Positions 1-64,000 of a stretch of 64,000 nt of DNA are shown here, piece after piece (within the stretch, counting starts at the first letter, position 1; the number at the start of each line of letters is the position of its first letter). Both the position numbers and the translations under genes were made by a program. Under the pieces are notes generated by a model. That model was not told the origin of the DNA and ran no database searches. It worked only from the letters and a program-made list of their open reading frames with translations. Origin of the DNA: Felis catus (taxonomy: Eukaryota); the NCBI RefSeq assembly GCF_018350175.1, contig NC_058368.1, forward strand, positions 52,640,001-52,704,000. Direction: 5' to 3'.

Positions 1-2286
1 AACAATCAGGAAAGGAAAGATCATGCAACAGCGGGAAGAGCACTGCAAATATCAGGGTTACCAGGAGTCACCCAGAAACCTTTAAAATAATTTAAAGTGG
101 TGATAGAACAAGTAACACAGTGTGTTTCTATTGATGCAGTAATCCTTAACCCTTGAACTTAACTTGTACTTGCACCAAGAAGTCAGTAGAATGGTTTCTA
201 GTTGCTGTACCAAGGCAATTCCCCATAGTTTAATTGATTGGGAATGGTGCTGATTTTCTCATTTAAATTGTCCACAAAGCACTTAAAAAAAAACGCGACT
301 CTTTGCTGGAATTATTATTCTATGATAATAAAAAACAGAGAAACTAGTAAATGGATCAAGATTAACACTGCGCTGTGAGATCTAAATACATCAAAGATAG
401 ATGGATATATCAGAGCTATGATTTCCTCAATTCTTTGCAAGGTAACCAAAGCAATTCCAAGAAGTCTTACTTTATTAGAAATTGGATTTCTTAAATATTA
501 TCTAAGTTCACAGTGAGCAGACAGCTACCTTGAAAGTGGGGCTAAGAGAAGATAAAATTCAAAGGTTTGAAAATAAGTAAAGGAGAAGCAAGATGCTTTG
601 AGTCATTAACAGCACAACGCAGGCACATAGAGATACAAAAACAGCTAAAAAGGCAAGGACAAAATTAAACAGTAATGATGATTTATAGTAAGATACTCTG
701 AGACATGACAGAAGTCTCAGTACACCAAAAGGAAAATCTTGTTTGCTCAAATTATTTGTTTCTTCTGTCTAATGAATGTAATTCTAATATACAAGTGATA
801 ACACTGGCATTTCTTTGAAATGTTGATTCAGTTTAATTATGAAAATCACCAAGGTATTTTCTAGCTGCTGCATCACTCCCTGTACTAAGATTAATCACAT
901 CAACATCATTCATTTAATCTTCAAAGAGGAAGCAGTTGTCCACAAAAGCCTTCAAATAGCTTCATTAGTGCAATTTTTCAGTCTCAAACACTTAGCTGGC
1001 AGCCTATGATTGAGAGTAAGGTCATTATATTCATCTATTTCCTAATCTAATTTTTTTAATGTTTCTACATTTAATGTAGAAATGTGCAAGTGTGGAGTTT
1101 TTGCCTTCTCTTTGTTTGGCAAACAGCCCAAAACGTGAGGAAAATATGGATTGTGATTGACAAAATATTTGTTTGCTGGGGCTTCAATGCAAGAAATGTA
1201 ATGTGGCAGGCCCCAAACTGGCACATTTTCCCTTTTGGGGTTTGTTTAGTGTGAAAAGGGCTGGACCTAGAAGTGTCATGTTTTCTTGTCTCTTACAAAG
1301 AAAAACTTGAACATGAGAGACATTCCTTCCATTCAGGAACTCCAGTTAAAAGAGACATCACAAATAAAATTTATTTAGTGTTTTAAAATGCAAGATGGAT
1401 TTTATATTTAAAAACAGAAATGGCCAACCTCACTTATGTTTCATTACTAAAACCACTTTTAGCATCCTTCCCTTTGTTAAGAGCATTAATAATTTCTTCC
1501 CCTATTGGAAACCAATAAGCATCAGAGTCCCATAAAATAACACCGTAATAATTGATGCGTTGATCAAATCACAGTATCAATCATTTAAAAATTACCAATG
1601 CAATCAAAAGCATTCTCAGAGACTTAGAGCAGAGCCTGGCAGCAACAGGGGTGTGGCGGTTGAGTTATTTGTAATTACTGTACCTACTTTGAAGTGTTAT
1701 AAGATGTGTCAGAAAGTAAAATTTGCTGAGCCCTATTACCAAGAATCAAAACTTACTAACTGCTGCTTTAAACTCTGCATCAAGAAATGATTTATTTGAC
1801 TCCTGACTGGTCCACTTGCAGAAATCATTGCATTGCAATATTCAGTGACTGTGCAAAGGAGAAGGAAAGCATAAATCATGCAAAGACATTCTCAAGTTAA
1901 TATCTGGGGACCATATGATGCCAAATTTTTAAGGCAAGATCTGCAGATGATGGGACAAATAATAGATGGGATAAAAATGCTGTGGGTAAAGGCAAAGGAT
2001 TAGGGCTTTTGGTCATGAAAACAGTTCAGAAGCACGCAATGATCTGCGGCAATTATACAAATTTTGTTTCCACAAATGACATATAGACGATCACTGTATT
2101 TAAAGTACTAACTTCTTTTAAACTGCTTTAAAATAAAAACTATAATGAGTTTTTGTGGAACTAAATTCTAACTGATAGGACATAATTTTAAGATAAATTA
2201 TAAAGATCAGAATAACCCCAGCTTGAAAAAGCCAGTGTTGCCATTTGTCCAGCCACAGGTGAAGTCACCAGGATAAAATGCAACTA

Positions 2287-2627
2287 CATTTGGCCTTTGA
2301 ACAACACGAGTTTGAACTGCATGGATCCACTTACATGCAGATTTTTTTTTCAATAAATAGATTACTGTTCTGTAAATGTGTTTTCTCTTCCTTATGATTT
2401 TCTTCATAACAATTTCTTTTGTCTAGCTTACTTTATTGTAAGGATACAGTGTATGATACATATAACATACAAAATATGTTACTCACCTGTTTGTGTTACC
2501 AGTAAGGCTTCTGGTCAATAGCCCTCTATTAGTAGTTCTGTTTTGGCTGAGTCAAAAGTTATATGCAGATTTTTGACTGAGCAGGGGGCTGGCGCCCCTA
2601 ATTCCTGTGTTGTTAGCAGATTACCTG
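2287..2627 (+). mobile_element. Non-autonomous TcMar-Tigger DNA transposon (Tigger2a-like)
   Basis: Starts cattt-ggcctttgaacaacacgagtttgaactgc and ends ...gtgttgttagcagattacctg (degenerate TIRs). Flanked by TA on both sides. Confidence 0.75.
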
Positions 2628-3488
2628 TATATGAAAGAGGAGCAAGAAATTGCATTATTTACAAATGTGTACGTTATCTACATATATACATATATTACAA
2701 TATGATGATCAGGAGAAAGAGCTTTGTGCATTCTTAACTCATGTTGTGTTAAACATTCAGCCAAATATACAGATAAGAAAGATAAACCCTGTTCTCTTGA
2801 GATGCCATAACTCTGGTAGAAAAACAGGAACACAAACATATCTTTGTAACAGAAGGCAATGTGAGGTAAGTACCTAAGGAGAAGAAAAACATGCCTAGGA
2901 ATTCATAAGTAGGTTTCCTGGCTGAAAGATCAAGGAAGGCTTCATGGAATGACAACATCTGGGGTTCTAAGGATGGGTAAGATGTTAAAGGGTCAAGACA
3001 GGGAAAGAGAAGATTACATCTTAGAGTTTAAAATATTCTATCTACCCTTCCCAACATCTAATGCATATCTGCAGAGAATGATAAAAGTTCTCTTAACTTC
3101 ACAAGCGTCAAAATGATTTTTTGTAACAATATACAAATAAACTTAGAAAGACTCAATGCTCATTCCAGTTGATATTTCTAAAAATGAGCCTAAAATATCC
3201 AGTTTAATGGTTCGTGTTAGGCAGTTAATCCAATTCATACAAAGAGATTAAAACAAAAACCAGTAAACCTGAGCAAGTGTACTTAAACATGTTTCGAAAA
3301 ACAGATGCATCTACTTTTCAAATAACAAAAAGAAAATTATTTTATTCATGTAAAATCTGGCTGGAAATAAAAATTATAATTTAGAGAAAATGTTTAAAAC
3401 TGTAAATTATGTAATTTCATGGATTCTTTTATTGTTTCTTCCCTCCCAGCCTCCTTCCCTCTTTCTGTCTCAAAATATATATACATAT

Positions 3489-3490
<2 letters not shown>

Positions 3491-3525
<35 letters not shown>
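3491..3525. repeat. (GT)17 microsatellite
   Basis: Direct read. Confidence 0.97.
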
Positions 3526-3526
<1 letters not shown>

Positions 3527-6339
3527 ATTCCCCTCACTGAAAGCAGAGCATTCCTATAAAAGTTTTCATAAGCCAAACTGGTGTAAAGGAAAGACTCAAT
3601 TACCATTAATCTATATGGAAAAATTTTTGAGAGTCCCCAGACCCCAAAAATTACCTCTCTTAGATTTTTCTTATACCTTAGGCCACGTCTTGTTAATGGA
3701 CACACACAATAAACTGAGATAAAGCACAGATGTTCACAGGCACAGCTCAAAGGCTATGGCTGCTTGATGCTGAGATGCTGAGGGTGGTTCCCAGGGAAGG
3801 GGATTGGGGGTGCCGTTCTCGTTGCTTGGGATGCATGCTGCCTCTATAAGGGCACGTGCAAAACAAACTCTGAATGCCATTTTTGCTTCTCACCTTTTTT
3901 CATAAAACAAAAATCTTCAGATTTCTTTTGGTTAGCAAAACAAGTACTAATGTAGGTCTTTCATAAAAGCAAAGTAGCATAACGTGGACTTTTGAAACTC
4001 AGGGGATACCTGCATGCCTGAGGTTCGAGGTGGAAATTTGCTAACAGATAAAAGTGGATCTCATCAAAACACCTGTAGTAATATAGAATCCAAATATCAT
4101 TTAATAAAGAGCAGAAGATAAAGCAAATAATGAATACAGCTTACTGAATCCATCTAATTCACAAGCACCTCTGACGTGCTTCTGTTCATTTCAATCATCA
4201 TCTTAAAAGTAAGAAAGCTGTCTTGCAGTATTGGACAATATTGGGAAATAGACAAACCAAAACAGTCTCAGGAATAACAAATGTGTATTCCTGTTTGCCA
4301 GCATATAAAGGATAAGTACAGGTGGTTTGACAAAATATGAAGAGTTCATGAAACAAAACTAATCATATACAAACTAATACCTAATTTGGGTCCTATTCTG
4401 GAATGTGTCTCACTAATATGAGAATATGCAGTGGCTCTTTTAACTGCAAGTAACTGAGAAGCCTCTTTCACAGAACTCTAAGGAGCTTAGAATCACCTTT
4501 CTGACCATCTTTCCTGTCTTCTATATATCCTCATAAAATATTTACTGTTCTTCTGAATGACCACTCTGATTATCCTTCGACTCCTTTCAGATTCCCTGAT
4601 GATGTCATGGAAATGTTAAACCCATTATGCTAAGTTAGGACCTCCATCTGCAGTGACCTCTTGGCACAAGCTTCGAGGACAGCATGATATTTTTACATAA
4701 AAGTTAGTCTTCATTCAAATCCTCGAGGTCTGATCCTGAAAAAACACTGACAGCTCAATCAACCCTAATAAATACTTAACTAGGTCCATGGAAAAAATAA
4801 TAATACAATTCCCCCCAAAAATCCATTACATATTCACAATTGAGTCATAAAAATGTCTATTAAATGTACAATTATTTTACCACATTTTTATTGGAAAACA
4901 AGCATTTATCCTAATTTACAGGTTTAACCCAAAGGTGGTACATGACATTCCTTTTCATTAAGCTATTAGGGGAGTGACGAGTGATGGCGCTCAGCTCTAA
5001 TTATCTTTAATGTAGTGTTTCAAATTGATCATGCATAATGCAATTACAAATCATAATTAAATTAATTTGTATTGATTTAAGATTTTATAAGTTGTTAATA
5101 ACTACAGTGTCGTACATCTATTTCCATGAGCTGACATTAATATTTTCAAATGCCAAAGCACTTCCTCCTTTTTTCCTCCAATTTTGTTCTCGTTAAAAAG
5201 TTCACAAACATACTGGGTGTTGTATGGAAACCAATTTGACGATAAATTTCATATTAAAAAAAAAAGTTCACAAACTTGTCACTACTTTACGGCAGGGAAA
5301 GGTAACTTCAAAACCTTACAAGTAGAAGTCTGAGTATTTAAATAAGGTTTCTCCAAGAAATGATTTCTAATGCATTTGTAGCTTGAGGGTCTTCTACATT
5401 TAGAAGTATACATGTCTTTGAAACACCCTTGTCCTCCCCCATCCCCTGCCTATCCAGCCCACCACAGCTGCCTTCTTGGCTGGCTAGTAAGTCTTTGCAC
5501 ATCATACCAGCTTCTGATTGACTGACTCCCCAAAACCAATGGAAATGCAGAAGTCCTTTCTTCAGTATTACAGGGGGTGGAGAAGAATCTGGACGCCACT
5601 AGGAGGTTCAAGCAAACTTTAGCCAGCAACAAAACCCAGGGAGGTGGGCCTTCCTAGAGACTTCCCTGGTCTCCTCATAGTCACCACATTCAGGGAATAA
5701 AATTCCCTCAGAAATCTCCACACCTGAAGACAAAGTCCTAGTAGACATCTGTTCTAGTAGATGGCAGTCCAGGGAAAACCAGGAGCACCTCCTCCCCCTG
5801 TTTTTCTCAAGAACCGACGGGGAAGATGGGACAAGGAGAAGAGTAAGAAAAGAGTGGGATGGGTTAATGACTCGAAAAGCCCCCAGCAGTATGTTTTTGT
5901 AACAGGGACAAATATTGAGCAAATTTGCCAATTCGGTCTGACCTGTTTTGTCACATTCTAAAAAAGTATTCCTTCACCTCCTAAAACTGAAACTGTAAAT
6001 CCAGCTGGACCCATGGCATAAACCACAGAGAGACATAATCTCCTCTATCCACCTTCCACAAGCCTGGCAACTGGGGGAGGGTAGATGGTCGCTTTCATGC
6101 GGAAGGGTGGGCCGAGAGTTGAAGGGGATATTTTAGTGTCCTTCTCTAAGTGTATAAAATGTCTTAATATTCTATGAGGGGGAAATGAAGCAATCAGATT
6201 GGGGGGCGAGGTGGGGGTTGGAAATGGAAGTGAAATGTCTATGAGAAAGGCTCAGAAGTTAATATTACGGGTAGAGTTTCCTCATCCCAGCGCTCCTCTC
6301 TAAGACGGGTCAGTAACAGGCACCTACTAAGCTTCAGGA

Positions 6340-6900
6340 GTGCACGGTCATAGCAAGTTGAGGCCGGAAGTCCCCTAAGTCCCCTGGTGGTCTTGGCGGA
6401 GCGCGAGGCTTGCTGCTCACTAGCGACCCCTCCAGCTCTCAGGGGGAAACAAGCCGATGCCCGAGAGCACCCCGACACTGGTCCCGGGCGCGGCGCCCAG
6501 CGCCTTTCCGAGGGTCGTCCCAGCAGGACAGTCCCATCCCGGAGCGCCGCAAGCCCCCCCGCCAGCCCTGCCCTGCGTGCGAGCGGCTCCGGAGCCGCGT
6601 GCTGGCATCGAGTTCCAGGGCAGCCCTGGCAAGGGAACTCGGACACTTTCGAGAAGAGCACCCCTTTCATCACCGCGAGACAGAAGCTGATGTCTCGGGG
6701 ATCCTGAGAGTAAACTGAGCAGGAGAGGAAAACATGCGAACACCCAACTCAGGTGGAACCGACGCGGGGCTCCGAGGAAGGGAAGCCCAGCGAAGAGCGA
6801 AGGTGGAAGCAGAGGGTCCAAGGGGCTCCTCCCCTGTACTGGCCACCTTAGGCTTGAACTCTAACGTGCGGGGTCGAACTACCGCGACGGTTTCAGATAA
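6340..6900. promoter_or_regulatory. Orphan CpG island
   Basis: CpG-dense ~550 bp inside AT-rich flanks. Confidence 0.7.
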
Positions 6901-6952
6901 AAACAAGCTTGAGCAATACTTTCTCTACACATCCCCTAGTTATTGAAAAGTA

Positions 6953-6955
<3 letters not shown>

Positions 6956-6983
<28 letters not shown>
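6956..6983. repeat. (AC)14 microsatellite followed by a C-rich tract to ~7046
   Basis: Direct read. Confidence 0.95.
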
Positions 6984-9900
6984 GCCCCCCTTCCCCCACC
7001 CCCCTACCTCCCTCCCACTCCCCCTCCCTGCCCCCCCCCACCCCCGGGCAAGAAAGCAAAAGCAAAGGGGGTCCAAAACTTGACTGGGTTGCCAGGCCCA
7101 GTTCTTCCCTTAGCCGAGGTGCAACCCAGTCTACCCCGCAGCCACCTTGCCAAGTAGGCGGGACTGCATCCATAGGACACGCCACGTGGACAAATGCAAG
7201 CGATCGGTTGTTCCAGGTTTCTGAGGCCTCAGCCAAGTCTCGTCACCAACTGGTAAAATCAGTTCTCCAGCCTGATTTCTGAAGACTTGTCTTTTGAGTC
7301 AAGCATAACAGAGGGGTCCCCGGTGGTGTCTCATTCTCCCCAACACTACACGGAAAAACTCCAATGGACCCTTGTCCCCTAGTCTAAGATTTCAGAAAGA
7401 ATCTTGAGTTGTGAAGGGATCTTTGCATTAAAAGGTGCTGGACGGAGAAGGGGTAGGAGTGGGGCGGAACAAATATTTTCAAGCAATCTCCATACACATT
7501 GCTATATCGAAGAGTAAAATTAATTCAGTCAACACATTATTTTCCTTAACTCCAAATACTCAGAAATGGAAATACGGATTTCCTTGAACTTGAGTTACAA
7601 CTTGGCAGTAGACTCAACACTCAGATTCAACCCTGAGCTTGAAATGCCAGCCATTAATTCTCCTGTGTGCATTGTCCCTGGGATGGTGATGATGAAGCCC
7701 TACCCTCCAGGAATTAGAACATTTTGGGGGAGGGGGGGAGAGGGGGATTCCATCCATAGAAGATTTAAGATTTAAAAAACAAGACTCTGGTTTTAATAAA
7801 GTCATACAACTGAGGCTGAATGTTAAGTGTTTGGAAAAAGAAGGTTTCGTATTTTGTGAGGTTTAGGGTGGGTTTCCATTTTTGGGTTTTGGTTTTTTTT
7901 TTTTGGTATCGGTATGTGTGACTAGCAGTGCGGGTTGTTAAGTTTCCAAGCAGGAATCAGCTTAAAATGCATGGATTCTATTATATGTACAATTTAATCA
8001 CAAGGTATTTAAAATAGACATTTCCATCTAAAATCCAATCAGAAATCAACACAGTTCCTCCAGGCATTAGATGATCATCTCGATTTTGCATTTGTAAACT
8101 GGGAGAAATAAATGTGACTTGTGGATACCAAGAGGTCAAGTACGGCTGCTCAAATATTTTTCTTACAAAATGACGGATTTATTAGACAAATAAGTAGCCC
8201 GGCTGATGCAAAACCCCCAGTGATTGAATTTTGACGTTAAGTCAACAACAACTCGAACTACATCAGTGCTTCAAGATTTAGTTATGATGGTAGAGATTAC
8301 TGAACAAATAAGAGCCAGAAATGAATACAGATTTCTGAGGATCTGCCCCTGGCACCCTCTTCTTGACATTCTCCTCCATATGCTTCCCCTCTCCAGACTG
8401 TATTATAATTAAAGGACTTGCCTGTGCCTTGTGATTGGAAAATAACTTTAAAATAATTAGGCATATTTTTCTGTTAAAAGCAACAACAACAACAAAAGAA
8501 ACAGGCTCAGAGAGAAAGCCAATTGAGTTTCATTATAAATTCCCTCATGGCCTGAAAGTCACCCACAATTAGGAGGGAGGGAGCATGCAGTGGGTGCTGA
8601 GTTTTGTTTTGTAAATATCTTATTTTCATTAAGAATTTTGATAACCTACTCTCCTACCCTTTCCCCCCCTTTCTCTTAAACTGCTTTGTAAAAGAATTGA
8701 GGGCTTGGGCCATGTTAGTATCCCACTCGCGGATCTGAATCCACTGCTAAATAATTAAGCCGACCGTAGACTTTCAGGAGTATTTAGATTTCACCTTTCC
8801 TGGGTCAATGGCTCAGTTTCTCCCCAAAGCGGCAGACCCCAACCCCCCTTCCCGGGACTGGGGAGGGGGACTGGCCATGGTGCTGAAAATCCTGCGTGAA
8901 TCTTGTGGGAAGGAAGGGCACTATTCATGAAGGCTTTAGCTCGTCATAAAAGGGGGCTTAAATAATTGAGATTACATTTAAGCATAAAACAGTTCATTTC
9001 TCATCTTTTCATGGAGAAAGGGGCTAATCTGCTCCTAGTGTGAAAATCTCTTTTATTTATTCTGTGTGGGACTTCCTGATTGCAGTGGAATTGGTGACTT
9101 AATTTCCATTTAAGTCTTCTTGAGCCAGCCAAGAACTCATTCCTTCTACCCTCTCTTTCTCTTATTCATCAATTTTTGGCCATAGTTTGTCCCCCCTATT
9201 CTATGGAACTGCTTATTTTGCAAGGATAAATCTACATTTGATTTTAAGGCTACATTTGATCAAGGGCTTGACACAATTTTTCTCTGTAGCTAGAAATTTG
9301 CTTTCTGGGTATCAAGACACAGACTGCTAGAGGCAACAAACTGGTACCAGATCTTTATCCCAGATTTTATTTAAATGCAGTAATAATTGTATTCTGTAAA
9401 ATAAGTTGCCCATCCAGGCTCCTCTCCCAGTCTGCCATATTCTCCTCCCACGTATGCATATACCCATAATTTCTACAGATGTTTTCATATGCTGGTTTTT
9501 AAAATCATCTATTGTATTAGTTGTTTTCCCAAAAAAACCTGAAAATACAAAAATTGCTAACCCTACAATAGTAATAGAATTCATAAGTAGAAAGAAATGT
9601 TTCATAATTATTTGCCATTCCTCGGGATTAATAAGTTGTGCAATTGAAGCCCTTCTACTACTTCTCTATTCTTCTTCCTTTTTTTAATATTGAATAGTAT
9701 CTTCAGTCCAATAATACATCTGTTTACAGTTTGCCTGAACTTGTTTCTGGATTTATATTTCAATATGCTCCTTAGGATGCAAAATTCCTGTCAAATTAAA
9801 GAGTGCTCATGTCTTGCCCGCTTCCAGCAAATCACTTGCAGCATCTAATAAATCCAGCTGGGGTTCCTTCCATAGCCCGATGCTGTTGAAATCATTATTG

Positions 9901-12756
9901 TCCTGCCTTGTTTCATGTCAGAGGCCTCTTCGCCTCATCTGTCATGAAACCAATTTCACTTTATTTACATCCATTTGCTAGTTTAATTACTGTGCTGATG
10001 AATAGCCTGAAGGAATTAAGTTACGAGTCTTTGGAAACCCAAAGCGACAGATATATGGGCTACCTTTTAACTACAGGGAAAGAAATGAAGGCCAGTGTGC
10101 ATGCACCAAAATTTAAAGATAATAAGTGTTTCTGTCTACACAGCTACTCTTGAAATTCAGGATGATCTTGTTTTTATGTATTCATCATCTTCTGGATGAA
10201 ATATAGTGCTTTAGAACCTCTCATATTTACAGATTCACTGCAGTTCTATACAATACCATTCTCCATTTTTTAATGGTTTTTTTGGTTTTGTTTTTCCAAA
10301 AGAGTTACAGATGATTTTCCAGCCAAACCAAATAATACAATGTGCTGGTGTTTTGGCACTTCCAATGTTAACCTTTCCTTGTAACTGAGAACCTTACTTC
10401 TACATAAACACAAATAGGTGCCTCTGTAAAAATTAAGAATATTTAACATATCCAATCTAATATACAGCATAAAGTATTCCATTAATATTCTATAAATAAT
10501 GCAATAGATGACATTTATATAATTTTTGTTTATCACTGAGCACAATCTCACAAGTATCTTTTTCAATATATTTTTTAATCATAAATAAGAGCATTCTGCT
10601 CTCTTTTTTGCAAGTCCAATATAATAGAGTCCTATGAATCTACGTTAATGACAGATGTTTTATGATACGGATGTATAATCTATGCTTTCAAATATATATA
10701 TAAGTAGTCAATCATTTGCATATATATTTTAAAACCTATGATCAATAAACTTTTTGGTCATTCCATTATACTATAAATTAACACTGTAAATAATGCCTAC
10801 TAATAATGACATTAAAAATCATTTTCAAGGGTATCCTTTCCTAAATTTTATAATTATACACTTTGAAACTTAAAATTGATAATCCAGAATTAAGTCCTCA
10901 TATGGTTCATCATCATTGACTACCAATTAAAACAATAACAATACCTTAATTGATATTTGATTTTATATTTTCTGTATCCCCAGGTAGCATCACACATGAA
11001 AACAATGCAACTTTTAAATCTAAGTGTCTATATGTTTTCCTTTCATTGCTCTGTTTGTGATTTTAACATCAGCACTTTCATGTTAGGTTATGGCACATGA
11101 AAAATATATTCACCATTTCAAGAAAGAATGTAATTTTTTTCTTATAGACTCAATGTTTCATTCACCTGTAGCAGACTTACTCATCTATACCTTCTCCACG
11201 TTGAGGACATAATTACTTCTAAGGTTGTGCAAACTTTCTAAACTATTTATCTAACCGAAATTTGTTTTTAACATTCAAGGACAAGAGATAGTTCTAAACA
11301 AAGCAGAAATGAGAAAGATGGGAGTTTTAAATACTTTCTCATTTCCTCTCCCGTTAAAAGAATTAAATACTTTTTGTACCCTGTAGACTCTGAAGTTTCA
11401 TTGATCATAAAGCCAGCCTGAAGAAAGGGATAAAAATGTAAACACTTTATATTTACTCTCAGAAGAACTACGGTGGTGAAAACTCTACTGTATACATAGA
11501 TCTGTATTAATAAATTACATATTCATTACAAATGCTCCAGGTGCCTCCCTCCACACCCCCTGCCATCCCCTAAACACATATTTGCCCCATTCCCCCTCCC
11601 CCTCTACTTTTAATAAAGCTCATCTACAAAACAACCTATATAACAAAACAACATTTTTTTGTATCAAGTCTTTCTTATAAAAGTTTTGCGATAAAGGAAC
11701 CCTAAACAAGATCTTTCAGATGAAATTCCTTTCTAATAGAGCCAGATACTCTTTCATTTCTTCTAGCAGAGATTTATGAACAGTCTTTAACTCGACAGAA
11801 AAAAATTTGCATTGGTTGAATCTTTAGCTATTTTTATTCATTTTTAATAAAAGAAATGGGAATGATGGGGGTTTAAAACGCTTTCTCTACCCCTCTTCCC
11901 CTCCCCCATTGCTCTCATTCTCCCCCTTTCGAAGACCCTCTCCTCCCTCTCCAGCTCTTTTTGATTAATAGATCCATGTGGCTAACGGCCTGACATATGG
12001 TGTGCGAAGCAGCTTGAGATAGTACCTTAGGCATCCCCTACGGCCATTAACATATTAGGGGCTTATGTGCAGTCAGACAGTCAGACCTCATCGAGAGCCG
12101 GCGTTTTCAGAAAGGCTGCACCCCAGAGCTGTTTGATAGAGAGTTTCAATAATGCACCATTCTTCAATTTTAAGCATTGCTTCTAGTGCTGAAACACTGG
12201 GACAAAACCAGAATAAAGTTTAGAAATGAGACTCAGTTACATTCAACAACAACAGTAAAATTGTGCCTACATCTGTTTGTACATGGATATGCACGTGGAG
12301 ATACAGCTTCAAGCTCACAAACACACGTCAGCTCCTGAGTATTATCAGTAAACAGGCAGCGTCGTCTGCCTGGATTTATTTTGTTTAAAGATTTATTTTG
12401 TTTAAAGTCCTCTTTATGCCAAAAATACTAACAATGCGATTACAGAACAGTTACTGATAGGGATGATAAAGCAAAAATAAAATACAGTAGAATGTTTAAG
12501 AAATAAACTCCTCTGCATCATGTAGCTTGATGCTTTTCCCTCGTAGAAGAACTTAAGTGCATTTTTACATCTGTAGCTTTGAAATAAGAAAAAGAGGAGG
12601 AAAATAATGAAAATTTTAACTTTAAAAGATGTGATAATATTTTAGATACATTTGCAGATCAAAGCTCTTGGAAAGGTAACTATTCTTGCTCTACAAAACC
12701 TGGAAGTTTACAAACAAAAGTCTTGACAATAACTCTGAAGGTGGGGAAAGCCTCTA

Positions 12757-12758
<2 letters not shown>

Positions 12759-12836
<78 letters not shown>
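12759..12836. repeat. Compound (AT)20(GT)19 microsatellite
   Basis: Direct read. Confidence 0.97.
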
Positions 12837-12838
<2 letters not shown>

Positions 12839-13149
12839 ATACACACACACATATACATCTGGTGAGGGAGATGATATACAAAATCAAAGAAGGCATCCCA
12901 CTTGAAGCTTATTTCATTCACTTTAACGGTTTAACGGCATAACTGAAGCTAGAAATTCGCTTTACCCAACGTTCTTATTCCAGCCTCCTGCTGATAAACC
13001 ACTGTACCCCTTTTGAACTGTACTCTGGCTGTTTGCTTGGCAAATAAATGCTGTTCCGCCCTATTAAACCTTTTAGGTAGTTTCATCTTCTGATTTCTCA
13101 AATACAGAGCTAATAAGGAGGTGCTTTGATGCTGTTTTACTTTCAAACT

Positions 13150-13720
13150 ATAGCCTCGAGGCGTTGAAACGCGCAAAAGGTAACCGAAAAAGTAAATTGC
13201 CACGAGCAAGGCGCACCCTCCCTTTCAAAATCGCTCCGACCCTGTGCAGTGCACTGCGTGGCAGCCGAAAATCGCCTGTTCCTGGGCAGAACTACGTCCC
13301 GTCGGCAGCCCCTGGGGTTCTGAACCCGCGCCACGTTACCAGGGGGATGAGGAGAGGGGGATGCACTTTTAAGTTTAAAAGCCCTAGGATCCCTTGGGGG
13401 AAGAGAAAAGCAGAGGAGGTAGAGACTGGAAAGCTTCTCAAAAGTTGATTCTAGGCAAACAAATATCAGATGGGAGTGAAGATTAAGATACAACAACTTG
13501 TTTAAGCAGCTAGTAATAAAACTTTTGCATGAGGCGTGGCGGCGATGCGCAATAGTCTGCTCACAGGGGCTCAGCCGGCTCTCAAACACCGGGCTCAGTT
13601 TACATTTTGGAGGGAAGACCCCCGCGCGCGTTCATGCCTCGCACACACTTGATTCTCGGAGGCACGCGCACACACATACACGCACACACGGACGCACGCG
13701 CGCGCGCGCACACACACACA
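13150..13720. promoter_or_regulatory. Small CpG-rich island with alternating purine-pyrimidine tract
   Basis: Elevated CpG; (CG)n/(CA)n run. Confidence 0.55.
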
Positions 13721-15399
13721 CACACACACAATCCCTTAGTTGAACATAAGCAAATGAAACAATCGAAACATATCTGTTTTCTTTAAAACTGGGAAGAAAG
13801 AGACTCTCGCTCAAAGGCGTTTCATTTCCTCTCATTTAGGTACATTTTCAGAGGAAATGCACGCCCCCGGGAGATAACTCTCTGCCCAAGTTAAATAGGT
13901 CCTACCTGCTTTTTAAAATGCCTGCATTTCCATTGCTAACTCATAAAACGTATTTTAAGCAAGATAGTTGAGGTCCAATCTCAGCCTCAGAGCCCCTTGT
14001 TACATTCTGCTTCTCTTTCTCTTTCGTTCATGACAACGCTTTCGTAAAGTCGCATAAATGATCAAAATTAACATAAATCATTATTAGTTATTAGGATTTG
14101 CTCTAAATTACACTGTGAATATCGCACCAGCCCCATCTGCCGCCCCTGCTCTCGCAGCAATAGATTGCAGATAAAATAAATGTCCTTACCCCATTAGAAG
14201 GTTCCTGTCTCTGTAGCCAAAAGCCAAACAAAAGCAATAAATACCGGGCTTTTTCTCTCCACTATTCAGCTGTGACTCTTTTCATCAGCTCTTCCTCTAG
14301 AAAAGCTCGATAGCTGTCTGAAAATATTGCATTTTATATCACCAAAGGGCGATTAATATTGCATTAACTGTATTTAACATTTTTTAAGCACGAGTAATCT
14401 ACAATGAGTTGGTTTCTGTTAATCGGTACGGGGGTATCAGAACTACTGCAGACCGCTTAAAATATCCGTATAAGCATATTATTTGTCTCACACTTTGTTT
14501 TGTTTTGTTTTAAATATACTGTTAGAGTGTAGCGCGCAATGTTTGAAGTGGAAGAAGCCTTGCTAATGGTCTGCTTAAAGTATTCTGACACTGACTGGAG
14601 ACAGCCAGGTCCCTGCCTTCATTAAATGTTTATTGTCAACACTTGGCGGGGGCGGAGGGGGTACAGGGTGGGAAGAGACTGGTGAAAGTGTATTTCCTCG
14701 GCTGGAAATCGTCAACACTTTGTTTAATTCTGATCCATGCCTACAAAAGTTTGTGTACATTACGCTGCACTAAAACCAGGAGTCAGAGTTACCAAACTTT
14801 TGTTTGTAATTCATTTTACCTAACCAATGCGGGCAGTCTGTCTTCCTCCTCCCTCCTTCCATTTGCCACTTCTCTGTCCTAGCTCTCTCTTAGCATCCTT
14901 AGTTTCCCTTCTGGTCTTCCAATCCTCTTGCCTTTGTAAATCAGAGAGAAGCGACCTCCGGGGCATTCCGGCTTGGGGCTGGGAAGGGGACTGGGCGCTT
15001 TTTGCAGGGGCAGGACGCTGGACGCACGAATTTGTGCTTTGCCAGCTTCTCTTGGACCGAGATTTTTCAACCTCCGTTTTGCGACCCAGGATTCTACTTA
15101 ATTCTCCCGGACGGAAGCAGAGTGGCCAGGCTTCCTCGCACCCTGGGTACAAATCGTTGCCTAATAAACTCAAATCCATAACAGGGCTTTGATGGTGTGC
15201 ACCTTAACAACAACAACCAAAATCTAAGGTCTCACTCCTCCCAATTATTATTTAAATGTAAACCAGTTTTGGAAGTTTCTTGGTGTTTTAAGGCGTCCAG
15301 TTGACTTAGGCAAACTGTGGGGAGGAGAGTATTTTTAACCTCGGTAAGACACTAGTCCCTTCCCTTTTCTCTCGGGACATCTTCAAAGGCACTTACATG

Positions 15400-16920
15400 G
15401 CGGGAGAGGACCCGAGAGCGCCTAATTACCAGCTGCGGAACTCCAGCTCAGCTCACGACAGGAACTAGAGCACGCAGCGCGCATGTGCGAGCTCGGCGCG
15501 CCCCCAGCGCACACCGTGCGCGCCGCGTCCGCCCCGCGCTCTCCCCGCGGTCCGCGCCCCGCGCGCCACCTGCCACCGCTGCGCAGGCGCGCCGGGCGAC
15601 TGGGCCTTGGACCGCTGGTCGGTCAGGGCGTTTTGCGGCCAGGCCAAGTCCCTGCCTGGGCCTGCCGGCCAGCGGCTGTCCCGCCGTCCGAGAGAAACTG
15701 CGGCCTCGGGTGGCTGGAAGCTTCCAGGCCGCGAGTCTCCCGGCAAGCGGTGGAAAGGTGCAGACCCGGCGTCCTGCGGTCGCTTGGCGGAGGCTCACAC
15801 GCTTGGGGCGCTGGGATTCCCCGCGCGGACGGCCCCGGGTGGGCGGGTGTTTCCATCGCAGAGGGAGAACCCTATACGGGTCGGGGGAGGGCGGGTCTCT
15901 CCTGGCTGCAAATTATGACCCAATCAGCTCTGCCTGTGGTTTGAAACGGCACCCGCCAATCCACCCGCTCAGAAGTCCGAAGTCTACCCCGGATGACAAG
16001 TGAGCTGCGGACCGCGGCAGCTGGAGGGGAGGGAGCAGCCCCACGAGGAGGACGCCGAAATAACTCCCTGAGTCCAAGGGGCGCTTGTCCGCTCCAGTTT
16101 TGAGGCCCTTCCCCGCCGGAGCCCAGCCCTACAGATCCTCCAGATTCGGGCCGAGGGAGAGGGAGGGCTGCCCGTCTCCCATCAAGCTGACTTGACAACA
16201 ATTATGAAAGTTTTAATTAGCTTCTTGTTATCATTCATTTTATTAATTTCCAGAACTCTCAAGCCATGAATTATTCAAAGGGCAAGGCAACCGGAGCGGG
16301 GCGGTCGCGCGCCCCCGCCGCACGTTCCCGGCCCGGCTCCGGCAGCGCCGCTCGACTGCCGCCCCAGAGGGCGTGAGCCGGCCCGGCGCCGCCAGCCGCG
16401 GTGGCGCGAAGGTTTGATCAAATATTAAATAACGTAATTATTGCGACAAGGCTTATCTCGCAGGTGGAAAAGAGGCTCCCCGCGAGAATTAGAATTCGGC
16501 TGCTATTTTTTAAAAAATCAATTAAGCTTGCGGTCTCCTTTGAAACCGCCGGCGAGCTCTACGTGGCTCTCTCATCGTGGGGCTAAGACCCAGGCGCCAG
16601 TAACACCGATAAGCAGAACCGTACCAGATAATAGATGTGGTCATCACCCGTATCATCCCGCTGGCCACCAAGGCAGCTCGAATGGGGTGGGGAACACTGC
16701 TTTTTAGCCAGAGTCAGAACTCGCAATTCCAACTTCAAGGACTCGACTATGAAAGCTCATCCCTGTTAAAGATGGAGCAGGGATGCTTCATGCAGGGTTG
16801 ACGCGAGGGGCCCGGGCGACAGGGCAGAGGGCGGTGGGCGCGAGCTGGCCAGATGAGTCCTGGGGCTAGGGCGCCCTGGTTTCTCTTGGCGTGGCTACGT
16901 GTGGTAACGCGACCGAAGTA
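15400..16920. promoter_or_regulatory. CpG island downstream of POU4F1
   Basis: CpG-dense, with GC boxes and no credible coding ORF. Confidence 0.8.
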
Positions 16921-18498
16921 GTCTTAGTATCACAAGAAAGTAAAAATCGATACAGTCACGGCAGTGGGTGCCTACAGTTTATTTATGAGAGTGTAATCTA
17001 AGTTGAGAGCAATTCAGAACACGCATTAAACAATCTATTCAGAAGTTAGTTGATGTGTCTTGAGGACATCATTTCTTAGACCTATAGAAGAGCAGGACCC
17101 TGAGCTAGGGCTGGGGAAAAGAAGAAATTTAAAATGAATGGATGACATAAACGTTGGCAGGTGCATTTCATGCTTGCTTTTCTTTTGCCCTTTCTACTCT
17201 TCTACCGCCTGGATTTCCTGAGAAGCTGAAATATAAACGGAGCACAAGTCCCCCACTGTCTCCAACTTACTTTAAGATTATTTTTTTAATGTATGGGAAC
17301 CACACATTTTACTATTTCCACTCACCGTCTGGTTTCAGAATCTGCTTAGAGTGGTTTTTCTTCACAACCAGAAAACTTTGAAAGGACAGCTACCGCTGAG
17401 TGACCAGCCTTTGCACCTGCTTAAGGAGGACGTTTGCTTGCTTCTTCATAAATTGACAAAGGTGTCATAGAATAGTCTTATTATTCCTTCCCGCAATACA
17501 CAGATTCACTCACTAGATAGCAAAGCATTTCTTGTTTTGCACAGTTTCCTACTACATAAAATAGGAAACTCTGCAAAGCATGTGTTTTCGTTATGTTTTA
17601 TTAACATAATATTGTCTTTTTATTTGGTAAGGATTTTACTTAATACAAAACAAATGCTTAAGTTCTTATTACATACATTGGTCATCATTATATAATACAA
17701 ATGTATTTGCCTGCAACATTCCTGTTTGGAACAGATTTAAAAAAAAAAAAAACAGCCTTTGTTAAATCTTTTCATTTGTTCATTCCTGGTTCTCCAACAA
17801 TGAAATCCGGTCATACTTTCCTATAAAATAATGGTTTGTTTGCTTCTTTTTTTACAAATGCATTTTATTAAAAACTTTGATGACATTTCAAGTCAACAAC
17901 AGAAACAAATCAATTTTGATGGAAGAGATCTATTTTTAAAAATACCTCTAGTGCTTTTTTTTAAACATTAACAACTGTTTAAAATCACAGCTTTTTAAAT
18001 GTACTATTCTGTTTTGAACATCAAGTGTTTTGTTTCACAGATTTGCCGGTGAAATTAAAAAGATTTGGCTAAAATAGGATGATGTCAGAAGATATAATCC
18101 CAGCTATTAAGAAACTTTGTACATTTGGCATCTGATTTAGTCTTGGGTCACCAGGAAATAAAGTATCTCTGGTCTTTCTGGAGCAGTAGGTGGCACACTA
18201 AATGTTCCAAACGAACAGAAGCATTTGACATGGTGGCTGGGCAGATCAGTGGATGATTTTTTTTTAATATTTATTAACTTCCAAAGGAAAGTCATTTACT
18301 TTTTAAGAAATGTTTATAGGCTAGGATAACATACACAAACCTTCAAATGCCTCTTTCCCTGAACCTCAATTTAATTTGGGGGGGGGGGGTACCTGGTTAT
18401 TTATTACCTCCCAGCACTCTGAAATGAGGGCTGTGGTTTAAGAGTTTCTGTAGTTCAAAAAAAAATTGATAAACACAGGCAACTAATATAGAATTCAT

Positions 18499-18504
18499 TT
18501 TATT
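18499..18504 (-). terminator. Candidate polyadenylation signal of POU4F1
   Basis: AATAAA with a downstream GU-rich and U-run element. Confidence 0.55.
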
Positions 18505-19520
18505 CAGAGCACCGCTTTTCACATGAGTTATCTGAAAGTGAATTCTGATTCAGCAGAAAAATACATCATTCTCACCCCTTCCTCACTTTTTATCCCCCTT
18601 TCAATATCCTCCCCTGTATTTGTGGTTGAATTGAGTCTTGTTTTCTGACCGGCTCTACCAGGATTTGGCCCAGTATAAACAAAAATGCACCCAAATCATA
18701 AAACTGCTCTTCTTTCAGTTATGTTTTATTTGTAAGCATACTGGGACACATCCCCCTGTTGTATTTTGGCGCACAGAAATGGTTCTAATAGAAGTGGGGA
18801 GGGGGGAAAAGGTAATAGAGCAAAGACATAACCAAGGAGAAAGCTCAGCAGACATAACATGGACAGGTAGATCAATCCGTGAGACATTTCAGGATTAACA
18901 CTGGCAGTTTGTAACCACTGTGTGAGTGTGTGCATTAAAGAAAATATTTACAGTAATCTTCCTTTTTTTCCCCTCTTCCTCTAAATACAAGAATATGACA
19001 AGAATGTTGTGTTTTCGGTGAAAACAGGCAGTAGACTGTGAAATCACACTATCCACAAAACGGTCTATCAGAAAGCTAGCCCAGTTTAGTGCTCAGTTTC
19101 AAATGCATAGAATGTTTGCGCTGCAAACAATGATATACAACGTAATTAAATAAATAATGCCTAACCAGAGTGAGACCTAATTGTGTTTCTTTCTGCACCT
19201 TTCAGATCATGCATGATTTCAGTCTTGTTAAATGGCAGAGTTTTCCTTTCCTCATTTGTCCGGTTTTTAATTTTTTAGTTCTTATTAAAGGATGGTAATA
19301 AACCATCTCCACATGAGATCGAAAGAGTATCTTGTGCACCAAGCACGCATTTTACCTAACCACCTTCAACTGTCTTTCTCTTTTTTTTTAATCCATCAGT
19401 TCATAAAGTATCTTGATTATTACTATGAAATACTATACATGATTTTCTATTTGGGAGACTGATAGTGCAAATTAAAGTTCTTGCTACCCAACATTTATCC
19501 CCAGCAATAAATTACTTTTG

Positions 19521-19556
19521 AATAATAATAATAGTAATAATAATAATAATAATAAT
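19521..19556. repeat. Imperfect (AAT)n in the POU4F1 3'UTR
   Basis: Direct read. Confidence 0.9.
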
Positions 19557-21025
19557 GAAACACAGTTGTTCTGCTTTCCACCCCAACATGCAGACCCCTT
19601 TGAAACAAACAGAGGGCTTTAAACCTGTCTTCCTCTCTTCTGGGATTTAGTTGATTTTTCTCCCAGCCAAGTCCTGCTCCAATTGAAAGCAGAAACTTCT
19701 CGGATTTCAACGATTTCATGTTCTCTAAAAGAGAAAGAAAGGGTACCTAGAAGAGCAAGACGGGTCTTGTTCTGGGGAGAAAATGGGACAGAGTATCTCT
19801 CCTAGTGTCTTCCACCCCATCAGTCTAACTGAATCAATGGGGGGCGGGAATCAGTAGGTAGTTTAAAATAAACCACACTAAAAAATAAATGAAGGGGCAG
19901 CACGGTCCATGGGGAGGGGGGGCCAGGGAGGGGAGGAAGCTTATTTTGAAATAATGTTTTCCAGATCTTAGATACAAAAGCAAACATGAAAAGAGAAAAA
20001 CCTTGCTAAAATGGTTTTACTTCACTAGAATAAAATACTTCGGGACCCCTAAATTCTGCCTTTTAGTCAGCTCAAAGACTGTGTGTGTCTCTCTCTCCCT
20101 AACCGTCCCCACATGACAGTGACCAGGCCACAGTAGAGGCCAGGTCACCAGAAAACTTGGGACCCCTGAACAGCCACCCTCCCCCTTTCACCTGTGCTCC
20201 CACTCACTTTCCAGCAAATGGAGAGCAGCTATTGGATTCTCATTGGAAGCGAGAAAAATAAATCAAAGAGGACAGGGATGGGGTGGAGGTGACACTTGGA
20301 GGGAAAAAGTAAACACTGAGACAGAACAACTAGCTTCGCTACCCAGAATTTCACCCTCTGGTTCGTTTAGTTTTCGGTTTTTAACTCAGTTCATGTATGT
20401 AGGGTTGGGGTTGGTGGTAATAATGGTGGTGCTCTTTTTTCTCTTCCTTAGGGGGTAATGAAGCTGCAGAATACGGCTCCCCAGACTTAAGTTACTAAAG
20501 CATTTTTTCTTTGCTTTTGTTCTGTTTTGTTTTAGTTTGTCTTTATTTGTCTAGGTTTTTTTGTTGTTTTTGTTTTTTTTTGTTTTTTGGTGGTTGGTAG
20601 GTTTGTTTTTGTACGTAGTTCCTTGGTCCCCAGGAGATTTTGACAAGTGTCTCTGGTCAAAAACAGTCCATTTCCCTACTCTTCCCCACTCTCCCCCCAC
20701 CCCAACCCCCAGAACCAACCTGCTCCTCAAAACCCCTCCTCCAGTCTCCGCTTTCCTTCCCCTCAACTCCCCGCTCACCCAAAAGGTCCCTCTTTTTCCC
20801 CCACCTGGCTCTTGGGTGTCCACACCCAGCACCCAGTCCTCTTTGCTGTGGAGGATCAGGGGCAGAGGGAGCACAGAGAGGGTGGAAGAGAGTGCTCGAG
20901 GAGGGACTCCCCAAATGCAAGCAGGATAACGGACACTCCAAGTCTAGGGGGAAGCAGGCCCAAAGAAAGCTCCCGAAAAGCCCCTTCAGCTCCCCGCTCT
21001 GCCCCGCCCCGCACCTCCCACCCCC

Positions 21026-22168
21026 TCAGTAAGTGGCGGAGAATTTCATCCGCTTCTGCTTCTGTCTCTGGTTGCAAAACCACACCCGCACCACGTTCTT
21101 TTTGAGGTCCAGTTTCTCGGCGATGGCGGCGATCTTCTCGGAGGAGGGCCGGGGTTGTACGGCGAAGTAGGCCTCGAGGGAGCGCTTCTCCGGCGCTGCG
21201 ATGGAAGTCCGCTTGCGCTTCTTCTCGCCGCCGTTGAAGAGCTCGGGCTTGTTCATTTTCTCGCGCTGCGCGCCCTCGGCCTCCTCGAGCCACGCCTGCA
21301 GGATGGGCTTGAGCGCGATCATGTTGTTGTGCGAGAGCGTGAGCGACTCAAACCTGCAGATGGTGCTCTGGCTGAGCGAGCCCACGCCCGGGATCTTGAG
21401 GTTGGCCAGCGCCGAGCCCACGTCGGCCTGCGTCACGCCCAGCTTGATGCGCCTCTGCTTGAAGCGCTCGGCGAACGCCTCGAGCTCGCGCGGGTCCGTG
21501 TCCGAGTCGCAGATGGACGCCAGGCCCGCCGCGCCCACCACGGCCGCTGCCGCCGACGCCGCCGCCACCTGCCCGGCCGCCGCCGCCGCCGCCGCCGCTG
21601 CCGCGCCGTGGTGCGCCGCCGCCGCCACCAGCCCGGGGTGCGGCAGACCCGACGGCATGTTCATGGCGGCCGCCGCCGCCGGGTGCGACAGGTGGCCTAG
21701 GCCGTGCATGTGCGGATGCGGGTGCGCCGAGCCGCCGAGCAGCCCGCCGCCCGGGCCGCCGCCGCCGCCCCCCGGGCCACCGCCGCCGCCGCCGCCCCCG
21801 GGGCCGCCGCCGCCTGGGCCGCCGCCGCCCCCCGGGCCGCCGCCGCCCCCCGGGCCATCGTGGGCGCCGCCGCCGCCGCCCGCCGCGCCCGCACCACCCG
21901 CGCCGGCCATGAGCGCGAGCGAGGGCGACGAAATATGGTCCAGCAGGTCGCCAGGCTCGAGCGCCTGGTGGTGGTGGTGGTGGTGGTGGTGGTGCGCCAG
22001 CGGCACGGTGGACGTGGACGTGCATGGCACGCTGTTCATCGTGTGGTACGTGGCGTCTGGCTTGAATGGGTGGCTCTTGCCCTGGGACACGGCGATGTCC
22101 ACGGCCGCCAGCGCCTCTGCCCGCGCCAGCAGCGTTTCGTCTAGGCTGGCGAAGAGGTTGCTCTGCAG
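21026..22168 (-). CDS. POU4F1: POU4F1 coding exon 2: POU-IV box, poly-His, Gly/Pro and poly-Ala tracts, POU-specific domain and POU homeodomain; total protein 421 aa
   Basis: Acceptor cctgcAG at 22170-22169. Reads [24 protein letters not shown]...[27 protein letters not shown]...[22 protein letters not shown], with TGA at 21028-21026. The Gly/Ala tracts and C-terminal ATY match Brn3a rather than POU4F2/3. Confidence 0.98.
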
Positions 22169-22862
22169 CTGCAGGCGACACAAACCAAACCAAAACAAAA
22201 CACACACGCACACACAAAACAAAAACAAAACAACAACAAAAAAAAAGCAGAAACACAAAACAAAACCACACACAAGCCGGAAAGCACAAGCAAAGGGCAA
22301 ACCAAACACAAAGCAACCAAAATAACAATAACGGGGGTGGGGATAGTGGAGAACAGGAAAGACGGAATGGGGGCACATTGGGGACGAGACAGGGGGGATA
22401 GATGAGTGGGGACGTATGTGTGGGGAGGGGGACAGATGCAGGGGAGAGGGGAACACAAGAACACATTCCGGGAACCGGCGTGGGAGACCAAAAAGGAGGG
22501 GGAAAAGAAGAAGAAATGGAGATGTAACTCGCAGCTGGGGACCCGTGTCACGCACCCGAACACGCACAGAGACCGCCTTTCCGAGGCGTGAAATTAACAG
22601 AGAAAGTGGAGGGAAGTCGAGAGTCACGGCCCCGGCGCTCCCCACTCTGATAGCAGGCGCCCGACACAGAGGCAGAGGCGACGGGAACACGACATTAAGC
22701 GCCACTGGACAAAACGTCCCTCGCAGCGGGATTCCTCTAAAAATCCCTGCCCGCAAATCCCCGCACCTGGACCTGTGCGCACACCAGCACCCGACATGCA
22801 GTGTCTCGGAGACGGGGAGGGGGCAGGCGCGCGGGCCGGGGCCGCGGGCGTGGGGCGCTTAC

Positions 22863-22985
22863 CGGCGGCGTGGGTAGGCAGGCCCGCCGGATGGCCTCAG
22901 AGCTGGAGTGCAGCGACGGGTACTTGTGCTCAGGGAGGGTGGGATGCATGGCAAAGTGAGGCTGCTTGCTGTTCATAGACATCAT
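22863..22985 (-). CDS. POU4F1: POU4F1 (Brn3a) coding exon 1, 41 codons MMSMNSKQPHFAMHPTLPEHKYPSLHSSSEAIRRACLPTPP
   Basis: ATG at 22985-22983 (context aagATGA). Characteristic POU-IV N-terminus. GT donor (gtaagc) at 22862-22861, phase 0. Confidence 0.97.
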
Positions 22986-23432
22986 CTTGATGGCTTGGCA
23001 TGTAAATCCACAAACACTCCGAAAGTCTGCCGGAAAGTGCGCACGCCGGCTCCCCCGGCCTCCCTTCGGAGGCTGCAGCCGCGGCGGCTGGCGGCACGGA
23101 GGCGGCGGCCGCGCCGGGGGCTGCTGCTGCTCCTCTGCTGCCGCCGCTGCCGCCCGGCGCTCCCTTTGACCGTGCAGAGCGCCGCGCACCGGCCTCGCGA
23201 TCCCACTTCTCCTACAGCTCTAGCCCCGCGCGCCGACGGGATGCACTCCTCTTACACCTGAGCCCCACTTCTCGCGGCCGGTTCGGGGAGCTCTCGCGAG
23301 AGCTCCCGGCCCCGCAGCGCTGACAGGCATCAGCTGTCTCTGTCTGTCTGGCGCGCGCTCTCTCTCTCCGCGGCGCCGTGCGTCTGCGCGCGCGCGCGCG
23401 CTCTCCCGGCCGCGACAGGCGCTTGGGAGCCG

Positions 23433-23440
23433 CTCTTATA
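23433..23440 (-). promoter_or_regulatory. Putative TATA box (TATAAGAG) of POU4F1; implied TSS ~23405-23410
   Basis: Isolated TATA motif in a GC-rich island ~450 nt upstream of the ATG, in the correct orientation. Confidence 0.6.
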
Positions 23441-24199
23441 GTGACCACCAGCAAGGACAGCGCAGGTGATGCACCTGTAGCTACCCGGGCATGCGCACTT
23501 GCACGCCTCACCTTTCCCACCGCGGCTCTGGAAAGATCAAAAGGGCTAGCTATTGTCTGAGGGTACGCACCTTTTAGGGGGAGAAAGACAAGATGCTCAC
23601 AAGCCCGGTGGTGTTTTCCCTCTCTCAAACTCTCCCCCATCCCCACCGCAAGCCCTGAATATATGCGCATTACTTAGGCACACCTCCACTCCGGGATGTC
23701 TAACAAGCTGTTATATAATGTATACAGCTGGATATTTGTATGTTAAATTATGCCCGCGCATTCCTCTGTATACAGTATAAATAACAACACAGAAATGCAG
23801 AAGACGCTGTCTTTTGCTGCAAGAACCCGTTTCTTTCAAGGTTTATAAATAGGTTCCTGGAGGATAATCGCGGTGACAGACATTTGTTTGAAGCAGTCAG
23901 ACGCTATTGATTTCCATATAATTTAATTTCCTCCGCATACTTTGTTGTTGTTGTTGTTGTTGTGAATATAACTGTGTCAGGCACCGACAGTGACAGCCAC
24001 TTAGGAGCCACAAGGAGCGTGTGCGTTCTACCAGGGAACCGCTGTTGAAATGAAATTGTGCATTTCTCTTATTGTTTGTCTCCTTTAACCGTGTACAAAC
24101 CCACATTTCAAACGAGCTCCGGGTGATCTGAGGCTTCTAGTAATCAAAAGGAAAAATAGTTAACAGGGTGTTGTTGGGATCCTTTCCTCTCCTCAGCGT

Positions 24200-24201
<2 letters not shown>

Positions 24202-24244
<43 letters not shown>

Positions 24245-24381
24245 CACACTTTATGCTGGAAACTCCAGAAAAGGAAATTGCTTTAGAGAAAAAAGAATAA
24301 GATGTTGAAAAGAGAACTTTCTTTTCCCTTCCATCGTTTTGGCTTCTTTGCTTCTTATCTCTGCCTCTCTCTCTCCCTCCC

Positions 24382-24424
<43 letters not shown>
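24202..24424. repeat. (AC)~24 at 24202-24249 and (GT)20 at 24385-24424, mutually inverted
   Basis: Direct read. Confidence 0.95.
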
Positions 24425-24429
<5 letters not shown>

Positions 24430-26723
24430 CTTTTCCAATAGGAGATAGGATCAAGCCAGTTTATAGGAAAATGTGATTAAAATATTAATTCAAACCAACT
24501 TGAAAGAAAGAAACCTAAGCTCTGATCCGGACTTTATTTTTTATGTATGCTCTTATTGTGAAATCAAAACCTAAGAAGAATGAATCAATTAGCCAACCTG
24601 TTATATGGCCCTTGTGTGGCAGGCAGATCAAGGGCCTCCCGTGAGAACCACAGTTCAGGTGCCGAGTCCCCAGGGATACAGCACTTGCCCCGGGTGATAA
24701 TAACAGCCCAGATGCTATCACTTCTGTGGCAAGAGAGCTGGAGAGCGGCAAGAGGCTACTTATGGGAGGCAGAGATCAGATAAATAATCTTTCTGGTCCT
24801 TCTCACATCAAAGAGGTCTGTATTTCTACCGCAGAGCCGATCTTATTTCTATAAACCTTAATTTGAGTTCGCGTGGATCTTTTCTTCCAATAAACGCATC
24901 CGTATTTATCATATATTAGCACTCAATACTCAAATTCCAAGAAGAGCCCACAGGCGTCACCATGGCTTTTTCTTTCTTTCTATTCTTTTCTTCTACCCTC
25001 CACCCCCTTTGCAGCCAGAGAGGGGAGTAAGAAAGATGTTCACTTGCTGGTGTGAGGAGCCGCGTTTCCATCCATTACGTAGTCCCTGGGGAGTGCTAAA
25101 TGCAACTTTATCTCTGCAGGGAATGGAGAGGAGCAGGACTTCGCTGGAGGGAGCGAGTGAGTCCTAAGGTAGTCGCCGCCCCGGGTGTCCAGGCTTAACC
25201 TAATCCTTCTTGACACCCCTCGCAGCGGTTCCCCGAGCTCTCTCACTAGGGGAAGGAAGGGTCCCACAGAGGGCGAGCGCCTAGATCCTGTCTGCCCCCC
25301 AGGGAAACGCTGGCCTTTAGGGACCCTGAAGCGTGCACAGGAGACAGGATTTCAAACAGCGCAGGTTAGGGCTGGGTGGACCTCCAGAGAGCGAGGCCAG
25401 CCCCTGAGTACCGGAAGCTCATCTCTGCTCACACTACCACCCTGGGAGGGCACCAGGAAATCCAGCGGGGAGACCCCCTGACAGAGATCAGAAGTTCACC
25501 GCTCCCACCCCCCACTCATCTCCTAGTTCACATTTCTTTGGACACCTTTCTTAAGACAACACCTAGGGGTGGGGCCAGACCTCTGCCCAGAATATCTCAG
25601 CTTTTCCCGGGGTTAGAAATAGGAGGGCTATGGGTTCAATTCCCAATCCACCCCCCAACCAATGGACTGGAAGCCCATTTAGGGCACATCCGTGTCCACC
25701 ATGGTACTTAGCAAGGTGTTTGTCACAGAGTAAAAACGCCCCATGAAATAATGTGTGTCTGGGAAGGAAGACAAGGCAGATGGAGGGGCAGGAGTAAAAG
25801 CCAGAGAATTCAACAAGCCAAGGTTAATGGGGTGGGGGGGAGAGCTAGAGGAAGATCACTGAAGGGTCTCCTCTCCTCCTAAAAAGGAGATGAAGACTGG
25901 GCCAGAGGGGTGTGTTGTCCCCACACAGAGCTGTAAATCTGGATAGCAGCTTGTTCTTTTTTTGGAGTTCAATTATTTCATCTCTCCCTCATTTACTTTT
26001 TACTTTCCTTTCCTTCCTCAAATGCTTGGTAATCACCAGTCGGGGCCAGGGCAAGACACTGGAGAGAAAATGAGGTATAAAATATGGGTATCTGCCCTCT
26101 AGGAGGTGGCAGTCTAGGAGAGTGGGGCAGCCCTAGGTGAAGAGGCGTTTGTGGTATAGGTGTGACAGGTACAACGAGAGGGCATTGTACAGAAATACGG
26201 GACAGTTTGGGAGATGATGCTGGGATACTTATCTTGCCACATCCCTGCCGGGCCTCAGCTCCAGGCTAGAGAATGGGGCATAGTGGCAGGTCTGCAGGCA
26301 GTTCCTTGGTCCTTCTCTACTTACCCCAAGGCTGAAAGAAAAGGGTGATGGACTGGGGCTCACCAATATGTTACTGCTTTGTTTTCCTGGATTGGCAAGC
26401 TCAGTAACTAGCTGGCCCCTGCCTGTGCTAATGATGCCCACATGGGGTCTGAGCCTTGGCATAGATTCCTGGAAAGATTCCCCCCACCTTCCTTCTCCTT
26501 GTTTAATGACCACCACAGATTCTCCCCTCCCCCTAGCTCATAGCTTTGCATTTTATCAAGAGGGGGATAATGAATGCACAGCTATTGATTTCCAAGGAAT
26601 TTCCGCCCCCAGGGATAGGGAGTCTATCATCTGGATCAGAGACACATTTCTTTCCCTCATTAATTAATTTTCTCCTCCTCCTTTGGCAGGCCCCACTTCA
26701 CATCTCCTTTGGCAGCTCCTTCC

Positions 26724-26724
<1 letters not shown>

Positions 26725-26756
<32 letters not shown>
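26725..26756. repeat. C32 homopolymer
   Basis: Direct read. Confidence 0.95.
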
Positions 26757-27049
26757 AGCTCAGAGAGCAGAGATTCCTTGGTTGGAGTGAGGGCCAGCAC
26801 TGCTGGGAGTGAACTCTCCTAGCCTTGGACACCCACGCACCCACCCACCCACCCACCTCTCCAGCTCTGGAGAGAACGCCTGACAGCTGCTGCCCGCTGG
26901 GGCTACCTTTCTCCTTCCAAAGGGGTACGGGGAAAATTAGCACTGGACTCCGCAGCCACTACCTGCACGCATACACACACCTATGGGATTGGACCCGAGT
27001 TATTTGTTCGTTTTCAGGGACAGGGTTTTGGCCCTGAAGAATGTCTACT

Positions 27050-29600
27050 TAAGTGCGTGGAGGTTGTGTGTGTATAGGGAGGAGAGGATCGGGCCCCGGG
27101 TTCTAGCGTGAACCCAGAGATCTGGCGCTACCTGCAGGCCGGCCACCTCGGGTTCTGGCGCCTGGAGCAGGAGCTCTGCACCTGCCAGATTTGGGGAGCC
27201 ACGTTTCCCGCGGGCACTTGCCCAGTTTTGAAACTAGGCACATTGCACAGCGCAGTCAGCACTCTGCGCGCAGAGAAAGCCCCCAGAGCCCAAAGCTGGC
27301 CGGTTGCAGAGGCCGCTTGGGTTGTTTTTAAGCAGTGTGAAGGGGCAGGCCCAGAGTAGGGGCGGGGGTCGGTTCTCCGAAGAGGAGCAGCACTTGGGTG
27401 GGCCCTGCACCCTCTTGCTCCGACACTTTCTGTCTGAAGGGTGGAATGGAGGAGCTGCTGGTGACTGTACTTTCGCTTCCTCTCCCGGCCGCCTTCCCGG
27501 GCCAAGCCTGGGCTGCCTCTCAGCGCTTCCCTCGCGCACGCCGGTCGCGTCTCTCCTGCTGGCAGGGGCCCGGGATCCTCGCGGGTCCTGCCGGGGTCCT
27601 CAGACCTCCTCCACGCAGACCGCAAGGCCGCAGCACCCACCGGGGCCGGCGCTTGGCGGTGGCCCTACCCTCTAGCCAGCTCCAGGGCCCAGCTCTGCCC
27701 CAGCAGCGAATTCAGAGTCACGTCCTTGCTGGCAGGAGCTCGGAGATTTCCTGAAGGCCCTGTCCTCCCTTTCGCGCCCGGCCCGCGCCCGGCCCGCACC
27801 CTGGGCTGCTTGTCTTGCCCCCAAAGCTGAAGGGGGTGAGTTATAGAGGCCCACGGTGATCTCCCGTAAGGATCCCGCCCCGCGTTCAGACCGGATTCCA
27901 GATGGGACCTGAGGAGAAGGTTCTTGAGGGAGCCGGTCGAAAACCTACTGTTTTCTTTCTTCTGGCCGTTTAATTCAAGTGCAACTTCCGTTGGGAACAT
28001 TTTCCTGGATGTCGACCACCCCACCCCGAGATGATGCGCCCCCAGTAAAGTTCACTGCCGGTCACTATCACTCTTGGCGTTACACGTGGAGATTATCTGT
28101 GTTTCTCTGTATCTATCTATCCATCCATCCGCTCCACCTTAATCTTAATCTCTCTGTGGACTTAAAACCAACCTACCTTGTGAAAGATCTGCGGGTGAGG
28201 CCGGACAACTACATCTCCATCCTAACAGGGGCATGGCCTCCCCCGCCCGCTAGCTGCCAGAACCAGTTACGCTGTCCGGGTGAACAATGTTGTATCACTA
28301 AACGGGGCCACGCGCCCGTGTGGTCTAGATCCCAAGAGGAGGCAAGTCGCCCCCGCCCCACCCAGGCTCTTTCAAAACTGGAAGAGCGCGCTGGTCAGAG
28401 AAGGGGTTCGAGGTCCCCGGGTTAAAAACAACAACGAACGAACCAACTCTACAGCAGGCACTCCCGCCAGTGACCCTATGCGACGAGATGGAAATTCTGT
28501 CGCCTTCCCTCGGCTCAGCCGCCTGCCCACCGCTGCGACTCGGACGCACGCAGGCCCCAGGTGGAGGGAGCTCCGCTGGCGCAAGTGGACAGCAGAGGAC
28601 CCCCGGCCCTCCACGAGTGCGGTTCCGGGGACCCGGAGGCTGGCGCCCATCGCCCTCCGCAAGCTCAGCTCTGCCTGCTGGAGCAGGATCCCTAGGAGAG
28701 CCGGGAGCCGCCGAGGAAAGCGCGAAGCCGCGAGTCCAAGCGCCAGAAGTGCGGAGTTGGGTCCTGTCGCCGGGCTCCAGCGCTCGCCGGCGCCGCCGCC
28801 AGCCGCCCCTCCTCCTCGCCGCCCGCACAAATCAAAGCCCCTTGCGAGGGACTGGGAAATAGTTGCCTTGTCATGTAACACATTGCCCTGATTTATTATA
28901 AAATTTTAACGAAATCATGCATATTTTAACAGCCTTTAATCACTGCATGAAAATTTAATTCATGGACTGTAGCGCGTTTAAATAAATGAAGTGTTAATTC
29001 ATTAGGATTAATTAATTTGTTAAAGGATTGTGTGCAAGGTTAAGGTGGAAAGAAAACTCTTTGTTGGTTTCGCGTCTTAATCGCCAGGTTTCGGGAGTGG
29101 TAATAAAATGAAAGGAAACCTCAAAGCAAGTCGTTTCTTCGGGTGGGGTCTGGGCGGGACCAGCTGACAGCGCCCTCGAGAGCGCGGGATATTCCGGCCC
29201 GAGGGGCCTGGGCGGGTGGGTCCCCCCCGGGGCACTGGGGGGGGGGGCGGGGGTTGGGGGAAGAGCAGCACTGGCTGCGGAAATCCCGGAAGGCTGGGTT
29301 CCTTGGAATCAGAGAGAGGAAAGGGGGCTCAGAGCCGAGGCTAGCGGGCTAGACCTCACCTCCCCACCTTCAGCACAAAGATGACCCTGTGAGTGAAGCG
29401 AGGTCGCGCCTTCCGGCCCTCGAAGCGCAAAGCCTCGGCTTAATGGACAGATGATGGGCCAGCCATGCCACCTCCTGAGCCTTCCAGCGCCCAGGGAGTC
29501 ACTGTCTCGCCATCAGGCCGCCGGCCCTGGCGGCGAGGGCGAGCTTAGAGCCTCAGGAGACGCTTGGAAAGAGGAGGCGGAGCAAAGCCAAACTTGCAAG
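27050..29600. promoter_or_regulatory. Upstream CpG island(s) of POU4F1, including a candidate autoregulatory enhancer
   Basis: CpG-dense sequence with an embedded AT-rich cluster of POU/homeodomain sites at 28885-29025. Confidence 0.75.
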
Positions 29601-31483
29601 CTCAGGCTGGAGCAATCTAGAAACCTTTCTCAATCAGGAGCCTTGACATCAGAGAATGGGTCCTTCAGCATCTCTTCTGAGACGTCTGCTAAACAGGTGC
29701 TCCTTCAAGGATAGCGGACGAGCAAGGGACGTTCTTTTCCGCACCGAGCTCTTATTCATCCTTAAAGACCCAAAGCTAACAGCACTTCCGGTAAGATGCC
29801 TGATTTCCTCTCTGCTCCAACCTACCCCCAACACCGACTTTTTCTACTCACCACGTTATTAGAATCAAAAAGGGCCACAACTAGCTCCTGTCCTCATAGA
29901 AAGTCTCATTTACATGCCTAAATCATTGCCCTTGGGAACTGGATCTTTACACCCCCAAATTACAAGTGTCACACAAGGCACACACTTCTTTCTCCACAGT
30001 TGGTTGATCCAAGGACCATTTCTTAGAGGGGGGTCTGCTCCCTGATAAGACACAGCAAGCCTAAAAATCTACCGTTTCATGAAGTGGAACTTCAAGGTAT
30101 TTCTAGGCTGCATCTGTCACATAAAACTGAAGATCACCCTAGCTTGAGCTCCAGAAGGGTTCTTCTTAAAAGAAATCTGCATCTTAATAGATGTTTCCTC
30201 GCTCAGAGTGGGGTTCCGAGAATTAGGCAATAAATGTTCACTATGCACTCTGAGATCATTGCTTAAAAGGTTTTCTCTCTGCCAAGTATTATTAAAAGGG
30301 TAGGGTTACATCATTACAGGCAAAGACAGTGTTGTAGGACTCGCACAAATAGGAATGAAAGACCTTATGAGGCTTTGGGAAATACTTTTAATCTAATAAG
30401 CCACATTCCATAAAAGTTAAACTGTTATCTCAGTTTGATGTTCTACAAGTGTCATTCACAGGTACAAAATCTAGTGTATGTATTACACTTTGAATAACTG
30501 AAAACCATTCAAGTATTAGAAACAAGTTTCTGAAACAGCTTAGGGTGTAAGACCAAAGTTCTTCCCTTGTTCAGTGGTACCTTTAGTTTTGAACCAAATG
30601 TAGATACGAAAGAGATTATAGAAATACAAAGTATATTTGAAATTTAAGGGACTATAAATCTTAAAGTCTCCCATTTTCAGTTTTAGTCTCAAAGGATCCA
30701 TTAAAACAGGAAAAAGACATGTCATTATGGACAGAATTAAGATTTTGAAAATTAAAAGATGAACACTAAAGGTCATGTGAGAACAAAATCTAGCATCACG
30801 TCACATTTCCTTAGCCATTACATTTTAGATGAGCAATCAAAAGATGCTGTTTTTATAGACATGAACTGTTAGTGTCTGCTTCTCTTATCAAGAGTGCATC
30901 TTTTTCTAACACAGCCTCTCAGTAGGGAGAGGCTACATGTCAGAGTTAATGTGAATCTTTCTACAGTTAAAAGTGGCACACAACTCCCATCCTTGAGTTT
31001 CTACCTTAGTAGTGGAGTTAGACCCTGGAACACTGGCAGGAATTAAATGCTACTTGAAAAGAAACATGCTAATACTTCTAAAGTAGTACTTTAAAAAGAA
31101 TCCTTGGAAATTTCAATTCCATTCATCCTTTGGCCTACAAATGCGAACTCTCATGCGTGGGGGAGGAAGAGTACAAGGTCTGGAGTCAGAGGCCCAGCTC
31201 TAAGACATGGTTCTGTCCCATTCCAGCCACGTAATCACTAATCTTCAATTCACTTATTTGTAAGGTGGGGATAAGAGTTCTTGACTCACAGAGTTTGAAA
31301 AGAGGATTATTAGGAAATAAAATTTAGCAAAGTACTTGGTTTCAATAGAAGTTTTTGTTTTGTGTTTACAGTGTGCATATAATAGATGTACTTGAAAATA
31401 CGAAACCACTGTACTTATTATGATATATCAGATTATGGTAAAAGAGTACAAATGAGAATATGTGATTAAAATAAAATCCTGCA

Positions 31484-31687
31484 GGGGTGGCTGAGTGGCC
31501 CAGTTGGTTAAGTTTCTGACTTCAGCTCAGGTCATGATCTTGTGGTTTGTGAGTCTGAGCCCCACATTGGGCTCTGTGCTGACAGAGCTCAAAGCCTGCT
31601 TCAGATCCTCTGTCTCCCTCTCTCTCCACCCTCCCCTCTCCCCTCATTCTATCTCCCTCTCTCTCTCAAAAATAAACATTAAAAAAA
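31484..31687 (+). mobile_element. CAN-SINE (SINEC_Fc-like)
   Basis: tRNA-derived head, CT-rich segment, A tail; TSD aaaataaaatcctg. Confidence 0.9.
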
Positions 31688-32274
31688 TAAAATCCTGGAG
31701 GTTATTACCTTCAACTGAAAAAGTCACAGGTTTAATTTAATACATGAAATATTGTTTTAGGAAGGATGGAGCAAGGTTTCTGAAGCAGCTGGGAAATACT
31801 CTGGTCCAATATAGACACTAACCCTGATGAGGCATTAGTAAATCAGGTTACACATTCTGGATTGCCATGGCACACTGTCAGTTTACACTGGATTAATGAA
31901 TTTAAAACTGACACATTCATAGTGAAGAAGAGTTACAGACAGAATTAGAGTCAGGCTTACCCCCAAGTTTACTCTGTGATTACTGAGAAAAATTGTAGGT
32001 TTTTATATTTAGTGAAATTTCAAATATATTTACCACATTGTCAAAGACACCTAAACTATTAATATCTCTAAGAGTATCCATTAACATATCAAAAGAAAAA
32101 ATACCACACAAATACTTATTGGAAAACATACATGATAAAATAAAAATGATGCTTTACATTAGCTTTTCTTTTGGGCCCTTATTATTTCCAAAAGTGGAGG
32201 GCATGATTCTTCAAATCATAAAACTGATTTGTTATACTTTTATGGTTTTATTGAATCCTTAGAATCTATTATAA

Positions 32275-32613
32275 CAGGGGTCAGCAAATTTTTCTGTAAA
32301 AGGCCAAACAGTAAATATTTTAGGCTTTGTGGGCCATACGGTCTCAGTGGCAACTATTCAACTCTGCCACTGCAACGCAAAAGCAGTTACAGATATTACG
32401 TAAACAAATGAGTGTAGCTATGTTCTAATAAAGACTTTATTTAGAAACACTGAAATTTGAATTTTATATCATTTTTCTGTATTAGGAAGTATTTTGGATT
32501 TTCAAAGACCATCAAAAAGCGCAAAAACCATTTTTATAGTTCACAGAACTTCCTTCCACAAAAAAGAGGTATAGGCCAGATTTGGTCCATGCTCCATAGT
32601 TTGTCAACCCCTA
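32275..32613 (+). mobile_element. hAT-Charlie MITE, MER58B-like
   Basis: TIRs caggggtcagcaaa / tttgtcaaccccta. 8-bp TSD tattataa / tattatca. ~339 bp. Confidence 0.85.
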
Positions 32614-32689
32614 TATTATCATGACCAATTAAAAATTACAAGTTTTACTGGTCTTTATAGGCTAATTCAATATCTGAGACACCATCAAG

Positions 32690-33922
32690 GATTACAGTGC
32701 TTATGACATCCTTTATTCAATTCACATAGAAAAGCATGCAGTATTAATGTAAAACAGTACAGTATTAATGTAAAATGTTCAGTGCACATTAGATAAACAA
32801 GTCATTAGCATACAAACCATTTTGAAAGGCCTATGTAGGCATACCAAACATGTTTAGAATATACTTTTTCAGAGCCCAAATTAAAAATTGTGCTTAGCTC
32901 ACCTATTCTCATCTCCTTAACATTCTTCATGAAAAAAATTTTTATCCTACATAAAAGATATTCTATTAGCCAACTAAAACTTTTTCTTCTTAAGTAAGGA
33001 AAACAGTGCAAGCAAGAACGCTACCATGCATACAGTTTCCACAAAGAATAGTAACATGCAAACAAGAACTTGATCACTCCAAAAAAAGCCCCACCAGGAT
33101 AAAAGTGGATCAAGAACTTGGCAAAGGGCAGTTCTGCACCTGTGCATCTGGAACAATAAAGCTACCATGTTTAGGATCCTCCAAACCCAACCGTTCTGTG
33201 CCTTCTTTCCAAAGTAGGCTCAATTTCTGATTTTCGACGCACACAAAAAGATGAGCAAATGAAAGCTACCCGATATAAAACAAATATTTTCATATACAAA
33301 ACGTATTCTTTCATACTAGCAAAATGTTTTCACAAAAACCGGACAAAACACAATGTTAAAAACGCAAACATACATAAAACCTAAAAAAAAAAAAAAGCGA
33401 ATGAATACTGGACTAAGCTTAGAGTGCTATTTTTCCACCACGGCCTTGCCTAAAAGTTGGGCCATCACTAAACATAAATAAAAAGGGGCAGGCAAAATAA
33501 CTTCCACCCAAGGAAAGCTTTAAAGAAACTCAAGTGTCTTATAAGCAGTGTGTAGACAATATGAAAAGTTTTATTGAAGAAATCCACGTTCTGAAGACAA
33601 CTGAGGCTCATTTACAGGCCACTGTATCTAACAGCTAAATCAAGACTCAAGAAAACAAAATACACCCAAACCAGATACATATAATATTCATTAAAAGAAA
33701 CCCTCTCCCTACCTTTTCTGATTAAAAAGATCCCCAAATGAAAATGAAAAAGGACAAATTCTTTAAAAGTATTCTGGGTACAGGCTAATTCACCATTCTG
33801 ACTTGACACTTGACTACAGATTATCAATTCAAAATTGTACAGAACTTTTATGAGGGAAAAAGTAACTTTAAAAACTTATATTCCTCTCAGGACGAAAACA
33901 CAAATGACACCTTTCTAATGAG
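32690..33922 (-). other. OBI1: OBI1 3'UTR with proximal (33575-33570) and distal (32717-32712) AATAAA
   Basis: Two minus-strand AATAAA hexamers downstream of the stop; U-rich UTR. Confidence 0.6.
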
Positions 33923-35438
33923 TCAACTTTTCGTTGCTTTTGATGGGCTGGCATTGGAAAGACTGCTCTGGATTTTTCTTTTCGTTGACTGAGTGATATT
34001 TTTATTCCTCTTTTCAGGCACAAAAGAAGTAGACCAAGGAGACTGAAGGTGGTTATGAAGACCATGCATCTCTGAGGTCATCTTAAACAAAGATGATCCA
34101 AACCTCTGATCTTCAAATAGCCGGTGTGAACTGCTTAACAAAACACCCTGGGAAAACTCAGTCTGAAACAAACAGCTCGGTGGTTTGATTTCATTAGTTC
34201 CTGGGTTAGAACTGGTATGAAGTGAAAAATCTTCATTCATTTCTTGGTCAGATGGAGAGAGGAGAAAAAATGAAGTGGGTTTCCATTCATTTCCATTTTC
34301 TAACTGATCAGTAGTTAGAGAACCTTTGGATAGGTTTGGCTTAGTTCTTTCATCCAACTTATCTGGTTCCTCAAGAAATTCACTGCCTTGAGAGGACTTT
34401 GATAACCCATCCAAATCTACTGACTTAAAACCGTTATTACAAGGGCTCTTGCTGTTGTCTGACTCCGACATCATTGAATCCAACTCAGATATTTTGTCAA
34501 GGTAAGCTGCGTCCATTGATGCTTCACTGGATGTTCTTGTCCGATTCATTTCAAAACAGCGAATAGAATTCAACCTCTTGGATATGCATGAGCCTGATTT
34601 CTCACTTAATTTTAAAGAAATTTCTCCAACAGAATTTGCTATTGTGTTTCCCTCTGAGCTTTCAAAATCCAAGCTCTGGGCATAGCTCGTGGAACAACAA
34701 TCCCAAAACCCTGTCTTTGAGGAAGTAAAACATTCTGATTTCTTTTCATTTTCACTTCTATCATCTTCTGATGAATCTTTAGTACAAACATTCGAAGAAT
34801 CACAAAAATCATCAAACACCAATTTTCTGAGATGGTTTGAGTGCTTTTTGGAACCCACTGCTTTGACCACAGAGCTCTCTCTATTTTCTGGAGTACTGAG
34901 CTGAAGGCAACTAAGGGACAAAGGAGTACAAGGAGCTGGAAGATCATAAAGTTCTTCATCTTTGTAGGGTATACAATCACTTGGCTTATTACCCCATTCT
35001 CTTTCCAAGTAAGTATCCATACTTGTATCTGTCACATCTAACATTATTTCCACCCGTTTCTGATACAGGTCTTTGTTCTTAGAACAATTTGGTTCTGTTT
35101 TGCTGGTGCTTTCCTGCCTGGCAGAACTGCTGGAAGGCTTTGGCAGGTGAGAACTTGAGGTGGATGAGCCAAGCTGCTTTCTGGCACCATCACCTTGATT
35201 CTTTGATGCCATATCCTCCTCACCGCCTAGGCTCCCCTTGCCATCTGTAGAAAGTGCTCTCTGGCAAATGGAATTTATAGCTTCCTTCTCTTCGCTTGAA
35301 TTTTTTAGCTGTGCAATCTGAGATTCTAGCTCCTCTATATATTTATCACTTCGTTCCAGGGCTTTCTTGAGGCGATTGGTTTCACGTTCATGCTGTTCTA
35401 CTTTGGACTGAAGAGCAGCTACTGTAAACCTTCCAAAC
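33923..35438 (-). CDS. OBI1: OBI1 terminal coding exon 6 (FGRFTVAALQSKVEQ...SPSKATKS*), Ser-rich C-terminal region
   Basis: ccttgcAG acceptor at 35440-35439; phase 2 completes the Lys codon from exon 5. 1516 nt to TGA at 33925-33923, within the 524-aa ORF. Confidence 0.97.
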
Positions 35439-36627
35439 CTGCAAGGAACGGAAGGACAGTTAACTTTACAGTTCAAGCTTTTTTCTTTCTTTTTCAAAGT
35501 TAAGGGTGCAAACTATGTCAGCCCATTCTAATCTCACATACCAGTGACCTTTCAGACCAGTCGATGGAACAGTTCAAAAGCAATACCAGACAGATGTAGT
35601 ATCTTCAAAAAAGAGTTTCTGCACTGTATGTAATAATATGCATATGATAATACTGGCAAAGATCTCGTAGGATACTTTTGTGGTCAAATAAGACTAGTAA
35701 TGGCAGAGAGGCAGAAACTCACTGCTGACTTCCCTTCCAAGAGCTAGCTCTATCAATTCAGCTCATATATGCATGCAGGGTTATCCCCTAAAACAATGGC
35801 AAAGATTTATGATAACATTTGAACAGTGGTCCACATCTTGAAATATTTACATTCAATCATTTTCCTATCGTACAGCAGTGTTTTACAATACATTTCTTGT
35901 ACAATGTCACCTTGTCAAACATAAAATGCCAATTTGAAATTCAGAAATCTTAGCAGTCCCAGCAGGGGTGGTTTTAAATACTTATTTGGACCCTTTCAAT
36001 TATAGCCACCCTTGATCTGAAGCTTTTACTTGGCCTTCTGAACACTGGGCTTTAATTCATTTCATTTCTACTTATTTTTGGCATTTTACAACTGTGTGGG
36101 ACATCAATCTCATTTCTTCCAACTTTGAAATACAAAGTCAGTACCTGTGGTTCCAATATATTACGCATAAAAACATTTTTACATTTCCTGGAAAGGAACA
36201 TTTTGGAGAGTAAATGAAAAAGAACACATCAAAAATTCACTTCTTTTACTCAGCATTATCTTGTTTTCATTATTCCCTTAAGAATGGGTACTGGGTTCAG
36301 CTCAGAAAACGCTTCTGAGCACCTAGTATAGGCTCATGGTATTATCCAGAGTGGGGGATACAAAGATCAATAAGACTGTCCCAGCTCCAATGGATATAAA
36401 ATGTCTACCTTAAATTCCATCTGAGCACCAAAGAAAATTCCATCTTTCAAGAAAACTGCTTCTTACAAGCCAATAAACGTAAGCCTTACATTCTAACCCC
36501 GTGAAAAATATTTCTTGCAGAAGTTCTTTTAAAAAGCCTCCTTTTAATCATCTTTTTGATGACTTAAATATTGATCCATCTTGAAGAATTCACGGATTGT
36601 CTGGAGGGAAGTATTTGAGAAGGTAAC

Positions 36628-36629
<2 letters not shown>

Positions 36630-36659
<30 letters not shown>

Positions 36660-36893
36660 CTTCTTCTTCTTCTTCTTTTCAGTTTACTTACTTATTTTGA
36701 GTGAGCGACAGAGAGTGCATCTGCATGCGAGCAAGTTAGGGAAGGCCAGAGAGAGAGGGAGAGAGAATCCCAAGTAGGCTCCAGGCTGTTAGCACAGAGC
36801 CCTATGTGGGGGCTTGAATCCACGAACTGTGAGATCATAACCTGAGCCAAAATCGAGTCAGACACTTAACCAACTGAGCCACCCAGGTGCCCC
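36630..36893 (-). mobile_element. CAN-SINE with tail converted to (GAA)16
   Basis: Head ggggcacctgggtggctcag on the minus strand; TSD aaggtaact on both sides. Confidence 0.88.
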
Positions 36894-38314
36894 AACAAGG
36901 TAACTTCTAAAAATTGTTTCTACCTATGGGTTTATCTTTTTCTCCCTTTTCCCCCTAATTATAAAAGTATTACAAGTAAGAAAATGTACTAGGCATTAAA
37001 AAAAAAAAAAACATAAAGGAGAGGAAATCCACAGCAACTACCTTTTACAGTCAACCACTACATGTTGTATGCCTCTCACTCAATGCCCAACACCTTCTCC
37101 TACATACAGCCCAATTCATGCTGTAGTTCACTCTGACACAATCCCTGCTCTGGCTGGTCACTAAAAGTAAAAAGTGGGGCAAAGGTAAATATAGATTCAT
37201 AAAATCTCAGAGTTAGAAAGGGCCTTAAAAGACACGGTACTGAATATTGATCTACTCATTGCAACTAACTGAACTCCCGGAAAGAGCACACTCCCTTCTA
37301 AAAAACAAAGCAAAAACCACAGGTATAACAAAAACAAAACCAAATACAATAATAAGCCTCCCTATTTTAAAGACAAAGTTTACTACTATGAATATCTGGT
37401 TAAATGAATGCTAGTTTTTCTTTCTTTGTTAGAGACAAATGTTTGGTTTGTAAATGCTATAGTTGAAACAGCTGTAGTTTCTGTGAGAGAATTTTAAAGA
37501 GTGAACAAAGATCTTAAGGACATCAGCAAAAATGTTAGTGAGTTCTTGACTGTAACCACTGTGGCATAATCAAATAACCCACATATTTTTAAATGGAAAA
37601 ATTGTGTATCATGTTTTTTTAATGCGAACGGCAAAAGTGACAGCCTTAAAATTAGCTTATCAAAAATTTTTTTCTTAAGTGCAATTTTTACAATAAAGGT
37701 AAACTCAAATGAAAAAAATCAAACGACTTAAAATCGAATAATGTTACTAGATAGTAAGTCAATTATTACCAAAGGATGTCCTTGGGAACTCAGAGGCTTA
37801 CATAGGGAAAGACAAGTGACAAATAAGAAATGTTTCCCAAAATATTTATAGTTTCTTATTCTAGGTTTCAGCCTGGAATTTCAAATATAATGTCACTTTA
37901 AGATGCTACATTTGCCCCTATGTTTATTTTTAAATTATGTTTTGAAAAGAAGCAAGTTAATAAATGGTTCTGAGTTGAAGTCAAAAGGACAGCCCTAACC
38001 ATGTGTTACTTCAGAGAGAAAGCTGAAGTGCCATGAGAACTAACAACAAAGGCCAGCAATGGAGCACATGTGACAGGGACAAGCAAGCAGAAGTCACTGA
38101 TGGAGCTGGCGGTTTTCTAAAAGGTCACTGCCCTCAATTCCCCAAAGTTCCATTTCAATACTTTACAAGTCTATAATACTCTGAGTGATCAGACCTTTTT
38201 ACCATGCTAATAAGAGGCTTGTACTGGTGGGCAAACTAACAGAAATGTACAGTGAAAGCCATGGAACTGATCAATTAATTAATCAATCAATGTAATCTGT
38301 TTTTGTCTCTCTCT

Positions 38315-38435
38315 CTCTCCAATTAAAGTATAAGCTCCAGGAAAGCAGGGAGTTTGGCCATCTTATGTTTACTGCTAGCCCCCTAGAACAACTCCTGGTA
38401 TACGGTAGTCCTCATTAAATACTTCTTGAATAAAT
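38315..38435 (+). mobile_element. L2 3' end fragment
   Basis: tataagctccaggaaagcaggga...cctggtatacggtagtcctcattaaatacttcttgaataaatg. Confidence 0.6.
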
Positions 38436-38446
38436 GTTATTTTCTT

Positions 38447-38677
38447 TTTTTTTTTTTTTTTTAATTTTTTTTTTCAACGTTTATTTATTTTGGGGACAGA
38501 GAGAGACAGAGCATGAACGGGGGAGGGGCAGAGAGAGAGGGAGACACAGAATCGGAAACAGGCTCCAGGCTCTGAGCCATCAGCCCAGAGCCCGACACGG
38601 GGCTCGAACTCCCGGACCGCAAGATCGTGACCTGGCTGAAGTCGGACGCTTAACCGACTGCGCCACCCAGGCGCCCC
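38447..38677 (-). mobile_element. Young feline SINEC_Fc
   Basis: CpG-intact head ggggcgcctgggtggcgcagtcggttaagcgtccgac; long A tail; perfect 16-bp TSD taaatgttattttctt. Confidence 0.95.
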
Positions 38678-40079
38678 TAAATGTTATTTTCTTACTTTAA
38701 GATGCATCAATGCCTGACACAGCAAGACAGAGCCAACACCGCAGGACAGGATGGGCCGAAGGTCCATGGGCCTCTATTACATGTAAGTATTATGAGTTGT
38801 TATATTACTAAATTGAATGTTTCATACTTTGGACTGTTTTTCTTTCTTTTTTTTTTTTCACTGACAGCAAAGAAAGCAACAGAGGACAACATATACACAG
38901 TACAGTTTTGTGGGTTTTTTGTTTTGTTTTTTACTACAGGTTTGCCATCTTATACTGCTCCTTCCAAAACAAAAAACAAAAAAACAAACAAAAACAAAAA
39001 ACAAAAAAAACTTGCACTTCAACCTTAGCAAAAGAATGGAAACATATAAGACTTTGACATAGTTATTGGGAATTTTTAGCTTACAAAGGTATCTATATTA
39101 AATTTGGCAAAGAGAAATTAATCAAGTCATATAGAAATAACAATTAGGACTGCATATCTGATGCGATACTTCCATAAAAGAAGACAATGAAGATAATGGC
39201 TTATTTAACTTTGGGTTTTAATACTCTGATTCACACTAATTCCAGATATTTCCAGAGTACATAACATTAAATGAATCAATGCCAAGGCAAGCCGGAGGGA
39301 ATTCTAACATCATTTACCATACTTCCTTTTCCTGAGCAAATTTCAAAATGGAGTATTTTTATAAACATTCCATTAGAGACCAAAAGGCTTTGATTTTCAA
39401 AGTAGCAGTGATGGCCAAAGGCTTCATTATGTCAGAGAAAACCTCGTAAAGCAGTGTGGGAGCTGCAACTGATATACCAGAAGTATGTTCTGCTAGAATC
39501 TAGGAGAAGCTTAAAGGATTTTTCAGCTTGCAATGCTAACTGATATATACATTCTGGATTAGAGCTCCTTGTCCAAAAAGCTACAGAGGTGCAAGATTGT
39601 TCCTGTCCCTATTAGCAGTAAGAGAGATGAAAGTCCTATTGGTTTGACCTCTGAGGTATTATAGAGTAGAGCGTCTTTAACAATGAAAAGTTCCTCAGTC
39701 CGCATTTTCTCATAGCCCATCACACAGGAGTAGTAAGATGTGCTCAAAGTACCAAAAGACCTAACCTCTAGTGCTATGCTGCCATTAACTATTTGTGAAA
39801 ACTTGAGCAATTAACTTTGCGTCTCTAGTTCTCAATGGCATCCCCAGAAAAGGGATAAATGCATCAAGCCCAATGGGTTGCTGAGACCACTAAACTTCAG
39901 AAACATCTTCAGGACACAGGGCGACACCAGGGAGGTGAATCTACCTGCCTCCCATGTATCTTTGATTTCACATCTTTCCCTTACTTGCTCGCTGAGGTAG
40001 TAACTGTAAAAGAAAGTGAAAGCAATCTTTGGATCTGGATCAGCTTTTATAATCTGGCCTACATGACAGTTTTCCAGCA

Positions 40080-41105
40080 TAGATATCCTTGCTGTACATG
40101 GTTCTTATATGCGTAAATTTCAGTTGCCACAGTTCAGTTAAGTAACCCCAGTCACTTAACAATGTCGTTCACACTTACCACATTATATTAGCTGTGATTA
40201 ACTGCATGAAACTGCATAAAATAAAAATCTCACTACTCGCTTTTCAGTTCACAAAACACTACATAAATAACAGATGTGCATCAGTGACCAATCAGGTCAC
40301 TTCTTTCAAAGTCTGAAAGTGACTGGTCAGTCTGCATCTGTTATTCAGTTCACATACAGACAGTAAAACATGTAGTGCTGCCACATACATTTTACAAGGA
40401 TGAATAATCAAAAGACAGAACTGGCCAACAAAAACGGTGGACCAAAGAAATGTAAAGTGATCAATGCTAGAAGTAAAACTGGATCCATTTGTAAATGTAG
40501 TTACTGAAGATCTGACCACAGAAATGTTGAAACTGTCACTATTTGAGAGACCCTAGCAATGCCAGAGGAACTTGGGAGCAGCAAACTTATTGACATAAAT
40601 AAGAAAAGTAGTTGTGATGAAAAGAATAAAGATGTCTAGAGGAAGTGACAGGCTGGTAAAAAACTTCACATTAAGGCAATATGGAGATATTTCACGACAT
40701 TGAAAGCATTAAGGATAAAATGTTGGGAGCTGATGCAAACTTAGGAGTATGGCAATTCGTCAAGGCATCAGAAAAGATACTGGCTTCATATCGTAAGTTA
40801 TGATACAAAGACCAGCACTATTCAGATTATTCTCCACGGGTTTTTTTTACAAAGAAATACCTTAATTTGCAATGTTTCTAATGTTTTAAATTGTACTGTG
40901 TAAATATTAACACACTAATTAGTTTTACTATTTATTTCCATATACATTTATAACTGATAATAAGAGATTTAATGTTTTGACAAAAATTATCAAAGTTTAT
41001 AAAGCAACTTGGTTTACTCATTGATGATTAAGATTGCTTTTCATGGTTTTAACCTGAATAGCCTTTTTGTGGTCATACACAACTGTGCAAAGTGAGGATC
41101 ACCTA
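40080..41105 (+). mobile_element. Ancient Tigger/pogo-type DNA transposon remnant (Tigger13a-like; subfamily uncertain)
   Basis: Degenerate terminal inverted repeat (..gtgcaaagtgaggatcacct) and decayed transposase-like core (gaggaacttggg...gacattgaaagcattaaggataaaatgttgggagctgatgcaaac). Confidence 0.55.
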
Positions 41106-41160
41106 TACTAAAGGAACAGTTGATATGTAAGAAAACCAAGTAAACTTATGAGTCTTGAAA

Positions 41161-41368
41161 TTTTTTTTTGATTTATTTATTTTTGATAGAGAGAGACAGA
41201 GCACAAGTGAGGGAGGGGCAGAGACAGAAGGAGACACAGAAACTGAAGCAGGCTCCAGGCTCCGAGCTGTCAGCACAGAGCCCGATGTGGGGCTCGAACT
41301 CACAAACTGTGAGATCATGACCTGAGCTGAAGTCGAACACTCAACCGACTGAGCCACCCAGGCGCCCC
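41161..41368 (-). mobile_element. CAN-SINE (SINEC_Fc-like)
   Basis: Full head, CT segment and tail; TSD agtctYgaaatttt. Confidence 0.92.
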
Positions 41369-41977
41369 AGTCTCGAAATTTTTTTAAAATACCACTTACT
41401 TACCCTAAAAAAGAATAACCCATTCACAGGGGGAATTTTATTGTAGAGTTGCCTGTCTATATAACTGCCAATTGCATATCTTCTCATTCTGAGTTTTAGA
41501 TATTAGAAAAATATCTTATTTTAAACAGAGGAGAGGTAGGGTTTGGAAGGGAAGAACATCCCATTATTTCTTTCCCATTCCTAAGTATTTTCTTCTAAAG
41601 CAAAATTCACCAGTGAGAGATTCCTTAAATTTGCAAACTCCTGTCTTTGATTACACATAACTTAAGTGAGTAGCTTGTAACATGAGCTCTTCAGGAACAT
41701 GAGTTTTGACAGGAGTGGGAAGAACAGGGAGAGGCCCAAGTACTGTGTTCTGCCTTGTGCTTATGTGTGCAGGGTGGGTAAAGGGGCATATTTCAAGGAA
41801 AGAGGGCAGAGAGGACCAGGACTGTAAGAAGCTCAAAACTGTATATGGTGGTAGGGGCCTTTCTCTCACCTGCTTCCAAAGGGTCATCTCTGTGTTCACC
41901 CATATCTATCTAACTCTTGTGTATGTGTCAGGAGGACGGTGGGGAGCATTCTGTCTTTAAACTACTAGGGATGGTGG

Positions 41978-42192
41978 GGGGCGCCTGGGTGGCTCAGTTG
42001 GTTAAATGTCCGACTTCGGCTCAGGTCATGATCTTGCAGTTTGTGAGTTCAAGCCCCGTGTCAGGCTCTGTACTGACAGCAAGCTCAGAGCCTGGAGGCT
42101 GCTCTGGATTCTGTCTCCCTTTCTCTCTGCCCCTCCCATGCTCACACTCTGTCTCTGTCTCTCTCAATAATAAATAAACATTAAAAAAAAAA
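41978..42192 (+). mobile_element. CAN-SINE, first of a tandem pair
   Basis: Full element flanked by taaactactaggga. Confidence 0.92.
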
Positions 42193-42209
42193 TTTAAACT
42201 ACTAGGGAA

Positions 42210-42431
42210 GGGGCGCCTGGGTGGCTCTGTTGGTTAAGTGTCTGACTTCAGCTCAGATCATGATTTCATGGTTTGTGGTTCGAGCCCTGTGCCGGGCTCT
42301 GTGCTAACAGCTCAGAGCCTGGAGCCTGCTTTGGATTCTGTGTCTCCCTCTCTCTCTGTCCCTCCCCCACTCGTACTCTGTCTCTGTCTCTCAAAAATAA
42401 ATAAACATTAAAAAAATTTTTTTAAATACAA
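42210..42431 (+). mobile_element. CAN-SINE, second of a tandem pair
   Basis: Full element flanked by taaactactaggga. Confidence 0.92.
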
Positions 42432-42942
42432 TAAACTACTAGGGAAGCTCTAGGAAGTGGCCTATGCATTTTTATCTGCTGCTGAGCTGTGTGACTTGCC
42501 AGTATTTCTTCAAGAGTTTTCTTTTTAAAGTTAAATACTCCGTTATGAAAATGCTATATTCTTAGAGAATTTATTCATCATAAAAGTATGGTCTATGGCC
42601 AATCCTAGACACACAAGTTGGTCCCACAAAAATACATTAAAAATATGAGGCAGACTGAGAGAACAGGAAGCATTCTTCCCTCCAGAAGACTCAAGACAAC
42701 ATTTCTGTTTTCTGGACCATCATCAAATAAAGAAAGAAAGAAACAGCCCATCATCAAATAAATAAATAAATGAAGTGAACTTTTATGATGGAATTTACCA
42801 TGAGTAAATGTAATTATAGTAATTCTTTAACAGTAGCCTGATGACTACTGACAATGATGGTGACAAAAATAACAGCAGCAGCCACTATTTATTAAATGTT
42901 TACTTGGATCAAGCACATTGCTATATGCTTGTTATAGAAGAT

Positions 42943-43176
42943 CTTTTTTTTTTAATGTTTATTTATTTATTTTGAGAAAAAAAGAGAGGTAGAGAGAACA
43001 TGAAGTAGAGGGGCAGAGAGAAAGAGAAAGGGGGGGGGGGAGAGAGAATCCCAAGCAGGTTCTCTGCTCTCAGTGCAGAGCCTGATGTGGGGCTTGATCT
43101 CATGAATTGTGAGATCATGACCTGAGTCAAAAATCAAGAGTCTGGCACTTAACCAACTGAGCCACCCAGAAGCCCC
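42943..43176 (-). mobile_element. Older CAN-SINE
   Basis: Head, CT-rich region and poly-A tail on the minus strand. Confidence 0.85.
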
Positions 43177-43695
43177 TATCTTTTGAATTGAATTGTTATG
43201 TCAACCTTGTGAAAAATGATGTTATTTTGATTTTAAAGATAAGAAATGAGAAGCTTAAAAAGACTGTCTCTTGTTCAAGGATAGGATTTGAATTCAAGTC
43301 TGAGTCCAAATACCATGTCTGAAATCACATGAAGTGCTTGAACATGAGATTCCTTCTTAAGTAATATAAGCACCTGTTTATGTTATAAAGTAATGTAAAA
43401 CACAAGCTAGGTTTGCTGAGCACACAGTTTGTACGTACAGTTAAGAACACTGCTGTAATATTTATTAATACATGCATTTTCTAATAAAACATGGTGAGGA
43501 AATACAGAAAGATACAGGAAGTCATGCAGATATGTATGCACAAAATTTATAAATATTTATCAAACACCGACTATGTTCTAGATACAAGCTCAAGAATATT
43601 TTGTAACTTCCAAAGATCATTCGTTAAAGTGGCCTTTCAGGAAACTATAGCACAGACATCACCCTGGCAAATGCCAACCCAAAGACAGTGGCTAT

Positions 43696-43881
43696 TTTTT
43701 TTTTTAAGTTTATTTATTTATTTTGAGAGACAAAAAGAGAGACAGAGACAAAGAACCCCAAACAGGCTCTGCGCTGACAGCACAGAGCCCAATGCAGGGC
43801 TCAATTTCACGAACCTTGAGATCATGATCTGAGGCGAAACCAAGAGTCAGACACTTAACCGACTGAGCTACTCAGGTTCCC
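43696..43881 (-). mobile_element. Older CAN-SINE
   Basis: Diverged head and tail; TSD gtggctatttt. Confidence 0.82.
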
Positions 43882-46124
43882 AAAAGAGGGTGGCTATTTT
43901 AACCTGAGATATGAAGACTAAGTCTGAACCAGAACCACAAATTTGAAAGCTCCATCTTTAAGTGTGCTAACTACAGAAAGTATACATGATCATCTTTCTA
44001 CCTCATGCATAATCAGCAGGCATCTTCAACTGTAAGGAAACAGTGCTACTTATGTGAAATGAGCAAAATTTTAAATGCAAAAATTTAGGGCCCAAACATC
44101 ACATAGGTACTGGTCTCAGGGTCTAATATCAAGGCATTAAAAAAAAAAAAAAAAAGTACAAACTATATTATGCTGCATCTTAGTTATAGCACAGAATAGA
44201 AAGTGCTTCAACATTTGCAAGAATAAAGAAGTCACAATTTCCCCCTTAAAGAGGTGACATGGAAAGTGGAACCAGATAAAGAAATAAGGCCTGTGCAGCC
44301 ATCCTTCTTCCCTTTACCTCCCAAAAGTACTGTTTAAAGATTAAGGCACAGTCTGCTTTGTAAGCTTTCAAACAGAGAGCAGAGTTTTGAAATAACAGCT
44401 CATATTATTAACACAATTTTAAAGGAAGTTTCGTGTGTGCATGTTTATTAAACTAACCATGCATTTGTAGTTAGAAATCGTGATGCTGAAAATTCTTGCT
44501 GAGATACCTAGAAATTCTTAACACAAATAATCCTAGTGTTGGGCTGCATATGTAAATTGAAGAGGAACAGAGTCCCTTTTGTAGTCTTTAGAAAGGGCTG
44601 ACCCATATATATTTAACTGCCTGTGTTGGATAAAACTACTCTTTTTACTGTGGAGTAAATTCCATTTTATTTAGCAAATATATTTCATTTCAATTCCACA
44701 CAGAAATGCCCCAATTTTCTGCCCCAAAGGAAAAGATCAGCCTTGAAGTTTACGGGACATCAGTGGGGATCCCAATCTTTTGTGGAAGGAAACAACCTAC
44801 GACATGCTATTTCCTAGCTTGTTACACAGTTCCGAAAGGAATAAAGGACTTGTATCTTTTCTTAAAATATAATAACCTAAACAACAGCAAAATTTCAATA
44901 GTATAAGAGAACAACTATTGTTACATGAAAAAAGCATAATTAAAAATCTCTGGACTAGTAACTACCTATACATTTTTCACTACAGTTAAATAGTTAAATC
45001 ATTCTCTCACCAGGAGGAACAATCTAAAACAAAACAAAACAACACAAAAAACTGTGATCCAGCCGCCTTGTAATTATTATTCATTCTGACGACAGTTACT
45101 GAGGACTAAAGTATGCTGAAGGGCCATGAGAAAGGAAAACAAAAGGAGCAGAAGACGTTCTCCTTGTTCTCAAGCATTTCACAATCTTCCTGACAACTGT
45201 ACTGCTTAGTCATTAGCATGCATTGCAGGCTCCTAAAATATCTTATCAATACAATAAAGACAAGTTGACAGAAAACTGCAGTAACTGTCCATCCCCAATT
45301 AGCTGAGTACCCAGAGAAGGGCCCCTCAGGCGGCTGAGGGGCCTGAGCACACCTGGCTGTCACAGTCTGGCCCCAGGGTATCATCAGGCTCCCATGACAG
45401 TCTACAAGCTCCCCTTCCGGGAAAACCAAAGGGCATAGCAGAATCAGTCATCAGATCAGGCTAGGGTCAAATACCAGGAATCATGGTGTTTGTCAGAGCA
45501 GAATCATGAGAAGCAAAAAAGGCCAGAATAGGTCAAGAAGGGACAACAGCCAAGGCCAATAAGACCAGAGGTGTTGCTGAGGAAGCCGAAAGGCAGGAGA
45601 AATCTGAGTGGTACTGGCATGTCTGGAGACAGTTTAGGAAGAGCAGAACTGTGAACCAAAAAGGAGCCTCAGCTCAGACTCAGCATGGAGACAGGTTGGA
45701 TATGCTCAGTTCGAGTACAGAGACTCAAACAAATCTTGTCCAGGAGCCCAGCAACATGGCCTCCTCCTTTCCCCTTTCTTACTCCCAATCTCTAGTACAA
45801 CTTTGGAGAACTTCAGGAAATCCTTCTGCTCTCCTCATTTGGAGAAAATGCCAAGAATCTTGGATTTCCTATCCTTATAAACTCTTTGTACTTTAAGCTT
45901 CAAGAAAGCTCAAAATCTTAATTCCCTGGTTAGTTCCCTCCAAGATGCTGATGGAATATTACAGTATAAGGACTCCTTCCATCTGCCAGGCTCCACAGAA
46001 GGACATACACACACACATATACACACACACACAGACACATCTTCACATACATGTATTTTACACAGATACATATATGCGTGCATTTTTAAAAATATGTTTT
46101 AGCTTTAAGAAGCTAGGCGGTAGA

Positions 46125-46337
46125 GGGGCGCCTGGGTGACTCAGTCGGTTGAGTGTCCGACTTTGGCCCAGGTCATGATTCCGCACTTCGTGGGCTCTAC
46201 CCCTACGTCGGGCTCTGTGCCTACAGCTCAGAGCCTGGAGTCTGCTTCAGATTCTGTGTCTCCCTCTTTCTCTGTCCCTCTCCCACTCTATCTATCTGTC
46301 TCCCCAAAGTAAACAAACATTAAAAAAAAAAAAAAAA
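46125..46337 (+). mobile_element. CAN-SINE (SINEC_Fc-like)
   Basis: Full element; 18-bp TSD aagaagctaggYggtaga. Confidence 0.92.
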
Positions 46338-47454
46338 AAGAAGCTAGGTGGTAGATTAACAGCATGCCAGTCATGGAACTGCTCACTATACCATGTGATC
46401 CCTAATAATATAAGAAGAATGGAAATAAGAGGAAAGTATTCCCCCTATGTTAGGAAATCATGGAGGGCTTCAGAGACAGAGTGACAACTGGGGAGGAATT
46501 AACCAGGCAGAATGAAAAAGGAGAGACTAAAGGGGAGGACCAGTGAAGGTAAAGGAAAAGGCATGAGCAAAGCTGCAAGGCTATGTCACACCATGGTGAA
46601 TGTGGGCCCCGTGAGTAATTCGGCATGGACAAAGGCTAGAGAGGACAGAAAAAGGCCAAAGCTCAAGTCATATTGTAAAGAGCCTCACATACTTACTAAG
46701 AAATTTGAGGACAATGGGGAATCATCAAAGGTTATTACGCAAGGGAGTGAGGTGATCAAATTTATATTCTCGAATTCTGGCAACAAAAAGGCAGATGATT
46801 GAGAGTTGAGAGTGGAAAGAAGAGCAATCAGTTGGAATGCTGTTTAAAACAGGCTAAGCAAGAAATCAGGTGGATCTAAACTAGCAGGATGAGGAGATGG
46901 ATTACATAGACATTTAAGAGGTAGGCTAGAAAGAATATACTGAACAATTAGGCGTAGGATGAGGAGACAGGGTAGAGAAACATAGAGGGCTGAAGTTTTT
47001 ATCTTAGGCTACCAGATAAGTAGTAAAGCCGTTAAGGAGGATAGGAAGAAAGTAAGAGGATAAACAATCTTTTGAGTGAATGGATAATGGATACAATTAT
47101 CTAGACACATACCTCTATTAGTTCTTGGTGCTACATATTGTTTCAAGGCCATAAAATTATTTCTGTTAATCCTCCCAAGAACACATCACCCACATTTTAC
47201 ATAAAGAAAATGATGGCTCCAAGGGATTAAGTAATTTATTGAACGTTATTTATCTATTCATTTAATTATTCAACAAATATTTATCGGGCACCTTTTAGGT
47301 GCTGGCGCTTGCAAGTGAAGGAAATAGGCAGCAGAGCTTAGAGTTTAGAATGGAGGAGACAGACAACAAACAGACCAAGCAAGTAAACAAACAAGATAAA
47401 TTCAGACTGATAAGGGCTAGGAAGACAAAAATTCTATAACCTTGGTTCAGCATT

Positions 47455-47685
47455 AGCTGTGGGCTCTGTTACAAGGGCATTTCAAGTTTTAATTCATTTA
47501 ACCCTTACTACAACCTATAAGATCAGTACTACTATTGGCCTCATTTCACAGAAGACAAAAAACGGAACTACAAAAAGGTTAACTATCTTCCCCCAAATCA
47601 CAAAGCTAGTAAGTAGACAAAACCAGAGTTCAATCCTAGGGAGTCTGGTTCTGGAGCCTGTGCTCATAATCACATGCTATCCTGC
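47455..47685 (-). mobile_element. MIR embedded in L2-like decayed sequence (~46440-48400)
   Basis: Reverse MIR core (ctcatttcacagaagac...aaatcacaaagctagtaagt...gagttcaatcctagggagtctgg). Confidence 0.65.
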
Positions 47686-49796
47686 TTCACCATGCCATGA
47701 CTGTATTACTATGGTATCCCAATAAGACAGGGTAAGGAAGTAGGAGGTACGAAAGCAGAATGCTTCTTTAGAATGAATGATCAGGAAAGGCCTCTCTGAA
47801 TCCGATGACAGAATGAGTCAGCCATATAAAGATCTGAAAACAGAACATTCTAAGCAGAGAGAAAAAGTCCAGCATGTTTCAGAAACACAAAAAGGCCAAA
47901 ATGGCTGGAGCAGGATGAGCTGGGGGAATGGGAATGAGAATGAGAAGCGGAACAGGCAAACATTGACTAGTTTGTGAAGAAACGGATTGTATTTCAGGAA
48001 AAAACTGGACAGTTTTAGGTAGGAGACTTATATAATTTGATTTATGTTTTATAAAAAGACAATTTCAAGTATGGTGAAAATGAATTGGGTAGGGAAAGGA
48101 CGGGCAGAGTGGAAACAGGGAAATCTGAAGCCACGTAATCTGTCTCCAGAACTAAGCATTTATTTAAACACTATGCTTTCTGGTGAATTTAAGGTATAGG
48201 ATCTTGGGTGAAGGTACAAAATAGACAGATGGGAATACGAATGTACAGCTAAGGAAAAAAGTTGAGGCCAAACAAAGATTAGATTTTATTTTATAATCTC
48301 TGACATACAGGTAGATGATTATTAAAGCCACGGGTGTAAATGAGATGACTCAAGGAACACAAATACAGCAAAATGGGAAGAAAGCCGAGGTCATCATCTG
48401 TGAAATCTATTCTTTCCTCTTCAGAGCATTTTTTTTCTTATACTAATAACAGGAAATACTGCTCACTATCCAGAGAGTGTCTGGAGCCTTTATCTTCCCT
48501 CAGGAGGAGCAGGGGCATGGGGGAAGATTGGTCCATAATGACAAGCCTTGGGGTTGCTATGCAGTAAAAGAGCTGCATGCAGGGAAACTTTATCAAATCC
48601 ATAGATCTCACTAAAGACACAATGACAAGAACACATAACATTCCTGAATACATATTTATAGAAAGGAAAGCCATTAATCCAATTATAACCAAGTTTTATA
48701 TTAATGACCTATGGAGTTTTAAAGTAAGTTAGGAGCTGAGGGCAAGAACTGGTGCTCCACTAAAGCCTCATACTAGTGGGCACAACCTCTGCCTAGTGTA
48801 CCTAGAGGGGGGGAAAAAAAGGCACAACAGAACAGAGAGATCTCAGAGAGAGGGCATGAAACTTTCAAATGCTTTACAAGTCAATTTTTCATATCTCTTC
48901 AAGCTAAAAAACAAAAACAAAAAACACTAAGGAACTCCTAACTCTATCAAGGACAACTCTCCATTTCTGGGCACGGTTTAGGGACAGTAACTGAAGCCAA
49001 GGAATTTAGGAACATGAGAAATGTAATACTAAGGTTTTCCCTTCAGCTTCTTCTCATTCTTGTTATTTCTTACCACATAGAGGTGTGACACTCTTGGTGT
49101 TCCCCACTAATTAGGAGACTAAGAACAGGCCTTTCTGTTTAAAGCACAGAGGTGATGGATATTGTGGAGTCATGCTAACCAGCTATTTAAGTGGGGGTGA
49201 TGACAGTCACAATGACAAGATGTGCAAATTACATACCTCTACACCTTCTGCTCTGGTAAGTTTGAGAACGAAGCCACCATGCTTCTTGAGCGTAATTGCA
49301 GCCACTACTGGAGACAAGGGACTGGAGCTAAAGGGACTACTTAATATTCCTAACAGCTCAAGCTGTTTCCTCTAGCTCAGAATGCCTTCCTCCTCACGGA
49401 ACTCTCCATCCTTCAAAGCTAGGCTCAAGTCCTGTCTCTCTGATAAAGACTCACCCACTGCTGTCTCATATTTTTTGAACTCATATTGCTGTCTTTGCTA
49501 TTTGGTTTAGTATGTTCAGTCTTTATTCATTTCACGTATTTTTGTTTCTTGCCTTTATTAGATTATGAGCTTCCTAGAGGCAGGGACCAGGTTTCATTGG
49601 TTTTATTTACTTATTTTTTTTATTGTAACGATGTTCAGGCATTCACAGAAGTAGACAGAATAATATAACCAATCCCCACATACTCATCACTTACATTCAA
49701 CAGTTATCAAGATTTTGCCTCACTCCCCTTATTTGTACATCCCTTTTTTCTGCTATTAAAATATTCTATGGTCCGTATTTTAGTGTGCTTTTCTTC

Positions 49797-49936
49797 CTTT
49801 TTTTTTTTTTAATTTAAGAAAGCTCCATGCCCAGCATGGAGCCCAACACGGGGCTTGAAGTCACGACCCCTAAGTTCAAGACCTGAGCTGAGATCAAGTG
49901 TAGGCTGCTTAACCGACTGAGCCACCAAGGCACTCC
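49797..49936 (-). mobile_element. Short CAN-SINE lacking the CT-rich segment
   Basis: tRNA-like head joined directly to the A tail; TSD tagtRtgcttttct. Confidence 0.8.
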
Positions 49937-50123
49937 TAGTATGCTTTTCTAAAAGAAAATACGGACATTTTCTTAAGTAACCACAATACCTAAACAAAAT
50001 TAACAGCAACCCCTTGGTATTACTGAATATCTAGTTCATACTCAAATTTACCCAACTGCCTCAAAAATGTCTTGTTATTAATCAATATCCAAACAAGATC
50101 CATATACTGCATCTAATTATTAT

Positions 50124-50355
50124 TATTATTTTTTTTAAAATTTTTTTTTTCAACGTTTATTTACTTTTTTGGGACAGAGAGAGACAGAGCATGAACGGGG
50201 GAGAGGCAGAGAGAGAGGGAGACACAGAATTGGAAACAGGCTCCAGGCTCGGAGCCATCAGCCCAGAGCCTGACGCGGGGCTCGAACTCACGGACCGCGA
50301 GATCGTGACCTGGCTGAAGTCGGATGCTTAACCGACTGCGCCACCCAGGCGCCCC
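50124..50355 (-). mobile_element. Young feline SINEC_Fc
   Basis: Near-identical to the 38447 copy; perfect TSD tactgcatctaattattat. Confidence 0.95.
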
Positions 50356-50409
50356 TACTGCATCTAATTATTATGTGAGGCAGACCTCCCCTTCTTATTT
50401 TGCCAATGA

Positions 50410-50615
50410 TTTTTTTTTAAGTTTATTTGTTTTTGAGAGAGAAAGAGAGAACGTGTGAGTGGGAGAGGGGCACTGAGACAGGGGGACAGAAGATCTGAAG
50501 CAGACTCCGTGCTGAGAGCAGAGAGACCGACACAGGGCTAGAACTCATAAACTATGACACCATGACCTAAGCCGAAGTAGGACGCTTAACCAACTGAGTC
50601 CCCCAAGCACCACCC
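50410..50615 (-). mobile_element. Older CAN-SINE
   Basis: Diverged element; TSD ttgccaatgattt. Confidence 0.82.
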
Positions 50616-51656
50616 CCATATTGCCAATGATTTAATGAAGAAACCTAACCGTTTTTCCTCCTGAATGTACCACATTCTGGATTCATCGTTTCCTTATAGT
50701 CTTAAGAGTTATGTTTTTCATCTACTGACTCAACAAATATGTATTAGGAGCAGAATATGAGTAAGAACTCTATAAAATGTAGTGGCTACAATAGCGAACA
50801 CATCTACAGTCCTGCCTCAAACAAAAGAAAGCCATGAAACAAATAGTTATACAAAATATTAATTATTAGCAGTTATGATATGTGCTACAAAGGGAAAGTA
50901 TGAAGTCTTAAGAGAAATTACGACAAGGGAGCCTAACCTAATTTAGGGTCAGGAAAAGTATTTATTTTGTGTAGTTAAAGCACCTTGTACAGTGTTAAGT
51001 ACATAAACACTCAGTACTTGTGGGTTGGCTGGGAGAGCAAGTTTTCTTCAGATTATCAGCCTTGTAAACTAAAGGGACACATCACCACCTCTGGAGTTCT
51101 GAACATCAAATCTGATTCTCTTAGAAGTCCATGTTAAAGAAAGCTGAAAGGGAAAATAAAAGGTTTTCCCCAGGTGAATTCTCCAAACTATTTCGGAAGA
51201 TAAGAAAAAATTTAGGAAGTGGCCGTATAAAGTCAAAGAAAAAGATCACATTTTTCTGGACCATCAGTTTAGATATTAAGGCAATGAATTTTTGACAAGT
51301 AACAGCATGGGTATTATTGAAACCTGGAAGATCACGCTTAGTAGAATATCTACCATACTGCTCAAAAAGGCTTGGAGGTTAAAGAAAATAAAAATATCCA
51401 GGTACACTTTAAGAGTGGATACACTGGATGGTAACAGACAGAACAGAAAAACAGTAACACAGGAGATAAACTATAATCCAGATTTTCATTTTAGAAGGCT
51501 ATATAGCACTTTAAAGTATTATAAAATGCATCACTTTTATATGGTACTATCTACTTGAGACCAATGTAAATGTTTAAGTCCCCCTTGTTCACACCAGATG
51601 TCAGTCTAATTTGGGGGCAATAACATGATTTGAGTGTCTTAAAAAGAAATACTTTC

Positions 51657-52072
51657 TGCCATGGATTGAACTGTATTCTCTACCCACAGTCAAATAAATT
51701 CATATACTGAAGCCCTAACCCTCAATGTGGTGATATATAGGGATAGAGTCTTTAGGAGGAAATTAAGGTTAAATGAGATCATAAGGATGAGGCCTTAGTC
51801 TGACAAGGTATCAGACTAAGGATACCTTATTAGATTTGGTGTCCTTACAAGAAGAGGAAGAGAGACCAAAACTCTCTTTCTTTCAGATATGTGAAGACAT
51901 AGAAAGTGGTTGTCTGCAAGTTAAGAAGAGAGCTCTTGCCAGAAATTAAAACTGGGGTTGATTAAAACCCCTTGATCTGGGGTTTCTAGCCTCCAAAACT
52001 GTGAGAAAATATTCAATGTTTAAGCCACCCAATCTATAGTATTTTGATATGACCACCCAAGCTGACAAATTC
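51657..52072 (+). mobile_element. MaLR solo LTR (MLT1A/B-like)
   Basis: TG start; motifs gaagccctaaccctcaatgtg, ttaaggttaaatgag, ggtgtccttacaagaagagg, cctccaaaactgtgagaaaat, tttaagccacccaatctatagtattttg; CA end. Confidence 0.8.
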
Positions 52073-53548
52073 ACTTTCCTAAATTCTTTCCTCTCTAGGG
52101 TCTAAATTTTAAAGCTCTCTCTTCTGCATGATTTGTAGAATATGTCTGTGCAACTTGAAGGATACACCAGAAACTAAAGCTATGTGTTTAAAAAGCATAC
52201 CTTGACACCTAACCAAGTAGACCAAAGAAAAATAATTGGTCAAAGCACTTCTAGTCAAGGGAACAAAATGGAACAGATGGTTTTATTTGTTTGCACTTAC
52301 TTTTAAACTCTTGAAATTTCATATTTTTTCAATACAAATAGGAGCTCTCCTCAGGTGAACCAGATCTGGGTATTTTCAGCTGTGGTCAGCTTCTCTCTGA
52401 ATCCCACTAGGGTTTGGTGATGCAGAGTAAACAAGGCTATAAATCAAGTGCAATGCATTTAATACCTCAATGCATTGCAAATTGATCTAGAATAGGGGTC
52501 AGTTCAAATTGTTTTTTAAGTGAAACTGTTCCCTTCCCCTGAAGGGAAAGAGTGGAAGTTAGAGCAAATCCTGAAGTTATATGGGGTTTAGAAGTGTGGT
52601 TGCTTGTTAGCACAGACAGAGGCCAGGTTTCGTCAGGCGAGATTCTTCCGTGGTTTATCAGGCTGGAGCCATGGATATTTAAAAACACATCCTGGTGGCT
52701 GGCATTAAATCTGAAATCTGGTGGGCAACCTTTCAAGAAATAAAAGCTACAAACAAAACAGCTTTAGTTCCATTCAGCATGCTGTGGGAAATACAGCTAA
52801 TGGACAAGCATTACTATGACTGGCAAGGCGAGGTGCCAACAAATGAGAGGAGCAGAGTTTCAAACCACCACATAACAGCAACATTTCCTAAGCTTATTTC
52901 ACTAATTTGTCAAAGCAGAACATTATCTGAAGTGAAAGAAAAATGAGGTTGGAATGCACAGGGGAAGGAACTATTTAAAAGTAAAAGCTATGCTTCTTTC
53001 TCTATCAGTTAGTTATCTCTGCTTTGAGTAATCATCGTTTAGTTCTACCATTTTCTGATACCACACTTGGTTTGACTAAAGGCAATGTTTTCTCCTTTTC
53101 ATATGATAAGCAGACAGCAACTTCTAGTAGGATAAATTTCCACTGCCGGCTTATGTCTGCCTTGCCTTTTCCACTGGGAAGAAATGAAGTCTAGTGGTTA
53201 AAACAGAAAAGTGTGGAGTTCTGATATGCCACTCCTCAGGGAAGGATGGAGGGCCATATTCCCTGCTTACTGTGTTTTTTTTTTCCCCTGAAGAAGAAAA
53301 ACTTCAAGTGCTACCTTCCATCCTTTCTCCATCTTTAATTCTCAACTCTCAATTGTATCTTATAATTTTAAACAAACTGTTAAGCAGGTCACTATTTGTA
53401 CTCTCTTACTCGGAATAGAATGAATACTATCCCATCATAAAGAAAGAATAAATTTACTTAACTTTATAATTAAAATTAGTCTAAAATTCAACAAATGATG
53501 CCTTAAATTCTATTTCAGGTAGGCTTTTCACTATAATGGTTAATATAA

Positions 53549-53775
53549 TAGTGTAATGGTTCTCAGTGTAATGTAATAGAGGATGTACTCCAGGGCTGGA
53601 CTACCTGGGTTCAAATCCTATTTCCACCACTTACTAGCTATAGCTGTACAGATTTAGATAAATTAATTTCATCTCTCTAAGCCTCTGTTTCCTCATCTGT
53701 AAATGGAGAACACTAATAGGATATCGCAGGTTGTTGTACCTGGCAAACCGAAAGCATTATACACATGTTAACTAC
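53549..53775 (+). mobile_element. MIR
   Basis: cctgggttcaaatcctatttccaccacttactagct and gcctctgtttcctcatctgtaaatgg core. Confidence 0.75.
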
Positions 53776-54119
53776 TATTAAGATTGCTTTAGAGAACATC
53801 TAAAGGGCATTATGTTAATCCCCCTATTCTCTGTTAGTACCATTAAAGTTATATGTAAAACCAAGTGAAAGTTCTCCAGTCTTAGGTCACATAAAACAAT
53901 CTTCTTGCTGATCAGGTAAGAATGAAATCCCTTCTCCAAAATTCGCCCTGATACAAAGATTTCACCAATAACATAAGCATACACTTGACTTTTAGAGGCA
54001 AGACATTCTATTCAAACCTACAGGTTTCATTGAAAAGAGTCAAATGAAAAGCACATACAATCATAGCACCTAAAATACTGACACAATCTGAAACACTGCT
54101 CTATAAGCAAAATACTTAC

Positions 54120-54208
54120 TTCTGGGGTGATCTGTTATCAACTTCAGCCTTCAGTCGTAAATTCTCCCTCACCAGGCCACCATTTTCCAATTTCAATTTT
54201 TTATTTGC
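54120..54208 (-). CDS. OBI1: OBI1 coding exon 5 (ANKKLKLENGGLVRENLRLKAEVDNRSPQK)
   Basis: ctttttttaaAG acceptor, GTaagt donor. 89 nt, phase 0 to 2. Read directly from the sequence; too short for the ORF track. Confidence 0.93.
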
Positions 54209-55846
54209 CTTTAAAAAAAGAGTTGAAAATAATTAAGCATGAGCTAAGACAACTGCTTTGTAAAAATTATGTCATGAGCCATCTGTATTTTTTAGAGTGA
54301 TATCAGAAAACTGAATACTAGAACATGGCCTTCAGAAACTTAAAATCACCACTGGGAATGACTTGTGAATCTGTGAACACAACCAAGCATTTTTAATCCA
54401 TATTCCCCAAGCACTCTCCAATTCTCCTACCCAGGGAAATAAACAGAGCTATGTTAGTTAGCTTAGAGTCATTAAGGGACTATACTAATGGCAAATATGG
54501 GTTGTTGTTTTTTTCCCTTTTTCACATAACTGAATACTCTAAGCATGGTAACACTATACCACATGCAATTATTTGCAAAACTAATGCTAAGAGTTAATTC
54601 TCATGAATTATGAGCTATGAGATTGATTTTTGGTTGCTCTTTAAAAATAGCTTTTTAGTGATAACAAATCTAATATAATTAAACCACTTGCTTTCTTTCT
54701 TCTAAAGGCTTTCCCGAATGCCCTGACTCACAACTCTGGGACCTCAAAATTGGGTCAATATTTTCTAATAAATTCTATGGCTTCTCTTGATTAAAAAAAT
54801 CCCACTATTATTTTCTTTTTTTGAATTGTCTACTACCTAAAAATTGTCTGACAAAACATCAATTGCTAGAAAATTTAGAAGTTGAATATTGATTTTGGAC
54901 AGGCGAAAAACTAGTGTGCCTCAATTTTAGAGTCTTTTTCAAAGCTATTTAAATTCCTCAGTTATAGCATTTTTTAATTCCAAAGAAGAATAACACTCCC
55001 TAGCCTAGAAACTAATCTCACTAACTTGGCAAGAGAAAAATCTTTGACCAGAACATTAACATTTAAAACATTTTAAGGTAAATGGATCATAAAAACTACT
55101 GTCAACAAAAAGGTTTAAACCAGATTTCAAAAATTTGACCCATGCTTTTGGATAATTTCTAGAACTTCTGACTATATTTACTTGTCCATCCACATACAAA
55201 TGCCCCAAGAGGATGACGAGGTAAGAAGGGCAAAAAACATTCTTCTAGGTACAAAGCCTAGCTCTTTCACTTAGGTTCACTGAGGTTCTCTCTGGACTCT
55301 GAGCAGCTCCTTCCCTTCACTGTCACAAACCAACCAGAACCGTGGAGGGTTAATTCTTTAAGTGACTGACAAACACTACTGCCCCCTCTGAAGATATAAG
55401 GAAAGTCATTTACTTCCTCAAACACAGAGAATGAAGCTCTCAAGGATAGCACCATAAGAGGAGGCACCTAGTGAATGCTTTTTGATGATGATGACAAGCT
55501 TAAAACTGAAGCTCATTTGATTTCTTTCCCCCATTCCTTCATCTGTATCGCTACATTTCAAGGTCTTTCCCCAGTCTTGTGGCTAACATTCTCATTATGG
55601 GCTGGCTGGTTCTTCAACTATCAGAGGTATTTTCAAGTTCAGGAGGTTCAGGTGAGTGAAGATTACAAAGGGCAAAGTTCTGCCTATTTGTTGCACCAGA
55701 AGAGTAATGAGGACTTTGGCTATTTTACATTTGCAACACTGACTGGGTAATGATACTGGCCTCATAATGGTTTCAAAACTCGCTTAGTCCTGGAAACATC
55801 AGAAAACAAGTCCATGTCACTCATTCTAAGTAGACTGAATCTTCTG

Positions 55847-55956
55847 TACTCCTATATTTGATTTATAGTATGTTATTATTTTGTGTTTCACATCCAAAAT
55901 TTACTCCTATATTTGATTTATAGTATGTTTTTATTTTGTACTTCACATCCAAATTT
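55847..55956. repeat. 55-bp tandem duplication (2 copies, few mismatches) in OBI1 intron 4
   Basis: tactcctatatttgatttatagtatgtt...ttcacatccaaa repeated at 55847 and 55902. Confidence 0.92.
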
Positions 55957-57543
55957 TGCTTCCATGTGTTTTAATTCATTTGTGTCCCAGTTTATTGCCT
56001 CATACTCTCTAATACCACCACTAGGCATCCAAAATTAGCTTATTAAATATCCCAAATAATTCTGAAGTTTCAATGTAGCTTTGGGTATTGAATTTAACAT
56101 GTGACCTTTAAAAGAACAAAGAAAAACTGTGTTTTATGGAACTCTTTTTTTCATATAGACTCCCTACACCACTCTTATGAGTAATGTTTTCATATAGATC
56201 TTCATCTTCAAAGAAGCATTTATTGAAATGAAAATTTAAATGAAACTTAATAACTATAAAGGAGACCATGTAGAACCTAATTATGGCTCAAGAAGATAAA
56301 GGGAAGTTAAAAGGGACATGGTAGATTGGTAAATACTATAACTTTCCAGCTGTCTTTCCTTTTCATATCCTCTTCTTACATAAACCAACAGGCTAATGTT
56401 GCCCTTCAATATCTAAAGAAACTACACACTTTCCCTAAATTTGTAACAAACTCAGTACCATTGTATCTGTAGTTTATTTTTTCTCTAAAAGCACTAAGTT
56501 CCCTTCTTTCTCTCATTTTGGCCTTTGTTGAGCCCAAACAACATTAATTTTATACGTGGGTATGTGAAGATGGTTTAGTATTTACACTAAGTTGCAGACT
56601 TCAATGCTACTTAACTTCGCTGAGGATCTGACGGTAGTAGGTGATGGTACTTTTTAAAAATATCATATGGAGCTCATTAATGATTTCAAGGAGGCAGGAT
56701 TCAGTAATTCGGCACAGTAACAATATTTTAAGGGAATGCAGATAGGTTAAATGGGTGGTTGTAGACATGGATACCACAAAACCATCTCCATTCAGCCCAA
56801 CAAAACTCCACTGTGGATATACTTGAAATCAAAGTCAAAGGCTGGTCCCTTTGGCCAACAAAACTCTACAGCACTCAATTATAACCTCTTGTACTAATGG
56901 CATGGATCTCATCTCCTTTCCTAGAGGTTTGCCTTTTTCACCTGTACTTTATCTCGTTGGATGAACGGAAGAATAATTGAAGAAAAATGAACCCACATCA
57001 TAAGCTTTAATACTCCTCTGCATGGAGTATTCTAAAGCAGCTACTCACAGCTTCCTTGGAATTAGTCATTAAGCCTAACTACTAACAATCTTGAAAATCA
57101 GAGGATGGTAGTACTAGAAAATATATAGTCCAAACTTTTCTTTTTATAGGTAGGGAAATGGATACATGTTTGTTTTTATGCATACAGGCCAGTCACTGAC
57201 ATAAGCTTAAGAAAAATTAAGCCAAACCACGAAGAGGGGAAATAGAAACACATCCTTTAAACTGATGTCACTTGTCTACAAGAAGATGCAAACTCATATA
57301 GAAGCACTACAGAGTCTCCAATTATAGTCACAAATGGAACCGCCTGATATTTCTTGGCAGCTAATGACATTTAAGGAGGAAAGAGTTTTCCTATTGCTTA
57401 TAAATGCTCATCCAGAGATTTTTGTCCTTCTCCCACAATCTTCTAATGAGTCAAGATAATATGGCTATTTATACTTTTGAAGGTACTTATAATACAGAAT
57501 TTTAAAAACAACTGTAATAGAATTTTTAAAAACCACAACTTAC

Positions 57544-57792
57544 TTCCTTTAACTTATCCACGTCATCTTTCACTTTTTCATAGATTTCATTCGCTGTTCT
57601 AAGTTTTTTCTTCCACTCTGCTACAGTTTCTGGGTCAATTTTACTTGGATTGTCTGCAATTGGATGTTTGTCTTCAGTTTGGCTGCTTTGCATCAAGGTT
57701 AAAGGATCCAGAATAGTCTTGATTTGTGACTCCAAGCTGAGATTTTTACTCTTAAGGTCTTCTACCTCTTTCTGCAGACAATCTATTTCATC
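57544..57792 (-). CDS. OBI1: OBI1 coding exon 4 (coiled coil DEIDCLQKEVEDLKSKNLSLESQIKTILDPL...VKDDVDKLKE)
   Basis: tttatcAG acceptor, GTaagt donor. 249 nt, phase 0 to 0. Confidence 0.95.
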
Positions 57793-58657
57793 CTGATAAA
57801 GAAGTGCACATCCATTAGATAGACACAGATACTGAACACATATGTATGCTAAACGGAGATCGATGTGTTTTTAAATTTTATACTCAAAATTCTGTAGATA
57901 CACAGATTAGTTACGCATCAGAATAGTTCTGTAGGCAGAAAGTCACGTACAGTTGAAATTCTCAAAATAAAACTGGCATTTCCACTGCTTTCATTTTAAT
58001 TCAGTGATAGTTTCTGGTTAAAAAAATAAAAATGTCAAATCTTTGATTTTATTGAAGATATCCAGAAAACAAGACAAGTCACATGAATTCAACAAGGAAC
58101 CCATTTCCTTCCACTTTCCATTTCAGAATAATTTGTGTCATTTTTAGTTTCACTTTTAACTTTTCTACATTCTGGTTCTTCCATTACCACTATGACTATT
58201 TCAAGTATTAGTTTTCCCCATCTGGAACTGCTTATTATCTTAAACCCAGTTACTAAACATTTGATCTAGAACTCTTTTTTGTGATACCATTTATTAATCT
58301 ATAATAGATATTTCATCTTAAACTAAGACTGTTAGAAATTCTGTTGTTAGAAAATAAACTGGCAAGTAGCTCAATAAGCCAGAACTCTTAAAGGATTAAT
58401 CTGATTAGGACCTAAGTATGATAAATATTAAGTATTTAAGAATACATTTTAGAATTAATATAGATAGTACTATTGCATTATAAGAAAATCACTTTATTTG
58501 TTGGAATTAATATATTAATGAATAAACAAATAAGAATAGGAAAACATATATGAATCAACATTTATACAGTCATTTATTTATGCCTCACTTTATTTCAAAA
58601 GTTTTTGAGGCAACTGAAGCAGTTTCCATGCATATACTTCAAAATATTTTGTGTCAA

Positions 58658-58895
58658 GGGGCGCCTGGGTGGCTCAGTAGGTTAAGCATCCGACTTCGGC
58701 TCAGGTCATGATCTCATGGTTCACGGGTTTGAGCCCTGCATCGGGCTCTGTGCTGACAGCGCAGAGCCTAGAGCCTGCTTTGGATTCTGTGTCTCCCTCT
58801 CTCTCTCTGCCCCTCTCCTGCTCGTGCTCTCTCAAAAATAAATAGATGTTAAAAATTTTTTTTAAATAAACATTAAAAAAAATAACAATAATTTA
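58658..58895 (+). mobile_element. CAN-SINE (SINEC_Fc-like)
   Basis: Full element; TSD aaaatattYtgtgtcaa. Confidence 0.92.
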
Positions 58896-59059
58896 AAAAA
58901 ATATTCTGTGTCAAAATAAGAGATTAGTAATATCCCCTCCTTAGTCAACATAAAATAACAACTGGGCTTAATGGTTACTATTCAAAAACATACATATACC
59001 ATAAGCATGAAACTAATTTGGAAAATTTCCATTCCCATGTCAAATCACCTTCACAAGGA

Positions 59060-59470
59060 AGAAAACTACCGCATGATCCTACTTATATGTGGTATCTAAA
59101 AATGCTGAATACATACAAGCAGACAGTTAAACAGTGGTTATCTAGGGTAGGGAGGTAGGGCAGATGGGGAGGTGGAAGAAACAAGATGGGTCAATATATA
59201 CAAAGTTGTAGGATGAGTAAGTCTAGAGATCTAATGTACAGCATGAGAACTACAGTTAATACTGTAGGCTGAATATCAGAATATTGTAGTACTGAATACT
59301 AGAAATTTGCCAGCAGGGCATATTTCAGTTGTTCACAGAACAAAAATAAAAAAGCATATGATGAGATGGCTATGTTTATTAACTTGACTAATGCAATCAT
59401 TCACAATGGATATGTATACCAAAACATCATGTTGTGCCCCTTAAATACATGCAATTTTTATTTTAAAAAA
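59060..59470 (+). mobile_element. Old L1 (L1MA-type) 3' end fragment
   Basis: Typical L1M 3'UTR motifs (cttatatgtggtatctaaaa, gatctaatgtacagcatg, aaacatcatgttgtg) ending in an A-rich tail. Confidence 0.75.
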
Positions 59471-59854
59471 ATCACGGTTAACATGCAAAAAAAAAAAATA
59501 GAAAATAGCATATTTCACACCAAAATCTCTTTGCTGGTAGCTGACATAAGTATATTTACTTTACCAAAACTAATGAGCATAAATTATCAGTGAGTTAATA
59601 GACAAACCAAATGGAATGAAGGTTATAGTCACTGTTTACCAGAGCATTCATAATGCCTTGTGGGGGCTGGAAGACTGACTTTAACAAGTGAGTTTCCTTT
59701 GTTTCCCAACTTCTTGAGGGAGCAAATACTTATAAAATGATGTCTGTTGACAAATTTGAAATTAAAGAAAGGAAAAAAGAAATGCTTGTATTTGTTGATG
59801 TCTTCTATTTGAAATAGAAAAGGAAAAAAGAAAAAAAGTTCATCAAGTAAGGTA

Positions 59855-59952
59855 TTTTTTTTTGGTAGGCTCCCTACCCAACATGGGGCTTGAACTTACA
59901 ACCCTGAGATCAAGAGTCGCATGCCTTACTGACTGAGGCAGTCAGGCGCCCC
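59855..59952 (-). mobile_element. Short old CAN-SINE
   Basis: ggggcgcctgactgcctcagtcagtaaggcatgcgactcttgatctcaggg head plus short A tail. Confidence 0.75.
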
Positions 59953-59994
59953 TCAAATAAGATATATTTAAATTGGCATCTAAAATAAGATTTC

Positions 59995-60214
59995 GGGCAC
60001 CTGGGTGGCTCAGTTAGTTAAGTGTCTGACTTCAGCTCAGGTCATAATCTCACAGTTTGTGGGTTCTAGCTCCACGTTGGGCTCTGTGCTGACAGCTCGG
60101 AGCCTAGAGCCTGCTTCAGATTCTGTGTCTTCCTCTCTCTCTGCCCCTCCCCTGCTCGTGCTCTGTCTCTCTCTCTCTCTCTCTCTCAGAAATAAACATT
60201 AAAAAATAATAAGA
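59995..60214 (+). mobile_element. CAN-SINE ~110 bp from the OBI1 exon 3 donor
   Basis: Full element; TSD taaaataagatttc. Confidence 0.92.
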
Positions 60215-60324
60215 TAAAATAAGATTTCATTGGATGTTTACTCTAAGAAGTCCAGAGACTGAGATAGCTCAGTTTTACTTTGAATTCAATGCTGTCCTCA
60301 TTTTAAATTGTAAGTATTATTTAC

Positions 60325-60416
60325 CTCATATTCTTTGTGGAGTAACTCAAGTCTAGTTTTCCGAAGGTGCTTCCTGACTGTATGGCTTAGCATAGGTTCA
60401 CTTTCACTTGTCCCTC
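60325..60416 (-). CDS. OBI1: OBI1 coding exon 3 (GGTSESEPMLSHTVRKHLRKTRLELLHKEYE)
   Basis: Poly-T plus gtcctgtAG acceptor, GTaaat donor. 92 nt, phase 1 to 0, frame-consistent with neighbouring exons. Confidence 0.94.
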
Positions 60417-61507
60417 CTACAGGACAAAAAAAAAAAAAAAAAAAAAAAATGTAACTTTCTTTGTGATTTAAACAGTATGAAAACAAAGATAAACTTTTTT
60501 CTTATTGTTTTATATGGTTCTCCAGCTTAATTTCTTCATACTTGGGGCTGCCACTTAGGCCTTTTCTCTATCTTGATCTTCAGAAAAGATAAATATCAAA
60601 TAATGCCACAAGAAATACCTTCAATAAAATATCATGTGTGTTTACTTACCTGTGTATCTTATTAAATTCAATGAAAGCAAAGGCTATATTTTGTTGTCAC
60701 ATTTGTACTACTGCAAAATTTGAATACAAGACAAATGTTAAATAATATAAAGCCAATGGTTATATTTATATTTAACCAATAATTATGTAATATATTATCC
60801 ATATTACCAATTTAAATTTCATACAATTATCAAATGTTTACCTATATACATCACATATAATCATATAGGATATAAATATTATTATAACCAATGTATTCAA
60901 ACATACCTAGTTACTGGTAACACAAATAAAAAGATTAATGTGTCTTTTTACTGAATCTAATAACCCAGTTACAATGGATTATGAATAACAACATTAACTG
61001 TATGCGCATAACTCAATACAAGTACACTCAAAATGAATTCTTCCTGAGAGCTCTTTACTTATGTTATGGTTATTTTCTTTGTACTTCTTAGTATCATGAT
61101 AGCAAAGGCATTTTACAGATGTTGTTTTTCAGGACATTCTATCCAAAAACAAGGATGCCTGAACTATTTTACTTGAGAGAATTTATGAAGTATCACTTAT
61201 ATAAGAATGAATAAAGGCAGGAGAGGGACGTGAAGAGAAGCTGGGGAAATACATTCAAATTATTTTCATCAAGAAAGTTCACAGCAGAAAAATACTCCTC
61301 TACCAGATTTTACCCAGGTACCCAAGAAAGTAACCTTGGAACAATCTCTGATTCTTCTTCAGATTTCTTAGTTCCAAGTCCTACTAGTACTTCGATAATG
61401 GCAAAATGACATCAGTGAAAACTGTCTATTTTCGTCTTCCTCCAAATATACACTATTTAGAGACTGTTTCAAATCTGTTTCTATATGTTTATAAAATAGG
61501 CCCTTAC

Positions 61508-61643
61508 CGATAATCTCTTTGCAAGGATTTTCAGGAGTGATGGGGACTCTGCAAGCTGGACACTGGCTATTATTCTTCAACCACAAATCGATACAAATTG
61601 AACAAAATACATGGTTGTTGATGCATATGACAGGCTGGCGTAC
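61508..61643 (-). CDS. OBI1: OBI1/RNF219 coding exon 2 (most of RING finger: VRQPVICINNHVFCSICIDLWLKNNSQCPACRVPITPENPCKEII)
   Basis: tttcaaAG acceptor at 61645-61644, GTaagg donor at 61507-61506. 136 nt, phase 0 to 1. RING Cys/His spacing; the first CxxC is expected in exon 1, outside the window. Confidence 0.95.
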
Positions 61644-62134
61644 CTTTGAAAACAGAAACATTACTTTTAGTACAGGGCAACAGTCATAACTAGAATCCCA
61701 ACAGATTTAGTTTAGAGCAAAAAAATTGCTTCTCTAGAATACAGTAGTGTAGGTGTTTTAAAGGGAAATTATCTAGGATTTATAAAAAACATTGGTTTAT
61801 AATTTAAACAGCAAACAGTGCTGATGGAAATACGGACATACACTAAACACACAAATCTCTGACTCCATTTAAACAAGCACAAATACTAATACTTTACATT
61901 TATGTCGTCTTATATTTTACAAAGGGCTTTCACATGCACTTTCTCTGTTTTTGTTTTGTTTTAAATAATCCTGTGAAGTAAACACAGGAAACATACATCA
62001 CAAATGAGGTAACCGAAGTGTGAAGCAATTAAGTGGCACAGTCAGGATTAACTATGTGTTTTAACTGTGTGTAGTTGTTTTATAAGACAGAAAATAGAAG
62101 AGAGAAATTACTTCAGTTTTCTGCCTGATACTAG

Positions 62135-62285
62135 TTTGTTTACATATTTATTGTCTATCTCTTCCATTAGAAAGGGAGCTGCATGAGAGCAAGAACTTCC
62201 GTCGTCTCATTCATGCCTAAATCCCTGATGCCTAGAAGGCAGCCTAATACACAGTAGGTACTCAAAAAAATGTGTTAGATTAAGT
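62135..62285 (+). mobile_element. L2 3' end fragment
   Basis: gagctgcatgagagcaagaac...gcctaatacacagtaggtactcaaaaaaatgtg. Confidence 0.6.
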
Positions 62286-62757
62286 AACTGCTATTAAGAC
62301 AGTATTTAACATTAATTAGGTAGGGAACTTGCCAGAGGGAATAATGACTTGATATTCTTCAACCAGCAAAAATTTTAAAATAGAAACCAAAATAACACCG
62401 AAATGCTCAGGCTTTCACTTGATTTACAAAGAAATGTTACTGTGGGACTCAAAACACTGTACAGCATTTTCAATATTTTCCTGTTCTAATCATAAAAATA
62501 CCATTTGAGAGTCCTGCACTAGAGACCAGAAGATCAAGAGAAAGCAGAGGAAGTAGAGAGATAAGGAAGAGACAGAACCACCACAAAACACTTTCTGCAG
62601 AGGAAACGCTTGTGCTGTCCTGTATCTGCCTCAGAAAGACACTATGAGTATTCGTTCATTTGAAAGGGGTCTCCGCCCTCAGAGAAATCACAGCTGTACG
62701 GCAGTTCAAGATAGGCAGGTGATCATTTTCAGTCTCACTGTGAAGAACTCTCTGGTT

Positions 62758-62965
62758 GGGGTGCCTGGGTGGCTCAGCTGGTTAAGTGTCAGACTCTTGG
62801 TTTTGGCTCAGGCCATGATCTCACGATTCTTGAGTTCAAGCCCCACATCGGGCTTTGCGCTGACAGCATGAAGCCTACTTGGGATTCTCTCTTTCCTTTT
62901 CTCTCTGCCCCTCCCCAGCTCACACACACTCTCTCTCTCAAAATAAAAAAATAAACCTAAAAAAA
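62758..62965 (+). mobile_element. CAN-SINE whose tail runs into (GGAA)15
   Basis: Head ggggtgcctgggtggctcagctggttaag; CT segment; A tail. Confidence 0.88.
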
Positions 62966-63025
62966 GGAAGGAAGGAAGGAAGGAAGGAAGGAAGGAAGGA
63001 AGGAAGGAAGGAAGGAAGGAAGGAA
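62966..63025. repeat. (GGAA)15 microsatellite
   Basis: Direct read. Confidence 0.97.
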
Positions 63026-63804
63026 GGACGGACGACTCATTCACTCTTTGGTCTTTGTCTGGCTTTCCAAACGTTTAGATGCTCCCTGGATTATGAACAC
63101 TAACATACGAAAACTAAATAAAAGAAGATAATTCAGCATGCATTTAGACTTCCTTTTAGAGAAACCAATTCTAATTCATTCAGTTCAAATGACTGGACAG
63201 GACTGATCTGAATGAATGAATGAGACCATGAAGGACAGCTTCTCGAACTCTTCTTCTAAAGTGAGCCTACCTACAGAGCAAGGAGTGAATGTTTATCTAG
63301 GACGTATTCTTGGTCAGAGTCTCAAGAGGCAGACAAGTTGGAACTTCCTTTGCAGGTTCTGTTTTTTCCTAAAAAGTCAAGTGATGCGTCCGAGTCCAGA
63401 CCATTATATATTTTTGGGTGTTTTAATTTCATCTTTAAGTCATGAAATGTTTTAAGAAGAAAAAATTTCTCAAACTACATACCAAAAAGATATTGCTTTA
63501 TCTAGCCTGTAGCTTCCTGCAACACACACACACATACACACACACCACATCCCTGCAATACTCCTAGAAGTACATATACCCCTAAATTAAGAAACTCAGC
63601 TAATGAAAGAAAACTTATCTTCTTGGGCTTTTAAAGCAGCGATTTAATGTCTTTTTTTTTTTTGTTTTTAAGTCATGAACTCATCTAAAATGGATGAAAG
63701 CCAATGGTCAAAACATAAAACTGTGCACATTTAAGGAGATTCAAGATGGTCTCCTACTCACTACAGGCTTCCCTCATTAGAAGCTCATTTAAAGGCCATC
63801 AGTA

Positions 63805-64000
63805 TTTTTTTTTTTTATTGTAGAGATAGAACATGAGCAGGGGAGAGGGGTACAGGGAGGGAGGGGGACAGAGAGAGAGAGAGAGAAGGGGGGGTGGGGA
63901 GAGAGGGAAAGAGAATTTTAAGCAGACGCCACACTCAGTGCGCAGCCTGATGCGGGGCTCCATCCCACAATCCTGGGATCATAACCAAAGCCCAAATCAA
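63805..64000 (-). mobile_element. CAN-SINE, truncated by window end
   Basis: Poly-T then GA-rich segment and SINE body. Confidence 0.8.

Follow-up and report, generated by a model that had tools for sequence, protein, structure and literature searches.

Results

An adenosine-free tract precedes the POU4F1 acceptor

The POU4F1 (Brn3a) intron of Felis catus is, judging from its sequence, probably an unusual distant-branch-point intron that is removed slowly and is prone to retention. The acceptor AG is preceded by 152 nt without an adenosine and by 357 nt without an AG dinucleotide. Both features had been described in an earlier note on this DNA and were reproduced on recounting the minus strand: no A occurs from 22322 to 22171, and no AG occurs between 22529-22528 and the acceptor at 22170-22169. 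It follows from the sequence that the intron either branches at least 155 nt upstream of exon 2 (the note had said at least 150) or uses a base other than A. Positions are those of the window, the 64,000-nt stretch of NC_058368.1 that was analysed (52,640,001 to 52,704,000), and negative numbers count back from exon 2. Published work is cited for the portions of each source that were consulted.

22985-22863, minus strand: coding part of POU4F1 exon 1 (123 nt, 41 codons)
22862-22169, minus strand: POU4F1 intron (694 nt, GT-AG, phase 0)
22528-22578, minus strand: last upstream AGs, namely AAG (-410), CAG (-368) and GAG (-361)
22322-22171, minus strand: A-free U/G tract (152 nt, predicted to be unstructured)
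22161-22170, minus strand: acceptor region, with the acceptor CAG at 22171-22169 and, 6 and 8 nt downstream of it, another CAG and a GAG
22168-21026, minus strand: coding part of POU4F1 exon 2

The spliced frame encodes 421 aa with matches to Pou and Homeodomain, and the junction between exons 1 and 2 falls at the same place in 109 of the 120 homologues listed among 398 matches. If the intron is retained, the exon 1 frame ends at a stop at 22739 after 82 aa; the exon 2 frame, by itself, crosses the intron without a stop from 22858 onward. We know of no POU4F1 intron later than this one, so decay of the retained RNA would not be of the usual junction-dependent kind. At the acceptor, three AGs lie inside 10 nt (22170-22161, minus strand). 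Use of the second CAG would remove Leu-Gln, and a fur-seal gene model (P0073) is without those two residues.

The A-free tract is the longest run in the 64-kb window that lacks any one base, the next being 91 nt. Given that A makes up 11.3% of the intron outside the tract, the probability of finding no A in 152 nt is 1e-8, and none of 20000 shuffles of the intron bases reached such a run (maximum, 131 nt). Among the 3866 YAGs on both strands of the window, the next-longest preceding A-free run was 78 nt. The GAG at -361 sets the 5' edge of the AG-exclusion zone. By Gooding's count this zone spans 359 nt, which exceeds the criterion of at least 100-150 nt; the next largest AG gaps in the window are 150 nt on the minus strand and 171 nt on the other strand. 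By themselves, the 205 AG-free nt upstream of the tract do not reach significance, as AG was absent from them in 7% of shuffles.

From -154 to -3, the intron is 61% U, 29% G and 11% C, with 35 UG and 15 UUUG motifs, and a decayed tandem repeat scores in the tract only from 22180 to 22275. By this motif content, the CELF, TDP-43 or ELAVL proteins named in the earlier note would be candidate binders. The usual branch position is thereby left without a candidate, there being no A from -154 to -3. From -360 to -155, the composition is 44% C, 34% U, 11% A and 11% G. The trinucleotide UNA is scarce in this A-bearing part of the zone (4 against 7.4 expected, with 132 of 2000 shuffles as low); the count falls to 1 against 5.8 expected, with 23 of 2000 shuffles as low, when the edges are drawn post hoc.

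Folding predictions bear on one further account of the intron, in which a distant A is brought near the acceptor by RNA structure, or the 3' UTR pairs with the tract. An A/C-rich low-complexity stretch of the 3' UTR (plus-strand 20503-20595) is indeed complementary to the tract in composition. However, 15 of 200 shuffles formed a duplex as good as that between the two, and GC-rich tiles elsewhere formed better ones. The whole intron folded worse than 20 of 20 shuffles (z +1.94), and its last 160, 240 and 360 nt folded no better than shuffles (-39.6 vs -41.4 kcal/mol for 360 nt). No Rfam match was found in 17000-30000. We therefore consider a role for structure highly improbable. A structure-bridged 3' splice site was likewise rejected, since no stable helix that would shorten the distance from branch to AG was predicted.

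Candidate branch points lie far upstream

Four adenosines in the zone have a U two bases before them (22525, 22403, 22329 and 22323). The candidate sites, with the pyrimidine run that adjoins the first, are as follows.

22523-22525, minus strand: putative branch site I, A22525 (-357, UNA) and A22523 (-355), where the AG-free zone begins on its 5' side
22490-22516, minus strand: pyrimidine run, 27 nt unbroken, the longest in the intron, directly after site I
22403, minus strand: candidate branch site II, A22403 (-235), the only yUnAy in the zone
22323-22329, minus strand: candidate branch site III, the UNA doublet A22329 (-161) and A22323 (-155), the adenosines closest to the tract

The earlier note had favoured A22403. 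Its motif, cacUCAu, is present and is unique in the zone, but published rules favour A22525/22523. These rules, together with the adjoining 27-nt pyrimidine run, make A22525/22523 the most likely branch, with a little less than half of the weight that we give to distal sites. A22525 lies 4 nt past the bounding AG; its motif is weak (UNA, not yUnAy), and the 30 nt that follow it are 93% pyrimidine (93-97% after A22525/A22523). Otherwise, branching may occur at the A22329/A22323 doublet, a clearly less likely site at the exact edge of the A-free tract with 60-67% U downstream, or, less likely again, at A22403, where the best motif is followed by a C-rich tract. No intron A gave a good U2 match. 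Neither U2-pairing scores nor an energy ranking separated the candidates, the latter being uninformative owing to lonely-pair artefacts.

In published maps, distant branch points lie near the 5' end of the exclusion zone and are often doublets (PMC2991248, PMC1431707). Gooding et al. estimated that only one-half to one-fifth of zones of at least 100 nt mark a distant branch point (PMC1431707). Validated examples show that distal branch points exist and are conserved, though they often make a modest contribution and delay splicing (PMC5378181); far-distal ones are seldom dominant (PMC5959240). In the POU4F1 intron, no proximal A is present to share the work.

Published branch-point tables (Taggart S1, Pineda S1/S2, Mercer) contained no POU4F1 intron among the entries listed, as judged by human coordinates, with Pineda S1/S2 giving no chromosome 13 match at these; the source samples may not express POU4F1, and the lack of a match is not evidence of absence. 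POU4F1 was also absent among the entries listed in the supplements of PMC1431707, and the consulted portions of PMC6025728 hold nothing on its intron.

The other solution allowed by the sequence is proximal branching on a base other than A (U, G or C), roughly 20 to 60 nt before exon 2. Such a reaction would be slow, and could yield a circle of about 650 nt that resists debranching in neurons. Non-A bases account for 17.5% of mapped branch points in constitutive introns (PMC5959240), and the acceptor side of the tract is U-rich (12-15 U per 20 nt), as a proximal site requires. Stable lariats branched at C or G are known from the brain and from the projections of neurons (Talhouarne and Gall 2018, PMC6112733; Saini et al. 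2019, PMC6879206) and are the outcome expected if the POU4F1 branch is not an A. By contrast, the stable lariats reported tend to be 100-500 nt long, C-branched and poorly conserved, whereas the POU4F1 intron is 694 nt long, has a U/G-rich end (the tract is only 11% C) and can be aligned across mammals; POU4F1 is unnamed in the consulted main text of both reports. No good non-A U2 match was found at -15 to -60. Proximal branching would also leave 205 further AG-free nt (7% by chance) and the pyrimidine run near the 5' boundary of the zone unexplained. We judge it quite unlikely.

The intron is reported to be retained in human neurons and to harbour a promoter

In human neurons driven by neurogenin, most POU4F1 RNA reportedly keeps the intron when the gene is first induced, and less of it does so as expression goes up (PMC5353968, whose supplementary list includes POU4F1). 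The earlier suggestion that splicing of this intron is regulatable is supported to this extent for the human orthologue, as retention, and not as a switch between long and short Brn3a. Transcripts from the intronic promoter described below, or overlapping antisense RNA, could have raised the apparent retention in human cells. An antisense RNA is named POU4F1-AS1, RNF219-AS1 or OBI1-AS1 in the human literature. Branch points at least 100 nt upstream were found in 22.0% of switch-like retained introns vs 4.6% of constitutive ones (PMC5959240).

Distant branching suggests how such retention might arise. U2 would join the intron at a distant site, with A22525/22523 and the neighbouring 27-nt pyrimidine run as the likeliest place, and the spliceosome would then take the first AG downstream, across the unstructured spacer. 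Because the U/G tract at the acceptor would offer a binding platform but no branch adenosine, removal of the intron would be slow and could be controlled by U/G-binding proteins. The intron would then be expected to stay in the RNA early after activation of the gene and to be removed at later times. That distal branching causes the developmental retention gate is the causal link that we infer. If correct, four adenosines and a 152-nt spacer in a 694-nt intron are a candidate sequence cause for changing retention, and variants up to 360 nt into the intron could be pathogenic yet missed by tools that view the last 40 nt. POU4F1 is a neuronal transcription factor that has been studied extensively. 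An ataxia syndrome involving POU4F1 has been reported (PMC12558638). Among the literature matches listed, no paper addressed a POU4F1 branch point or A-free tract, none gave lariat data for the intron and none offered a sequence explanation for its retention; the consulted text of PMC5353968 gives neither a branch point nor a sequence cause. Distant branch points are themselves a known class, so that one in POU4F1 would be a moderate surprise.

The short form of Brn3a, which is without 84 residues, is reported to come from unspliced RNA that starts at a promoter within the intron (PMC2920243, PMC3692409). This runs counter to the earlier proposal that splicing sets the output of long versus short Brn3a. 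A promoter in the intron serves the short form in zebrafish as well (bioRxiv 10.1101/2021.05.26.445703). In the window, the AUG at 22039 is the first of exon 2 and encodes Met85, matching the 84-residue truncation. The AUGs nearest upstream are listed here.

22376-22466, minus strand: last intronic AUGs, at 22466 (out of frame) and 22378 (in frame with exon 2), with none from there to Met85

The tract probably doubles as the 5' leader of the intron-promoted short RNA. The same bases would then be under added pressure against new AUGs. The AUG at 22466 opens a 372-codon out-of-frame ORF (22466-21348) over most of exon 2; in the bat, it is in frame.

The tract appears to be conserved among mammals

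Conservation was read from gene models that translate through the intron in the exon 2 frame, and thus from proteins, not DNA. The read-through records were Myotis brandtii P0001, Bos javanicus P0165, P0167, P0168 and P0169. Codons compatible with the window intron numbered 68 of 87 in the bat, 74 of 94 in the banteng, 74 of 94 in P0167, 48 of 60 in P0168 and 110 of 146 in P0169. All five records share nine identical residues just before the junction, and a mole-rat model retains the last four residues at this place.

Residues that require an A at codon position 1 or 2 were confined to the upstream part of the intron. Pooled over four records (P0167, being nearly identical to P0165, was omitted), they occurred in 0 of 174 codons downstream of A22323 vs 35 of 229 upstream (Fisher, 1e-9 pooled; 0.12, 0.003, 9e-5 and 0.007 per record), figures to be read with the bias that stop-free frames favour A-poor DNA, that three of the four pooled records were found by their likeness to the tract, and that bat and banteng are both laurasiatherian. 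Between 78 and 85% of tract positions per record are positively not A, third codon positions being partly blind in such read-throughs, and the counterpart tract measures 120-153 nt in the five records.

These comparisons suggest that the A-free tract is probably conserved across at least laurasiatherian mammals. The earlier note had proposed an alignment of orthologous introns as a check; at the level of protein read-throughs, the A-free tract appears to be kept, while in the AG-free zone one Lys codon of P0169 could conceal an AG. A lineage-specific simple repeat devoid of function was rejected, since the five other records align to the intron with 75-80% of codons compatible. We also rejected the idea that the intron encodes a conserved N-terminal extension, since three reading frames are used in its upstream part (one in bat/bovid, one in P0168 and one in P0169) and the frames of the intronic AUGs vary between species.

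P0169 is the only orthologue record that extends to the A22525 block, which it keeps. Its codons K, Q and R-V are compatible with the last upstream AGs (AAG, CAG and GAG, respectively). A22403 is kept in both bovid-type records, unreadable in the bat and unaligned in P0169, where it falls in the least conserved part of the alignment. P0168 and P0169 retain A22323, the bat and banteng models leave it unreadable, and P0167 seems to have lost it.

Outside these records, a sea krait model (P0003) and a herring-cluster model (P0111) have no A-requiring residue over 17 and 14 codons, respectively, up to the model start. A fish-type (P0004) and a paralogue-like (P0176) model have such residues at most 3 codons from the acceptor. 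The N-termini examined comprised the 120 listed of 398 matches, 47 cluster members and 8 of 13 HMMER matches, with P0181-P0189 left out. Protein searches returned no shorter or longer read-through proteins with the bat N-terminus, and exon 2 alone was absent from the protein collection as an exact sequence. Metagenome scans for orthologous intron DNA gave 0 matches; there were 588 pattern matches, none of which was confirmed.

The tract appears to be maintained, perhaps in part by avoidance of AG and AUG

The upstream codon divergence of 20-25% corresponds to about 0.1-0.15 substitutions per site between records. On a star tree of five lineages with branches of 0.05-0.1, the probability that all retain zero A was 0.0005-0.02 with the intron composition and below 4e-5 with a genome-like composition. 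A change to A at any of the 152 positions would give a new AG at 44 of them and a new AUG at 35, 79 changes in all. When these changes were treated as purged, the probability rose to 0.02-0.13 with the intron composition and to 4e-5 to 5e-3 with the genome-like one. The A-free tract thus appears to be maintained, but these values do not demonstrate selection against A as such, and avoidance of AG and AUG may account for much of the A loss.

The same numbers bear on whether the loss of A is a by-product, the tract being either an old U/G slippage tract purged of AG and AUG or promoter DNA, with distal branching as a consequence that has no regulatory role. More than half of the changes to A would create AG or AUG, and once these are purged the intron composition gives zero A a probability of 0.02-0.13. 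The variable length of the tract, the part of it that scores as a tandem repeat, and the intronic promoter of the short form point the same way. However, zero A remains improbable under the genome-like composition even with AG and AUG purged, UNA is scarce also in the part of the zone that does carry A, and the literature consulted did not place the start of the short RNA with respect to the tract. On these grounds, a by-product is rather unlikely.

Selection may instead have acted on branching itself. In that case the tract would be an exclusion zone for branch points, shaped by selection, that serves as a timed gate on full-length Brn3a in sensory-neuron differentiation, or that forces a non-A branch and a stable intron circle. 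Every A of the last 120-150 nt would have been removed so that the U-rich acceptor region is unusable by itself. Any single change to A in the tract would be relevant to splicing in this dosage-sensitive gene, whether or not it created an AG. We put this forward tentatively, as possible but doubtful.

Comparison with known introns

The POU4F1 intron appears to have the sequence features by which distant-branch-point introns are recognized. Described examples include alpha-tropomyosin exon 3, PTB exon 11 (zone 381, branch -351) and GABBR1 exon 23 (Gooding et al. 2006, PMC1431707), as well as MBNL1, CLK1, CLK3 and HTR4 (Corvelo et al. 2010, PMC2991248). Like these, the POU4F1 intron has a long AG-free zone (359), a UNA with a long pyrimidine run at its 5' end, and a low-complexity spacer. 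The introns of Gooding and Corvelo are tied to regulated splicing; for POU4F1, retention is reported for the human orthologue.

The POU4F1 intron also differs from these examples. Its last 152 nt are without A, whereas 12 of 13 Gooding entries have an A at most 25 nt from the acceptor and the other has one at -57; the 13 are the complete entries viewed by eye among the entries listed of Gooding's 165. Total loss of A is therefore not the usual look of such zones. The downstream exon of POU4F1 is the terminal one of two coding exons, so that the outcome is retention, not skipping. In addition, the POU4F1 spacer is probably the leader of an intron-promoted RNA as well.

In being short and GC-rich, and in having an in-frame stop, the POU4F1 intron resembles switch-like retained introns (Pineda and Bradley 2018, PMC5959240; Middleton et al. 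2017, PMC5353968). The Brn-3a(s) intronic promoter (PMC2920243, PMC3692409) involves the same intron, but through a choice of promoter, not of branch; it is an overlapping function of the DNA.

Other features of the locus

Two upstream AUGs were noted in the exon 1 leader region. The first opens a 36-codon ORF (23330-23220, minus strand) in the frame of the main CDS, with a stop before the CDS. The start of its peptide is read on into POU4F1 in models of the bowhead whale (P0171) and of the mole-rat (P0002/P0121). The second lies 16 nt 5' of the main start and opens a 23-codon overlapping ORF that is out of frame (23001-22930, minus strand).

A run of 32 consecutive C at 26725-26756 may be a sequencing or assembly artefact. 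The repeat at 41978-42416 is presumably carnivore SINE-like. Finally, a near-match to the POU4 binding consensus (PMC3692409) was found at 23752-23744 on the minus strand, ~300 nt upstream of a TATA-like box. This near-consensus site, one of six such matches in the window, is a possible candidate for an autoregulatory site.
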